Origin: Paraphysomonas bandaiensis
Taxonomy: Eukaryota; Protista; Chrysophyceae
Assembly (NCBI GenBank): GCA_965644295.1
Contig: CBFFRP010000406.1
Span: forward strand, 186,001-250,000
DNA length: 64,000 nucleotides
Direction: 5' to 3'
Positions 1 to 64,000 of this stretch are shown here, piece by piece. Position numbers and translations under genes: made by a program. The notes below the pieces were generated by a model, which saw only the letters and a program-made list of their open reading frames with translations, was not told the DNA's origin and ran no database searches. Each line of letters starts with the position of its first letter. Position 1 is the stretch's first letter.

Positions 1-58
1 AGAAGTGCGACCTTAGATTGCTTGTCTGTTTGTTGTAACATGGGTTTTCTGTCTGCAG

Positions 59-1714
59 GCTGGACGACGCAAAGAGGGCAGTCTCCGAGGAGGAGCAACA
101 TGCCATGAAAAAGGATGGCGGTCAGTGGATGGAGGATATCTTTCCCTGCCCCTGTTGTCGGTCTGCACTTGGCAACTGTCTTCCTCATAGTCCGGATATA
201 TTCCGTCGCTGTTTGCAGGCAGCAGTAGAACGTTGTACCCAGGCTGACGATGAAAACGAAGAAGTTATGCATTGCGGAAGCGTTCAACTAATGAGCCCTG
301 AACTACAGGAATTGGCGAAGGAAATTCAACGTAAGCAAGCAGAGATGCGGAGGTGCCTGAGTGGACATCACTCATGGAAAAGTGCTGGTGTGCGAAGATG
401 TGATACCTCTGATAATGCGGAAGAGTTGAGTACCTCTGAAGCTGCAGCTTCCATGAAAGAGAAGCAAAGTATGGCCAGAAGAAAGAGTTCGCCCAGTGTG
501 AAATCATCAAATCCTGCTTCATCTTCTGCTCCTGCTCGGCGTGTGAAGCGGTTGCAAGATAGAAAGTACTGTGGGCACTCCCAGCGGCATACCAGGCATA
601 CATATGATGATCCGGAGAGTGGAGCGGATGCTGACTTACAAGAGGCAATTCGGCTTTCTCTTCTTCATTCTGTGGGAGAAGAGCGGAATGTTGATGTTGT
701 GAAACAAGAAAAACAGCCTCATTCAGCAGCTGCGTCTGAATGTCGCAATGAAGCATGTGTTCCTGTTGATGAGTCAACATCACATGATTCTGACAATGGG
801 CGTGCAGATATGTGCGTCCTGTGCGATGATAGTTTCGATAGTAGTGATGTGCTTTTCGCTGTTGGACACTGTAATCATGCATGCGTATGTGGGGTAAGTA
901 GGACAAGATACTGTCATTGGGATATATTCCAATTATATGCATACAGGTATGCGCGCTTCGGAGTCGCTTGCTCTTGAAAAACTTCAATTGCCCCGTCTGT
1001 CGACAGCATTTAGATATTATTATATGCACGAACAACCTTTCCACTTCTTTCAGTGAAATGCTGGATAAGAAAAAGTGCGCTGGGAGTAAGCTCGTTTTGC
1101 ACTCCGCGGGGCAACTCTATGCACCTAAGGCATACATGAATCGAGTGCTAAATAGGCTACAGGAGTTTAGATGTAAAGCGTGTGGAAGGGTACGACATTC
1201 TTATTTGCTGTGATTTTCTGATGCCATGTGATATCTTCAGGTTTTTGGTCCTACAGACAGCCTGCGCACGATATCGAGACATCTATTTAAAGAACACGCT
1301 TTATATATATGTGAGATTTGTGTGGGTGCAACGAATTGCTTTCCAAGTGAAATGGCTGTATACACTGAGGAGCAACTCGCCGATCATAATCGCTCCGGGG
1401 ACAGTAGTACTGGTACTCGAGGACATCCCCGATGCCATCTTTGTTCGAAGTTATTTTTCGACGAGGATGCTCTCAATTCTCACCAAACAGATGTTCATCA
1501 TGTGTGCTTTGTGTGCCAAGCAATGGGTGATTCGAATTCGATGCTTTACAATAGTGCGAATGATTTACATAACCATTTCAAGCAAGCACATCATGTATGC
1601 AAGGTTTGCAAGAAACTCCGCGTTGTGTCTGTATTTAGCAGCGCAGCATCATTAGAGGATCATATGCAACGTACTCATCCCGTCACTAACAATATGATTT
1701 CGAGATATCGATAA
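59..1714 (+). CDS. ZNF598/Hel2-like RING + C2H2 zinc-finger E3 ligase (ribosome quality control), multi-exon, 5' part outside window
   Basis: Acceptor ctgcag ends at 58. UIM-like DADLQEAIRLSL. RING CVLC...CNHACVCG|VCALRSRLL...CPVC is joined across a gtaagt..acag intron (~894-947), with a second intron at ~1190-1220. Hel2-type GHPRCHLC..FFDEDAL..H and repeated C2H2 fingers follow. Confidence 0.8.
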
Positions 1715-2787
1715 TAATAATATACCTTACTAACTTATATAGCAGAGTGTAGGGGACATTGTAGAATAGATGGTGGCTTGTGGTACTTAGTTACGTCGTC
1801 CTTGGCAGTATCAGTGTACTTATAAGAGGGAGACATCGCAAATCGCAATACTTATTACATACTAGCGACAAACGTACCCAGTGAAGTGAGTCGAAGAACT
1901 ACATGTCAATAATATTGAATTGCTTTTTGTTGAAGTAGTTAGAGAAATGCATGGATACGTAGATTGTGAAAGCGATACATTGTAAGTCAGAGAATACGAA
2001 CGCACGCAACGACTATTGATAGAATCTCAAATCTCATCTAGAAGAAAGGAGAGGATGGAAATAGTACAAAAGAAATATATTGTTGAGGAAATGTGCTTTG
2101 TAGAATGATAGCTTGGTGGTGACTATCCTTCTCTTCTTCCGTTATCTGAGTGATTCAAGCACTTCATGGGTCTGATTAGCTTCTAAATCATTCCATATAT
2201 CGACCTCATCTGCATGAGTCACAACTATTGCACAAAATTAAATAAATGAAATTTACGCAGTAGAATTCAGATTGTTGACACCCATAGCATCTGCTTCTTG
2301 GAGTCTGATAATTGGTAGCTACAAGAGTGATTTTCTTGTTAGATTTAGATATCTAGTTCTCGCAACACACGGTACAGCTGGGATTCATGTCCTCATATCC
2401 AGCACATCCCAACGACAACAATGCAGCAACTCTATCCCGTTTTTCCCAATTCCAGTGTGCTGAATGCTTTTCAAAAATCTGTTGACGGGTTGACACCTAA
2501 CGGACATATGTAGAGTATGTGTACCGTATATTGCATATCCAATAAACAGGAGAGCGCAGTAGAGTACTGTATCAGGAGTACGCCTGTATACAGCAGAGTA
2601 CATCCACGTCCATGTTGGCACTGTTGCGTTTTTGTGCAGAGAGTTCCCAACAAAGATAGAAAAATACATAACGCCTTTACGAGCTGAAGCACTCCCGTGA
2701 ATTATCACAACCATAATCGGGTGTACAAGACGAAGATATCTGCATGATTTGAATTCATCTGTACTGATCATTTCATCTGGCCCTATA

Positions 2788-5700
2788 ATGCCAACACAAA
2801 AGCCGTCAAAGGATAGTGCTGGTGATGGCAGGGGAGTGGGTAGTTCCAGTCCGCCACGACAGCCCTTTACTGATGGAACTATTAAAATATTGTCCATATC
2901 ATGTCATGATATGAAGAATGTTGAAATGCAAGTTTCACAGTTATTTTCCCAAGACAAACCAGACCCATACTTGAAGCTTGCTATTGATACTTGGTATGAT
3001 GAAACCGAGGCGCTGATGGATGTGAATTCTAACTGTGGATGGGATGATTTGATATTTGCGATTCCTGTATCTTCTAATATCATAGAGGACGAATGCTTAC
3101 GAGTTGTAGCTATGGAATACAATAGCAGGAGTAGTCATAAGTATGTCAGCAAGGGTTCAGTGCCGCTAAATAGCTTGCTGGACACACTAGATAGCTCTCG
3201 GAGCACTGAGTTAATTGTTCGTCTGTCGGATGAAGAAGATGCATTTGCTGGTACAGTAGTAGTGCATGCCTTACTTGAAAGGAAGATCGACATCGCAAAA
3301 GGTGTGTCAGAAAAGCTGACCAAAGGAACTTTACAGGTGACAAGGGTGAGGGTGAGGAAGACCAAAAATGTGGACTCAAAAGAATGGAAACCACATGTAG
3401 TTTTGAAATACCAAAATCGTTCGATGTCAACTTCAGTCATCGACTGTGCAGCGGGGAACATAGCTTGTTGGAAGAATCTTTATTTCAAGGTAGATGATAT
3501 TACGACGGACATACTTGGAGCGGATTTGAATGTTGACATTTGGAATGGTAAATCATTGGTAGGTTCTGGGAGAACTTCATTGCTGGGGACCGGTTATACA
3601 TTGGGTGAAGAATTCGAATGTCGAATCAGTTTGACAGCTGATAATGGTGAAGTTGGGTATCAAATTGTTACTGATGTGATTCTGTTTGAGGGTAGAGATA
3701 TCACCGATGACGATTTGGACATGTCGAACATCTCGCTTCAACCGAGTTTTACTTCTGGGGTAGCACGTATTTCGAGTTTGAAGCTGTTCGACGTTGATAA
3801 TACAGAACAATCAAAGGTATTGTGTTGTGCTGTTTAATTATTATATTGTTAATACGTTGTTGTAGTTAAACGGCACTCTAACATATGGCGGGAATTCCAT
3901 ACCTATCAATTCTGCAGAAGTTACAGGGTCCATGGCTGTCTGGGACAACCTTAATGTGTTTTTCGATGTGAACAGACAAGTTATTGCATCGCAGCGACTT
4001 GAGCTGGCTCTTAGTAGTGCATCTAGTGGTGGTATTGTACCGGGCCTATTCGGAAAAAAAGAAGCGAAGCCATTTGGCAAAAATCAAAATGTATCCCTCG
4101 TCCGTGCAGTTCAACAATTTGGCGAAGAGGTTTTACTCAAGTTTCCTGTAATGGACTCTAAAGGGAAACTTGCTTGTCGTGCCTCGCTGATGTCGGAAGT
4201 TTGTGTTGGCAATGATGTGAGTGGCATCGAAGTTCCATCTGTATTTGATGGCGGCTGTCTTCGAGTTTTCAAAGTAGTTGTTTCTGGGGTGGAAAGTAAG
4301 AGCTCCGCCACTCTTCGCTTTGGAGAATCACAATGGACTTTGGATGAAAGTAATTCACTGGTTTGGGAACATTTAAATATAAGGTGTCAATTGACAAGAG
4401 ATGCCCTGCTGTCTGGTACTCTCGAACTTGAGCTAGGTACGATAGGTAAAGGCCGGGTTCCTATCATAAAATTGTGTCCTTCAATTGGAAATGGATGTCG
4501 CCTGCTACTTAATATATGCCGTAGAAATAATGATCCAGTAGGAACAGCTGTAGTCTTTGCCGCTGTTTTGCGGAATGAAGTGCCTAGAACTGTGCAACCA
4601 CCACAACTCGATAACTTTTTATGTGACGGGTTGTTAATTTCATGTGTGACCTCCAGGGGCTTCAAGGAGCAAGCCCAAGTTGAGTTCAAAATTGGCCCAG
4701 CAGTATCTGATAAATCGGTAACTGTCAGAAGGGACTCCGTAAGTGATAATACCAATATCATTATACCAATAAATTGTGATGAAATCATGTCAAACAAACT
4801 GCTTGATATTGTGGTTAGGGGAGAGGGTGGCTGGACTGGTGCGGGTAATACTTCTTTGCGGAGGTTAACAAGAAATGCAGGTACTGAGGACACACTATCT
4901 GTGGACGTATTTAAGAGCTCCAGTTGTGAACTCGTGGGGAGGATTGAAATTAGAGGTAAACTAAAAGAAGCACAATCTGAGCAAACACCATCTGTACCAG
5001 AGAAAGCAGAATCGGCAACCCAGAAAGATACATCGGTGCCAGAGAAAACAGAATCGGCACCACGGAAATCTAACTCGGTTCCAGAGAAGCAAAAATTGAC
5101 ACCAGAGAAAACTGAATCGGCAACACAGAAAGATAAATCAGTACCAGAGAAAACAGAATCGGCATCAGAGAAAGCTAAGCTGATACCTGTGAAAGAAAAA
5201 TTGGCAACAGAGAAAACTAAATCGGCATCACAAAAAGATAAATCTGAGCAGGATGAATCAGGAACTATGCACGAGAAGCGAGGTTTCTTGGACGGGTTTA
5301 CGAAAGGTATTCTTCGCATTTCACAGATTAAAGCCCGTGACTTAGAGAACTTGGAGTTGATGCCATGGGATAAGCAAGATCCATTTATCAAAGTTATTGC
5401 TGGGGAGGAATTTGAGGATGAAACTGCATACCAGAGCAATGCTGGGAAGGATGCTGATTGGAATGATCTGGATATGGTGATTCCAGTGGATGTAGAGTTT
5501 TTGAGATCAGGTAAAATAACCTTCGAGGCCTGGGAACATAATACAGCAAGAAGTCACTTGCAAATTGGATGTGGCCAGGTGTCTCTGGGGCATATATCGA
5601 AGATTGGCGAAGCGTTTACCGTTTCATGTCCTATTCTGAACGATAAAAAGAAGAAATCTGGGCGGATAGAGGCCGTGGTAACACTTGAGTACCCACCGAA

Positions 5701-8700
5701 TGAAGTATCGAATACAGAAAAAGCGCCAAAAACGAAGACTGACTCTGAAATGATAGATGCCTCGAATTCAGATCATGCGGCAAATAGGAAGAATGATTCC
5801 AAAGATAAAAACGTTTCTAATATAGGTGAAGCGCACAATACGAGGAATGTTTCCAACATAAAAGGTGTTTCGGAGGTTGGAAAGAAGAACGCGCAACTGC
5901 CCAAAGGGTTTACGAAAGGTATTCTTCGCATTTCACAGATTAAAGCCCGTGACTTAAAGAACTTGGAGTTGATGCCATGGGATAAGCAAGATCCATTTAT
6001 CAAAGTTATTGCTGGGGAGGAATTTGAGGATGAAACTGCATACCAGAGCAATGCTGGGAAGGATGCTGATTGGAATGATCTGGATATGGTGATTCCAGTG
6101 GATGTAGAGTTTTTGAGATCAGGTAAAATAACCTTCGAGGCCTGGGAACATAATACATCAAGGAGTCACTTGCAAATTGGATGTGGCCAGGTGTCTCTGG
6201 AGCATATATCGAAGATTGGCGAAGAGTTTACCGTTTCATGTCCTATTCTAAACGATAAAAAGAAGAAATCTGGGCGGATAGAGGCCGTGGTAACACTTGA
6301 GTACCCACCGAAAGATGAAACGCCAAGTACTAAGCATGAATCTAACATGAAAGGTGTTTCGAGTGTAGATAATACTTCGAGTGCGAAAACTTCTTCAAGT
6401 GCTGCAGAGGTGTCCACAGGGGCGGATGTTGGAAAGAATGGCGCGCAACTTCCCAAAGGGTTCACGAAAGGTATTCTTCGTATTTCACAGATTAAAGCCC
6501 GTGACTTAAAGAACTTGGAGTTAATGCCGTTGGATAAGCAAGATCCATTTATCAAAGTTATTGCTGGGGAGGAATTTGAGGATGAAACTGCATACCAGAG
6601 CAATGCTGGGAAGGATGCTGATTGGAATGATCTGGATATGGTGATTCCAGTGGATGTAGAGTTTTTGAGATCAGGTAAAATAACCTTCGAGGCCTGGGAA
6701 CATAATACATCAAGGAGTCACTTGCAAATTGGATGTGGCCAGGTGTCTCTGGGGCATATATCGAAGATTGGCGAAGCGTTTACCGTTTCATGTCCTATTC
6801 TAAACGATAAAAAGAAGAAATCTGGGCGGATAGAGGCCGTGGTAACACTTGAGTACCCACCGAAAGATGAAACGCCAAGTACTAAGCATGAATCTAACAT
6901 GAAAGGTGTTTCGAGTGTAGATAATACTTCGAGTGCGAAAACTTCTTCAAGTGCTGCAGAGGTGTCCACAGGGGCGGATGTTGGAAAGAATGGCGCGCAA
7001 CTTCCCAAAGGGTTCACGAAAGGTATTCTTCGTATTTCACAGATTAAAGCCCGTGACTTAAAGAACTTGGAGTTAATGCCGTTGGATAAGCAAGATCCAT
7101 TTATCAAAGTTATTGCTGGGGAGGAATTTGAGGATGAAACTGCATACCAGAGCAATGCTGGGAAGGATGCTGATTGGAATGATCTGGATATGGTGATTCC
7201 AGTGGATGTAGAGTTTTTGAGATCAGGTAAAATAACCTTCGAGGCCTGGGAACATAATACATCAAGGAGTCACTTGCAAATTGGATGTGGCCAGGTGTCT
7301 CTGGGGCATATATCGAAGATTGGCGAAGCGTTTACCGTTTCATGTCCTATTCTGAACGATAAAAAGAAGAAATCTGGGCGGATAGAGGCCGTGGTAACAC
7401 TTGAGTACCCACCGAAAGAAGATTCTACTGATGCGGAGGTTGGAAAGAATGGCGCGCAACTTCCCAACGGGTTTACGAAAGGTATTCTTCGTATTTCACA
7501 GCTTAAAGCCCGTGACTTAAAGAACTTGGAGTTGATGCCATTGGATAAGCAAGATCCATTTATCAAAGTTATTGCTGGGGAAGAATTTGAGGATGAAACT
7601 GCATACCAGAGCAATGCTGGGAAGGATGCTGATTGGAATGATCTGGATATGGTGATTCCAGTGGATGTAGAGTTTTTGAGATCAGGTAAAATAACCTTCG
7701 AGGCCTGGGAACATAATACATCAAGGAGTCACTTGCAAATTGGATGTGGCCAGGTGTCTCTGGGGCATATATCGAAGATTGGCGAAGCGTTTACCGTTTC
7801 ATGTCCTATTCTAAACGATAAAAAGAAGAAATCTGGGCGGATAGAGGCCGTGGTAACACTTGAGTACCCACCGAAAGAAGATTCTACTGATGCGGAGGTT
7901 GGAAAGAATGGCGCGCAACTTCCCAAAGGGTTCACGAAAGGTATTCTTCGCATTTCACAGATTAAAGCCCGTGACTTAAAGAACTTGGAGTTGATGCCAT
8001 TGGATAAACAAGATCCATTTATCAAAGTTATTGCTGGGGAAGAATTTGAGGATGAAACTGCATACCAGAGCAATGCTGGGAAGGATGCTGATTGGAATGA
8101 TCTGGATATGGTGATTCCAGTGGATGTAGAGTTTTTGAGATCAGGTAAAATAACCTTCGAGGCCTGGGAACATAATACATCAAGGAGTCACTTGCAAATT
8201 GGATGTGGCCAGGTGTCTCTGGGGCATATATCGAAGATTGGCGAGGAGTTTACCGTTTCATGTCCTATTCTAAACGATAAAAAGAAGAAATCTGGGCGGA
8301 TAGAGGCCGTGGTAACACTTGAGTACCCACCGAAAGAAGATTCTACTGATGCGGAGGTTGGAAAGAATGGCGCGCGACTTCCCAACGGGTTTACGAAAGG
8401 TATTCTTCGTATTTCACAGATTAAAGCCCGTGACTTAAAGAACTTGGAGTTGATGCCATTGGATAAGCAAGATCCATTTATCAAAGTTATTGCTGGCTTA
8501 GTATTTGAAGGCGAAACAAAGTACCAGAGCAATGCTGGGAAGGATGCTGATTGGAATGATCTGGATATGGTGATTCCAGTGGATGTAGAGTTTTTGAGAT
8601 CAGGTAAAATAACCTTCGAGGCCTGGGAACATAATACAGCAAGAAGTCACTTGCAAATTGGATGTGGCCAGGTGTCTCTGGGGCATATATCGAAGATTGG

Positions 8701-11700
8701 CGAGGAGTTTACCGTTTCATGTCCTATTCTAAACGATAAAAAGAAGAAATCTGGGCGGATAGAGGCCGTGGTAACACTTGAGTACCCACCGAAAGAAGTG
8801 TCTAGTGAGTTTGATGGTGGACTACTTCTAATTAATCGAATAACGGCTTTTGGTGTGTCAAAGTCAGTATCTCCTCGCGTCAAGCTTACTCTTGGCACCT
8901 GGGAAGTGAAAACGGATGCACCTAATATACAGGGAGAGAAAATGGTATGGGATAGCTTGAACTTCCGGCGTGAAATATCTGTTGATGATTTAAAAACAAG
9001 CAAAGTGCTTGTAGCTCTCTGTGAAGAAGGTGGAAATGGAAACGAAGAAATAGTAGGATCGGGAAAGGTAAAAGTTATTAGTGCTGGGGCGAAATTGAAC
9101 GATGAAACTGTGCTCTCGGTAGACATGGCTTCTGCAAACGGGAAGGCTGTAGGGCGCATTGAGTTATGTACAATGGTGAGAGACGGGTACGAGCCAGATG
9201 AAGACACGCTGCAGATTTCAAATGGATTTGAATTTGGAACGTTGTATTTCAAGCAGATAAAAAGCTTTGATCTGAAAAATACTGAGTTATTTGGGAAGCA
9301 AGATCCGTTTGTTGAGTTAAAAGTTGACGAGTGGAAGGGTAAGACGTATACAAAGCAGGAAGGTGGTGGGGATGTGGTTTGGAATTTCTTGGACTTACAC
9401 TGTGACGTAACTGCTGATACCCTACGCTCCAAAGATTTGGAAATCACTGTTTGGGACGAAAACAAAACTCGAAAAAATGCCTTGATTGGCAATGCATACT
9501 GTCGACTTATTAAGCCTGGTGCATTTGTTGGAGAAGAAGTTAAACTTGCTGTATCTTTAGCTGATGAGAAGGGAAAGTATTCTGGGAGATTAGAGATATA
9601 TGCTACTTTGGTTGATGAAGAGAAGGAGCAAGAAAGGAATATTCCAGAATCCTTTCGAATGGGTGAACTAAGAATAATGCGAATAAGTGCATATTCATTG
9701 AAGAAGACTGAATTATTCGGGGAGTCGGACCGCTTTGTTGAGTTGTCTCTTGAAGACACGGACCTTCATGAGCGGACAACAGTTTTGAAGAGTGCAGGAT
9801 CTGATCCGATATGGGACCATTTGGATTTTTACACCACAGTTAATGCAAGTATAGCCAAAGTAGGAAAAATTGAATTGAAGGTATGGGATCAAGGCCATAT
9901 ATACGGGAAAACCTACATAGGAGGGGGCTCTGTTGGGCTGCGCCGCTGTGCGGCATCTTTAGGAGATGATGTTGAATTAAGAGCGAAGTTATTTGACGAC
10001 GACGATCGAGAAGCTGGTCGGATTGTTTTACTAGCAAGTATGAAAGAGGTACCTCCCAGTGCTTCAGATAAGGAGATAAGTCTTCCGGAATCGTTTACGT
10101 CGGGTATTGTACATTTCAACAGTATTTCGGCGAAAGGGCTTAAAAACAAAGAAATAATTGGAAAGCAGGTATATGTTTAACAATAATCACACTATATTGT
10201 CAACACTTGTTTAGGACCCCTACGTGAAATTGGAGCTCGCATCTTGGACAGATAGGACAACAACCCTACAAAATTGCGGCTCGGCACCTGCGTGGCCATG
10301 CACAAAGCACTTATTCTGCGAAGTTGACCGACAAATCTTATCAGATTACAAATTGAGAATTACTGTGTATGATGAGAACGAAAATAGAGCCCATAGTGTT
10401 CTTGGCACAGGCAGTGTGTCTTTACGCCCTTTGGCGCCAAAAATCAACAGAGAAGTACATTTGCAAGTGAACCTGAGTGACAAAGGTGTTGCAAGTGGAT
10501 ATGTCATCATTGCTGCCACTCTTCGGGAAGCATTGGAGACGGAAATTAGTGACACTATTCCTGAATCTGCTGTGAGATTCGCTGTTGGCTCACTCACTGT
10601 TAAAAGCGTAGCTGCGAAAGGTATAATTGGCGGTGATAACTCTATATTCGATAGTAAACAGGTGTGAAATATATTTTTCGCTGTCTTTAATAATCTTGCT
10701 TTAAGGATCTCTACGTTGTATTGGAGTTAAATGAGTGGCAGTGGAGCACACCTTATCAGAATAATTCTGGGCCAAGTGCCTCATGGGACAATTTGGAAGG
10801 TGTTGTCACTGAAATCGATGGAGATGTTGCTAAATATCAGAGACTTGCTGTATCTGTTTGGGATAAAAATACTTGTGATGATGAATTAATTGGGAAAGGA
10901 GATGTAAGCTTGAGAAAAGCAGGTGCCATGGTTGATAAAGATGTCATGATGATGGTACCAATCACCAACAAGAACAGTGAGCGCTGCGGCGTCGTTGCAC
11001 TGGAATTACAAATTAATGAAAGCACCCTGAATAAAGTATACGAGGAAAATGACGGATCTTCGAAGAATGGAATTTTAGAGATTAATGAAATTCGAATTGA
11101 AAATTTGAAAAAGTCAGGTGTGTAATAATTTATAGCGCGTAAGTTATGATATAATGATGTTCGCTAAACACAGGATGGTTTGGTAAACAAGATGTGCTTG
11201 TAGCACTATCAATAGGAACTAACTGGACATATGAAACTGATATCAACACTACAAGTGGTACCAATGCGATATGGAACTGTGATATATCCCACGAAGTTGC
11301 TGTTTCTCAACTGAACAGGGATGCTATAGCTGTTGACGTGAGGGACAAAAGTAAAAGAAGTGTTGGTCGTGGATCCTTGACTGCACGTCCATTGCTGAGT
11401 AAAATGGACCAGTGGACAGTTATTCGGGGAGATCTATTCGTTGATAAGGAGCAATGTGGTCATATAGTGATGAACTGCCGCTTCTGCATTGGAGATTCTT
11501 CCGGGCAAGGAACAAGAATGGAGCGTGTTCGAGAGGATAAGGCTGATGTGGAAAATATCTTAAAGAAAAAACTCCAAGAGGTCTTCTTTCCGCGATGACA
11601 TTCTATTTTTAATATGCTTGTAGGAATTGGAATCTGAAAGGAGAAAAATGCTTGAGATGTTAACCAGTCATACCTCTACAGTAGGGAACATCGAAACAAG

Positions 11701-13927
11701 CTTAAAGAAACAGCTGCATGAGGTTTCTTCTTTTCGACTGTTATATTCGTTTTTTGTAACTAATTCTCAGGAATTGGAACTTGAAAGGAAGAAAATGGTA
11801 GACATGCTTTCGAATCACAATAGAAAACTAGACGAGACTTTGGGGAGAATATCTCGTAGGTTACCTGATAGCCAAGGGCTAGAGCAACATGACCTGGCGA
11901 TTACTGAGTTAAACAATGTTAAGTTACCAGCGAATATTTGTGAGTGGAGAGCGTCACATGTACAGGCATGGATATCACTGAGAATGGATCTACCTCAGTA
12001 TTTACAACAGTTTCAAGATGCATCTATAGATGGTTTAGTTCTTCTTCGCCATGTGAATGACGAAATTTTGAGTGATACTCTTGGTGTAACGACGACTCTT
12101 CATCGAATGAAAATACTTGAAGGCATAGAGAGTTTAAAAGCGAAGCAGGTTGAGTACGAAAATCGGACAAAGGCGAAGAATAAGACTGATGTGCGACCAT
12201 CGCCCAAAACTCCCCCTAAAAAGAGAAAGGTGGTGAAGAAGAAAAAAAAGAATGTTGCTCAGCATACGTGGTTCGGTGACGTGCGTGAACAGAACGATTT
12301 AGAGCGCGTCAAACTTGAGAGAATAATGCGGGAGAAAAGAGCGGAGGAGCTCAAAGCGAAGAAGAAAACTAAATCTCGAAGTGAAGTGTGGAAGTTTGAA
12401 TACACAGGAGGTGCGAAACCGGTAACTGATGATGAGGAATTATATGGCCCAACCCAATCGTCGAAGACAGGCACTGCGCTATACGAGAGAACAATTTCGA
12501 ATTTGTTACAAACAGTAACAATTTCTTCGAACACCCAAGCCACAATGGGAAAGTATATCGGAGCAATTCGGCAAATTCCCCTAGACAGTGTACTTGATGA
12601 GGTCATTACAATAACGAAGGGTGCTATGTACGATGTATCTGATAGATTGATCGAAATTGAGAGGATTAAGTCCAACAAAGAAGCTATCCTGGATAGTGAT
12701 CTCGAAGGGCTCTCTACCCTGAATTCCGCTAATCCAGTATCTGGGTCTCTTGGCAATTTCGACGGTCATGATGATGATGACCCTCCGCCAACTTATGAAG
12801 AAAGTGATAGCACCGAAGTATTGCCTCAGCACCTGAACCAAACTGAGCACAGCAAGCTCGACCGCGCGGCTCTGATATTTGAATCATTTATAAATCTTCA
12901 AAATAATGATGCTAGGTGGTTGGGAAGCAATGGAAAGTTAACCAGACTTAAGTTTCATGGTGGATTTGAAAGTATATTAAGATTAAAAATATCATGGCCC
13001 CAATTCGATGCGTTGTGGAATAAACTAGATTTCCATCGAACTGGAGAACTGGATATTGAGGAGTTTCGAGAAGTTTTTGGCGATTTTTCTGAGTTTGAGT
13101 CGAAACCATCTGTCAAAAGACTTGGAGGTTCTGCCGATTCTGCTCTTGGAAACCTGGCAGATATAATGTATGATATGTGTAATTCGTTGAGAAGAGCAGG
13201 GTTCACAGTCCTGGAGATGTTTTCGAGTTTTGATAGGAATGGATCCGGAGAAGTTTCTATCCATGAATTTTGCAGTATGGTTCGCGTAATTCTTGGAAGA
13301 CATGTGGATAAGAAACAAATTTTTAGGTCTTTTGCACTGATGGATGTTGATAGCAGCAGATCAATTTCATGCAATGAAATACTGACATTGGTTTATAACG
13401 TGTGGAAGTTTCAAATGAAAGATCTTGCTGCGAAGTTATCACCCTTGGATGAGGTCATGGATGCGCAGTTGATATCGAAAATACTCAAAGAAAGAGATGA
13501 TATAAAAGCTGCTGTCAAGAAAAATTTCCCTCGAGAATGGCGAGATTTACTCGAACGAACGAAGGAATCGTACAACAAGGGACCCTTTTATCATATTTTG
13601 CAAAAAATGAACATTACCTCTACGTCATCTACTCTGGATTGTCAAAATAACACAACTTGTACACAACAATTAGACCAATCTCTGCCTACCACTCCTTCAC
13701 GTCCAAGAAAAGGCCACCCCAGCAAATCGGGTCGAAATGAATTACTACGGTACAAGGTGAATTCTTCAAGGACACACATTCCCACCAGACAAGGTGCAGT
13801 ACTAACAGTCCCTAGTGTGAAATCTTTTGGACAAGGAAATCTTACTTCTGAAGGTGCTGCGTTACGTCGTCTGCAAGACACGGAACCATCTGATGCCAAG
13901 GTCTTTACCTTAACTTCTAATTTGTAG
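2788..13927 (+). CDS. Giant (~3,600 aa) multi-C2-domain protein with coiled coil, SAM domain and EF-hands; about 7 exons
   Basis: ORFs 2749-3837, 3932-10180, 10224-10667, 10721-11125, 11194-11598 and 11627-13927 are joined by short GT-AG introns (frame checked for 3817-3865 and 10169-10214). About 18 C2-like units (DPY/DPF...VWDEN...IG). SAM-like EWRASHVQAWI...FQDASIDGLVLL...LGV...HRMKIL. EF loops DFHRTGELDIEE, DRNGSGEVSIHE and DVDSSRSISCNE. Confidence 0.85.
4985..5250 (+). repeat. Degenerate coding minisatellite (SVPEKTESATQKDK-like units) in linker of C2 protein
   Basis: Recurrent ccagagaaaac(a/t)gaatcggca units with about 21/42-nt periodicity. Confidence 0.75.
5294..8795 (+). repeat. Seven near-identical tandem C2-domain repeats within one exon
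   Basis: Unit gggtt(t/c)acgaaaggtattcttcg...gagtacccaccg starts at about 5294, 5906, 6458, 7010, 7469, 7928 and 8387 (spacings 612, 552, 552, 459, 459, 459). Confidence 0.95.
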
Positions 13928-14510
13928 AATATTTGTGAATTATTTCTATCACTTCGTTATCTGAATGATAGTCTCAGATACTACTTTTGTTAAACTGATG
14001 AAAACTATGACTGGTGGCCTAGTTGTATGAACTTATGGTTTGTCTTACCACACACATTAACCACGATTATAAGAAGTAATATATTGACGTCCAAATCAAT
14101 TAGGTTTATTTTATTACTCTCCTGAATAGTTCTATCATAGGGTGTGTTTGAATACATATCGTTTGCTTGTGCTTGACAATTACTAAAGTGTACTCGAAAT
14201 CTTTGGGTTCGACATTTATAATATGGCGACAGGCGTGGAAAGTGTTTTGAAGTATACAATCAAAGATAAACGTATTATGCTTGCCCTCCTCACTCAGACG
14301 CCCTTTGCCATCATGCCTGTGTGCTTCAGCAATACACATATAGTTCATGTGTCTATACTTACATATATATAAGATATAAGCCACAACCCTTCCTTATCCT
14401 GTTTCATGTAAACGATACCTACATCTGGGCTTCCATTTAGCTAATATTCTCTGTTTCTCCTCATTGTGGAGCTCTCCGGATTCGTCTTGTTGCTACCTAC
14501 AAAGCAGTAT

Positions 14511-14702
14511 TTTACCCTCAACAAAGTCGAACTCGCACCTTTCGTGGTGTTCTGAGGGATAAGTACTAACGCGAACAGATAATTTCTGACCACTCATAGC
14601 CTAATACTTGTGTAGACTTCATTGGGCCTTGACCAATAAACATGCATCCCAGAATGGGCTCACCTCAAGGGCATCCGGGGTATTGGGATGCCTACTGAAG
14701 TA
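14511..14702 (-). repeat. Dispersed repeat family A, copy 1 (unclassified non-autonomous element)
   Basis: Reverse complement is collinear with ~35915-36274 (acttcag.aggca.cccaatac; gctatgagtgg; gtacttatccc.ca.aacaccacga; ttgttgagggta). Confidence 0.75.
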
Positions 14703-16124
14703 AAAATGGTTGTACATTGGTGCTTGCGGTGACGAACAAACTGTTTTTGTAGCGCTAAATAGTAGGATAGCACTAGTTTGTTAAAAATTTGCTACGTGAG
14801 TTCTAATTCTTACATGCCTATTGCTATTAATCAGACATTCACTACAATCAGTATTTTGTTACGTATAACGAACATTATTAAAACTCTAGTTGTGATCGCA
14901 GTGAACGGACCGCCTTCTGGACACTAGTAAATAGAAACTGGTCGTCACATATTAGAACCTGAATGGCAACCATCTTGAGTATCTCAGTAAGAGTTGACAG
15001 CACAGAGACTCATATGTTGTAAACGAGGTGTTGAGAATATATATCTGGGTAATTTCAGGTGTAATATGCTCAGGAGTGTTGACATTCGTAGATTAAACGT
15101 TGGGTATAGACTAAAAGTGTGTCTGAATCAGGCAAACAAATCGATTCATGTCTCGAATCAATTCGCTTCTGCTTCCTTTGAAGTTTCTTCGACTTTTTTG
15201 TCCGCTCTTTAGAATAAGATTTACTCTGTTCAGGAGACATCTTGAAGTGTAAGAATGTGCCGAATTTAATGAAGTTGCCTGTATATCATTTTGCCCGGTG
15301 ATTAGGTCACTGTGAGTGTTGTCTTATACTGTCATGACGTACATCATTAGAGTGGAGTCTAAATAGACTGTTACTTTTTCCGTTCATATCAACCGTGATT
15401 TTTGAGTATGGCTGAAAGTTAAAACCAGAGTATGCTTGAGGATTATGACACACTCCTCTGTAATACATGCTTGAGAAAGATGAGCAAGGTGTAACCAAAA
15501 CGAAATTAAGAGTATAATTATTTATTCATTCTTGTTGAATCTATGTATATTTCCATGGTGTACTTCTGTACTTGCTCTTCGCAACTCTGCCCGGCTGAAT
15601 GCATCACCTTGCTATAGCGTCTCTCAAGCAAACTTTACAATGCAACAGCATCCGCACAGTAAATCTAATATAAATTATTATTGCTGTGGGCTTAAAAATA
15701 AATGAACTTAAACACGACACACTTATTAACGAAGAAATTGTGATACGCATTTCTCATAAGTTATTGCTAGGTACTACAGTGATTGCTTAACTGCAACCAA
15801 TCTATATCTTACAATCTTAAATTAACACTATCTTATACACTCAGTATATTTCAGTTTCCTTCATATAATTCACAGCATTTCCTTAAATTTATGCATACTG
15901 TCTTTTCAAACTGTATTCTACATTCAACGGTTATAATACAAAAGCCTTAAAGTACAGCTATTAATTGCTTACCAATATGCAAACTCAGCAATCCCTCTCA
16001 ATTCAAAGCTTAAATTGACCCTACACACCACGAGACCTAACTGACGAATACGCATCCACCGAAACCCATATAGGACAAACTGTTGGACGTATAGCTCAAT
16101 TAGAAGATTTACTTTTGCAATGTA

Positions 16125-16373
16125 TTACTTGACCCTCTCAAGGTTTCCACTAAATTCCTCGGCCACTGTAATATTACTCAAAAATCCCAACTCTACTTGA
16201 AATTGTCGAAACCGTATAATCTCTTTAGTAGCCTCCACGACAGTAAAATTCTCACTCTCAGTATACGGCAGCGTCACGTTAGCCTGCATGTAGACCGCAA
16301 AATACAACAAGCAGTTTGAGGTCGAGAATTTGGATGCGATGCAAATACAGCACCCTTTAAACGAAGCAACCAC
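16125..16373 (-). pseudogene. Degraded Ty1/copia RNase H relic
   Basis: VTLPYTESENFTVVEATKEIIRFRQFQVELGF resembles the copia RNase H consensus VALSSTEAEY.A..EA.KE..WLR.LL.ELG. No intact flanking ORF. Confidence 0.6.
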
Positions 16374-17030
16374 GTAGCTGCCGTTACGTTACATCCGTCT
16401 TAGGTCTCCACTGAACGCATACACCCCTGCTCTGTGTTGATAGTCTTCTCCCAGCGCCATTTGAAAGAGAATGAGAGGCGCCCGGAGGCTATCATAAGGA
16501 TTGAGTTCACATGAAGTCACCAGGTGTCAGATGCATCGTCATTATGATGATATGGTGCATGGACAGCACACACATTCCACTGAAAGATATCAGTGCAGGA
16601 CTGTGCTGTGCTGTGCTGTATATCTATCCTCATCATGATGCGATCCTCGTATCGGCATCCTTTGTATATTTTTGTTCCAAGATGCCTCTAGTATTGAGAC
16701 AACAATTATCTGTATTCCATCCGTAGTTGTATGTAGGTAATATAGACGTTTTTGCTTCAATATATTTACGAAAAATATGATGCGTGCACATAACGACATC
16801 AACAAGTCCATCAGGAGCAGCAGCATGTAAGTGGGGTTGGACCTCTTTTTTTTTTTTGAGGGGTTCAAAAATCCTCACAGCGGAAGTTAAAGTGCGTGTA
16901 CTAACTTCCACTGCATGTCCTGCTGTGCACTGTGCTGTGCACTGTACCATCAGCTACTGGCATCGTACTGAGAGGTAGCGGGCAAGATCCATTGTCTCAG
17001 TGCTAAGAACAGGCAGGTCACGTTGTGAGC

Positions 17031-18300
17031 ATGGCGTCTATTATTACACGACTCAAGAAATTTGATGTGCACGTCAAAACTGTCGATGGAGTGAACCAAC
17101 AGACTACTGTTGGAGCCCTCATCACTGTGCTATGTGTTATACTGACTGCATCGCTGTTGATATCAGAGACGATGCTGTTTATGTCTCGTGAGAATGTTCA
17201 TCACATGGTTGTTGACCAGGGAAACACTCATGACACTGTTCGGCTTGATGTGGATGTGGAATTTCATTCACTGTCGTGTGAAGGTTAGGAGACGTGTGGT
17301 ATATGCACAGACGCATACACTCAATTGTATTTGCAGACGTTTCGTTTTCTCAAGAAGTTGTTCGTGGAACCGTTCATCATACTGGAGAACCTAACATTAC
17401 TTTTACACCCCTGTCACAAGGTTGCCGTGTTGCGGGTTATATCGTCACAGACAGAATTGGAGGAAACTTTCGATTTCATGTTCGGTCTGATGAGCCGGTG
17501 AATCATGACTTCAGGCCTCCTCTTACACCAAGACAACCGCGAGAATCAGATCCTGATATGAGGTATGGAAGTGGGCGTCTTTGTGTGTCTTCTCATCCCT
17601 CGTGTTGCATGTCTAGCCACACGATAAATAGGATGTCTTTTCTTCCGGTAAAAGAAGAGCGAGTTGATTCATTACAATACGATCATCCTGTTTTTAAACT
17701 TGCGACCAAGTCACCCCTCAGCAACACGCATACGAAGCTGCAGAAAGGTTGGTGGCTTTGAAAACCATCGAGTATCTTATATATAGTAGGTATTGGTATG
17801 TACCACTATGGTCTTCACATTGTTCCCACACACAAGAAAAAGGCTGGAAAGGTTTCGGTTTCTCGACTGGATAAGATATCTATCACGGAACGTGCAGTGA
17901 AGGTACTTTTCTACATACACTCCTTTACCCAATGACTAGAGTATTTGGTTTGGCGTAGATATCGGATATTAATCGTGGTGTATCACTCGGAGGTAGCATG
18001 GTGAAGGATTTCATCGGGGTTATTGTGACCTATGATTTCTATCCGGTCGGTGGTATCATTGCTGTACGTCTTGGCAGTATGCCTGATAAGTTTACCATCG
18101 CAGGTCACTATTCTCATCGATGAGAAAAAAGAAGGCGTTCTAGAGTTCATAACGAGCTTATGTGCTATCCTTGGTGGCGTGATTACGATGATGAGGTGTT
18201 TGCTTTTCATTACTGTACTGTTTACCTAACGTATTTTCTCTAGTTTGCTTAATCGTTGTCTCTACTCTTCTGTGAAAGTCATGATAGGTAAAAAGGATTG
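17031..18300 (+). CDS. ER-Golgi intermediate compartment protein (Erv41/Erv46, ERGIC family), multi-exon
   Basis: RLKKFDVHVK...QQTTVGALIT + TM, then GCRVAGYIVTDRIGGNFRF, SHTINRMSF, YDFYPV, EFITSLCAILGGV (TM). C-terminus IGKKD*. Confidence 0.85.
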
Positions 18301-18450
18301 AATGCCGCAATAGAACAGCGTTGATATTAGATTTTGAAGGCCATTGTGTAATTTATGTATTTTAACTTTAGAAATTCTATTTTTAGTCGCAATACTGTGA
18401 AAATCTGTGAAGCATTCGCTACTTTGACGTCTGAAAAAAAAGTATTTTAG

Positions 18451-18526
18451 CCTCGTCGCACAGCGTAGTTTGGTCTTTTGGTCTACCTTGTCGCACAGCG
18501 TAGTTTGGTCTTTTGGTCTACCTTGT
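18451..18526. repeat. 35-bp tandem duplication
   Basis: cct(c/t)gtcgcacagcgtagtttggtcttttggtcta occurs twice, plus a partial third copy. Confidence 0.9.
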
Positions 18527-19201
18527 GCTTTGGCGCCCTAACACAAGCGGACATAATTCAACTGAAACTCGCACATGACCTTATTTTAATTATGCTACTA
18601 TGCTCAAATAAAATGGAAATTTGTTGGAAAAAGGAAATATTATTCATTCTACTCGAATAGGTTGAATTACTATTTACAGCAGTTTTGGTGTAAAGCTCTA
18701 GTCAGAGTAATAAATAATTCAGCATCTGCATTCACTAATTGATGGTTGATGAACACTACAAACGCATAGTCAACCTAGAACCTAGCCATATAGTAAACTG
18801 AAAATATGATTTTTTTAATGACTATATTTTCAACCTTGACAACATATATTTGTCATTGACAACGAGATTAATATCTACATCCGATATATTACTGTTCGGT
18901 AATATACTTTCATCTAGCGAATAATTTATTTAGTCGGAAATCAAACATGGTTTTCATACAATAATAACTCGAAAAAGGGAAAAGTATATATACGTTTGAA
19001 GTAATACCATAAGAACTGTATTATTTTTGAGAAGGGAAAGATAATAATTGTGTAGTCACTTAGCGTGACTGCTCTATATTCTAGCCATAACAACACTGTA
19101 ACGTCCTCCTGCCTTGAACCATCTCGTGCGTGATTTACTCACCACAGGGTGCTAAGGAATATTACTCTCTAGAATATTCAATGGCGTTACATACACAATA
19201 C

Positions 19202-20850
19202 TCAGCCGCTTTTAATCAAACGACCAGGAGGAATACCATGTACATACTCTAACGTGCTAAAATACTCTGCGACTATGACACCTGTTGTATCCGTTCCGTG
19301 TGACAGTATATGTTTCCCGGTAAAAACAGTGATTCCGTCTCCTTCCTGGGTGCAGTAAAAGTCAGACACGGCTACTCGATACTCTTTTTGCAAATCTATT
19401 AGCTGACCATCCGCTTCTATACAAACGCTCAACACTCGACTGAGTGGCTTTCGCTTGATATCGCAAGTGACTGTGATGCCTGCTGACAAGTGTGGAAAAC
19501 AACCAACAGGGCGCTCTGCGCCAGCTAGCATTTGCTCCAGGGCTAAAACAACCTCTGACCCTTTCATACTTAACAGGGCAGGTTTTCTTGGAAATGGCAT
19601 CTCCTGCTGTATATGAGACCGAAGAATAGGGGTACCACGTAGATACTGCCGGTCTCCACGGATGAAACCACCATTAATTATAGCGAAGTCGCATGGTATT
19701 CCTCTGCTAACGAAGTGCCAGCGCATCGCATCGGCAGTGAGGCAACCAAATGCCGTCTCTGTAGATCGCAACTGCCAGGTAAGAGAAGAGAGACATTCCG
19801 TTGAATCCACTGCGTCACCTCCACCAGTTCCACCCACGATACAGAGTACTTCATCACCACCAGAGCTGCTGTCAACGACACTATACTGCTCAATAATTGC
19901 ATCGATATGGGGATCTCTCTTTAGATTCATGACAGCGGTAGAGAGCAACTGAAACGAATGATTAACTTTCGCTTTACCTGTCTCGTCAGCTTCAATATTG
20001 AGGTCGACAACACCTAAATAATCCAGATTCTGCCCGCACTTGGTTATTAGTGTCTCGTTGTGCATGAGGAGTACAGGGTCGTGGTCATGGCCTCCAATAA
20101 TTAGGTCGATGCCAGACACTCTCTCAGCTACCTCCTTGTCTTTCGCAATAGAGAGGTGTGTAAGTGCAATAACAACATCACATCGCTCAGTTTGACGCAA
20201 AGAGGATGCGCACCGTTGTGAGTGCTCTATCGCATCTTCAAAGACAACGTCATCACCACAGCTGGCTAAGTACGGAGTAGCCTCAGTGCACACGCCGAAT
20301 ACGCCGACTCGAATAATACGGCCTGAGGAGATGAGCTCGAACACATCAGTATCTTTGACTTTATTGAACAGTCGACCGTCAGCATGGCGTACATTACTGC
20401 CAAGCCATTTCGTTGTCGACAACTCTATCAGCTCGGCAGTTCGAGCTTCACCATAATCGAACTCTATGAAATGACAGTACTTGACAATATTTTCTAGAGA
20501 CTAGTAATCCCTTACCATGATTTCCTAGGGTTACATAATCAAACCCCACTTCATCCACGACTTTAACCATCGATTCGCCTCGGTGCTTTGAAGCGAACAG
20601 AGACCCTATAGACATGTGTACATGCACATTATAATAGAAGTACGCATATGCTTAAACAACCTCCTATAAAGTCTCCAGGTAGAACAGTAATTGTTTTCCC
20701 ATCAGATGCTTTATACCTATCGGACATCTCCTTAAAAACAGAAAACATTTCTGGTTTGTAAACGTCATTAGCGCAGAGTATCCGCAGCTTAGCACGAGTC
20801 CTTTGAATAGGAGCATCTCCTCCAGCTTCATTCATATGAATAACTGGCAT
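19202..20850 (-). CDS. Calcineurin-like metallophosphatase / 5'-nucleotidase (UshA/CD73 fold), no signal peptide
   Basis: ILCANDVY, PGDFIGG, TLGNH|EFDYG, IALTH, IIGGHDH, INGGFIRGD and MPF motifs. Two short introns near 20465-20515 and 20608-20660. Confidence 0.88.
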
Positions 20851-21168
20851 TGGAATCCTTATTAATGAACGACAGGATGAGCAGCAGCGCAGCGCAGTGC
20901 AGTGCAGTGAGGTTCATATGCTGACTGAGCTCACTTCGACTTCTCTTCTTGTTTCTCTCTGTCCTGTATTCCACGTATTCCATGTATTCCATCCTCAAAT
21001 CTCCCGGGTTCCTATCTGCTGCTGATGATTCCTATTGTGCAGAATATACTTTTGATGGCTGATAATCGATCGATTCCTCCTTTGGAGATGGTGTTTAATA
21101 GAGGCTTGGAGGTGACAGTTATTACACCACACCTCCGCGATCAGTCCTGCTATTACAATACTCTAAAT

Positions 21169-22997
21169 ATGTTTCCTGGATTCGGCAAAAGTAAGCCGGA
21201 CACCCCAGGGGAGTTGGCTATGAATCTAAGGTAACTGTTGATTGTTTTGGTGCTGTGTATGTGCTCATATGGGTCAACTAGCAAACCACAAGAAACTCCT
21301 AAAGGCTCATCGTCCGGTTCCACCTCAGTTCATGGATTTGATCCGACTGCATTAGAGCGTGCTGCAAAAGCCGCTAAAGATTTGGACAAATCTCATAATG
21401 CGAAAGAAGCTCTGCGACTCATATCTACTCAAGAAACCACTAAACAAAAAGAACATGAAATGGAAAGGGCCAAATTTCAAGCAATGCAACAAGAGCTTGC
21501 TATTAGAAAAGTTCAAGAGGAAGAAGAGGCAGCTGCGAGGACATTGTCGCGGCAAACAGAGCACGACAAGGCCCGTAGCAATTACAAAGATCAGCTGGAG
21601 CGACAACGTATGGCCGAACAAATTGCGAGCCAGAAACGTATGCAAGACGAAGAGCGTCAGAAAGCAGAAGAATCTTTGGCTCGACAGGAGGCAATCAGAA
21701 GAAAGACCCTGGAATATGAGGCTGAGTTGCGTCAACAGGTTGCATGGATACTGTGTTTAAATAGTTTTAAAGCTGACGTAATATGTAGACGGAGATGGCA
21801 AGAGTCAAGGCCGAGACTGAGGGCCGTATTAGACAAGAGCGCTCAAATCATGATCTGACAATAGAAAAGAAAATAGTGGAGGCGAAAGAGTATCGTGATA
21901 CGGTCTTGCAAGGTATATCTCTTGCTGGTTCTACTATCGGCAAGGGCGTACAGGATTTCCTCACTGACAAGGACAAGCTCATTAACACTACTGTCACACT
22001 TACCGGTGTCGCTTTTGGCCTCTATGCGGCGCGTGTGTCAACGGGGGTTGTTGGGCGATATGTCGAGGCTCGACTTGGTAAGCCATCCCTCGTTCGAGAG
22101 ACCACCAAGAAGAGTGTGTTTCAGATGGCAAAGTCTCCGATCTCCTCCTTCCGCCTCGCATTTGGGTCAGCAGCGGGAGAGAATGCCCTGAAGAATGTAG
22201 TCCTAGAGTCTAGGCTGGATCAGCGCCTGCGTCGTGTAGCTACTAGCACTGCAAATACCAAAAAGAATAAGGCTCCATTCCGTCACGTGCTCCTTCATGG
22301 CCCCCCTGGTACTGGTAAGACCATGTTTGCGAAAGGTATGGCAAGGGAGTCTGGTCTGCACTACGCAATCATGACAGGCGGAGATATAGCTCCACTAGGA
22401 AAGGAAGCAGTGACAGAAATACACAAACTTTTTGACTGGGCTAATACGACACAGAAGGGTGTGCTGCTCTTTGTTGACGAGGCCGACGCCTTCTTGCGCA
22501 AGCGCAGCACGGAGCATATCTCAGAAGACGTCCGAAATGCTTTGAATGCTTTCCTGTATCGAACTGGTGAGGCGTCGCACAAGTTTATGGTTGTGTATGC
22601 CTCAAATCAACCCGATCAATTCGACTGGGCCATCAATGACCGCATTGACGAGATGGTTGAGTTCAAGCTTCCTTCTGTGGATGAGCGTCTACGTATGATA
22701 ACCCAATATATGGACCAATATCTACTCCACCCACCTCCGGGATCTAAACAGATAACTGTAACCAGCGTTGACGAAGATATCATCAAGACTGTTGCTGAGC
22801 GCACCGAGGGGTTCTCTGGTCGAGAAATTAGCAAACTCGCAATTGCATGGCAGGCTGCTGCCTATGGAACCGAAAACGCTACACTTGATGCAGATCTGTT
22901 GCTACAAGTTTTGGATGAGAGCATTGAGAGCAAGAAGAAGAAGCAGTTGTGGTTGAGCAAAGAGGAAGTTGCTAATTTAACACAAGACTCTAAATAG
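21169..22997 (+). CDS. ATAD3: ATPase family AAA domain-containing protein 3 (mitochondrial)
   Basis: GFDPTALERAAKAA, coiled coil, YVEARLGKPSLVRET, Walker A GPPGTGKT, Walker B LLFVDEADAFL, ASNQPDQFDWAINDRIDE. Introns 21231-21281 and ~21739-21788. Confidence 0.95.
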
Positions 22998-23369
22998 AGT
23001 GTCTCTCCTCAAGGGATTTTCAAGAGTGCCGAAAACAGTTTACCCTCAGTGGATTTGTGGACACATTCGCCACGGTTGAAGTAATTTGGCGCTGTTGTTT
23101 TGATATTTTAGAGGCTAGGATTTTTTAGAATCGAATTGAGATTTCATGGTTCATGCCGCAGGAAGGATTTGTGGAATGTGTGATGTAGCGTGTGTGAGAG
23201 GTGTGTATAAGTTAAATCGATAGCCTTGCTTTTACGTACTCCCTCGTTGTTGAATGTAATAATCATACTGCGAAATTCGTTGATCGTGCATTATACCTTT
23301 ACTACTTTTACCGTATGTTGCGTGGTGATATATGTCTGTTATACGTCGATCTTAATAGAATATATGGCA

Positions 23370-23662
23370 TAACAGAAGTTGACATTATTTGCTAAGGTTT
23401 ACTATTCTCAACTGATAAGATGAAATTATAAACATTACATGATAAAGAACCTAAGTTGTGTTCGATGTGTTCAACACCATTCATTTACTACTATAGTGTA
23501 CAAACCACACACTCAGTGATCGTATCCTGTATAGTCATCCACTTCTACTTCAGTTTCATACTACACAATATAATGTACTAATTACATATATATCTTTCGA
23601 TCCTTGCATCTCACATAATACTGCACTCAATTGCAAGTATATAGAATCTTCAGGTCTCAACA
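23370..23662 (-). repeat. 3' LTR (293 bp) of copia element
   Basis: On the minus strand it starts TGTTGAGA directly after PPT AGGGGGAG (23663-23670). 23370-23521 matches 28368-28519. Confidence 0.9.
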
Positions 23663-23785
23663 CTCCCCCTCAATTGAGTGTTGTACTATGACGCCTCCCA
23701 GCTATTGAATGCCTGAGATAAAAAATTCTTGACAGTAAAATAGACTCATCTCTAAGTCTAAACCTCTGTCTAAAAAACTCAGTAC

Positions 23786-26700
23786 CTACTTGCGTCTTCT
23801 TTTATCCCTTGGTCCCTCATTAATCACTTCAGTGGAACTCTTAACTTTCTCTCCAAGATTTCTCTTTCTCTGCTCCATATATGATAAACCAACCAATGAC
23901 TTTGTATAAATATCTGCTGCTTGTTGCGATGTATGCACATGCACTAACTTAATCGTATTGAACTGATTGGGATCCACGTGCTCTCTCACCATGTGATACT
24001 TAATCTCAATGTGCTTCGACTTCTTGTGAAACACTGGGTTTTCGGCCAAATCCTGGGCACTCTGACTGTCGATGAAGAATGGTGTGGGTTTGATGAGCCT
24101 CAACTTAATCTCACCCGTCACCCCCCGAACCCATAGCACTTCTTGGAGACCCGAGTAAATACACTGATACTCAGACTGCATGCTTGACGTTGCCACTGTC
24201 GTCTGCAGTTTGGACTGCCAGACTATAGGCCCTCCCGCTGCAAACCCAACGTACCCCGACGTGGACTTCCTGGAGAGCTGGTCTCCCGCCCAATCCGCGT
24301 CAGTAAACATATGGAAGTCGAACCGTCTACTCCCATATTGAATCCCTTTGTCAATAGAACCACGAATATATTGCCATACGTGTGTTAATAGCTTGCATAC
24401 TTCAATATTCACCTTATTACTGAACCGAGACAGTACTCCCACTGCATAGGCAATATCCGGCCTCGTGTTCATCGAGAGATATAGTAATGCACCTATCAGC
24501 GGCCGATATGGGAAGTTATCTACTATAAGCTGTTCCTCCTCGGTATGCTCATGCCGTGCCCCTTTTGCCACTAAATCCATTGCTTCCGCCGGTAGAGGAC
24601 TCTTCCGTACCTTTCGCGGTGACCCAAGATACTTTTCAAACTTTTCTAAGATCTTAGCCGCATATACTGATTGGTCAAGACGAATATACTCTGGCGTTCT
24701 TGTGACTCGAACATTCAGAAAATGTTCCATCTCGCCCATATCCTTCATATCAAACCGGGCACACAGTTGAGCTTTAATATCCTTCACTATGTTGACATCA
24801 CGACCTAACACTAGGATATCATCCACATATATCGTTAATAATATCAATTCATCGCCCTTATACTGATAATACAAACACGGGTCTAATACACATGGTTTAA
24901 AATGCATAGATCGTATGAATTTATCCAATGTTTTCCACCACGACCGCGGGGAACTCCGAAGCCCGTATAACGACTTCTTCAACTTAAAGCAGTACCCCTC
25001 AGGCAGCTGAAAGTCCGGAGTTGCCTTCATATATACATCCCCCTCTATATCTGCATATAGAAATGCGTTAGACACATCCAGTTGATGAATTACCATGTTC
25101 ATCACGAAAGCTATGGCGATTAACAGTCGCACTGTTACCCCCTTAACAACGGGTGCGAAATGGTTCGCCCAACCACTCGACTGCTGTCCACAACCGATTG
25201 CTACAAGACGAGCCTTATATCGGCGGACCTCTCCCTCCTTATCGTACTTCTTTCCATAGACGTACTTGGAGTGCAGTGGGACGACTCCGTCCGGTATACG
25301 AGTCACCTCCATGGTATCTCGCTTCGCCAAACCCTCTCGCTCTACACGGCGAGCTCGTCTCCACTCCCTGTGCTCGGCACTCTCCAAGGACTCACGATGT
25401 GTCTGAGGCACTGTCGACTCTTCCGCTGACATCCACACTGAGTCTGCCTCCTGTAAAAGGTCACTCACATCACTCTCATCACTCAAATGATGGATTTGTC
25501 CTAACACCGACACATTCGTTACCGTCCTTGGAGTTCTTGCGCGTTTGCCGTGCGGATGATTCTCGGCAGGGGTCCCTTCCCCCGAAGGTAATGCTGAGTC
25601 AGCCTGGGGCTGCACCTGCCCACTTTCCGACTGCTGTGGCACCACTCCGCTGATACCGCCGTCACGGTTGTCAGTAACTCTGGCCCTAACCACCCTCTGC
25701 GCAAGATCCTCTGTCATCTTCTTGATGTCAGCAATATGAATAGGAGTTTTATCCTCCACTTGAACCTGGTTACCAGTAACCAACGACCGGTATCCCACAA
25801 TAAGTCCCTTCCTTATCACCACTCTGTTAGTCTTGTATAGCAGACCACCATCCTCATGGTGCTTTCCGATAAGATACTCAAACTCACCCGGTTGACGAGC
25901 CTCGGGATCTATAGCCACTTGAGCCTCCTCCAGCTCTCTATAATAATCCTGAGACCTCTCAGGTACCGATTCATCAAATAATACATGTACAGAGTGTACT
26001 ACGGTGTCCCCCACTAGCACCTTGTATCCTTTTCGATCAGCTGGATACCCTATGAAATAACCTGTCATTGCTTTGTCCTCCCAGTCCTTCCTCCTGTCGG
26101 CCTTGGGTGTTAGCACATATGCTTTGCACCCCCATTTCCGTAGCCACGATAGGCTGGGAACGCTCCCCCTGGGACACACTCATATGGAGACATCCATCCT
26201 TGCCACGTCCGAGTTGGCATTCGTCGCACAATGTAACATGCAGTTTGATAAGCATCAAACCAGAACGACTTTGGAAGTCCAGATGCCGTCAACATCGTCA
26301 GTGTCATCTCCCCAATTGTTCGGAATTTCCTCTCAGACACCGCGTTGAGCTCTGGCGTGTCTCGTGTTGTATGTGACACCCGAGTCCCATATCGCTGCAA
26401 CAGATACTCTCTTATCTGCTGACTAATAAGTTCGGATCCTCCATCGGCATGATACTCCACTATACGGTTCCACCCCTCGTACTTCACTAAGTGGACCTCG
26501 CACAAGTGTCGTAGACATTTGAACACCTCCTCTCCGCTTCGAGTCCTCAATCCATATTCCCATATCATCTTTGTTGCTAAGTCCGTAAATAGGAGCACGT
26601 ACTTATACCCTTGTCTGGATTCACAATTGAGATAGACGGAGATGTCCGCTGTTACTCTTTCCAGGAACCTGACTGCGCTTAGCTCTTCGTTGTCCCGTGA

Positions 26701-28383
26701 TTTGAACGAATGCCTGGTTATCTTCGCCTTGGCACACCATTTACACAGGGGTTTCTTGCAACTCTTCTCCTTTGCCTTCGAAAGGTGATGTCGTTGTAGT
26801 CCTGATCCTCTGAATAACATGTGTCGGTGAGCTTCTATTAACTTCGATTTCGAGACATGTCCAGTACGCTCATGTAAGCGATCCAACGCATCTTGTCCTG
26901 TATTATCCGACAAATTTACCTCCTCCATCTGATTGCACATAGACACATTTGGCAGATTTAACACCTCCATCAAGTCCACATACGGCATTCCTCCATGCTC
27001 ATCGTACTCTCCAGTCAACACCTCGTTTCCAGAGTCCAATTCCACGATTTTAGGCTTTCGAAGCAGTTGTAATCCGTATCCCATTGATCTCAGCATTCCT
27101 CCTGACACAATGTTCTTCACCGCTTCTTCACTAACTCTGATGTCTCTCCATTCCCCGAATGTACCAGTTCCCTGTGTCTCCAATTGAGAACCCTTTCTAG
27201 TTAGTTGGATTGCCCCAAACTCAGGAGTAAATGACTCCAGTGCAATTTTATCCTTTACTATAAACAGTCTTTTACTTGCACAACTGTCCAGATATACACG
27301 AGGTTCTTCCGACGTATCCACCGATAGCAAAACCTCTTCTCCAAACATATTCGCTTCATCATCCGACGACTCTCCGTCGTTGACGTATTTCTTCCATTCT
27401 GTCTCGAATTTCCTGTTCGATTTTCGAGGATTCTCATTATCCGGGTTTTTTATGTTCTTCCGTTTTTTCGACTTGCACTGTCGGGCTTTATGACTAAAAT
27501 CTCCACAGATATGACAACCAGTATAATCCTTTGACCCTGGCTGCTGCACACTCTTCGAAGCCTTTTCCTTTGTCTTCCCTTTTCTTTTGAACTTATCCAT
27601 TTTTCTTTGTCGTTCCTTAGCATAACAATTCGCTGCTACATGTCCCTTCTTCCGACAAAATGAACAAACCACTGGCTCCTTCGACGCCGTAAAATTGATC
27701 TCTTCAGATTTGTCTCCCTTTAGTTTCTTCAGCTGCGTCATAGCCTCGTCATACTCTTCACAAGCCTCTTTCACCGAATCAAATGTAGTTGTTGCTTTAG
27801 GCATCATCGCTACCGACATCCATAAATCATGTAATTCCTCTATCTGCAGCGCTGCTTTTATCTTTGCTAATTTACTTGCCTCTGTCTGCGGTTGTCCCAA
27901 TTTTATGAGCTTCTGGATTATACCGTTCAGTCGATCTACCCCAACAGACACCTTTTCCCCCGGCCTTATTTTGAACGAATGGTATTCTGCCGTAGTCTTC
28001 TCCAATACAGTCCCAATCTCGCCTCTGAACCTATCAACCAGTGTCTGAAGGAGCTCACTGGATAACACCTCCTTAGCAGGATCATCAGCAGGTAAAATTG
28101 CCTTCCCCTCCAAATATTGATTGGCTACCTCCAACACATCAGGGTCATGCTCGCAAGCCTCCCAAATAGTACTAACACAGGTATCATTACGCTCTCTCCA
28201 TGACTCTAAATTCCTTCCTCCGGCTGGCGGGTCCTCCAAGCCAAGATGGTTTCGGTTTTTCTTCATTAGATGCATCTTGATTTTTCTCGCTGAATAGTCT
28301 GCTTGGTTCTTGTCAAACCGTAGCTTCTTGTCATCTTCCCCATCCCTACAACTACCATCCGCTACCATAACAGAAGTTGACAT
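23786..28383 (-). CDS. Copia gag-pol polyprotein, split by a 1-nt frameshift at about 26165
   Basis: ORFs 26110-28383 and 23786-26179 overlap. The joined reading SPYECVP.GSVPSLSWLRKWGCKAY restores the conserved post-integrase-core motif. Confidence 0.9.
28350..28367 (-). promoter_or_regulatory. Primer-binding site, probably tRNA-iMet
   Basis: Minus-strand TGGTAGCGGATGGTAGTT lies directly after the LTR. It parses as TGGT (anti-ACCA) + 7-nt acceptor (AGC start) + 5-nt T stem + TT. Confidence 0.8.
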
Positions 28384-28519
28384 TATTTGCTAAGGTTTAC
28401 TATTCTCAACTGATAAGATGAAATTATAAACATTACATGATAAAGAACCTAAGTTGTGTTCGATGTGTTCAACACCATTCATTTACTACTATAGTGTACA
28501 AACCACACACTCAGTGATC
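28368..28519 (-). repeat. Truncated 5' LTR (152 bp remnant)
   Basis: Appears identical to 23370-23521 and ends abruptly at gatc. Confidence 0.9.
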
Positions 28520-29422
28520 ATCTGTTATTCCACACTTCGAAAAAGCTTAATAATCTCGTCACTAATTTGAATTCAACAATGACCGAGTAGGCGCAAAAGT
28601 TGTTGCCGTCTTGTGTTTACGTGAGTTTGAAATTCGACAAAACAGAAGAATAGCCTACATACGCATCAATGAATCAACATAATGAACATACATTACATCA
28701 ATGTGTAATTATTCCTATTAATAGTTACGAAAGTCTGTGATTTCAGACATTTTCACATGCAAATACATCACATTCATCGTCTCAATCAAAGTCTGAAGAG
28801 ACTTCAAAGCCTCCGTCATCTCATGGGGGTTGAACCAAACTATCTTTATTGTTGAACTAATTAATATAGTTAGACGAAGTCCTCACCAAGAATTACTTCA
28901 TTGGCAATGCTAACCAATAAATGATTGCTCATTTTTTCTTAAATTGTTCTGACATAAAACTATATTAGCATAGATCTTGTAGGTCACTTGTAGGAATTAT
29001 GAAAAGTGGGGTCAGAGATATGTCGACATAGAGCGGAAGACTTATATAGACATGAGAAATAGCCCATTATTGCCCCCAGCTATGTGTGTAATGTGTAGAC
29101 AGTTCGTTCTGTCAACATTGTTTTCAGCTATGTGCTGAATCGTCCTTTGTTAAAGTCAGGAAAATGTCCTGTTTACGAGCCTATTGGGATCTCTCAAGTT
29201 AACATCAATTAAGCTGGAAGAGTATATTTAGTACACGGAAGCAACATATCTACCAGGAATCGTGGTGAGGGAGCCATCAACGATGAAACTATCTATGTAC
29301 CATCATCATGCACCTCTTCATGCACAAACTATGAACTGAACTCTGTTGAAGTTTTAGTCAAAATGCATCAGACAAGAAAATACCTCGTGAAATGATAAAA
29401 AAAACTCTATCAAAAGTGAATT

Positions 29423-29557
29423 ATAGTTATATTTAACCACGGGCAATAAGGAGTCTATATCGTCCCGCGCTCAAAATTCTGAAACGAAGGCGAAAAGCCC
29501 GAGTTTTAAAATTTAGACAAGGGACGATACTTCTTATCCCTAGGTTAAATTGTAGCT
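29423..29557. mobile_element. Palindromic MITE/foldback-like element, copy 1
   Basis: Nested inverted repeats (atttaacc..ggg / ccc..ggttaaat; atcgtccc / gggacgat) around a central cgaaggcgaaaagcccgag. Reverse-complement copy at 35338-35472. Confidence 0.8.
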
Positions 29558-30772
29558 TACCCTCATGATGTTGGAAACTTAATAATATTAGACTGTAGAG
29601 CTATTAGTGGCTTGCTATCTGTAATATGAAATAGGTGTTTCCTGATTAACATATTAAGAAAAAGAAATGAGAATACATAATATATATTGAATGTGTATAC
29701 TGTATATACTTTGAGAATAGAAATTAAACTATACTGTAGATCAACTCAAACAATAACCCCCAAATTTATATATAATAGCTACAACAAATGCACTCCTATC
29801 ACAGAAGGATACTGAGGGAATGGCAACTGCGAGGTGTTGAAATTCGTACATATGTGTGATGATGAATGTGAACAGTGGTAGTCGCGCGAAAGGCATTGCC
29901 TTAATTAGCATCATCATCACATTTATATACAATACTATACAATGCGCTTAACCTTCTCTCCTAGTGCACCTGATTGAATGATGTGTGTATGATATGAGGT
30001 ACACAATATCCTTATAAGCACAATGCGACCCAAACCCTGAAAAAACTGGATGCTACTGCATCTGATATGACACTTAAACTCTCCTGAAACATTCTTGAAG
30101 TTGTTTGAAGTCCTGGTTATGAAGATAGATTACTTGCAGACCTCATTATGATATTCTACAACAGACGAAAAGGATGGAATATAACTTGGAGTGCTATATG
30201 ACCTGCTTTGGATAGTTTGCTCATGATTGTGGTTTCTCTATAAAACTGTGTACTCTAATGAAATCACATACAATACATGACTGTCAATATCATAAGAAAG
30301 ATAGAAGTGACCTTCTGTTGAGCCGAATATTGAAGTTGAATGTGAATATTTGCCCGGTGCTGATATGAGCGCCCTGTTGAGACGAAATCAGGTCAAAAAA
30401 ATCAGGATAATATTTGTATTCAACATTCAACAATGAGTTATTGGTTATTGGCATGACGTTTAGGGCTTTTCATTTATTTGACAAGGTATTTACACTATAA
30501 CTGGTATTTCAGCATTTCAGCCATCTAATCGCACTGCACTATGTATCACAATACCGCTCACACTTGAAAATTAGCAACTACATTAAGATTGTTGAATAAT
30601 TCTCACACAAGAAATAGGTAACAAGTATATATTAATTAACAGGACACTTCCGCAATTGGAACCAGTACAATACTATAACCAGTTATTGAAAATGCATATA
30701 TCATGGATTTATGACATTGTACGCACACGTATTGCAACAAATATTCGCACAACTGGTCCTGCTAATACAGAC

Positions 30773-31702
30773 CTACGCCATCATGCTGGCCTGAAGTTCA
30801 CGCAGGGCAGCTTCATCTTCGGACTCCTGCGTTGATTGGCTTTGTGGAATCTACAGACACAAATACGAAACTTAAAAAAGAAAAATATATATATTCGGCT
30901 ATGCACCTGGACTTGTGTCGCTGGTGCATCGGGGAAGTTGAAAACTGATTGCTGTGTGGCCGGTTGGCTAGCAGGCTGGGCTTGTGCCGGGGTTGCCTCC
31001 TGCTCCAACTCCATATCTTGCAACTCGCGGAGCAGCTCATCCTGAGCACAAAACATGTTAATTGCTGTATTATTTGCAAAGTATATAGCCCCACATCTTC
31101 ATATTCATATTCTGTCGGAACTTCGGATATAACGTCTTGCAGCTCTTTAGCCATATCTTTTGCTTCTTTCATTTCGTCCATAATATCGAACGCTTGATCG
31201 GCATCCCTGCAAAAAATATAAGGCAGATATACAATACATTCTCCAAAATACTGACATGCCGCCATTAATATTCTTAAGGGCAGTTGTACTAGCCTTGAAA
31301 GAATCGACCACCCTTGCGTTCATAGCTGCTGACTCCAGCGTCGATATTTGTAATTCCAGATTCTGTCGAGTCCCTTGCAATTTGTTAACATCAGCCTCGA
31401 GCATTTTTGCTCTTTTCATGATATTCAAGGCGCCCTTCTTATCATTTTTCTTTAATTTCACGGCTGCTTCCTTGTGAAGTGCATCTATTCTGCTGGTCAA
31501 GTGCTGCTCTCTGAATGATGATCAGTGAACGAGAACAACTGCATTCTATCAACGGGTTACCTTTTGTCAATCGTTGCGATAGATTCATTCAATTGATGAA
31601 TAGCACTCTCAGTTGTGGGCTTTGGAGCGGCAGGCTTCTTTTTCCCAAACAAATTCTATACATCTGATTAAACGACAGTTCATATTTATTCATACGTACC
31701 AT
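30773..31702 (-). CDS. SNF7: ESCRT-III subunit Snf7/Vps32/CHMP4, multi-exon
   Basis: M|NLFGKKK..., DKKGALNIMKRAKMLE...NLELQISTLESAAMN, DELLRELQDMELE, FNFPDAP, EDEAALRELQASMMA*. First intron falls directly after the ATG. Confidence 0.9.
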
Positions 31703-32342
31703 GATACCCACAGTTAAAAGTAAGCACAGATGAGTAAGGAGGTTTAATTATATCGCTATTATACAGTGTTGGACAGTGATTTAATTCCTATTGACACCAG
31801 TGTGAATGTAGCTCAAAGGCATGCCTTTGTACTGCTGTATGTATAGCACAGTATATATACATATCATATGATCATAGTGCAGGTGTGTGTATGTATCAGT
31901 AGAAGATGAGAGGAATGTACCACTAGAACGACGACGTACGCTCTGTACTGTATACCACGTATACCTGTAGTTGGAAATTTTCTAGATATTCAACACTTTC
32001 GTGTGTGAATGCCTGAGCTGTGTGCTGCTCGTGAGGACGAACTGAAAAGAGTGCCTTGCTGCTGGTCCTTTCGTTTCAGTTTTACTACTTGTATATGTGC
32101 ACAACGGACTGCCCACTTTCTGTTTTTTGATTCTTCAGCAGAAGTGAGTGTGTCTGTATGTATGGGTGTGTAGGTGGTGTGTGTGTGTAGAGTATACACA
32201 GTCCTCTATAGTTAGAGTTCCGGCCGACTGTCAAGTAGATAACATTAACATCAAGACACAGAGAGGGCAGGTGTGGAAGATATTAGCCTTCATACATGGA
32301 GTTGAATCTGTAATCACATTTGTCGATTAGTTAGCCTGTGAA

Positions 32343-34720
32343 ATGTACAGTGTGAGGGCGCTGTGTCTCCTCTCCGCTCTATTCTATTCATGTCGTGTAG
32401 TGTTATCAGCGTGCCCTAATAACTGTATGGGACATGGCCAGTGCGACAAATATGGACGGTAGGTTGTTTCTATCGTGTTGTTTGAAGTAACAGTGCCTCT
32501 ATTAGATGCACGTGTTCGGATGGTTATCAGGGAGCGGACTGTTCAGAGCGAATATGCCCATATGGACATGCGTGGTCCGATGACGCCACCGCCACCGACA
32601 CAGCACATGCTCTAGCCGAGTGCTCAAATCGAGGTATTTGCGATCGATCGGATGGTACGAAACTTTCTGCTTTGCTGCGTTTCCCTCACTGATTCGTAGG
32701 AACATGTGATTGTATGGAGGGCTTCACCGGGACTGCTTGCGAACGGCTCAAGTGCGAAGATGGATGCAATGGCTTTGGCGTGTGCGCGACGTTATCTAAG
32801 ATCGCTGAGGATACTAGGTACTTTTATTTATTTTTCATTTCTGTGTACTAAAAATGGAATTCAGGGACGAGTTGTCTCAGTCTTTTCGATATGACGAGAT
32901 ATGGGACGCAGACAAAATCATGGCTTGTATTTGTGACATTGGGCATTCTGGCTACGACTGTAGCGAGTGGGTTTGTCCCAATGGCGATGACCCGCTCACC
33001 AAAGGCCAGGTGAATGAGGTCCAGCTCATTAAATGCGTGGCCACCACTGGAAACTTCGTGTTATACTACAAGTACGATAATTACGTCTGACTCTGATTCA
33101 CTACGCTAACGTCGTGTACCGTGCAGGGGACTTCCATCGAAGACAATTGCCTACAATGCAAACAAAGCCGACATTGAGGCGGCTCTGGAGCACATCAGCC
33201 TTATCACTGACGTTGCTGTATCCTTTTCTCAGCCGAACTCTCCAGCCTGCAGTCCTGATATCAACATCATTAAGGTGGAGTTTCTCGAGCAGTTCGGACC
33301 CCTGCCACCGTTAGTGGCTGAGATGGGTGAGAGCATGAGTCTCGGAGGTGGTGCAATATATGTGTCGGCCGATGGAAGCACTTGTTTCGATGATAAAGAT
33401 GGAACTGTGTTCAAATCTATCAAAGGTACCAAGGAGGCTGATGCCTGTGCTGGGCGAGGATTTTGCAACACTGATACAGGCATTTGTTCTTGTTACGACA
33501 CCAATGGTGACGCATACATGTCTTCCGATGGTTATGGAAACGCGGGAATTCGCGGCGATTGTGGATACTTCAGGGCCGAGAGTGTGAGCTCATGTCCTGG
33601 GTATTTACAGTGTTCTGGTCATGGCGTGTGCGACTCAGAGGGGGGAACCTTTCGGTGCTCCTGCTCCGAGGGTTGGTCTGGCGGAGACTGCTCCGAACGT
33701 GAATGTCCCAAGGGTTTATCTTGGTCTTCTTATCCCTCGGAAGACAACAAGGGGCATGATAAGTATAGTGTGTGCTCTGACATGGGCATTTGCGACAGAG
33801 AGTCAGGAACCTGCAAGTGTCAGGCTGCCTTTTACGGACAGGCATGTGAATACATGGCGTGCGGAGGCGGTTTGGAGGCACCTTGTCATGGCCATGGCCG
33901 ATGCATGTCTATGAATGAGCTCGCGATATGGGATGACTTCAATGGTGACGCCACGGACTTCACCTACGGGACCGACCCCAATAACCCGCACACTTGGGAT
34001 GGCCACAGAGTTTTTGGGTGTAAGTGTGATGAAGGCTACACTGGATACGATTGCAGCCTCAGGGAGTGTCCCCGCGGTGATGACCCGGGTACATACGATG
34101 ACTCTGTGGAAATACAGGTGCTACGCTGTTTGGCAGACGGGGGCACTTTTAAGCTCGGCTTCAGACAAGAGGTCACAGATGAGATCGCGTGGAACGCCTC
34201 CTCTAGCGCTGTTGAGTCTGCTCTAGAAAATCTCGGCACTTTGAGTGACCTTAACGTCACCTTTGTGAATGGCACCCATGCTTGTAACACAAGTGGTGAG
34301 GTTTATATGGTTGTGTCGTTTGACACAATTCACTCAGATTTACCTGCGCTCAAGATATTCACTGACGACCTCGTGGATGACGTGAACCACAATGGTAACC
34401 CTGGAACCGGATCGATAGAATTAGCGGTCGATGGGGAGCAACTCGGTGGACTAACTAGTGTGAAGGGCACAACTGAAAACGCATACTGCAATAACAGAGG
34501 TAGCTTGTTTGGCAGCGCATTGTATTGATAATCTAATATGTGTTAAGGGTTGTGTGATTTCACCACTGGCACGTGCCACTGCTTCGAGAATTGGGCGAGC
34601 AGCAACGGAAAGGGAGATGTGGGGAATCGTGGCGACTGTGGATACAGGAATCAAATCAACACCAATGGTAATAAGTTGCCTGTTAATCATGCTCTGGAAT
34701 ACCAAAAGTCTATTAAGTAA
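32343..34720 (+). CDS. Secreted EGF/tenascin-repeat protein of the stramenopile tubular mastigoneme (Ocm/Sig1-like) family
   Basis: Signal peptide, then ACPNNCMGHGQC, CPYGHAWSD...AECSNRGICDR..G.C.C..GFTGTAC and WDADKIMACICD.G..GYDCS..VCPNGDDP. The module repeats in the second half. Confidence 0.8.
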
Positions 34721-35337
34721 AGAGCATTTCATACCAGTCATTGCGTAAGGAGACGCTGGGATATTTGGATGTCGACACTAGTATTTATGGGTAGCATGTA
34801 ATGATGTTATGTAAATAATTATGATACTATTCAAAGTGTGAGATGTGATGACAACCCTACCCGTAGATGTGAACACTGCATCTGTTGTACATATTCCACG
34901 ATATTTTCTGTCAAACAGGATATATACTTATCCCCATTTAGTCTCAAATAAGGTGTTTTTTGACCTGAATTGGGCTCAACAGAACGCACATATTAGCACC
35001 AAGCAATATTGTTATAGATTATGCTAATGACAACACAACTTTTTACTTTCATTATCACATTTATGTACCAAAAAGTCATTACCTCGCAGTTGCTAGTCTC
35101 TCAGTATCCTTCTGTGGTAGAGTGATTATTCGTTGTAGTTACCTCGGGGGTATATTGACTTGAGTTACAGTATAGTTCAAACATCTTTCCTTTATGTAGC
35201 TGCCACTGATTGGAAACAATACTTTGATTTTTCATTTGTTTTTCTAATGCCAATCATTTAACACCTATTTCCTCTAGCAGCAAGCAAGCTACGTATACCT
35301 ATACATTCTAGATATTAGGATTTCAACAACATGGATA

Positions 35338-35472
35338 AACTACAATTTAACCTAGGGATATGGACCATCATCCCTTGTCTAGATTTTAAAACTCGGGCTA
35401 TTCGCCTTCGTTTCAGAATTTTGAGCGCGGAATGATACAGCCTCCTTATTACCCGTAATTAAATATAACTAT
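35338..35472. mobile_element. Palindromic MITE/foldback-like element, copy 2 (inverted relative to copy 1)
   Basis: ttttaaaactcgggctattcgccttcgtttcagaattttgagcgcgg is the near reverse complement of 29465-29511. Confidence 0.8.
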
Positions 35473-35790
35473 ATTGTCAATGCTGGAATATACGTATGGT
35501 CCTCTAAAACCTAATGCTGTATTATCAGTGGTGGCTATCGGAATATTGCTGGCAATTTACTTTGTGATTACCACTATTGTGGTAATAATCAACTGTCTAG
35601 AGTCAGATGCTGGCTTCAACAATGTTGACACTATATCTACAATATAACCATCAAATGCTGTTGATGTGGAATGAAGCAATTTTGAAATTTAAAAGAGCAA
35701 TGTGTACTACATGATGTCTTATTATTAGCAATGAGCGTTTAAGAGTCAGTGCTCAACTCAGATATATATCGTACTATTTAATGCTACGAA

Positions 35791-36274
35791 GCTGCAACCA
35801 CTTTCGCAATATATCACTCAAAGCAAACGCAGTGAAGTAGCAGAATGTTGATATACCTGACATCTGCTGACTTCAGTAGTTTTGAGTCCCTAAGGTGAAC
35901 AGCCCGGATGCCTGACTTCAGCAGGCAGCCCAATACTCCGGTTACCCTTCAGGTAGGCCCTCTGTCTTTAAGGTGCACTAGAGCCCGGATGCTTGACTTC
36001 AGCAGGCCGGCAGAGCTATAACCCGGATGCCCTTAATGTGGGCCCATTACCGGATGCCTTTTTATTCGTCAAGGACCAAAAAGACGTCAACACAAGTGAT
36101 ACTTATTAATGTCCCTTTTACCACGCAAGCATTTTGCTATGAGTGGAGAGAACAATATCTGCTGACTATGTATGTGGCTCACATTAGTTTCCCAGAGAGA
36201 TGTCTTCGGTACTTATCCCCCAAAACACCACGAGAATGTGTGAGTCCGATTAGGTATTTATTTTGTTGAGGGTA
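35791..36274 (+). repeat. Dispersed repeat family A, longest copy, with internal cccggatgc repeats
   Basis: Homologous to 14511-14702 (minus) and 61349-61590. Confidence 0.75.
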
Positions 36275-36994
36275 TTTATTATTTATTAGGAATATTCTAG
36301 GTATTACCTATTAGTGTCACCCATATAGGTAGGATTTTATGGTACCTATAGGTAGTGAGCGATAGACACCCATCATCTATTATCTATAGGTAGTGTGTCT
36401 AGGAATACCTATATACTCTATAGGTAGGCGCATCATAGGAGTGCACGAAGTCCCTATAAGTAGGTTGCAGTATTTATATGGCCCACTAAATAGACAAACG
36501 TCAGTAATCAGTGAGACATCATACTTCATCAGGCATTTTGACACAACCGATTTCGCAATGAGTTTGATATGGATGATTGAATATATTTAATTATTTTATT
36601 TATGTATAAATAAGTACAATAAATACATCACACACAGATAGGTACTATGTTAATGAAACGTTGGTTACCAATATAACCCTTGTACTACTCTCAACTCTCA
36701 ACGGTCACATCACATTATTTTACCTGTGCTTGTAAACGAATTGCTTGGTGTAACATTTTTTTATTAAATGTTCAAAATCTAACTTGATTCTTCTTTGATA
36801 ATATATTTAGATTATTCTAACACAGTTCCTGATAGAACGTAAGATTATCAAGTCCAATAAGGTGGATATCAGAAAATAGTCAATGTTAGGTTACCCCAAA
36901 TAATGATGATAACAAACTTTACTAGTCTAGCTACACCTTGATGGCGTGAATTATCACAATGACTTTCCAAAAGCACGATTACAACACGAATATT

Positions 36995-39900
36995 CTATAT
37001 CCCATCAGGAGAACGATTTCCTAATACTTTATTGACAACCAGCTTCAACGTTCTACATGCTTCAGGATCTTTCGTAAGAATAGTCCTCTTCATCTGGTTT
37101 CCAGCAGTATCTCTTCCAAATACGACAACTAATCTGTGATCGCTCCCCATCTGTAATATAGTTATTGCCTGATAAATAAAACTAGATGAGACAAACCTCT
37201 TTTATGTCTACAGGAGAAGCATGAGTAGTTCCAGCATGTCCTTGTAGCAATAGCTCACCAGCGGGAGCCTTCCAAAACCATTAAACAGATGTGGAGTATG
37301 GAAAATACGTACATTTCCTTGGTCGATATCATCATCACTGTTCCACCATACCAACCTCCTTCCCTGCTCCGCACACAAAAATATCATCTAGGAATAGACC
37401 ATAGTGATCATAGCGCACCTGTACAACAAGAAATGCAGAGTTCCAAACGCCAACAACGTCTCCAGGACGTGAGCTCATTTCTCGAGGTTGCTTGATCTTC
37501 ACAGAACCATCCCACTGACAGTCCAGGACCAAGCGAAGCTTAACCTGAGATCACAGTCATACAGTTAAAGTATTTATCCCGTAGTTTTCACCCTCTTCAA
37601 ACGCTCACGCTGCCTCTCTGCGGATAGTCTGCGGTTTTCTTCTCGTTCATTTCGATATACCTGTCAGACCGTGTCAAGGTTTCAACAACCGCAACAACAA
37701 GCGTCGGCACCTCAGCAATATCGTCATCATTCGGGAGGCTTTCTAGTAAGTTATGAATCCTTGTGGCCATGGGCAGGTCTTCTGGTTGTGGCATGAATAT
37801 ATACAGAAACTCCGACAGCCCAGCTATAGGAATAGTCAAAACAATTCGAGAGCGCGCAATACATGGCTACCTATAAGAATAAGGTATCTTCCAGGGATTA
37901 GGATGGATGCCACCCACAATAGACAGAAAACAGTGTATATGGGTAAAGTCTGTGAAAATAAATCACCAAAAAATACGACCCCAGGCAGATTTACCTTGGC
38001 TGGAAACGTCCAGTTAAATATATTTTTGAAACTCTCAACTTTGTTCAACACGCCTCCGAGAATATTCTGAACATACTTGATATGGTCTCTCGCATTCCAT
38101 ATTGCCTACACAAACCAACATCAGACTCTTCTTAATTGTTAGAGTCTACTAACAGATATAGCTGTTTGACTTTTCTCGTTCTTAGGGTTGACTAATGACT
38201 GTATAACTCTGTGTATTTATGTTAATTGCACTGAAATATGAGTATATCCTGCATCTCACTTGCTAGTCTCTAAGTCATCAGGGGAAGGTTGCTTAGGAGA
38301 TTGCCTACTAAAAATATCAGCTACTATAACAGCAGCTACCATTCATATATACCTGATATCAAGCTGCATCCTCAAAAGAGCCTGAGGATTATTAGAATCA
38401 CCACCACCAATTTTTCTAGTCTGACGCTTCAAAAGAATATCTCGGTGATCTCCTAGAACTGGCAAGGGGGTCAGGTGATGGTTCTCCATATCCCCAGAGT
38501 GTTCAATAAACTGGCCTTCCTCACTATCATGAAGACCACGCAACCTCTGTGATACAGTCGTTAGCATATTATTACAAAAGTTATTGTACCCACCTGCAAA
38601 TACGCGGGACTCCACAGAATATCTCGCCAAGTTCTCACCTCATCCTGTAGTCCAGTAAGCTCTTGCCCACACTTTCCCTGCGCGTCAGCACTACATTCGT
38701 CACTTTGAACCAACTCTCGTACGGGAACATTAATAACGCCCCACGTATTATCCACGAAACTAGACATAGGATTGTCTCCGTGAAAGCTGAACCGAACTAC
38801 TGCGTTACTTCGAGTCCATGGAACAAACCCTTGCTTCAACGTCTTTGGATTCAGCTTCCGCGGTCCTTGTGCAGACACTTTGGGTTGAGGTGAAGTTGTA
38901 GGGGCATCAGCGCCCTCATCTGCTGCCGATCCAGACCCAGCTTCTGTATTGGGCGACATCTCACAGATCTTTTGTAGTATAGGATAGAGGTAACTGATAT
39001 CAACCTTATCGGAGTTTCCAGCACCCTCATGCTGCGGCCACGGATCGGACACATTATGCAACAATGCATCTTTAGCAGAAGAGCCTTCCGTTCTGCACAA
39101 AACAAAGTTGTCACGGCTATAGAATGAAATTAAGCAAATTGTCATACTTCGAAATACTCAAAGATGATATAAAATTTCCTAAACCGCCACTTGTTGAAGA
39201 TCCTCGATTCATAGATGACAACGCTACGGACAAAAATGATCATAATAATAACACGCGACGCATTCACTAACCCAAAGCACGGTCGATACTAAATGTAGCT
39301 ATGTGGAACTCTTGGTTAGTCGGTGCTCCAAGTTGTTTTGAATCTGACTCATCTCCGTCTGGAATAAGTGTTATTCTCACATACGGTGGAGGAGTCCTTG
39401 GAGTTCCCCTCAATCCAAAATTTCGAAACCTGCGATACCAATCCATCATTGTTTTCTTTGTTCTATTCCCAACATACCCAGCAACTGCAATTCTAAGGTA
39501 TGCAACTGGCTTGTAGGGATAATCCAGAGAATCTTCTTCCACCTCAACCTAATAACATCACATAAAAGGATTGGATACAAGAAAACAGCAATACCCATCG
39601 CTTTCGATAGTGACCAAAATGTCTATTGGCCCAAGACTCTGTCAATAAAGCCACCTACAAATATATCCGTTATAGGTATACTATAGATATATACAGCTCT
39701 ACCACAAGAAAAAGTGGGCAGCACAACGCGTACTCCGCATTGATTGTCAGCGTAAAATAAACGAAGAGCACTATCACATAGCGTCAAACAAACGCAAGTA
39801 CCAAATATAGGAAGCATACCTAGCATGGCGAAGGTAAAAGGTGGGTTTTCCCAATCCATCAAGCTTCTATATCGACTGCACAAAATGATCACTGCGATTC

Positions 39901-42630
39901 CTAGAGGCAAGTAACTCTAACCTAAATAAACTTTTAAAGGAAGAAATCACTGCGCCGAAGCGCCTGATGTGAGTTCTGACTCGCTCAAGTGACATCTACG
40001 CAAAAAATAACTTTACGATATATACGATGTGAAAACTAACTAACCGGCTCCTCCGGTCCTTGTAAAGCAACTCGGGGGTGAGATGACAAAAAAAGCCCTG
40101 TGGTGACAAGAAATTGTGATGATTCGGCCTCAGAAACAAACCCCTCACTGCATACGCACCAACGACATCCTCTTTGAATCGTATCTGCATGGTGAAATGT
40201 CCGATACACTCTTTTCCAGTTATATCTTTCATTTGATAGGTATCAGCTCCAGCCAATTCCCAATTGCTGTGGTATTTGTCGGCATCTCTCTGCAAGGACA
40301 TTATGTCTGCGGTGGTTTAGTCATACATATCATCCTACCTGAAGTATGGAATAAATGGACACAGTCGTTTTCCCGACCTGATAGATAACAGCATAAGATG
40401 CAGCTAACTAAAGGTTGAGTAGACCAAACTACCTTCTTCTCTGTCTGGGCATCCACCAAAGTAACAACCAAAGAACTACGGAAATGAGGTACCATAAACT
40501 CGAAGGACCTAGATGGAGTTAGCAAACATACGAGTAAAATCATGACATACTCATTGAAGCAAGGAGTCGCTGTCGACAATACTACCCTAGTTTCACGCTC
40601 CTGATCCTGATCAATCTCTGGAATTCCAGAGCACATGGATACTACAGCAAAGTAATCGCCTTCAGCAGCATCTCTGACAACAGACTGTAGAAATAATTAT
40701 CCTCTTGCATAGTGACATTAGACAAAGTAGTTACCTTTTGTGCAGAAAGGAGGTGTACATATATTGTTCCAACTCCATCAGGATCTCCTTTTAGAGTTGC
40801 AGTGTCTCTAACTGTCCTCCTCTTCCTCCTTATAGATGAGGCAGATGATGTACCTGAGGATAGAGCCTCTATTACATCTAGACCTCGCGTCGCCGCGTCC
40901 CTCACCCACTCTGACGCTGAACTTGCAAACGACCGCTGTGCTTTGTCCAATGTGACCGCATTTTCAGAAGGGCTGGGTTTAGATATCTCAGTGCTTGATG
41001 AGCCCTCTGAATGTGATGGAGAAACAGAAGGAGTCTTGTTTATCATTCTCACTGTTGCAGTTGCCACAGAAGCGTCCTTACTAATGTGAATTCGACGACG
41101 TGGCCCCACAGGAGTTTGAGGGTTTGGTGTTCCGTTAACAGCAGCTATCGGAGGATCAATCCCTGCATGAATAGTGCTAGATAGAGGTTCTGATGACTCT
41201 GTTCTTTTCCTACTCGGACTCTTCACTTCAGAATATAAAACTTTCGATGCCGTATCACTGCAACGACATTGGCATTCGTGAGTGCAGCACGCACAACATA
41301 GCATTGTTCTTACTCTGTAGGAATCAAAGTATTGGGATCTACAACTGCGGTGGATTGAGATGAATCGTTTATTTGCACGGACTGTGCATGTTGAAGAATC
41401 GGCTCAATAGCAGGCGGGGGGACATCCAGAGACATAGCTTGCGGGTGCGTATTTTGTGTTTGGTCAGGGGAAAATTTAAGTCTGAGGAGCACCATACCAC
41501 ACCCCACCCCATCCATTGTCCGCAGTCCAAACCATCTGTGAATCATGCACTGTTATAATACGAAGCATTGATAAAGACTAGGTCGCACCGCTCAATCGAC
41601 ACATTAGAGTGAAGCAAAAGTGGAAGCAGATTAACCTTGCAACCAGCCAAAGCACTGTCAAAGACCCTAATACGGATATGTTGAGTCAGGTTACACGACA
41701 AATTCAAGCTAAAATACCCATAGAAACTCTTCCATAACTCAACGGTGAGAAAAGGGGGGGCGAATACAGCCCTTTCATCTATGACACATTAATTCAAGTC
41801 GCAGATAGTGGTATATGTACGCACCATGTGGGTGTACGATATGTCGCAGGTATCTGTTTGATTGCGAGACTGCGCTATTAGACCTAGACCGGTTACTGCT
41901 TGTGCTATTCGAACGTGAACGGCTTCTTGTAGTGGAAGCAATACTGAAAGGAGGTTGTTCGGAAGAAACCTCCCACACACAGTCATGGTCGCCCATCTCC
42001 TACATATTCGTTAGAAAAAGATTCACATATGCGGTAGAGACTCACAGCTGCATCAGTCTTAAATGCATCTTGACAGGACGAAAGCTTCACGATGCCATAC
42101 TTAAAAATAATATGCACATGTTAGCAATGGAGATAACTGCATACGATACACTTACGAGCAGTGTGCCAGGAGCGATCTGCATATCATATGCATGCAGTAC
42201 ACTAACATAAACTTTTCCTAGAGTACATTACACGTACAATTATATTGCAAAATATACTTACCACTGCAGTTGACATGCAAAAGATCGTGCGAGTTCAGCT
42301 TGGTGTGAATGGCTTTGGGATCGCATGGGTAGCAAGACTTCGCCATATATCTGCAACCGGTGTGCACACTAACGCCTATCCACATACACAATATAATATA
42401 CCCAATGAAACAACCAGCAAACCACTCACCACATATATTGCATTTATTGAACTTGGATACAGCTGTTTCATTCACCGGCCAGGCCTCCTGACACACAAAA
42501 CAAAACTTGCACGAGTTGTCTCGTATAAAATCGTGGTTATACGTGGAGCCTTCACATCAATAGAGTGTTACAAGAATCAAACGCTACAAAAACATCACAA
42601 TGTCAACGTACCAGATGTTGACTCTGCCAT
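36995..42630 (-). CDS. MCTP-like protein: N-terminal C1 zinc finger, C2 domains, C-terminal transmembrane/PRT_C-like region; many exons
   Basis: C1 HDF...CFVC...CNIC|GVSVHTGC...C. C2 signatures RVFDS..LAGC, HRWFGL, TPCFNE, LVDAQT. YRSLMDWENP, VLNKVESFKNIFNWTFP and hydrophobic helices follow. Stop at 36995; start position inferred. Confidence 0.72.
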
Positions 42631-43146
42631 ATTAAACGATGTGCTGTAAATCTCTATGAATGGAGCGCTCCTTCCTCTACGATCATTCCTTAAGAATACA
42701 CACAGTGACTATCCGCTCGTCCACAGCTATTGACTTACTACAGTAAGAAGGAAGTTTTTCCGATGAAGTCACTGGTATGAGAAGCACTGTACTGGAACTG
42801 AACTTCTTCTCCTACCGGCTACTGGTACTCCTATCATGAAGTGGAAGTACAAGAGAAGTGCGTGATCGAGTATTGGAGAAGCGTGATGTTTATTCAGTCA
42901 ACAGTAACCTATCCAATCCGTGTATGACGCTCCACTACACTGTATTCTGTGTGCTACCTCTACCCGTATGATATGACACGGACGTAGAGTATAGTGCAGC
43001 AGCACCGTGAGTGTCTGCCTATGATGAATATATGCATGTGTGCTTTGTTGCTATCTTCTCACTGGACAGAGCACAACATCAGCACCCGCTGCTCTATCAA
43101 GCAAGTGTACCAATCATAAGCCGTAGGCATCATCCGTGGCTGTACC

Positions 43147-46100
43147 ATGGACGCCAGCTTGATATCAGATACTCCATGGATTGAATATCATGACGAGAGC
43201 AGCGGCAGGCCCTACTATTACAACAAAGACACCGCACAGACTCAGTTTGATATGCCGGAAGCTTACGCCACTTGGAAGAATAATGAGATCGACAAGTTCC
43301 TCAGCACAACCTACTGGAGAAGGCGGAAAGATGAAAACAGGAATGCGTATTTCTATTACAATAAGCAGACAAGAACGAGTCAGTGGGATGTGCCTCAGGA
43401 GCAGAAAGAGTTTGAAGCGTTCTTGCTTGAAGTTAATGAAAAAAGATTAACTGGAAGTGAAGATGGTGATGACGCGCAGAGTGAAGGTGGATGGGGTGAA
43501 ACAGATGAGATGCAAGAAATCTCTGGGTTTGATGAACCCGGGACTCCATTGAGCGGTGGAACTCCCACTCATGAATCTCCTATGAGCGCCGAGTATTCCT
43601 CTGACTTTGGTAGCTCTAAAGAACGAAAAGAAGAGGAAGTGGAGGAGTATTCGACGATGGGAAGGGACTTTCTGAATACTCCGGAGGTGCGTGACGATGA
43701 TACTAACAAAGCTGTACCTTCGGGTCAGAGCGAGGTTGACGAGAAAGCGGAGCTTGAGAAAGAGCTCTCGTTGCTAGAGGAGAAACTCTCTGCGCGTGAT
43801 GCGATAATGGAACCCGGTGTAAACCGCACAATTAACAGATACTTGACCCTTGCTCCTGAAGCTACTCCTCTCATGGTAGTGCAAAAGCTGAGTCAAGGGT
43901 ACACGGGCTACGCGCAGTTGACTCACATTATATGTAGCTGGATAGAGCTCGCTTCTGACGGAGTTGCAGAGTTTGACGCTGATGAATTCGTGGCGCAGGA
44001 AGTTGCTGCCTTAGTTAAGCGGAAATTTCACAAGGTATGTCTGGGTGTCCTATTTACATTTAACCTACCTCATGTTGCTTGTATGCTAGGATCTTGCGGA
44101 TCGTCTTATCGACGAGCAAGCAGCTGTGCCTCTCTGGTTACATGACATGATGCACAAACCTACTTGGCGGCGGCTACTCATTGAACTTTTTGACGAGAGC
44201 TCAAACAAGGGCAGTGCCCTTCTTGGCTATTGTATACGTTATCTTTCTGGGCAGGGATTTCACAGGGAGATTGCGCATGTGATTCGGGAGGCTGAGTACT
44301 TTCACGTCTTCAATGACCTTTTCAAAGATACGATCTGCCGGGTAAGTAGATAGGATATTAAGTGTGTGTTCTTATGCATTGTTCGCAGTTCGGCCAGGCG
44401 CTTTCAGGTGCAGCATGTGATGATCGAGCTGAGGATTTGGTTGGCGATCTAAAACGTATGTGCTGCAGCTCGGAGTACATGTTTATATATGCACATGCTC
44501 TTCTCAAAGCTCTGGAAGATACTTTGCTTGCAGCAGAGGAAGAAAATTGTGGAAAGAGGAAGCGTGTACATAGCGATGTGGAGGAAGCTGAGGAAGGAGA
44601 AACTACTTCACCCGTAATATCCCAGTGGGGAAAGAAGATGAGGAGACTGCGACAGGAGCTCGACCAGGCAGTCATTTGGGACACTGGTGACACTTCCTCT
44701 CCAAGTGCTTGGTGTGACCCCAACCCTCTTACCCATACGAGATCTTTTGCGATGCGCCTTACCGATATTACCGGAAAATCTGCCGCTCAGAATATTGGTT
44801 CTGGATATGATAGGGTTATCGGCGTGCTCGATAACGATACCATATCGGAGGTCGTAGTCAAAGATCTCTATCGTGCATGCTTCGGGTGTGTGGGAATGGC
44901 AGTTATGCTTTATCATCTGAACTATAAGCAGGGTGGACGTTGATTTTCCAGACGATAAGTGCATTGTGGCGCAAGCAGAAATCACCAAGTTCATTGAGTT
45001 CTGCAACGGTGATGGCGCCGCAGTTATGGAGTTAATGAGCCACCCACAGGTTTGTTAATGACCTTGATGTGAGCATAGATATAGTCAGTGACCATTTGGA
45101 ACACAGGTGCTGCGCGTATTTGTTCGCTCTCTTTTCCATACCTCCAAGTCACACAGGTTGATGTACTCCAAAAGACGGGTCTGTGATCTGCTGGCTCTTG
45201 TTTGTAAATACAAGGGTCAGAATGGTGGGAGCATTGGTGAACATGAAGTTTTCACTCGGGAAGTTTCGAAGCTCTCAGGCAGTTTGACTCAGGCGGTTGA
45301 TATGTGCCTTGAGATGAGTGGGCTGGTTAGAGGATGACATTGCTTGCAATATAACTTTTAATACCGTTTTCATAGGGCAGTGGATTGACGTCGTCCGAAA
45401 AGTTCGATGATATGTTTGTTTTGCTCAAAGTAAGTGTGTGGTACAAAAAGCATGAGGATTTAGTTTGTATTCGCAGGAGCCCATCATTTCAGCCGCCGTA
45501 CTTTTCTGGATTAGATGCAGTGTCACTGATATCCAGTTTATTCATAAGTACGGAGTACTAGTATGCGTGCTTTATTGTATTGATCGTCTACGCAGGAGTC
45601 AGCAAAGTGCAGTGTATTCTGTGATTTTGCAGATTCTGGTACACACAATTGATCACTATCCCTTACAAAGGCAGGAATGCTTTAATATACTCAAGGTTTA
45701 TCAACTACTGCCGTTTTGTTTAGAAATTAACTATACCCAAGACTGCATATAGGTCCGTTTCAGAATTCGTGTCTGATTTGGACGACGGTCACAAGGTAAT
45801 TTAAAACTGATTCTCGCTCTCGCCATAATGTTTATCGCTCTGGCGGCAGGACTCCGGCATTGAAATTGACATCATGGATATAATTGTGTATCTTATCGGA
45901 ACAGGTGCTGTTGTGAAGTTGATGCTATCAGAGTATGACGCACACTTGCAGGGTTTGTTAGGGAGCCAATGGATTTTATCGCCAGCTATGTTACAGATGA
46001 TAATATGCATAAATTCGATACGGTATTTGCAACTGTAGTTGGTGTGCATTTTTTACTGTGTCTATCAGGCCTTAATTCGCCACGTATTTGTGAAATTGCT

Positions 46101-46377
46101 CACATCGATATCTCCGCCCTTTTCCAAGGAATTTTCTACGAAATTAATTGATATATTTCTTCTGCGGAGGTAAATACTACGTTTCTGTTATATCACTATA
46201 CATGACGCTTTTTTCTACTACAGCTCACGCAAAGCTGTTGAAAGCCAGCACTTTCCTATTGTTGGAGTTAAAGCACTATATAACTTTCGCTCTTCAATTG
46301 GTGCAGATACCTTAGAAGGTGTGAAATTGAAGGCATTCAATGCGTTAGTAGACAGTGTAGGAACACACTACAGGTAG
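43147..46377 (+). CDS. Tandem-WW-domain + NELF-C/D (TH1)-like protein, multi-exon
   Basis: WW1 PWIEYHDESSGRPYYYNKDTAQTQFDMP and WW2 YWRRRKDENRNAYFYYNKQTRTSQWDVP. TH1 motifs LSARDAIMEP, VVQKLSQGYTGYAQ, PLWLHDMMHKPTWRRL, RYLSGQGFHREI, KRMCCSSEYMFIYAHALL. Confidence 0.8.
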
Positions 46378-47508
46378 CAGCAGCAATATGACGAAGATGT
46401 ATTTGTAGTTTACACTTTTTAATTAATATAATCACTTACTTTATGTGGTACGAAACCAATGCGCACTTGCTTGTGCTGGTTGTAATTTGTTTAGGTGGTT
46501 CTACTGACATTGTTTTAGTATTCTACACCAAAGGACACAGGTCTTACTAGCAGCAAAATTCCAGTATTCCCTCCATCGCATACACAAGGAACATAGTGCT
46601 GTGAGCTGCAGATAATACTTCTTAGAACTGTTGCCACTAATAACTTATAAATCCATGATTACATTTAAATTCCTTCAGATATGAGATATGATAACTACGC
46701 ATCCTAGTCTCATACATTCTATTCATATTGTATATTGTGAATATTGAATATATATACGAGTGTTCTGTATTCATATTTCTTATGTGGAGACCATATTTAC
46801 CTTCAGTCAGCAGGTGTCAGGTATATATTATTATATATCATCATCTGCTTGCTCACTGCATTTGCTTTAATTGATAGAACGAAAGTAGTTGCACTTGGTT
46901 CTTGTCGTGACACACAAGCAGCTTTCGTAGCGCAAAATAGTAGGATATCAGAGTTAAGCACTAGTTAGTTAAATTGTTTTGCTACATTAGTTCTGACTCT
47001 TTCATGCATATTGCTCATAATCAGGCATTCACTACTGAGACCACATATATTTAAGTATGTACGATATTGTCAACTTGGGTTAGGGTTAGGTTTAAAATCA
47101 AGAGACCTGAGAATAAAGTGCCCCAGATTGCAACGATAAACATAGTACTAAATGTAACGATTAAATGTAACGCTACACTATATAAATTGCAAAAATACAT
47201 AAGTACCTATAACCGTCAACAATATTTTGTAGCTTTCCTACGTAATTTTTCTCCAATATACCTTCTATACCTTCTATAGGAAATATCATCGTTTTTGCCG
47301 TATTGGATAGAGGGGGCGCTATATTGTGACATATCGTGGTGCTGTTCCATCAATAAATAGTACATCATCATGGGATTTTTGTCCTCAGTACTATTACAAT
47401 ATATTAGCATCAATGATCAACTATGAGATATGAAGTACATATTTCTAAAAACATCCACTATACCAATAAATTTGAGTACTTATAATTAGCGTAGTGAGGG
47501 GTAAAGGT

Positions 47509-47635
47509 CAGGCTTGCGTAACCAATAATGGCCATTAATGGCGACGCATTGCTTCCCCCATTTATATGGCCATTAATTTTAAAAATCCCACCATTTTTAT
47601 GGCCATTAATGGCCATTAATGGACCATTTATGGTT
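47509..47635. mobile_element. Probable DNA-transposon end (hAT-like) with palindromic subterminal repeats
   Basis: CAGGCTTGCG is followed by several ATGGCCATTAAT-type units. No partner end or transposase was seen. Confidence 0.45.
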
Positions 47636-48386
47636 TGATTACTATTGCTTTATTGCTTTTTAGAAAGAAGTAAATGGAAAGTGCTAATTTACTAAAGGTA
47701 ATTCATCCGACCTAAATTTGTCATGATCATGTTGATTCAGAATCAGTTGTATTTTTCAGGTATCATACAGCAATGATACATTGAAATATTACCTTTTCTC
47801 TATAATATACTTCACACATGGTGCATTTAATGTCCTACGGAGTGTTTACTCAATTGTAGGAAGAACAGAAACATTTTTCATGCACACATATATACGAATG
47901 TAGTATTAGTATGTCGATGAAGTAGTATTGGTAATTGGTGGGTGAACTATTTATATCCGACTCAATTATTCACAATACCAACATACCTTCATTACCCATG
48001 TACTTGCTTTCCAGCACTGCTTATATTACTATTTTACATAGACCACTGCAACTACGCTAGGCGTATACTTGTACTACATATATTCAATACATAATATACA
48101 ATTCATTTTTACGTTGACGCGTGTATTACCTATACTAGCACCAACAAATTGAACGCCTCCGAGCTGTATCCACTGCACTAGCGCATGCAATACGCAACAA
48201 ATTATTAGACTGATTCACTACAAACTGAGACTAAAATGTTTGCAACTTCCGATTGCCAATGTTGGATCAGCTATTCGGATACAAATCGAATTGTATGCAC
48301 ACATAGAAAAGATAAATGGTACGGATTCTATCAACAAAACGTTTCCTATCCATGTAAGCCGGCATAAACTCATCGCAGTGTTGGAC

Positions 48387-51300
48387 CTACAATCCCCGCT
48401 CTCGCAACCATGCGTCGATTCTGTATATATAACACTGAGCGCAAAGTAACAGGAAAAAAGTCAATACCTCAATTTCAGGTCAGTCTGTGGGACCAACATA
48501 TCTACAGAGAGTGGCTTCCGGTTGAACGGATCTATATTCAAGCAAATTATGCACGACAATAGTGAATACAGCAGTGTACCTATCTCATCATTTAGTAAGT
48601 GCTGCGTGATAGTAGCTCTATCGAGAGTGCTCGAAGATGTAGGTAAAAAGACAGGATCACGCATGATAGTAGACATTAATGGGTCAAGAAATTCTTCGGG
48701 TGCGTCTTGAATCAAATCATCAATATTCTGACATTAAGTGACATGTTAGTGCTACAAACGCATAGAGCATGGGACAATGCGGCTCAACCTTGAAATTGGC
48801 TCGTGCCCTGACAGCATTTTCAACCAGAGATGCCAGCGATTCAATCTACCAGAGGATTAGGAAAGAGGTAAATTCAAATGATAGCAAACCTGCTGCTCAT
48901 TCAATAGTCCCAGCTTCTTCACAGTGGAAAGAGCTTTCTCTAGAGGGTATCGCCCATCCTTTGTCTGAAATGCATTATACAGTAAACTTTATAAGCCTAT
49001 GTCATAGAGATACGGACCTCAAAGAACCCATCACCGGCAACAGCAGTCCAAAACCTTTCATATGACGAAAAGTGGGTCATCGTAACACATATCTGTGAGT
49101 AACGGGTTTACTAGTAGAATTAACATGGCGAATACGTATCCACCTCCATAAGAATGGCTTTCGGATTGAAGTTATATTTCTCCATGTTATCCACCTATTT
49201 CCGTTAGACCTTTCACTCCTTCACTGGAATAATTACCTTAATTTCCAGTCCTTTCTGTCCAACAAGCTTGCTTATTACATTAAGCATCATGGAAGTAAAT
49301 CTATAGATATATATCAAAACGAATAATATAGCTCTCATAGAATGCAACCTCGGTAGGATTTCATCTAAGAGGAAAGGGAGTCGAATGTGACTATCGGAGG
49401 TTAAATAGTTGAGCATATTTAACTGCGGAAATATGACAACAAATACTGAAAGCAGACGGACACTCACCGTCTCCATACACAAATCTGATTTTCCAGTGAC
49501 TTCTCTCTCGTTTTGGTCATATATTTCCATTACCCGCTTCCTATCCTCCTCACTCATCGACGACCACTCCTGTAATAAATACAATTACGAAATAAGAATC
49601 ACGACAAGTCCCATATTACTTGTGCGTTCTGCATAAGTAGCTGAGTTTGTTTGATCTCCTGAAGCTTCTCAAGTGTGCTACCTATATATAAATATGAATA
49701 CGCCGGTACAAATGTTAGTAAAAACCGCACCTACTAGTGCATTAGTTTCATTGAGTAGGCCGTTCGCAAATTTAATGAAGTTAGTTTTGTCGCCTGCAGT
49801 GTCACCAGTCCCGCTGGCAATGGCTCTACGAATACATGATGTCTCATGGTAAATAAAAATTAAAACATATGCACCTGAACGCAGGACGGTGACTACTGAG
49901 GGTCCATAGATGTCTCAGTACTACCATGATACAGCGCCTATTCATCAATTTTTCGTAAAACCCTTTGCAATTCTGGTTAGTGAAATGAAGCAATATAGCT
50001 TTTTTACCTGTGCGTTCAACGTCTCCATAGAGAAGTAACAGGGCGGGTGCGAGATACTTTTCTGCCACCGGATGGGAGCCTGAAGAAAGAATGTAACCAA
50101 AACATGAAAGCGTATATTGACAACAGTGACCGAGAAGTCGGCATTGTGGGCCATCAGGGATGGAAGGGCCAGGGGGTGTATACCGCTCCTCTCCAACTCT
50201 TTCACTAGTGGGCAAAAACACATAGTATAAAACCTGCCGAGATACTACTTTCAACAACAACTCACATACATATACCATAACTTACCTGTCCCAGCTTAGC
50301 ACGGAGGTGTGGTGATGACACGGCGCTTGGCCGCCTGTGACGCACATCATACCGAGAAAACTACAACATAATACCTACCTGACTAAGTAGATTACAAGAT
50401 CCAGAACAGGATCAAGCGGTTTCAGAGATAGGAGTCTTGGGTCCGTTCTGAAAACTTACCTTTACAATGTACGTACCAGGACACATATATTACGTACTTT
50501 GCAATAAAGAGCAAAAGCTCAGCCAAGTCATCGACGAAATGCTCAGGGGTTCCCATCAGAATTTTCTTCTCACAACTGCTAAAGCGATCAATGGGTACAA
50601 TCCAGTCCTCGCCTATAGAGGCAGCAGGATTGACGGTTGACGAAACATTGAGCTTCTGCAAGAGGGAGCTCGCACAAGCCGAACAGAACATAGCTACATC
50701 GCCTAAACATAACCGCACAAGTAAATTTAGCGCACTTGAAATATTGAAGTACATACTCATAAGGTCAGACGACAAGAGCATGGCATCCATCGTTAGTTTC
50801 ATAACCAAATGCTGCATTGCTTGAGGAGACCCCCGCATAAGATCGCTCTAAATAATTATATCAGAGAACACAGTACGTCTGACCCCATACTTACATGAAG
50901 TCTATTAAGTGCCCTCATGATATGGGGATACTTGACGCATTCCTGCACCACACCTACGTTTTTGTATTAAACGTTAGACATAAGCACAGACTGCCATATA
51001 CCGAGGTGAAGAGCCCGCCAGCAGCTAAAGAAAGACTGGGAGATGAAGTTAAAATCGGTCGTGGTCACTGCTAGTCAAGCGCATTTAGAATATTAAATAG
51101 ACCCGGAAATAGCCATACCAGGAGTTGATACTCCGGCATCTTCATCAGTCGGCAACATGAGTCTCGTACAGTCCTGGGAAAAGAATTTCTCCGCTTGTGA
51201 AGCAAGGCCGGGGCGGGACAGATACTCTGCACCCCAATGAATAAAACCCCAGTCCACCTTTTCCAACTTCACCGGGTCCTCTGTGATTGGTTTGGCTAGG

Positions 51301-53033
51301 CGTAGGAGCACACCACAAAGATTGAGCATGAACCCGGTGGATGAGGCCACAAGTGGAGATGGACGATCCTTTTCAGCCTCACGGTTGAAATACAGAGCCT
51401 GTGTCAACCATTTGAGAGTCATGGCCTTGGGCTGCGCTCCTGCCTTTAACAGAGACATAACCAGATCAGTGGCCTGAACGTATAATACAAAATCGTAATG
51501 AACACGCCACAACCAGTACCACTGCATTTACCTGCTGCTGTACATACGTCATCTTCGTTCGGAGACTCCCTAAAAACACGATCACATTACATATATTTAT
51601 ATACAACGCACGAAGTAACACACTACCTATATTCCCTTCCACAACGGGACGGCTTTGTTTCAGTGTGTCCTTGAAGAGTTCAGTCACCTGAGGATTTCAC
51701 GCATGCAAGGGTTAAACCATCAGCGACTAAGACATCATGTACCTTGGGGTCCCTGATATCTGGAGCAACCCGCAGAACTCTCCCCAGCAAAGTCTGATGC
51801 TCCATGGCCGCACCTACAGTGTTTACGTGAAACCAATAGCAGCACATCTTTATCATATACCGGCCACTCCACCCTTCTCCAATACTTTAGCTCCAAACCT
51901 CATTTGCGCTGACATTCTGATACACATTACACTTTTTGAGTACAACAGGATGGTCACTTACATGTCGGGCGGAGAAGCGAATAAAAGCCGAGGGTCGGCA
52001 AGAAAAACTTGACTGGATGTCACTGCCGCCGCATATCTGCAGAGAAACAAGAATAAGTTAGCAACGCTACACATTGTGTATAATTCATACATACCGTTTA
52101 TCCGCCCTCACAAGTGTTATAAGAGCAGACATAGGCTCCGTAATGTCGTCAAACACAGACCGTACAGTCATTGGGAACGCAGACGTAGGGTCTAACCCCT
52201 CGTAGCACATAACAATCATATTCTTGCTCACCTGTAGATAGCAGCCCTGTCATTTTATTTATATTTATATACAACACCCGACCTCGTCGAACGACCCATG
52301 ATTCGTCATTTCATCTGCGAATTCCCGCATAAGCGTGGTAATGACCACATCGCCACCAGCTTGTCCAAGAATTTTTAGCAGGTCAGACAGTCCAGACTGA
52401 CCGAATATATCAGGCTCATTCACAGCTGACGCCAGAAATGAAACGATCTGCTCCTTGCAGCTACATATGGCACCGTTACAGGAAGACTAGCAAACATGCA
52501 TACACAACCTGCTGAGATCATCCTTGATCTTGTCAGAACATGAAGACTGCTTCTGTACAAGTCGTCGATAGCAAGCTGTAATATAGCCTACACATCCCCC
52601 TAGCCCTATGTTGTTTCCATCCATCATACGCATAATAACAAACTCGGATAAGTTCGAGGGAGTGATCAACTCATCGTCATTGGGTCTCTCAATTCGAAAA
52701 ATTGGATGTGAAACATCCTTTCGTAAACTAATTTGAAATATCTGCTCTAGGACTAGATTTAAGGCTCTTGCGTGTCTGTCAGTTCCTTTCATAGGGCTGC
52801 CTTGAGATGAACTCAATGACACAGGAGAACTATCATCATCAGGACGCTTCTTCTTCACATGGTTCCCTGAAGCCTCTTCAACTCGTGGTGAATTACCTTC
52901 CACAAGACTTGGATTGGCCAGCCTCCGCTGCCTCACCTGATAAGACATAAGACAACTCATGCACACCACTGGACATCCACACCTCCTCATAGTCTGCTCG
53001 AACATCACCGTTTTCTTTTATTGTAGGATTCAT
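48387..53033 (-). CDS. UFD2: Ubiquitin conjugation factor E4 (U-box), many exons
   Basis: EEVRQRRLA, SSTGFMLNL..VLLRL, PEHFVDD, SPHLRAKL, LLYGDVERTG.FYEK, FIKFANGLLNE. U-box DAPEEFLDPLMSTIMRDPVFLPTS...DRATITQHLL..DPFNR. Confidence 0.93.
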
Positions 53034-53159
53034 TTATAAGAAGCAATTGATTGTAAGCTTATAGTATGACGATCCCTGCACAGTGAGATCCTGCCTGCCT
53101 GCCCGTGTGTGTCTCGTATATTTAACTCCTTTCTGGAATTCTGTCGACTGCAAAAATCA

Positions 53160-53345
53160 TAACATCTCGACGTACAGTATCTACAGTACACAGGTACGCA
53201 ACACACTCCTGTCTGTAGGGACGGTGCTGTTGTACAGTGTACAGTACAGCAGCATGGTATACACCCCTATATACCACACTGTACTGTAGGACATATATCG
53301 ACTGCAGTATAAGTGCATGTATTGAGGCCCACTACAGTCCAATAA
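53160..53345. promoter_or_regulatory. Putative bidirectional promoter (UFD2/SDHAF3) with dense TACAG/CTGTA/GTAC/GTATAC words
   Basis: cgtacagtatctacagtacac, tgtacagtgtacagtacagcag and cactgtactgtag lie in the ~400-nt gap between divergent ATGs. Confidence 0.5.
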
Positions 53346-53435
53346 GGTGTCGAGACAGCAGGACTCACTCTTACGAAGGTGGCGATAGCAGCCCAAACAC
53401 ACACAATCTTTATATCGAGAACGTCTTGAGGTACC

Positions 53436-53785
53436 ATGTCTCCTGGAAAGACCCTATTCAGGTATACCTATACGCGTACCACTATCGGATCAACGTAACT
53501 CTTCTTGATGGCAGAAATATTCTACGCGAGCACAGACGGCTGCCCCCGCCCATGCGTGTATTAGGTGATAGATATGTGCGTGAGGAATTTAAACAACACG
53601 CAAATGCCAAGCCAGAGCATCTTTCTCAGTTCATGAATGGATGGAATAATTATTTGTCGCAATTGAAGCAACAACAATCCTCATTTGGGGCAGATATTGA
53701 CCAGACTGTTAGAAGTAAAATGACTCCGGAGCAGGTATCTAAACTTAACAGTCTTAAAAATGAAGCCGATAAGCTTGCAAAATAA
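53436..53785 (+). CDS. SDHAF3: Succinate dehydrogenase assembly factor 3 (ACN9, LYR family), 2 exons
   Basis: MSPGKTLFR|NILREHRRLPPPMRVLGDRYVREEFKQH...FMNGWNNY...EQVSKL. Intron 53462-53514. Confidence 0.88.
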
Positions 53786-54142
53786 TGTAATATATATAAA
53801 ATATCGAAAACGATTATTGCTATCGCAAGAGCCGTTTCTCACCAGTTTTTCGTTTATTTTTAATGCTACCATGCCATGACGCACATATACTAAGACAATA
53901 TTTGAACTAGCATGTACGACCTATAACTGAATGCGGCGGACAAGTTTATCAAATTAATCTACAGCTCGATCCAAGCAAAGTATAATATACAATATAATTA
54001 GCAGTATTCATAGTGTATAGTGTGGAATGTGGAATCAACTTTACTTTTTCTCGAGTCAATATTATGCTTATACTCCGAATAGAGTCAATAAAAATCTATA
54101 CACTTTATTATACAAATCAAAAAGAAAAATACCGAAGTGTCA

Positions 54143-56730
54143 TTATAATTCTCCTACTGTATCTTTGTTATCATTACCCTGTTTCTCAACAATGGCGACT
54201 TGGGATTTCGATTCAGGTGTACCACTTGATTTCGTAAGGTTAAAATACTTTTTTCGGAGATGTCGAATATCAGTGCTGCTTCCAGGTGATAGGGGGGCTG
54301 TCTCAGGTGAATTCGGTGTGGGTATTAGTGCTGTCGTAGGGTCACTACTGTCGAGATTATCCTCATCCTTCTCAGGGGTAGAATCTAAGAAAGAAAGCGA
54401 CGCCGGCGAGGGTGGAATAGGTTCACTTGAGAAAGACGGCGAGGATAATGGATCAGTCAAGTCTCTGTTGCGTTGCGCTCGAGGCGAAACGTACCCCGGT
54501 GGTACCACCAATTGGCTATCGGACACATCTGTCTGCGATGTGATGGACAAGGTGGGGGATCGATGTGAGGACAGTTCGTCCTCATTCTGCAGACTCAACT
54601 CATCTAGAGACATGGTCACATGTTACAATCACTGCAGGCTTATAACAGCACCCATACCTGTCAGGGCGGACACCAATCCAGCACGTATAGCAGAGAGCGA
54701 ATCGCTGATATCTGCTATGCTGTTGCTAAGTGTGTCTATCTGCTGCTGCATTGCTACTAGCCGCTCTATTCTATCCGTAGATCTATTCGCCTGTCTCGAT
54801 CGATGGGACAGACTGTTGCTCCTTGTAATGTGACGCACCGAGGCCCGTGAGTGGTCGGATGAAGCCTTACGTATACTACGTGTTAATTCGGAAATGTCAT
54901 TCCTTGCCTGCTTGATGGCATCCGATATTGCAGCATTTGTAGGGTCTGCACCTACTTTGGTGCTTATTCTCCTGTCTGCCCCGTTACTTGCATACACATT
55001 TTCACGTCTGGTGGAGGGATGAGAGACGGTTGGTTGCGATGCTGCACGTGGGAGAATAGGGTAAGTGGTGCGTGTTGTGTGTGGATTTCGCGCAGCAGCG
55101 TGGTATGAAGTGGCAGTAGCAGCGATCCCCACACTATGCGGCGGTAGGTAGGAACGCAGCAAAATCGTCAGACCTGTATCATCGGCTGATGGTTTTTCCA
55201 TTGGTATCCACCCATCTGGTATGCGTAACCACGTGATTTTCTGTGTGTCACACCCTTCGATAGGCGGAGACAAGGATACGTACTCGCTCACGAACACCAC
55301 CGTGTTCTATACACATGCACACCACCATAGATGTTACATTTACATGAGTATGTGTTACAATATATACCTCGCTAAGACTCCGTACGATAAGCTCTTGCCC
55401 TGTCTTCCCCGGCACCCGCATGACATTCAACCCCCCATTACAACGCGGAAGCACAATGAAAAATCCGGGGATAGATTTTGATAGCAGTCCTCCAGAGAGT
55501 GTGTTTTCATTGATCAAACGTTCTAACCCTTCTTCCCTGTTCTCCGCTGCCGGGTGAGGAAGGAGATCATTAGGAGGAGGGAAATCTTCGCCCTCATCTC
55601 TTCCAACGGGGTCCACTCCTACATCCACTTGTCTCCTTCCTGCTACACCAACGCCACTGCGACGTACATTCATGCTTGTAACTGGTATATCCAACCGACA
55701 CAAAGGGCAAGTTTGCTGGTGTTGTAGCCACATTCGTAGGCAGTCCAGATGAAAAACGTGCTTACAAGGAAGCTTCTTCCCATGGTCCATGCGCTCACGG
55801 CATATCAAGCACTCCTGCGCCTCATTAAGTTCCGCCTCTGTGGCATCCTCCAGCCGCTCCTCTAGCTTATTTGTGAGACGTAGATAGCGAATCAACGAAA
55901 CGAGTCTATGGTAAAATGAAGCGAAGGCCATTCCGACATCCCTGCGCCACATATGAGTATGCAGCAGCAAATAAAACCTATAACACCCACCGTACTATAT
56001 GTAAAGGAAAGCCATAGTACACGAAGAGAATACAAAAAAACACGACGTAAGTACAAAACCTGAGGCCATCACAAGACAAATCAAGAATCATAAAGTATAG
56101 TCCTTTGTACTGGAGTCCATTCTCAGCCCTATTGTCCGCAACATTTACTGCATAGCGGACAAGGTTATTCACAGAGGTCAGAATCAAAACGCCGAATTCA
56201 AAGGCAAATAACACGATCACTGTTTTGCCTACAGAAAAAGAATACATCACGCAGTGATAGCACACAAAGCTATCGAGTCCTATCAAGGCAAAAAGTACGA
56301 ATAGCAGTGATGTGTGTGTTAAAACAGATGCCCTTGCAACTTGCTCAAGATAATCTAGTCTACACCGAGATAACCAATGAAATATTTTAACGAACAGCAG
56401 TAGCATAAAAAAGGCCAAGACGGTAGGAGATAATTCACTTCGAAATATGGTAAGTGCCAGACACGTTTCCGTAATGGAGTACTTGGACCTTTCGTGGATC
56501 ACTTCTAACTCCACATCTCGTAGAGCTCCGAAGACTAGCTTGATAGCAACTTGTCCTAGAAAGAGAGCAACGGCAAAGGCCATATTGGAAAGCAATACAA
56601 GGGACACTTTTGATGATGTCAATAGTAGAAGAATAGGGTAAAACTGCTCCCGTGTGTAGCACGCGTACATAACCATTGAGAGCATTAGTATGCTGCTAAC
56701 GCAAAAATAATGCCAAAACTTGAATGCCAT
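54143..56730 (-). CDS. HRD1: ERAD E3 ubiquitin ligase HRD1/synoviolin-like, multi-exon
   Basis: TREQFYP, FGALRDVELE, ITETCLALTIFR, KIFHWL..RLDYLE, FAFEF, PLHIVR. RING-H2 CLICRE...KKLPCKHVFHLDCLRMWLQHQQTCPLCR. Confidence 0.93.
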
Positions 56731-56819
56731 TCTCTCAAAAGGAAGACCACTTCAACTACAAAACAACTTTGCTTCAAGCTATATCACTCAATCATCATCA
56801 GACATACACTGCAGTAACT

Positions 56820-57030
56820 CTCTCACAGTGCTGTTAAACTAGTGAGACACTCTGCGCTGTACTCACATCACATGCTCCTGTACGTATACCATGGTATACG
56901 GTATACTGCACTGTGCATGGGTCGGTTTTTTTGAGTATGCTGTATGGTGGTATACAGTGCCGGTATACTACCAGTATACAGCAGCATGGGAGGTGTCAGT
57001 GGTGTGTGCATACGAGCAGTGTGTGTGTCT
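56820..57030. promoter_or_regulatory. Putative bidirectional promoter (HRD1/ankyrin-PP2C) with GTATAC palindromes
   Basis: gtataccatggtatac (perfect 16-bp palindrome), ggtatactgcactgtgc, ggtatacagtg, ccagtatacagcag. Confidence 0.5.
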
Positions 57031-57132
57031 GATGTGGAGACGTGGAGACCCACGCTGTCAATGCCTAGTTTTCGAAGTAGAGTTGTGAGTGTCATGGACT
57101 GCACCCACGCAGTATAACGACAGGTGTTCGAC

Positions 57133-60100
57133 ATGTTCACATCGATCTTCAGCAGGTTAGGAGAGTTTGTAGCCCCTCGACCCACACCACAGGAGGAGGT
57201 GGAGGTGAGATCTGCTGCTGCTGCTTATGATGATGATGATAGCGTGTGTGCTGTGACCCTCATATGCTTGTAGGCCCTCATTCGAGCGGGAAAATATAAT
57301 GAAGTACATGATTTAATATCCTCGCCTGGAAGATATAACTATCGCTTTGATGAGCTGCTGCCCTCAGGAGTCAGTGTGTTTCATCTTTCATGTGCTGCTG
57401 GCTCATTGGAGCTGGTAGTTGAGATGATTTCACAGGGAGCCGATGTGTGTAAAGTCTCAACTCCGTCAGAAAATAGTCCTTTGCACTATGCTGCTCTGAA
57501 TGGTCATAAAGGAATAGTTGAAATCCTGATTCGATCAGGAGCTGATCCCAGCATTCCAAACTCGAGCGGTTTGATTCCGGCGGAACTAACAGAGAACACA
57601 CAAATTAAAGCGCTACTGTTGCGCACGAATTGGCTTAGCCAAAGACCTCATGAACTTGTGAATAGTGATAACACCGGAGTTGATGCGAAAGATGGTGTGG
57701 AGACTCATGAAGCCCTCATTCCTGCTGACAAATTAACTGCTGTGCATGGCAAGAAAAATAAAAATGTTAAGATTGAATTTCCTGATGATCACCACAGTGA
57801 ACGAGTAGCCCCAGTATCGTCAAATTCTTTACAACACGACAATATCCGGAGCAAATCGAAACCTAGTCGACGACACTCTCTTCCTGCAAGCTACCCGTCT
57901 GTACAGCTGGTGGAAGGTGGAGCACTTGGGAATTATCGTGTTGTGCATGAGAGACGTCCATCAGTGCCACGAAAAGTGAATACCTCCCCATTGAACGAAG
58001 ATATGACTCGATACGCTTCCCCACATGGATTACCTCTTCCACACACTTCCCCCCGTATTTCACTGGAGACCTCGTCCCCAGTTCAGTCACCGCCACGCAA
58101 TTGCACTGGAGTTGTTGTTCCCTCTCGTTTTCAGTTTCCTCCTTCAGACGGAGTAACATCTTCTCCCCTTCACTTGCCATCAACTCGTGTGAAAAAAGTA
58201 ACTACAGAGCGCTTTCATTCTGAACTTTCTCCACGTCGGAACTCTGGTCTGCATGAGATATGGGCCAGGACCGAAGGCGCTGCAGAGATTGAGGACAGTG
58301 AAAAGAACAACTATAGCCATCTGGTTTATGTGGACGAAACTTCCGATGGGGAGAAGCAGACACCCAGATGCACTCGCAGCTGGAGTGAGTCACGTATAGA
58401 TCAGGCCACCACCGGATCAAACGAGGAGGGATACCTCCTACCAGCCCCCTCTACTTCCCCCTCTTTTCCTCCACCCCTCACATCCCCCTCGCCTGTGGCA
58501 TCCTCAGATACTATGTCCCGATGCCCATCAGACTATGATATCGTGCAGGAACGGAGTGATGTGAAGGATATTAGCTCACCTTCTCGTGATAGCGAAGAAG
58601 GGGAAGCGGGAGGAGCTCCTGTTGTGCCGTTACGAACTCTTACACGTTCCTGCCCAACAGCTGGCAGAGAGCTTCCGTTGTTGGTGGATGCGAGCGTACA
58701 GACAAGTATTGAGGACAATTTTAGTTTACCGATGGCACAGCGTAGCGAGATTTCGTTCCCGAGCTCATCGGTATGTGATCGAGTCCTGCGAGCTGCAAAG
58801 GAAACTGCAGAATCGTTTCAAGCTACTGACATGTGCAACAAGCGGAGGAATTTATTCAAGATATGCCAACAGGTGAGACGCACTGTGACTTTTTTTTAAT
58901 TTTACAGTTTTTCAAGCTTAACAGCAACAAGCTAGTTGAAGAACTGAAATCCATTCTAGCTGCAGAGCCCGAATTGGCTGTGTGTCGTGCATGTGAATTA
59001 GGAAATTACTGTGTAGACGGAGCAACCCCTCTACACGCCGCTGCGCGTTGGGGAAATGTGGATGTAATTAAAGTTCTTTTGGGTTTACGAGATAGCTCTG
59101 GCAATCGCTTGGTGGATGTTTGGTCGTGTGATCTGCAAGGGAGAGTTCCGCTTCATTTAGCTGCTCAGGTGTGTGTGTTAGGTTGTGTACGAGTTTATTT
59201 GACTGTATTCTAGTATTCTCAGCAGAACGCTTGCGAAGTGTTGATGAATGCTATGACTGACAAAGATTGCAGTGAGACTGTATTGAACACAACTATTCAA
59301 GACAAGATAACGGGAACTCCCCCACGGAGTGTGGTAGGTACGTTTGCTCCAGTGGACCTCACTGGAACCACTCCCCTGGGATGGGCATCCAAGAAAGGCC
59401 GTCCAGCGCGCTGTATCGAGAAGTTATTGTTTCAGCCAGGCGATAATAGCATACTTCCGAAGTCTCCATTTATACATAGGTCTGGTAAAACACCGATGCG
59501 AAAGAAATTAAAACTTTCTAAGACACCTGAGTCTGAATTTCCTGATAATATGGATATGCTAGTTTACGCACATGGTGAAGCGGGTGGGTGGCGCGCCTCC
59601 ATGGAAGATAAAATAGTAGCGGAGTGTCCATTGACAGTAAATAGTATGCAGAGAAACGATAGTTTCAGCGATTCGTGGTCACTATTCGGTGTATTTGATG
59701 GTCATGGTGGGCAGTTTACTTCGAATTTTGTTTCGCAAAACCTTCCCTCTATTGTCAAAAATGAATTGAAAGTCCTGTCTACCGCTCCTTGTGATTCTCA
59801 TTTCAAGAGCAAACTAAAGGCTGCTTTAACCAATGCGTGTATCCGGGTCGATGAATTACTTAGTGAGGAAGAGAGAATGAGAGTGACAATGCGCGTGAAA
59901 AATCCAAGGCAAGATGGAAGAAAAAAAGAAATTACTGCCCAGAGTGGAGTGAAAGTAGAACTTTTTACCCGTGACTGTAGTGGATCAACGGCGTGCGTGT
60001 GTTTAATTAACCGGGATGTGCTTGCCGTTGCCAATATTGGAGATTCGCGAGCAGTCCTCGCAATGATAGATGCTAGTGGTAATATTAAATCTGAGCAAAT

Positions 60101-60973
60101 GTCACGTGATCACAAGCTGTCTATTGATACGGAGAAACTCCGAGCTCATGAAGCGGGTTGCAGGTGCCTACCTGTATTATTGTTTGTCACTCGTGATCAC
60201 AATTGTTGCAGCGTATCTGAGGTTGATAACACGGTGTTCGAAGTTACTACACCATTGCACAGTAATCGCCTTCGATTGTCAAGATCTCTGGGAGACTTCT
60301 ATATGAAATGGAAACTTCACGAGGGTGTCGTGGACAGTTGCGATGCGAAAGTGGGCAGCTATAGTACTCGTGTGATAACAGGTGATATACCGGATGGGGT
60401 TGAGCGCGTGTACTGCTACCTTCCCGACCCTCTAAAGCAAGCTGTAAGCTGTCAACCAGACGTTATAACCCAAGACAGAGATATATCAAGGTATTAGTAT
60501 TTGCATCTGCCCGTGTTCATTTAATATATTTATCTAGCGATTTGTTTATGACTATCGCATGTGATGGTGTTTGGGACGTGATGACCAACAGTGATGTTGT
60601 CGAGTTTGTTCACACCCATCTGAAGAAAGAACGAACAAATTGTCATGGGGTACATGCCAGTTTGGAGAAAATTGCTTCAAGTGTGTGCGATGCGCTACTA
60701 CGTGAGTGCTTAGATCGAGGTAGCTCAGACAACATGTCTGTGCTGTTAGTTCTTTTCCCAGCTATGGTGGCTAGGATGAATGACGTGAATTTAAAGCCTA
60801 TTTCAACTGTTTCAAATGGACAAGATACTGATTCACCTCAATATGCTACCACCTCTGCTATAGTTCATGAAGTGCTCCATCAATCTGCTGACGACTCATT
60901 ACGTGAAGATAATGTCAATTCATCTACAGTGTATTCTGAGCTTTCACCTATCAAAGGAACCCAATTGTTTTAG
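57133..60973 (+). CDS. Ankyrin-repeat + PP2C (PPM) protein phosphatase, multi-exon
   Basis: Ankyrin SPLHYAALNGH, TPLHAAARWG, VPLHLAA. PPM motifs GWRASMED, FGVFDGHGG, SGSTA, ANIGDSRA, DHK, SRSLGD, IACDGVWD, GSSDNMS. Confidence 0.88.
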
Positions 60974-61348
60974 TGCATTTCGTTGTGGATTTAGTTTTGT
61001 TGAAGTGTTGACCATGTGTGTTGTGTCCAACAGTTTAATTTAATGTCTTTCCCTAGATATTTTGCCAGAAGTAGCTTGTCGCACTGTCAATATTTTTTTC
61101 CGCAGGCTAGTGGGTTTTGATTTGATTATGGCAAGTACAAATAATTCTATCTACAGATGTGTTTACTTACTGATTAATGATACTAATATATATTGCAATA
61201 TATTTCAATACTATTGTTGGACCGTTTTAAAAGCTCCATCAATACAATTGATGGAACGCTATCTCACAATAGCATTGTAATATATTTTTCCCTTTCCCTG
61301 CTATTTAGGGATACGAAAGATGTTTGTGCGTCACCGCAAGCACCGACG

Positions 61349-61590
61349 TGCAACCACGTTCGCTCTTGTCACTCAAAGCAAATGCAGTGAGCAAGAAGAA
61401 TACCTGACAACTGATGACTCCAGGATTTTTGGAGTCCATAAGGTGAACAGGCCGGATGCTGGACTTCAGCAGGCAGCCAATACTCCCCGGATTCCCTTGA
61501 GGTCCCTTAACAAAGTCGGACTCGGACTCGCACCTTTTCGTTGTGTTCTGGGGGATAAGTACCGGAGATATTTTGCCGGAAACTAACGAT
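61349..61590. repeat. Dispersed repeat family A, copy with internal inversion
   Basis: 61349-61505 matches 35793-35960 in direct orientation. 61505-61590 matches 36185-36272 in reverse complement. Confidence 0.72.
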
Positions 61591-61599
61591 GTTGTGATG

Positions 61600-62760
61600 T
61601 CTGCAGCCTCTGTTTTTGAGCATGTTTATCCCTCCATTGTAGAGAGGAGCAGAATCTTGGTGACAGGTTTTTCTAGTTTGTGGAACTGATGTTCAAGTAA
61701 TGAGGTGGAAATGTTGCAGCCGAAGGCGTTTGCTAGTTGCGATGCGGTGAGGTGACCGGTCCAGTATCTTTCAACTTGAGGTGTGGTAGGATCCCATGCG
61801 GCCCTTGCCATTTTGGTCAGGGCGTTGTGGAACCATGGAGGAGGGTGTCTTTGCCTATGGAGTTTGTCAAGTTGTGTTTGCTGTGTTTGGAAGGCGTGTT
61901 CACGTATTTGAGCAACTTCCGGGTGTGTGCATTGGAGGAGCATGTGTGCCATCATGTTGTCCGTTGTGTAGTCACAGTCTGTACATTTGGCGGCTGTTGT
62001 GAGGCCGTCTCCGATTTTGCCCTTGGCTCGATTTCTGCCGATTGCGTAGGATTTGTCCCACACATATGCAGTTTCGCGTATGCGGTCTTGGAATGAGACG
62101 TAGTATTTGGGGGAATTATTGGTGCGGAGGGGGTGAAGTTTGTGCGGAAGCCTGATACCACTACATGTCCAATACTGTGGGTCTCGGCTTGTACGTGTGG
62201 CGTACGTGCCGTCTCTCGTGAGTGTGTATTGGTGGAGGTCTCATTGGTGTTGGAGTTCGGTGACGTCCCCTAGCATGGGGCCACTGTCTGTGAGAAGATA
62301 TTTGTCGTATCTCCTCCAGTGCCATTGTTGGCCAGTAGTGAGGAATTGTTCTAGGAGGTGTGTGATTTCAGTTGCGACCACGCTGTAGTTGGTGGCGTCT
62401 AGTATTTTGTTGATCGTTGTTCAATCTCCACAGGCGGCCGCGTCAGCTATGTAGATGCCATGGTCGCTGTAGGTCCACTTACTTTGGGCTTGCGTTCTCG
62501 GCGTTCGGGGTGGGAACGGACCCATTTGATTGGACGCTGTTTGTGATGTTCTTTGGCAAGGCATTCGTAGAAGATGCCCTGGGGCTTTGTGCCGAGTGCT
62601 CGCCTCCTGCTTGAGACCCCGTTGTGCGTGGCATTCTGGGTGTGTGAGTCTCCTAGTAGATGGGCAGGGGTGAGATTGGTGCGAGTGAAGGAGCCATCGG
62701 TGAAGATGGCTTGATATTCGTGTGGGCGATCATCGTACAGTTGGAGTTGGGATCGGTCGT
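61600..62760 (-). mobile_element. Degraded non-LTR (LINE-like) retrotransposon 3' fragment
   Basis: HEYQAIFTDGSFT (RNase H motif, ~62685-62722) and C-terminal zinc finger CTDCDYTTDNMMAHMLLQC (ORF 61626-62063). Frames are broken and composition differs from neighbours. Confidence 0.72.
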
Positions 62761-63777
62761 GCTCCTAAAGGTGGGAGGCCGACATGAGGACTCATGTCAC
62801 CTATCTCTACAAGTATTAAATGAAAAAGGAATCTGAAAGGGCCAGTGTGTCAAGCATATTCAAGTTAGACTGAAGCATATTGCCGTAAAGAAGAACACAA
62901 ATGCTGTCATTTCAGGAAATAGTAATTGAAGTTCATAAATCTTTGAAATTCGTTTACAGAAAATGATTCATAATAGAGCCCCTCCTTCCTATACACAACA
63001 TTTGAGTCAGTTGCACTAGCAGGGTTAAGCGTGACAGCAAGAAGCCTCGTGCGATAACAATCATGCACACTGATCATCACATCTATTGACGAATATCATT
63101 AGCTCGCAATTGCTATTCCCTCAGCATACCTTACGCGGTGGGGGCATTTGTCGATGCTATTATTGAAATTTGGGGGTTCATTGTTTTCAGTTAATCCACA
63201 GTGCAGTCACCCCTATGAGCTTATGTACGATCCCATTGATTAGAAACAATGCGTGAATCATGTTAATCAGGGACATCACTATATGTATGAGGTTGACATC
63301 ATCGTGATGACAGGCTGTATAAGAGTATCGTCCCTTCACGAACTTTAAAACACGGGCTACTTGTCTGCTTTCAGCCTCCTTATAACCCCGCTACATCTAA
63401 CCACAGCCCGGTTCTATGCGGATACAGTACAGTGCCGGATACCATCCATGAACTTCCACTTCCACATCTAGACATCCAGTGCCTGCGGTATTATGCATGA
63501 TGGGATACAGATACGGATACAGTATAGTAGGAATTCCTTCACTTGAACACTGCAATGAGGATGCCATTGCTATAAATATAAATACAGTATTCAGTGCTGC
63601 TGTATACCATTGTATACCTCTGTATACTATATGTACATATGTCTCTATAGAGTGCAGCAGTGTGGTGTATATCAGTACGACATATCAGTTCAGTTCTCAA
63701 CTGACAAGAGAACGACTGCTTCCTATGCAATCCACAGCCAGATAGGCACACAACATGCATTAAACTGTCTTATAACG

Positions 63778-64000
63778 ATGAACGCTCATGCTCAGCCTGT
63801 GTTTATCTTCAAAATCCTTTTAGTTGGTTCAGTTAACAGCAATAAAACCAGCTTTCTAGTGCGTTATGCTAATGGGCGAACACCTGTCCAAATTCCGACT
63901 ATTGGAATCGACTTTAAGATCAAGAGTATACTAGTAGATCAGCGCATTGTGAAGCTTCATGTATGGGATACTTTACATTGCGATAGATTCCGTCCATCCT
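63778..64000 (+). CDS. Atypical Rab-like small GTPase (Rab8/Rab1-like switch I), truncated by window end; not in the ORF track
   Basis: Hand translation: MNAHAQPVFIFKILLVGSVNSNKTSFLVRYANGRTPVQIPTIGIDFKIKSILVDQRIVKLHVWDTLHCDRFRPS. Confidence 0.75.
   Translation, partial: MNAHAQPVFIFKILLVGSVNSNKTSFLVRYANGRTPVQIPTIGIDFKIKSILVDQRIVKLHVWDTLHCDRFRPS

Follow-up and report, generated by a model that had tools for sequence, protein, structure and literature searches.

A giant multi-C2, SAM and EF-hand protein of Paraphysomonas bandaiensis and its unnamed family in stramenopiles and dinoflagellates

The region 2788-13927 of a Paraphysomonas bandaiensis contig (GCA_965644295.1, CBFFRP010000406.1:186001-250000; the whole stretch of 64,000 nucleotides analysed is termed the window, and all positions are counted from its first letter) holds a single expressed gene of seven exons, which encodes a soluble protein of 3617 aa and has transcript support covering the 3' 5.3 kb. 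Homologue searches place the protein in a large unnamed family whose members measure 2000-3700 aa and occur in stramenopiles and dinoflagellates. In this family a C2 array precedes a SAM domain, which is followed by a polybasic patch, then by two conserved helical segments and a calmodulin-like domain with four EF motifs.

Gene structure and transcript

The boundaries given in the first-pass annotation proved exact, as the coding region runs on the + strand from the first ATG after an in-frame stop (2788) to a stop codon at 13925-13927. The exon pieces sum to a protein mass of ~401 kDa. All six introns are GT..AG and 43-56 nt long, and the summed exon length is divisible by 3 (script check; Table 1). 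Exon 1 aligns colinearly with residues 287-607 of the orthologue P0166, and the orthologue ORF is uninterrupted and colinear across the intron 1 junction. Exons 6 and 7 carry repeats that align over both intron and exon, with a mean column identity of 76% and with the matches mostly in the first ~90 columns.

The earlier reading of a single giant gene is supported, across the 3' 5.3 kb, by a spliced RNA contig that links the C2 array with the SAM/EF part. This contig, X1 (5087 nt), spans ~8770-14092 with introns 2-6 excised exactly where predicted, and continues unbroken from the last C2 units to ~165 nt 3' of the stop codon; the DNA run X18 retains introns that X1 splices out. Because a single contig carries C2 units of the array as well as the SAM/EF part, both parts belong to one gene, at least over this 5.3 kb. 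The 3' part of the gene is also present at at least 99% identity in poly(A)-selected marine metatranscriptomes.

It is quite improbable that the architecture is partly an artefact, in the sense that two genes, one for the C2 array and one for the SAM/EF part, have been read as one, or that the seven-copy array was expanded or collapsed during assembly and the true unit count is not 18. Such a view draws on the short-read contigs breaking at or near the repeat array (the RNA contig X1 at ~8770, the DNA contig X18 at ~9240), which leaves the array itself without read evidence across it, and on intron 1, which is inferred without read support. However, the separate-genes version is refuted at the key junction by the presence of u13-u18, SAM and EF on one spliced contig, and the whole layout recurs in annotated proteins from four named genera. 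Moreover, the seven copies are non-identical, with three linker classes and 1-20 differing sites, a pattern that simple assembly stutter would not give.

Table 1. Positions of the gene and of its features in the window
Feature	Position	Strand	Size, content or basis
Whole coding region	2788-13927	+	7 exons, 3617 codons + stop; ORFs and junction reading
Exon 1	2788-3816	+	343 aa; u1 (2857-3291), u2 (3304-3693), first strands of u3
Intron 1 (inferred)	3817-3865	+	49 nt, GT-AG; removal restores frame and completes u3
Exon 2	3866-10168	+	2101 aa; remainder of u3, u4, u5, PEK-rich linker, u6-u12, u13-u15, first strands of u16
u4 and u5, divergent C2, missed by Pfam	4232-4978	+	family profile E 1e-8, 4e-6
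Pro/Glu/Lys/Ser-rich low-complexity linker	4996-5244	+	21-bp (also 63/105-bp) tandem repeat; Tandem Repeats Finder, translation
u6-u12, seven near-identical C2 units	5288-8794	+	Tandem Repeats Finder: 459-bp period, 4 copies, 97% identity
u13, u14, u15	8798-10057	+	family profile E 4e-24 to 2e-44
u16, u17, u18	10082-11490	+	split by introns 2, 3 and 4, respectively, at or near DP[YF] strand start
Intron 2	10169-10214	+	46 nt; absent from RNA contig X1, kept in DNA run X18
Intron 3	10662-10705	+	44 nt; removed in X1 and X4
Intron 4	11118-11173	+	56 nt, phase 1; removed in X1
Intron 5	11581-11623	+	43 nt; removed in X1 and X4
Exon 6, helical repeat	11624-11722	+	33 aa; tandem duplicate of exon 7 start
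Intron 6	11723-11770	+	48 nt; removed in X1 and X4
Exon 7, conserved C-terminal module	11771-13927	+	718 aa + stop; one unbroken piece in RNA contig
SAM domain (exon-7 residues 50-133)	11918-12169	+	Pfam SAM_1/SAM_2; AlphaFold2 pLDDT ~90
Polybasic patch (exon-7 residues 146-160)	12206-12250	+	net +10 over residues 141-175
Signature W-x-F-E-Y-[TS]-G	12383-12409	+	W207, F209, E210, Y211 invariant or nearly so (alignment A1)
Conserved amphipathic helix (R-x-I-P ... DEV ... K-x-A-M-[FY]-[DE]-[VL]-S)	12569-12670	+	alignment; AlphaFold2 helix, residues 275-319
Calmodulin-like domain, four EF motifs, then two conserved basic helices (KKNFPR-x-WRD)	12857-13606	+	Pfam EF-hand_1/6/7; AlphaFold2 pLDDT ~80-90
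EF loop 1 (residues 420-431)	13028-13063	+	position 3 is His, not fully canonical
EF loop 2 (residues 488-499)	13232-13267	+	canonical D-x-N-x-S-G...E
EF loop 3 (residues 525-536)	13343-13378	+	D-x-D-x-S-R...E
3' untranslated region	13928-14092	+	RNA contigs stop at 14089-14092

Domains and family

A chain of about 18 C2-like domains had been noticed at first reading, and a C2 family profile, built on the units that Pfam recognised and refined iteratively with sequences of the family, indeed detects 18 units (u1-u18), all on the + strand, with none elsewhere in positions 1-16000 of the window. Whole units and the larger pieces of split units scored E 1e-6 to 1e-45 with this profile (u1 E 1e-29, u2 E 8e-19). 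Short upstream pieces are weak alone (u3 E 0.16, u18 E 0.19), and the upstream piece of u17 gave no match in the six-frame profile scan. Pfam C2 reached E 1.7e-55 with nine stretches within the big exon alone; individually it scored u14 at E 1.6e-11 and u15 at E 1.2e-8, and u1 weakly at E 0.016. The pair u4-u5, invisible to Pfam, is supported by its fold, which AlphaFold2 models as two eight-stranded beta-sandwiches (pLDDT 84.5). Foldseek ranks a ciliary-tip central-pair chain first for this model (E 1e-10), followed at rank 2 by the best tandem-C2 crystal structure, E-Syt2 C2A-C2B (E 1e-8), and ferlin, cPLA2 and copine structures also match. Most C2 units are net acidic, with net charges of 0 to -12 across u1 and u5-u18.

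The SAM domain read from the sequence is confirmed by Pfam (SAM_2 E 4.6e-10, SAM_1 E 1e-8) and by a fold match of Z 13.8 to CNK/HYP (rmsd 1.6 A over 86 residues, VIA-align), followed by TIR-1 (Z 13.5), DGK-delta (Z 12.2) and PHC3 (Z 11.6); profile matches include the liprin and SARM1 SAMs in the PDB. The nearest SAM structures polymerise or pair (DGK-delta, PHC3, tankyrase, Shank3, SARM1/TIR-1, CNK-HYP), and similarity to polymerising-type SAMs amounts to Z 11-14, in a fold that monomeric and heterodimeric SAM domains have too. The predicted coiled coil stood only in part: a helical region is present, but AlphaFold2 gives just three ~33-aa helical repeats, with long helices later. The basic patch is where it had been placed, and the family shares this position, a Lys/Arg-rich run occurring at the equivalent point in most relatives (alignment). 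Likewise, the three EF loops are borne out by the alignment and by Pfam EF-hand_1 (E 1.5e-13, three stretches), in an EF domain of three loops and one degenerate one that matches calmodulin and calcineurin B by both Foldseek and profile. Loops 2 and 3 have canonical sequences that hardly vary within the family, and the alignment A1 as a whole contains 16 invariant and 24 nearly invariant columns. The model of entire exon 7 is modest (pLDDT 67, pTM 0.33), and interdomain contacts are unreadable in it. The suspected lack of a membrane anchor also held: no transmembrane helix was found by Kyte-Doolittle analysis, with a 19-residue window maximum of 1.21. The long relatives are alike in this respect (mostly <1.8, with peaks in beta-strands) save for one doubtful segment in an Achlya model, which reaches 2.24 and may reflect an error in the gene model.

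The initial impression that the protein matches no family was overturned by a homologue search with the SAM-EF C-terminal exon. Against a database of 1.84 billion representatives, this last-exon query retrieved 567 matches, 71 of them at <1e-30 (phmmer); many are 2000-3700 aa long and share the layout of C2 array, SAM and EF. The family was defined in this analysis from the search matches, and the P. bandaiensis protein shows its full set of characters, i.e. at least 10 C2 units followed by SAM and C-terminal EF-hands in one polypeptide, all four signatures (W-x-FEYTG, KLTRLKF, FDRNGSG and KKNFPR-x-WRD) and no transmembrane segment. The relatives come from chrysophytes, oomycetes, one labyrinthulid and one dinoflagellate, and Pfam gives this layout for proteins of Aphanomyces, Pythium, Hondaea, Durusdinium and Mallomonas and for several metagenomic ones. 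The C-terminal module is conserved in each of its motifs, and in the 62.6-Mb assembly it is single copy. No member is characterised in the papers searched, the relatives being labelled hypothetical or, in two cases, auto-named 'synaptotagmin'.

Amplified units and turnover of the array

The starts of the amplified units u6-u12, which number seven in the assembly, are spaced by 612, 552, 552, 459, 459 and 459 nt, and their linkers fall into three classes of 69, 49 and 18 aa. Their 405-nt cores differ by 1-20 nt (95-99.8% nucleotide identity), and all seven correspond to one orthologue unit, o7, at 44-46% aa identity. The units u13-u15 correspond one-to-one to o8-o10, and u1 corresponds to the fifth unit of the orthologue, the four N-terminal units of which are absent here; the orthologue locus itself holds 16 diverged units without a tandem repeat. 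By these correspondences, the multiplication of one ancestral C2 unit into seven copies, together with the loss of four N-terminal units that the nearest orthologue has, is specific to the P. bandaiensis genome. The resulting count of 18 may be compared with 12-17 C2 units in most long relatives and fewer in divergent oomycete models. Thus, with four units lost, six copies gained and the array length still within the family range, the comparison suggests that unit number, and hence reach and avidity, carries more weight than which particular units are present.

Proposed function and known systems

A canonical C2 Ca2+ site takes two acidic ligands from loop 1 and three from loop 3 (D-x-D-x5-D); by profile alignment and sequence reading, no unit among the 18 retains the complete set of five. 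The best units have E, D, D/E, N and x at the five positions, and one third of the array (u2-u5, u13 and u18; 6/18) keeps essentially no ligands. In some C2 domains (e.g. cPLA2) Asn and Glu can serve as Ca2+ ligands, and the units may still bind Ca2+ despite their incomplete sites. As no unit has a full five-ligand site, the EF domain is a likelier source of Ca2+ control than the C2 array, and Ca2+ sensing probably rests on the former.

The first-pass suggestion of a Ca2+-regulated membrane scaffold that self-assembles is a reasonable one. In the present proposal the protein would be a Ca2+-gated, self-associating peripheral membrane tether or scaffold, not a membrane-anchored fusion sensor, a reading to which we assign about an even chance. 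The C2 array would act as a long multivalent arm making many weak contacts with membranes or membrane-associated partners, the SAM domain would oligomerise the molecules or pair them with another SAM protein, and the polybasic patch would add affinity for acidic lipids. The EF domain would serve as the Ca2+ switch: Ca2+ binding would probably cause one of the adjacent conserved amphipathic helices to be gripped or released, which in turn would alter assembly or membrane attachment. The net-acidic character of the C2 units without bound Ca2+ speaks against simple electrostatic attachment to acidic membranes, and these units could instead be protein-binding modules.

A rather unlikely alternative is that of a structural linker of the flagellar apparatus or cortical cytoskeleton, comparable to C2CD3, CC2D2A and RPGRIP1L, in which Ca2+-independent C2 domains would link microtubule structures to the membrane and the EF domain would take a centrin-like Ca2+-responsive role. 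All named organisms with a member can form flagellated cells, as is generally known, a membrane anchor is absent, and the incomplete C2 Ca2+ sites are paralleled in ancestral ciliary C2 proteins (PMC3495828). The top-ranked u4-u5 match to a ciliary-tip chain is accompanied by further rows of central-apparatus chains, and several axonemal proteins occur among the matches of the EF region. These are, however, generic beta-sandwich and EF-hand matches of high rmsd, interspersed with E-Syt, ferlin and calmodulin, and no C2CD3-N, B9 or other ciliary C2 subtype scored at the thresholds used, the relatives giving marginal cross-hits only. A nuclear role, with the PPKKRKV-type patch as an import signal and the C2 array binding the nuclear envelope or chromatin-associated partners, is very improbable. 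The patch is close to the monopartite signal of SV40 large T (general knowledge) and the position of the basic run is conserved in relatives, but the run itself is there a variable Lys/Arg cluster with no conserved import motif, which would equally fit lipid binding or a flexible basic linker; proteins with multiple C2, SAM and EF domains are, moreover, usually cytoplasmic membrane or scaffold proteins (general knowledge).

The preferred reading, that of a peripheral tether or scaffold, can be set against known multi-C2 and EF-SAM systems. As had been supposed at first pass, the protein is not a ferlin, E-Syt or MCTP, for it lacks a transmembrane helix and any family-specific Pfam match. Ferlins (otoferlin, dysferlin, myoferlin) are likewise large, with many C2 domains, a structural match to u4-u5 and Ca2+-linked membrane roles. 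Their 5-8 C2 domains are accompanied by FerA/FerB/DysF elements and by a transmembrane anchor at the C-terminus, whereas the present protein has 18 units plus SAM and EF domains; since the anchor is missing and Pfam gave no match specific to ferlins at E up to 0.1-10, this assignment was rejected. Extended synaptotagmins (tricalbins) and MCTPs resemble it in their tandem C2 arrays serving as membrane tethers, and E-Syt2 C2A-C2B is matched by u4-u5. They carry 3-5 C2 domains, with an N-terminal membrane hairpin and an SMP lipid-transfer domain in E-Syt and with three C2 domains and C-terminal transmembrane helices in MCTP; here neither an SMP match nor a hydrophobic segment was found for the former, and neither a PRT_C Pfam match nor a transmembrane helix for the latter. 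The sole sequence-level PDB match is a single C2 domain of synaptotagmin-7 (E 7e-5), but synaptotagmin itself, with two C2 domains and an N-terminal transmembrane helix, does not fit 18 units and no such helix, and the protein is not a copine either. STIM also combines EF-hands and SAM in one Ca2+-responsive protein, and a structural match of Z 7.6 links the SAM part to the EF-SAM of C. elegans STIM. In STIM a luminal EF pair is packed directly on SAM in the ER and followed by a transmembrane helix and a cytosolic coiled coil/SOAR region; here SAM lies first, ~230 residues ahead of the four-EF domain, in a protein devoid of transmembrane helices, and STIM was rejected. C2CD3 and other ciliary multi-C2 proteins are soluble like this one, and their several C2 domains are predicted to lack Ca2+ binding (PMC3495828). 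C2CD3 itself combines a distinctive N-terminal C2 with five PKC-type C2 domains, has neither SAM nor EF, and was rejected as an identity: Pfam C2_C2CD3_N was unreported in any exon at E up to 0.1-10, with a marginal partial match in one relative only.

The relatives within the family are the closest likeness: Aphanomyces cochlioides KAG9415725.1, Pythium oligandrum TMW56722.1, Achlya hypogyna OQR98624.1, Hondaea fermentalgiana GBG32623.1, Durusdinium trenchii CAK9078624.1 and the Mallomonas and Epipyxis EukProt models. They share the order C2 array, SAM, basic run, W-x-FEYTG, conserved helix, calmodulin-like EF domain and KKNFPR-x-WRD helix, as well as the size of 2000-3700 aa and the absence of a transmembrane helix, with 22-54% identity to P. 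bandaiensis in the C-terminal module. The P. bandaiensis gene differs in its seven near-identical copies of one unit and in the absence of four N-terminal units of its nearest orthologue, and some relatives carry an additional EF-hand N-terminal to SAM, where P. bandaiensis has the short helical repeats.

Gene model and transcript

Reading of the plus strand revealed open frames chained with very short gaps, which resolve into six GT..AG introns (49, 46, 44, 56, 43 and 48 nt). The seven exons total 10,854 nt, i.e. 3617 codons and a stop, and encode a protein of ~401 kDa (summed over the exon pieces). The ATG at 2788 is the first after an in-frame stop and, as the exon sum also fits, the boundaries proposed in the first-pass annotation (2788-13927) proved exact.

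Positions of the exons and of associated repeats in the window
Feature	Position	Strand	Basis	Remark
Exon 1	2788-3816	+	ORF and junction reading	
Exon 2	3866-10168	+	ORF and junction reading	
Exon 3	10215-10661	+	ORF and junction reading	
Exon 4	10706-11117	+	ORF and junction reading	
Exon 5	11174-11580	+	ORF and junction reading	
Exon 6	11624-11722	+	ORF and junction reading	33 aa
Exon 7	11771-13927	+	ORF and junction reading	
Coding 21-bp repeat	4996-5244			~12 copies
Tandem duplication at introns 5 and 6	11581-11869			
Dispersed repeat	14047-14130			Overlaps 3' UTR end

A read search located the 3' 4 kb of the gene in 20 public runs from 10 studies, including poly(A)-selected marine metatranscriptomes, and window 9400-14400 was compared with the reads of four runs. 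The RNA run X1 yielded a single 5087-nt contig extending from the end of the repeat array (~8770) to 14092, in which introns 2-6 are absent at exactly the predicted sites and exon 7 is continuous. Three of these splice joints were also present in run X4, and the DNA run X18 contained the unspliced form. One spliced RNA thus carries the final six C2 units together with the SAM domain and EF-hands; the alternative raised together with the original single-gene proposal, separate genes for the C2 array and the SAM/EF part, is ruled out by the contig that joins both. Read cover of the transcript starts at ~8770, downstream of intron 1 and the 5' 6 kb, and intron 1 is predicted from its size, its GT-AG ends, the frame that its removal restores, and colinearity across the junction with the ORF of the nearest orthologue, which is uninterrupted.

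The RNA contigs from X1 and X5, the latter a poly(A) marine metatranscriptome, end at 14089-14092, giving a 3' UTR of ~165 nt. The transcript ends inside a dispersed repeat that recurs, at 77-88% identity, in at least 28 further copies spread over many contigs of the genome; a 45-nt X18 contig at 14067-14102 reached a depth of ~3950 vs ~106 nearby. An X5 contig (depth ~6) joined 11722 to 11788, the acceptor being an AG that lies 17 nt into exon 7. This joint would shift the reading frame, and may represent a minor product of mis-splicing or have arisen in assembly from the helical motif duplicated at introns 5 and 6.

The C2 array and its turnover

Pfam detected C2 in nine stretches of exon 2 (E 1.7e-55). 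As several putative units escape Pfam, five Pfam-positive units were used to seed a dedicated C2 profile, which was then refined iteratively with the exons and 17 long relatives. It identified 18 units (u1-u18 from the N-terminus), in good agreement with the about 18 counted by eye. Searches and folds were performed on single exons or exon parts, and the four intron-split units (u3, u16, u17 and u18) were analysed as separate pieces. E-values ranged from 1e-6 to 1e-45 for whole units and for the larger piece of each split unit; the short upstream pieces alone were weak for u3 (E 0.16) and u18 (E 0.19), and that of u17 gave no match in a six-frame profile scan. The same scan (window 1-16000) returned no C2 match upstream of 2857 or on the other strand, and additional upstream C2 exons, a candidate given the four more units of the orthologue, were consequently rejected. 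The weakest pair, u4-u5, folded with an orthologue alignment as two eight-stranded sandwiches (pLDDT 84.5), and Foldseek matched the model to tandem-C2 structures (E-Syt2 C2A-C2B at E 1e-8, otoferlin, myoferlin, dysferlin, cPLA2 and the copine BON1).

Units u6-u12 are copies of one 405-nt core differing at 1-20 positions, their number, seven, resting on the assembly because short-read contigs break at the array. Their spacing is 612, 552, 552, 459, 459 and 459 nt, and the 18-aa linker of the amplified units is the 49-aa linker shortened internally. Immediately before the amplified array, the coding 21-bp repeat (higher-order periods of 63 and 105 bp) encodes a Pro/Glu/Lys/Ser/Thr-rich linker.

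L003, a 12.2-kb contig of a different sample, is the closest orthologous locus, at 51-54% identity to the gene. It encodes 16 C2 units that are mutually diverged (22-43% identity pairwise), without a tandem repeat. Unit-by-unit comparison paired u1-u5 with L003 units o2-o6 (o2 being the fifth of its array), all of u6-u12 with the single unit o7 (44-46% identity), u13-u15 with o8-o10, and the three split units u16-u18 with the three split units of L003. This mapping indicates that in the P. bandaiensis lineage the first four units were lost and a single unit expanded to seven copies, resulting in 18 units vs 16. When counted with the same C2 profile, most long relatives have 12-17 units and the divergent oomycete models 7-10, the latter probably an undercount. 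The recent amplification provides a natural test of C2 number vs function.

The SAM/EF module and its protein family

For exon 7, Pfam returned SAM_2 (E 4.6e-10), SAM_1 (E 1e-8) and EF-hand_1 (E 1.5e-13, three stretches), supporting the SAM domain and three EF-hand loops initially recognized by eye. Folding with 23 relatives gave a model with an overall pLDDT of 67, comprising a well-defined SAM domain (residues 50-140), long helices and a four-EF domain (residues 365-610). The SAM part matches the SAM domains of CNK/HYP, TIR-1/SARM1, DGK-delta, PHC3, tankyrase and Shank3 (Z 11-14), and the EF part matches calmodulin and calcineurin B; at the sequence level, the family profile matches liprin and SARM1 SAM domains. 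With exon 7 as query, structure searches (Foldseek PDB, VIA-align wide, ESM Atlas by shape) returned nothing beyond generic matches to SAM and EF-hand domains, and an ESM Atlas feature search nothing beyond EF-hand clusters. The coiled coil of the first-pass annotation seems to consist of three short helical repeats of ~33 aa, one of them exon 6. Intron 5 and exon 6 are a tandem duplicate of intron 6 and the first 33 codons of exon 7, and the helical motif occurs a third time, incompletely, at the end of exon 5 (…LKKKLQE / …LKKQLHE).

When 1.84 billion cluster representatives were searched by phmmer with exon 7, 567 proteins were retrieved at E <=1e-3, and 71 fell below 1e-30. Lengths of 2000-3700 aa, with the match at the C-terminus, are frequent among these proteins. 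The initial view that the protein matches no family consequently holds only in part, as a large, unnamed family shares its layout. Pfam scans of eleven relatives, several of them unnamed metagenomic proteins, recovered the C2-array/SAM/EF layout of the gene, among others in the oomycetes Aphanomyces cochlioides (3457 aa) and Pythium oligandrum (3456 aa), the labyrinthulid Hondaea fermentalgiana (3590 aa), the dinoflagellate Durusdinium trenchii (3744 aa) and the chrysophyte Mallomonas (partial model). Further named members are Achlya, Epipyxis and Ochromonas, and the closest named relatives are chrysophytes. In their sources, the relatives are labelled hypothetical, 'Ca2+-dependent lipid-binding protein' or, by automatic transfer, synaptotagmin. 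Alignment of 24 C-terminal modules revealed 16 invariant and 24 nearly invariant columns, and the modules have in common the SAM domain, a Lys/Arg run, W-x-FEYTG, an amphipathic helix, KLTRLKF, three EF loops and a basic KKNFPR-x-WRD helix. The basic patch noted earlier (net +10 over 35 residues) is likewise present, its Lys/Arg run being the one shared in this alignment.

Pfam placed the protein in no known family, with only C2, SAM and EF-hand above cut-offs; matches to KGK, zf-C2HCIx2C, DUF6888, Gaa1 and Transposase_29 had no significant stretch and were dismissed as repeat-boosted noise. Word-indexed searches with two full-length relatives returned few rows and no further named taxa. No description of the layout was found in full-text literature, searched also by accession number, a coverage that includes only a minority of subscription journals.

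The 62.6-Mb assembly contains the C-terminal module once, without paralogues besides one weak EF-hand match. Two further loci (G000:C123:329942-330280 and G000:C144:204753-205169, of the same genome) encode C2 units 34-37% identical to u14/u15, one of them inside a 2354-aa open frame; neither shares the SAM/EF module. The organism thus seems to have several giant multi-C2 proteins. A 2182-aa family member (RYH30865.1, P0011) is deposited under an 'archaeon' metagenome-assembled genome, and ESM Atlas EF-hand clusters matching exon 7 by shape are labelled Thermoplasmatota; both are probably eukaryotic contigs binned into archaeal genomes.

Calcium sites, anchoring and relation to known C2 proteins

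As originally noted, no transmembrane helix is present: the Kyte-Doolittle mean stays at or below 1.21 in every 19-residue window of the protein. The termini carry neither Gly2 for myristoylation nor a CaaX motif, and the long relatives are likewise without a convincing transmembrane segment. The five canonical synaptotagmin/PKC-type Ca2+-ligand positions were read from a profile alignment of the 18 units, and the five acidic ligands occur together in none of them. Units u1, u6-u12 and u14-u17 display E, D, D/E, N and a non-acidic residue, and u2-u5, u13 and u18 have essentially no acidic ligands. Since EF loops 2 and 3 have the canonical form and hardly vary among family members, the Ca2+ switch probably lies in the EF domain, whose two flanking conserved amphipathic/basic helices are plausible intramolecular targets. 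The C2 array could then serve as a long multivalent arm, the SAM domain as an assembly or partner-binding element, and the basic patch as a contact to acidic lipids.

Taken further, the family could constitute an unrecognised class of Ca2+-controlled tether, ancestral to stramenopiles and dinoflagellates, with a soluble arm of 12-18 C2 domains, SAM-mediated oligomerisation and a built-in calmodulin-like switch. The loss of four units and sevenfold amplification of another suggest selection on array length rather than on unit identity. We regard this combined proposal as tentative and rather doubtful. Most C2 units are net acidic, the basic patch resembles a classical nuclear import signal, and Asn and Glu can be Ca2+ ligands in some C2 domains, all of which count against the reading of the single parts given above. 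Its main rival is a linker of the cytoskeleton or flagellar apparatus of the C2CD3/transition-zone type, proteins with C2 domains for which a lack of Ca2+ binding is predicted as well (PMC3495828); no specific homology to C2CD3 or transition-zone C2 proteins was found. The family is conserved in protists of great ecological weight, among them oomycetes that infect plants and animals and dinoflagellates that live as coral symbionts, and marine plankton expresses it; insight into its function would extend the known Ca2+/membrane toolkit of protists.

The protein lacks the features that define ferlins, E-Syts and MCTPs, in keeping with the first-pass annotation, and also those that define synaptotagmins, C2CD3 and STIM. 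Synaptotagmins, ferlins, E-Syts and MCTPs are the main known Ca2+-dependent membrane machines of animals, plants and fungi and, to our knowledge, all are held at the membrane by a transmembrane segment. The present family probably resembles such C2 tethers in role, but has two to three times more C2 units, no anchor, and an oligomerisation domain and a calmodulin-like sensor of its own. As judged from sequence, an unanchored multi-C2 protein equipped with SAM and EF-hand domains would be new among them.

Follow-up and report, generated by a model that had tools for sequence, protein, structure and literature searches.

In animals, NELF-A provides the Pol II contact of the NELF complex and NELF-E provides the RNA contact. 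The human NELF-C/D subunit (e.g. 6gml_W, 9j0n_W, 5l3x_B, 8jj6) carries no WW domains. Two WW domains connected by a short helical linker are found in PRPF40A (FBP11) and yeast Prp40 (8pxw, 2l5f, 1o6w), and the best-known ligands of Prp40-type WW domains are PPxY and PPLP. Another nuclear protein with WW domains, TCERG1 (CA150), is linked to splicing and to elongation by Pol II.

The closest described case was reported by Chivu et al. (bioRxiv 10.1101/2023.02.19.529146). According to the main text of this preprint, NELF-B and NELF-C/D occur widely among eukaryotes and constitute an ancestral core. Its Supplementary Methods recorded N-terminal WW domains on many stramenopile NELF-C/D proteins and suggested 'functional changes in this group' for the stramenopiles with this layout. 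A C-terminal bromodomain was reported on all stramenopile NELF-B proteins examined. In the Pfam table of the preprint, the rows with WW domains included the sagenistan Mucochytrium quahogii and the diatom Entomoneis paludosa; because both are represented in those rows, the WW layout spans deep stramenopile branches. The FinalNELFCDcandidates FASTA of the same preprint already lists the protein analyzed here, as Paraphysomonas sp. CaronLab P009422 (MMETSP1103, LENGTH_876), and the organism named in this entry is Paraphysomonas, a chrysophyte. No main-text treatment of a WW fusion with NELF-C/D was found in a full-text literature search.

In supplement file 93 of Chivu et al., a NELF-B candidate of Telonema sp. 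was observed with at least three N-terminal WW domains. WW domains thus occur in a second lineage, attached to the other core subunit of NELF.

Therefore, a possible novelty of the combination of WW and TH1 domains, on which the first-pass annotation of this locus had not decided, did not survive: the layout is a known stramenopile-wide feature, already widespread and described, and the protein is a catalogued one rather than a discovery. The architecture and the protein are the same as in Chivu et al., with no difference in kind. However, the preprint devotes one sentence to the layout and gives no anatomy, whereas the present analysis adds a genomic model of 13 exons, assigns the WW pair to the Prp40 type, describes its helical linker and the acidic leash behind it, and names candidate ligands.

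Gene structure, transcript and NELF-C/D body

The window is the whole stretch of 64,000 nucleotides of Paraphysomonas bandaiensis DNA that was analyzed, and all positions below refer to it unless another locus is named. An open reading frame was present on the + strand at 43147–44145, of which the exon part, 43147–44034 (888 bases), stops at a GT donor (GTATGT). The public transcript L006 (2776 nt, complete ORF), a contig from JGI sample 3300017004, was aligned to the window at 100% identity and resolved into 13 exons. The 12 introns were all of the GT-AG class, with lengths of 46–57 nt each.

The transcript begins with a 5' UTR on the + strand at 43071–43146 (bases 1–76 of L006, 100% identity), which contains an in-frame TAA upstream of the ATG. 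The coding part of exon 1 (43147–44034, +; residues 1–296), supported by the ORF, the Pfam matches and the transcript, holds the first WW domain, a helix, the second WW domain, another helix, the acidic spacer and the start of the TH1 region. Exon 2 (44090–44341, +) was supported by both the transcript and Pfam. The transcript further defined, on the same strand, exon 3 (44389–44885), exon 4 (44932–45049), exon 5 (45107–45325), exon 6 (45376–45429), exon 7 (45477–45547), exon 8 (45596–45695), exon 9 (45742–45795), exon 10 (45850–45904), exon 11 (45952–46022) and exon 12 (46069–46169). Exon 13 (46224–46443, +) is coding up to the stop codon TAG at 46375–46377, in agreement with the gene end at 46377 that had been claimed from the sequence, and continues as the 3' UTR to the end of the transcript. 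The coding exons sum to 2634 nt, corresponding to 877 codons and the stop codon. The TH1 gene was single-copy in the 62.5-Mb assembly of 669 contigs.

When exon 1 was searched against 1.84 billion representative proteins, the public protein P0001 (877 aa) was retrieved, with residues 1–296 being 100% identical. In JGI and MMETSP, this protein is labelled 'Transcript_20904 ... type:complete'. The whole-protein analyses were run on P0001 and transcript L006.

Both parts of the fusion were detected by Pfam in the same frame of 43147–44034. In the translation of exon 1, two stretches matched the WW profile (E 5e-17, 62.1 bits; cut-off 26.9), and a further region matched positions 21–120 of the TH1 profile (E 4.1e-14, 52.6 bits; cut-off 24). 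The WW-TH1 fusion is therefore independent of splicing prediction, because the two parts share one open frame, as the first-pass annotation had stated. The TH1 profile continued at positions 136–205 in exon 2 (E 4.3e-9), so that exons 1 and 2 each passed alone. The transcript check proposed along with that annotation gave the same picture, since L006 spans the WW and TH1 parts at 100% identity with a complete ORF. A downstream start, in which the transcript would not include the WW region, was ruled out by the Pfam matches within exon 1 and by L006, which starts at 43071 and has the in-frame TAA in its 5' UTR. The idea that the fusion is an artefact, either of mis-assembly or of two adjacent genes read as one, has a negligible probability: the WW and TH1 parts lie in a single exon, an independent transcript assembly covers both of them with a complete ORF, and other samples yielded over 30 different clusters with the same layout. 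The gene is real and transcribed.

The identity of the body was examined with profiles, sequences and structures. P0001 matched TH1 (PF04858) with an E-value of 1.8e-56 and 192.5 bits, compared to the gathering cut-off of 24. Among all PDB sequences, its best matches were human NELF-C/D chains (E 2e-30), in which residues 192–452 aligned with human residues 34–275 and residues 559–839 with human residues 306–575. The NELF-B-binding fragment in the NELF-BCE structure (8jj6_D) matched P0001 at 3e-15, and the chain from the NELF-AC crystal (5l3x_B) at 2e-6. The AlphaFold2 model, built from an alignment of 26 sequences, had a mean pLDDT of 75.3 and was all-alpha across residues 195–877. In a Foldseek search of this model against the PDB, ranks 1–11 were all NELF-C/D chains (E 7e-12 to 2e-4). 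The NELF-C/D identity read from the letters was thus borne out by the Pfam TH1 match and by the best PDB and Foldseek matches.

The TH1 body begins within exon 1 at 43732–44034 (+), where TH1 profile positions 21–120 match and the alignment starts at human residue 34. The body (residues about 195–877) matches human NELF-C/D in its NELF-B-binding N-terminal part and its NELF-A-binding C-terminal part. The NELF-B-binding part is the best conserved part of the body. The resemblance to the human subunit extends over both halves by sequence (E 2e-30) and to the fold of the predicted model (E 7e-12, TM about 0.5 normalised to the target). However, the identity between the two proteins is only about 17%, and the WW domains are missing from the human subunit, where the alignment begins at residue 34 compared to residue 192 in Paraphysomonas. 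These results establish a single-copy orthologue of NELF-C/D in Paraphysomonas (Chrysophyceae, stramenopile), with 877 aa encoded by 13 exons.

Elsewhere in the window, two long ORFs of a copia-type retrotransposon were observed at 23786–28383 (−), one set of domains being an integrase core and the other an RVT_2 reverse transcriptase with a retroviral SH3-like domain. Another locus (L004:8247–8955) contained a related fragment of RVT_2. At 3932–13924 (+) of the window, long ORFs encode many C2 domains and, after these, SAM and EF-hand domains.

Tandem WW module, acidic spacer and their conservation

In P0001, the WW profile (PF00397) matched two stretches with an E-value of 6.9e-16 and 58.4 bits, compared to the cut-off of 26.9. 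WW1 (residues 10–37; 43174–43257, +) was supported by Pfam, a local WW profile and the model strands. Its signature residues are W11, F34 and P37 (...TQFDMP), so the second Trp is replaced by Phe. WW2 (residues 56–83; 43312–43395, +), supported by the same kinds of evidence, has the canonical W...W..P signature with W57, W80 and P83 and a conserved W-R-R start. In the AlphaFold2 model, each domain was a three-stranded antiparallel sheet with pLDDT above 90, with strands at 11–15, 22–26 and 31–33 in WW1 and at 57–62, 67–72 and 77–79 in WW2.

The region between the two domains (43258–43311, +) was characterized by the alignment and the model as a linker with a helix at residues 38–52, in which W43 and L52 are nearly invariant. 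Another conserved helix with an FExFL motif lies behind WW2 (residues 84–103; 43396–43455, +). Residues 1–103, comprising WW1, helix 38–52, WW2 and helix 84–103, were all modelled with pLDDT above 90. The following acidic spacer (residues 104–195; 43456–43731, +) is predicted to be disordered from its composition and its pLDDT of about 30. Its net charge is −19 over residues 104–195, and it contains four Ser/Thr-Pro sites. The description in the first-pass annotation, namely two WW domains joined by a short linker, a Phe in place of the second Trp of the first domain and an acidic spacer, agreed with the two Pfam stretches, the modelled helical linker, the ...TQFDMP sequence next to a canonical WW2 and the measured charge. 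Taken from the model, the N-terminal module is predicted to be a rigid WW-helix-WW-helix unit of the Prp40/PRPF40A type (residues 1–103), connected to the body by a disordered acidic linker of ~90 residues.

Compared to PDB sequences, the 103-residue module aligned as one unit with the tandem WW domains of PRPF40A (8pxw, E 1.2e-9; also 2l5f) and with yeast Prp40 (1o6w, E 6.6e-6). The next matches were TCERG1 (7abg_A4, 6e-5), a Set2-type methyltransferase and WBP4. In the Foldseek search of the whole model, the PRPF40A tandem WW structure (8pxw) appeared at rank 13. The designation 'Prp40/TCERG1 type' was therefore appropriate for the WW pair, whose best solved matches are PRPF40A, Prp40 and TCERG1. 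No FF domains were found on P0001 in the Pfam scan. The WW module is Prp40-like, but the protein is not a member of the Prp40/PRPF40A or TCERG1 families, because no FF domains follow the WW pair.

The likeness to PRPF40A and Prp40 includes the two WW domains with a short helical linker that align as a unit, the Y-Y-Y-N strand motif common to both and the helix behind WW2. Unlike these proteins, the Paraphysomonas protein has no FF domains, has Phe instead of the second Trp in WW1 and has a linker that is a few residues longer, with its own conserved W43 and L52. WW2 also gave a sub-threshold match to a TCERG1 WW model and the match to 7abg_A4 (6e-5); however, the score of 15.8 was well below the TCERG1 family cut-off of 70 bits, and the FF domains of TCERG1 have no counterpart. 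The proline groove of WW1 may be weak, because its second Trp is missing.

Among the 151 proteins collected, 38 hold the TH1 region. One to three N-terminal WW domains were present in 34 of these 38 TH1-positive proteins, mostly two at about residues 10–37 and 56–84; the set was gathered with a WW-containing query, so this proportion demonstrates that the layout recurs but does not measure its frequency. WW and TH1 occur together in at least 34 other protein clusters. Across 26 aligned relatives, W11, P37, W43, L52, W57, W80 and P83 were at least 90% conserved, and the W-R-R start of WW2 was kept. The sequence of the spacer was variable, with its acidity kept among close relatives. The second aromatic position of WW1 was Y or F in the five closest relatives (43–50% identity) and W in more distant ones. 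The Phe in WW1 is thus a clade trait and not decay, because the closest relatives share Y or F at a position where distant ones have W. With regard to lineage specificity, the earlier proposal held in part: the fusion is transcribed, conserved and a stramenopile feature, but it is not peculiar to Paraphysomonas.

NELF partners, candidate ligands and proposed function

Partners of NELF-C/D were searched for in the genome. Six-frame profile searches for COBRA1 (PF06209) at E-values up to 10 were blank. The best NELF-B candidate was located on another contig (G000:C200, about 173100–176600, +; L005:5104–8575). Its N-terminal exon aligned weakly with residues 91–139 of human NELF-B (E 0.09) and is followed by three bromodomain exons. 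The bromodomain loci scanned for NELF-B were L003, L004, L005, L007, L008, L010 and L011, with L009 (the C346 copy) left out. L003 was rejected as NELF-B because it encodes three bromodomains together with FYRN/FYRC, Tudor and WSD domains, and L007, L008, L010 and L011 were rejected as WD40, p300-like and PHD proteins. Nothing was found in the scan of L004. No match to the L005 transcript was obtained from metagenome data, among which records of the Paraphysomonas genome may be hidden. The final NELF-A, -B and -E candidate files of Chivu et al. (10.1101/2023.02.19.529146) contained no Paraphysomonas entries; human NELF, unlike the set listed there for Paraphysomonas, has both NELF-A and NELF-E.

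The rejected locus L003 contained a single open frame of 1876 aa (L003:2087–7714; G000:C28, −), encoding a large chromatin-reader protein. The same long microsatellite, read as HTYI repeats in translation, was observed at L005:4749–5100 and L015:2–289. It thus directly precedes both the NELF-B candidate and Spt5, although these genes are unrelated.

Two candidate ligands of the WW pair were read from the genome. Rpb1, located by the profile PF04990 (G000:C275, about 60.4–60.8 kb, +; L013:1000–1417), ends in 15 regular YSPTSPA heptads, which have Ala at position 7, with no canonical YSPTSPS among them. The tail of Spt5 (G000:C78, +; L015:1444–3531) consists of Thr-Pro repeats. No PPxY or PPLP was found in the Pol II CTD and Spt5 tail sequences read. 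After the Spt5 Thr-Pro repeats, a cluster of GW/WG repeats was observed, which recalls the Argonaute-hook motifs of plant SPT5L. In P0001 and its relatives, PPxY and PPLP motifs were absent outside the WW pair, and P0001 contained no poly-Pro motif.

We propose that the WW pair would act as a docking or capture module on a flexible acidic leash of ~90 residues. Its ligand would be a segment with prolines in a nuclear protein of transcription or RNA processing, most likely the Pol II CTD, which is rich in Ser-Pro, or the Spt5 tail with its Thr-Pro repeats. Core NELF (B and C/D) would thereby be retained on Pol II during early elongation, and WW docking would compensate for the apparent lack of NELF-A and NELF-E, for which the lineage has no listed candidate. 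The first-pass annotation had suggested that NELF is tethered to the CTD, Spt5 or splicing factors, which is plausible. In its specific form, with the CTD or the Spt5 tail as the favored target and compensation for NELF-A and NELF-E, we infer it with a confidence slightly above even. The candidate ligands are encoded in the genome; however, neither the CTD nor the Spt5 tail, as read, contains PPxY or PPLP, and WW1 does not have its second Trp.

Alternatively, the WW pair could act as in Prp40/PRPF40A and bind PPxY or PPLP of early splicing factors (SF1/BBP, U1 components), so that NELF-C/D would connect Pol II, while paused or in early elongation, with co-transcriptional splicing without itself serving as a CTD tether. 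All of the solved WW modules that the pair matches best (PRPF40A, Prp40, TCERG1 and WBP4) are linked to the spliceosome, and the genome is intron-rich, with the 12 introns of 46–57 nt in the NELF-C/D gene alone. Still, the missing FF domains place the protein outside the Prp40 and TCERG1 families, and we regard this explanation as rather unlikely, though the strongest of the alternatives.

A role in assembly is less probable again. In that case, the WW pair would find its proline-rich partner within the complex, on the bromodomain-bearing NELF-B or a different subunit, and so stabilise a stramenopile-specific NELF. Such a role would fit the gain of reader-type modules by both core subunits in stramenopiles (WW on C/D, bromodomain on B) and the WW domains that Telonema has on NELF-B instead. 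It fits poorly with the Paraphysomonas NELF-C/D, which has no PPxY, PPLP or poly-Pro motif, and none of these was seen in the ORFs at the locus of the NELF-B candidate; moreover, a disordered leash of 90 residues is better suited to capturing a partner from outside the complex than to a fixed place in its assembly. We consider it similarly improbable that the TH1 protein acts outside a NELF-like pausing complex and is directed by its WW pair to an unrelated proline-rich partner. The failure of the COBRA1 model to recover NELF-B and the preprint files without Paraphysomonas NELF-A, -B or -E speak for this reading, but the most conserved part of the protein corresponds to the NELF-B binder in the human complex (8jj6_D, E 3e-15), and a candidate NELF-B locus is present.

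An extension of the docking reading to the whole complex is offered as speculation that is doubtful at present. Stramenopile NELF might be a two-subunit 'reader' pausing complex, in which the Prp40-type WW pair on C/D and the bromodomains on B would take over the jobs of NELF-A and NELF-E. The core would in this way be anchored to the phosphorylated CTD or Spt5 tail as well as to acetylated nucleosomes at promoters.

Because the architecture had already been described, this analysis contributes a verified gene model and a more precise hypothesis. The WW pair on C/D and the bromodomains on B offer concrete handles in tractable stramenopiles such as diatoms, Nannochloropsis and oomycetes. The locus bears on the origin of promoter-proximal pausing and on the role of the ancient core of NELF-B and NELF-C/D outside animals. 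If the two-subunit 'reader' NELF were true, it would represent an independent route to regulated pausing outside animals.
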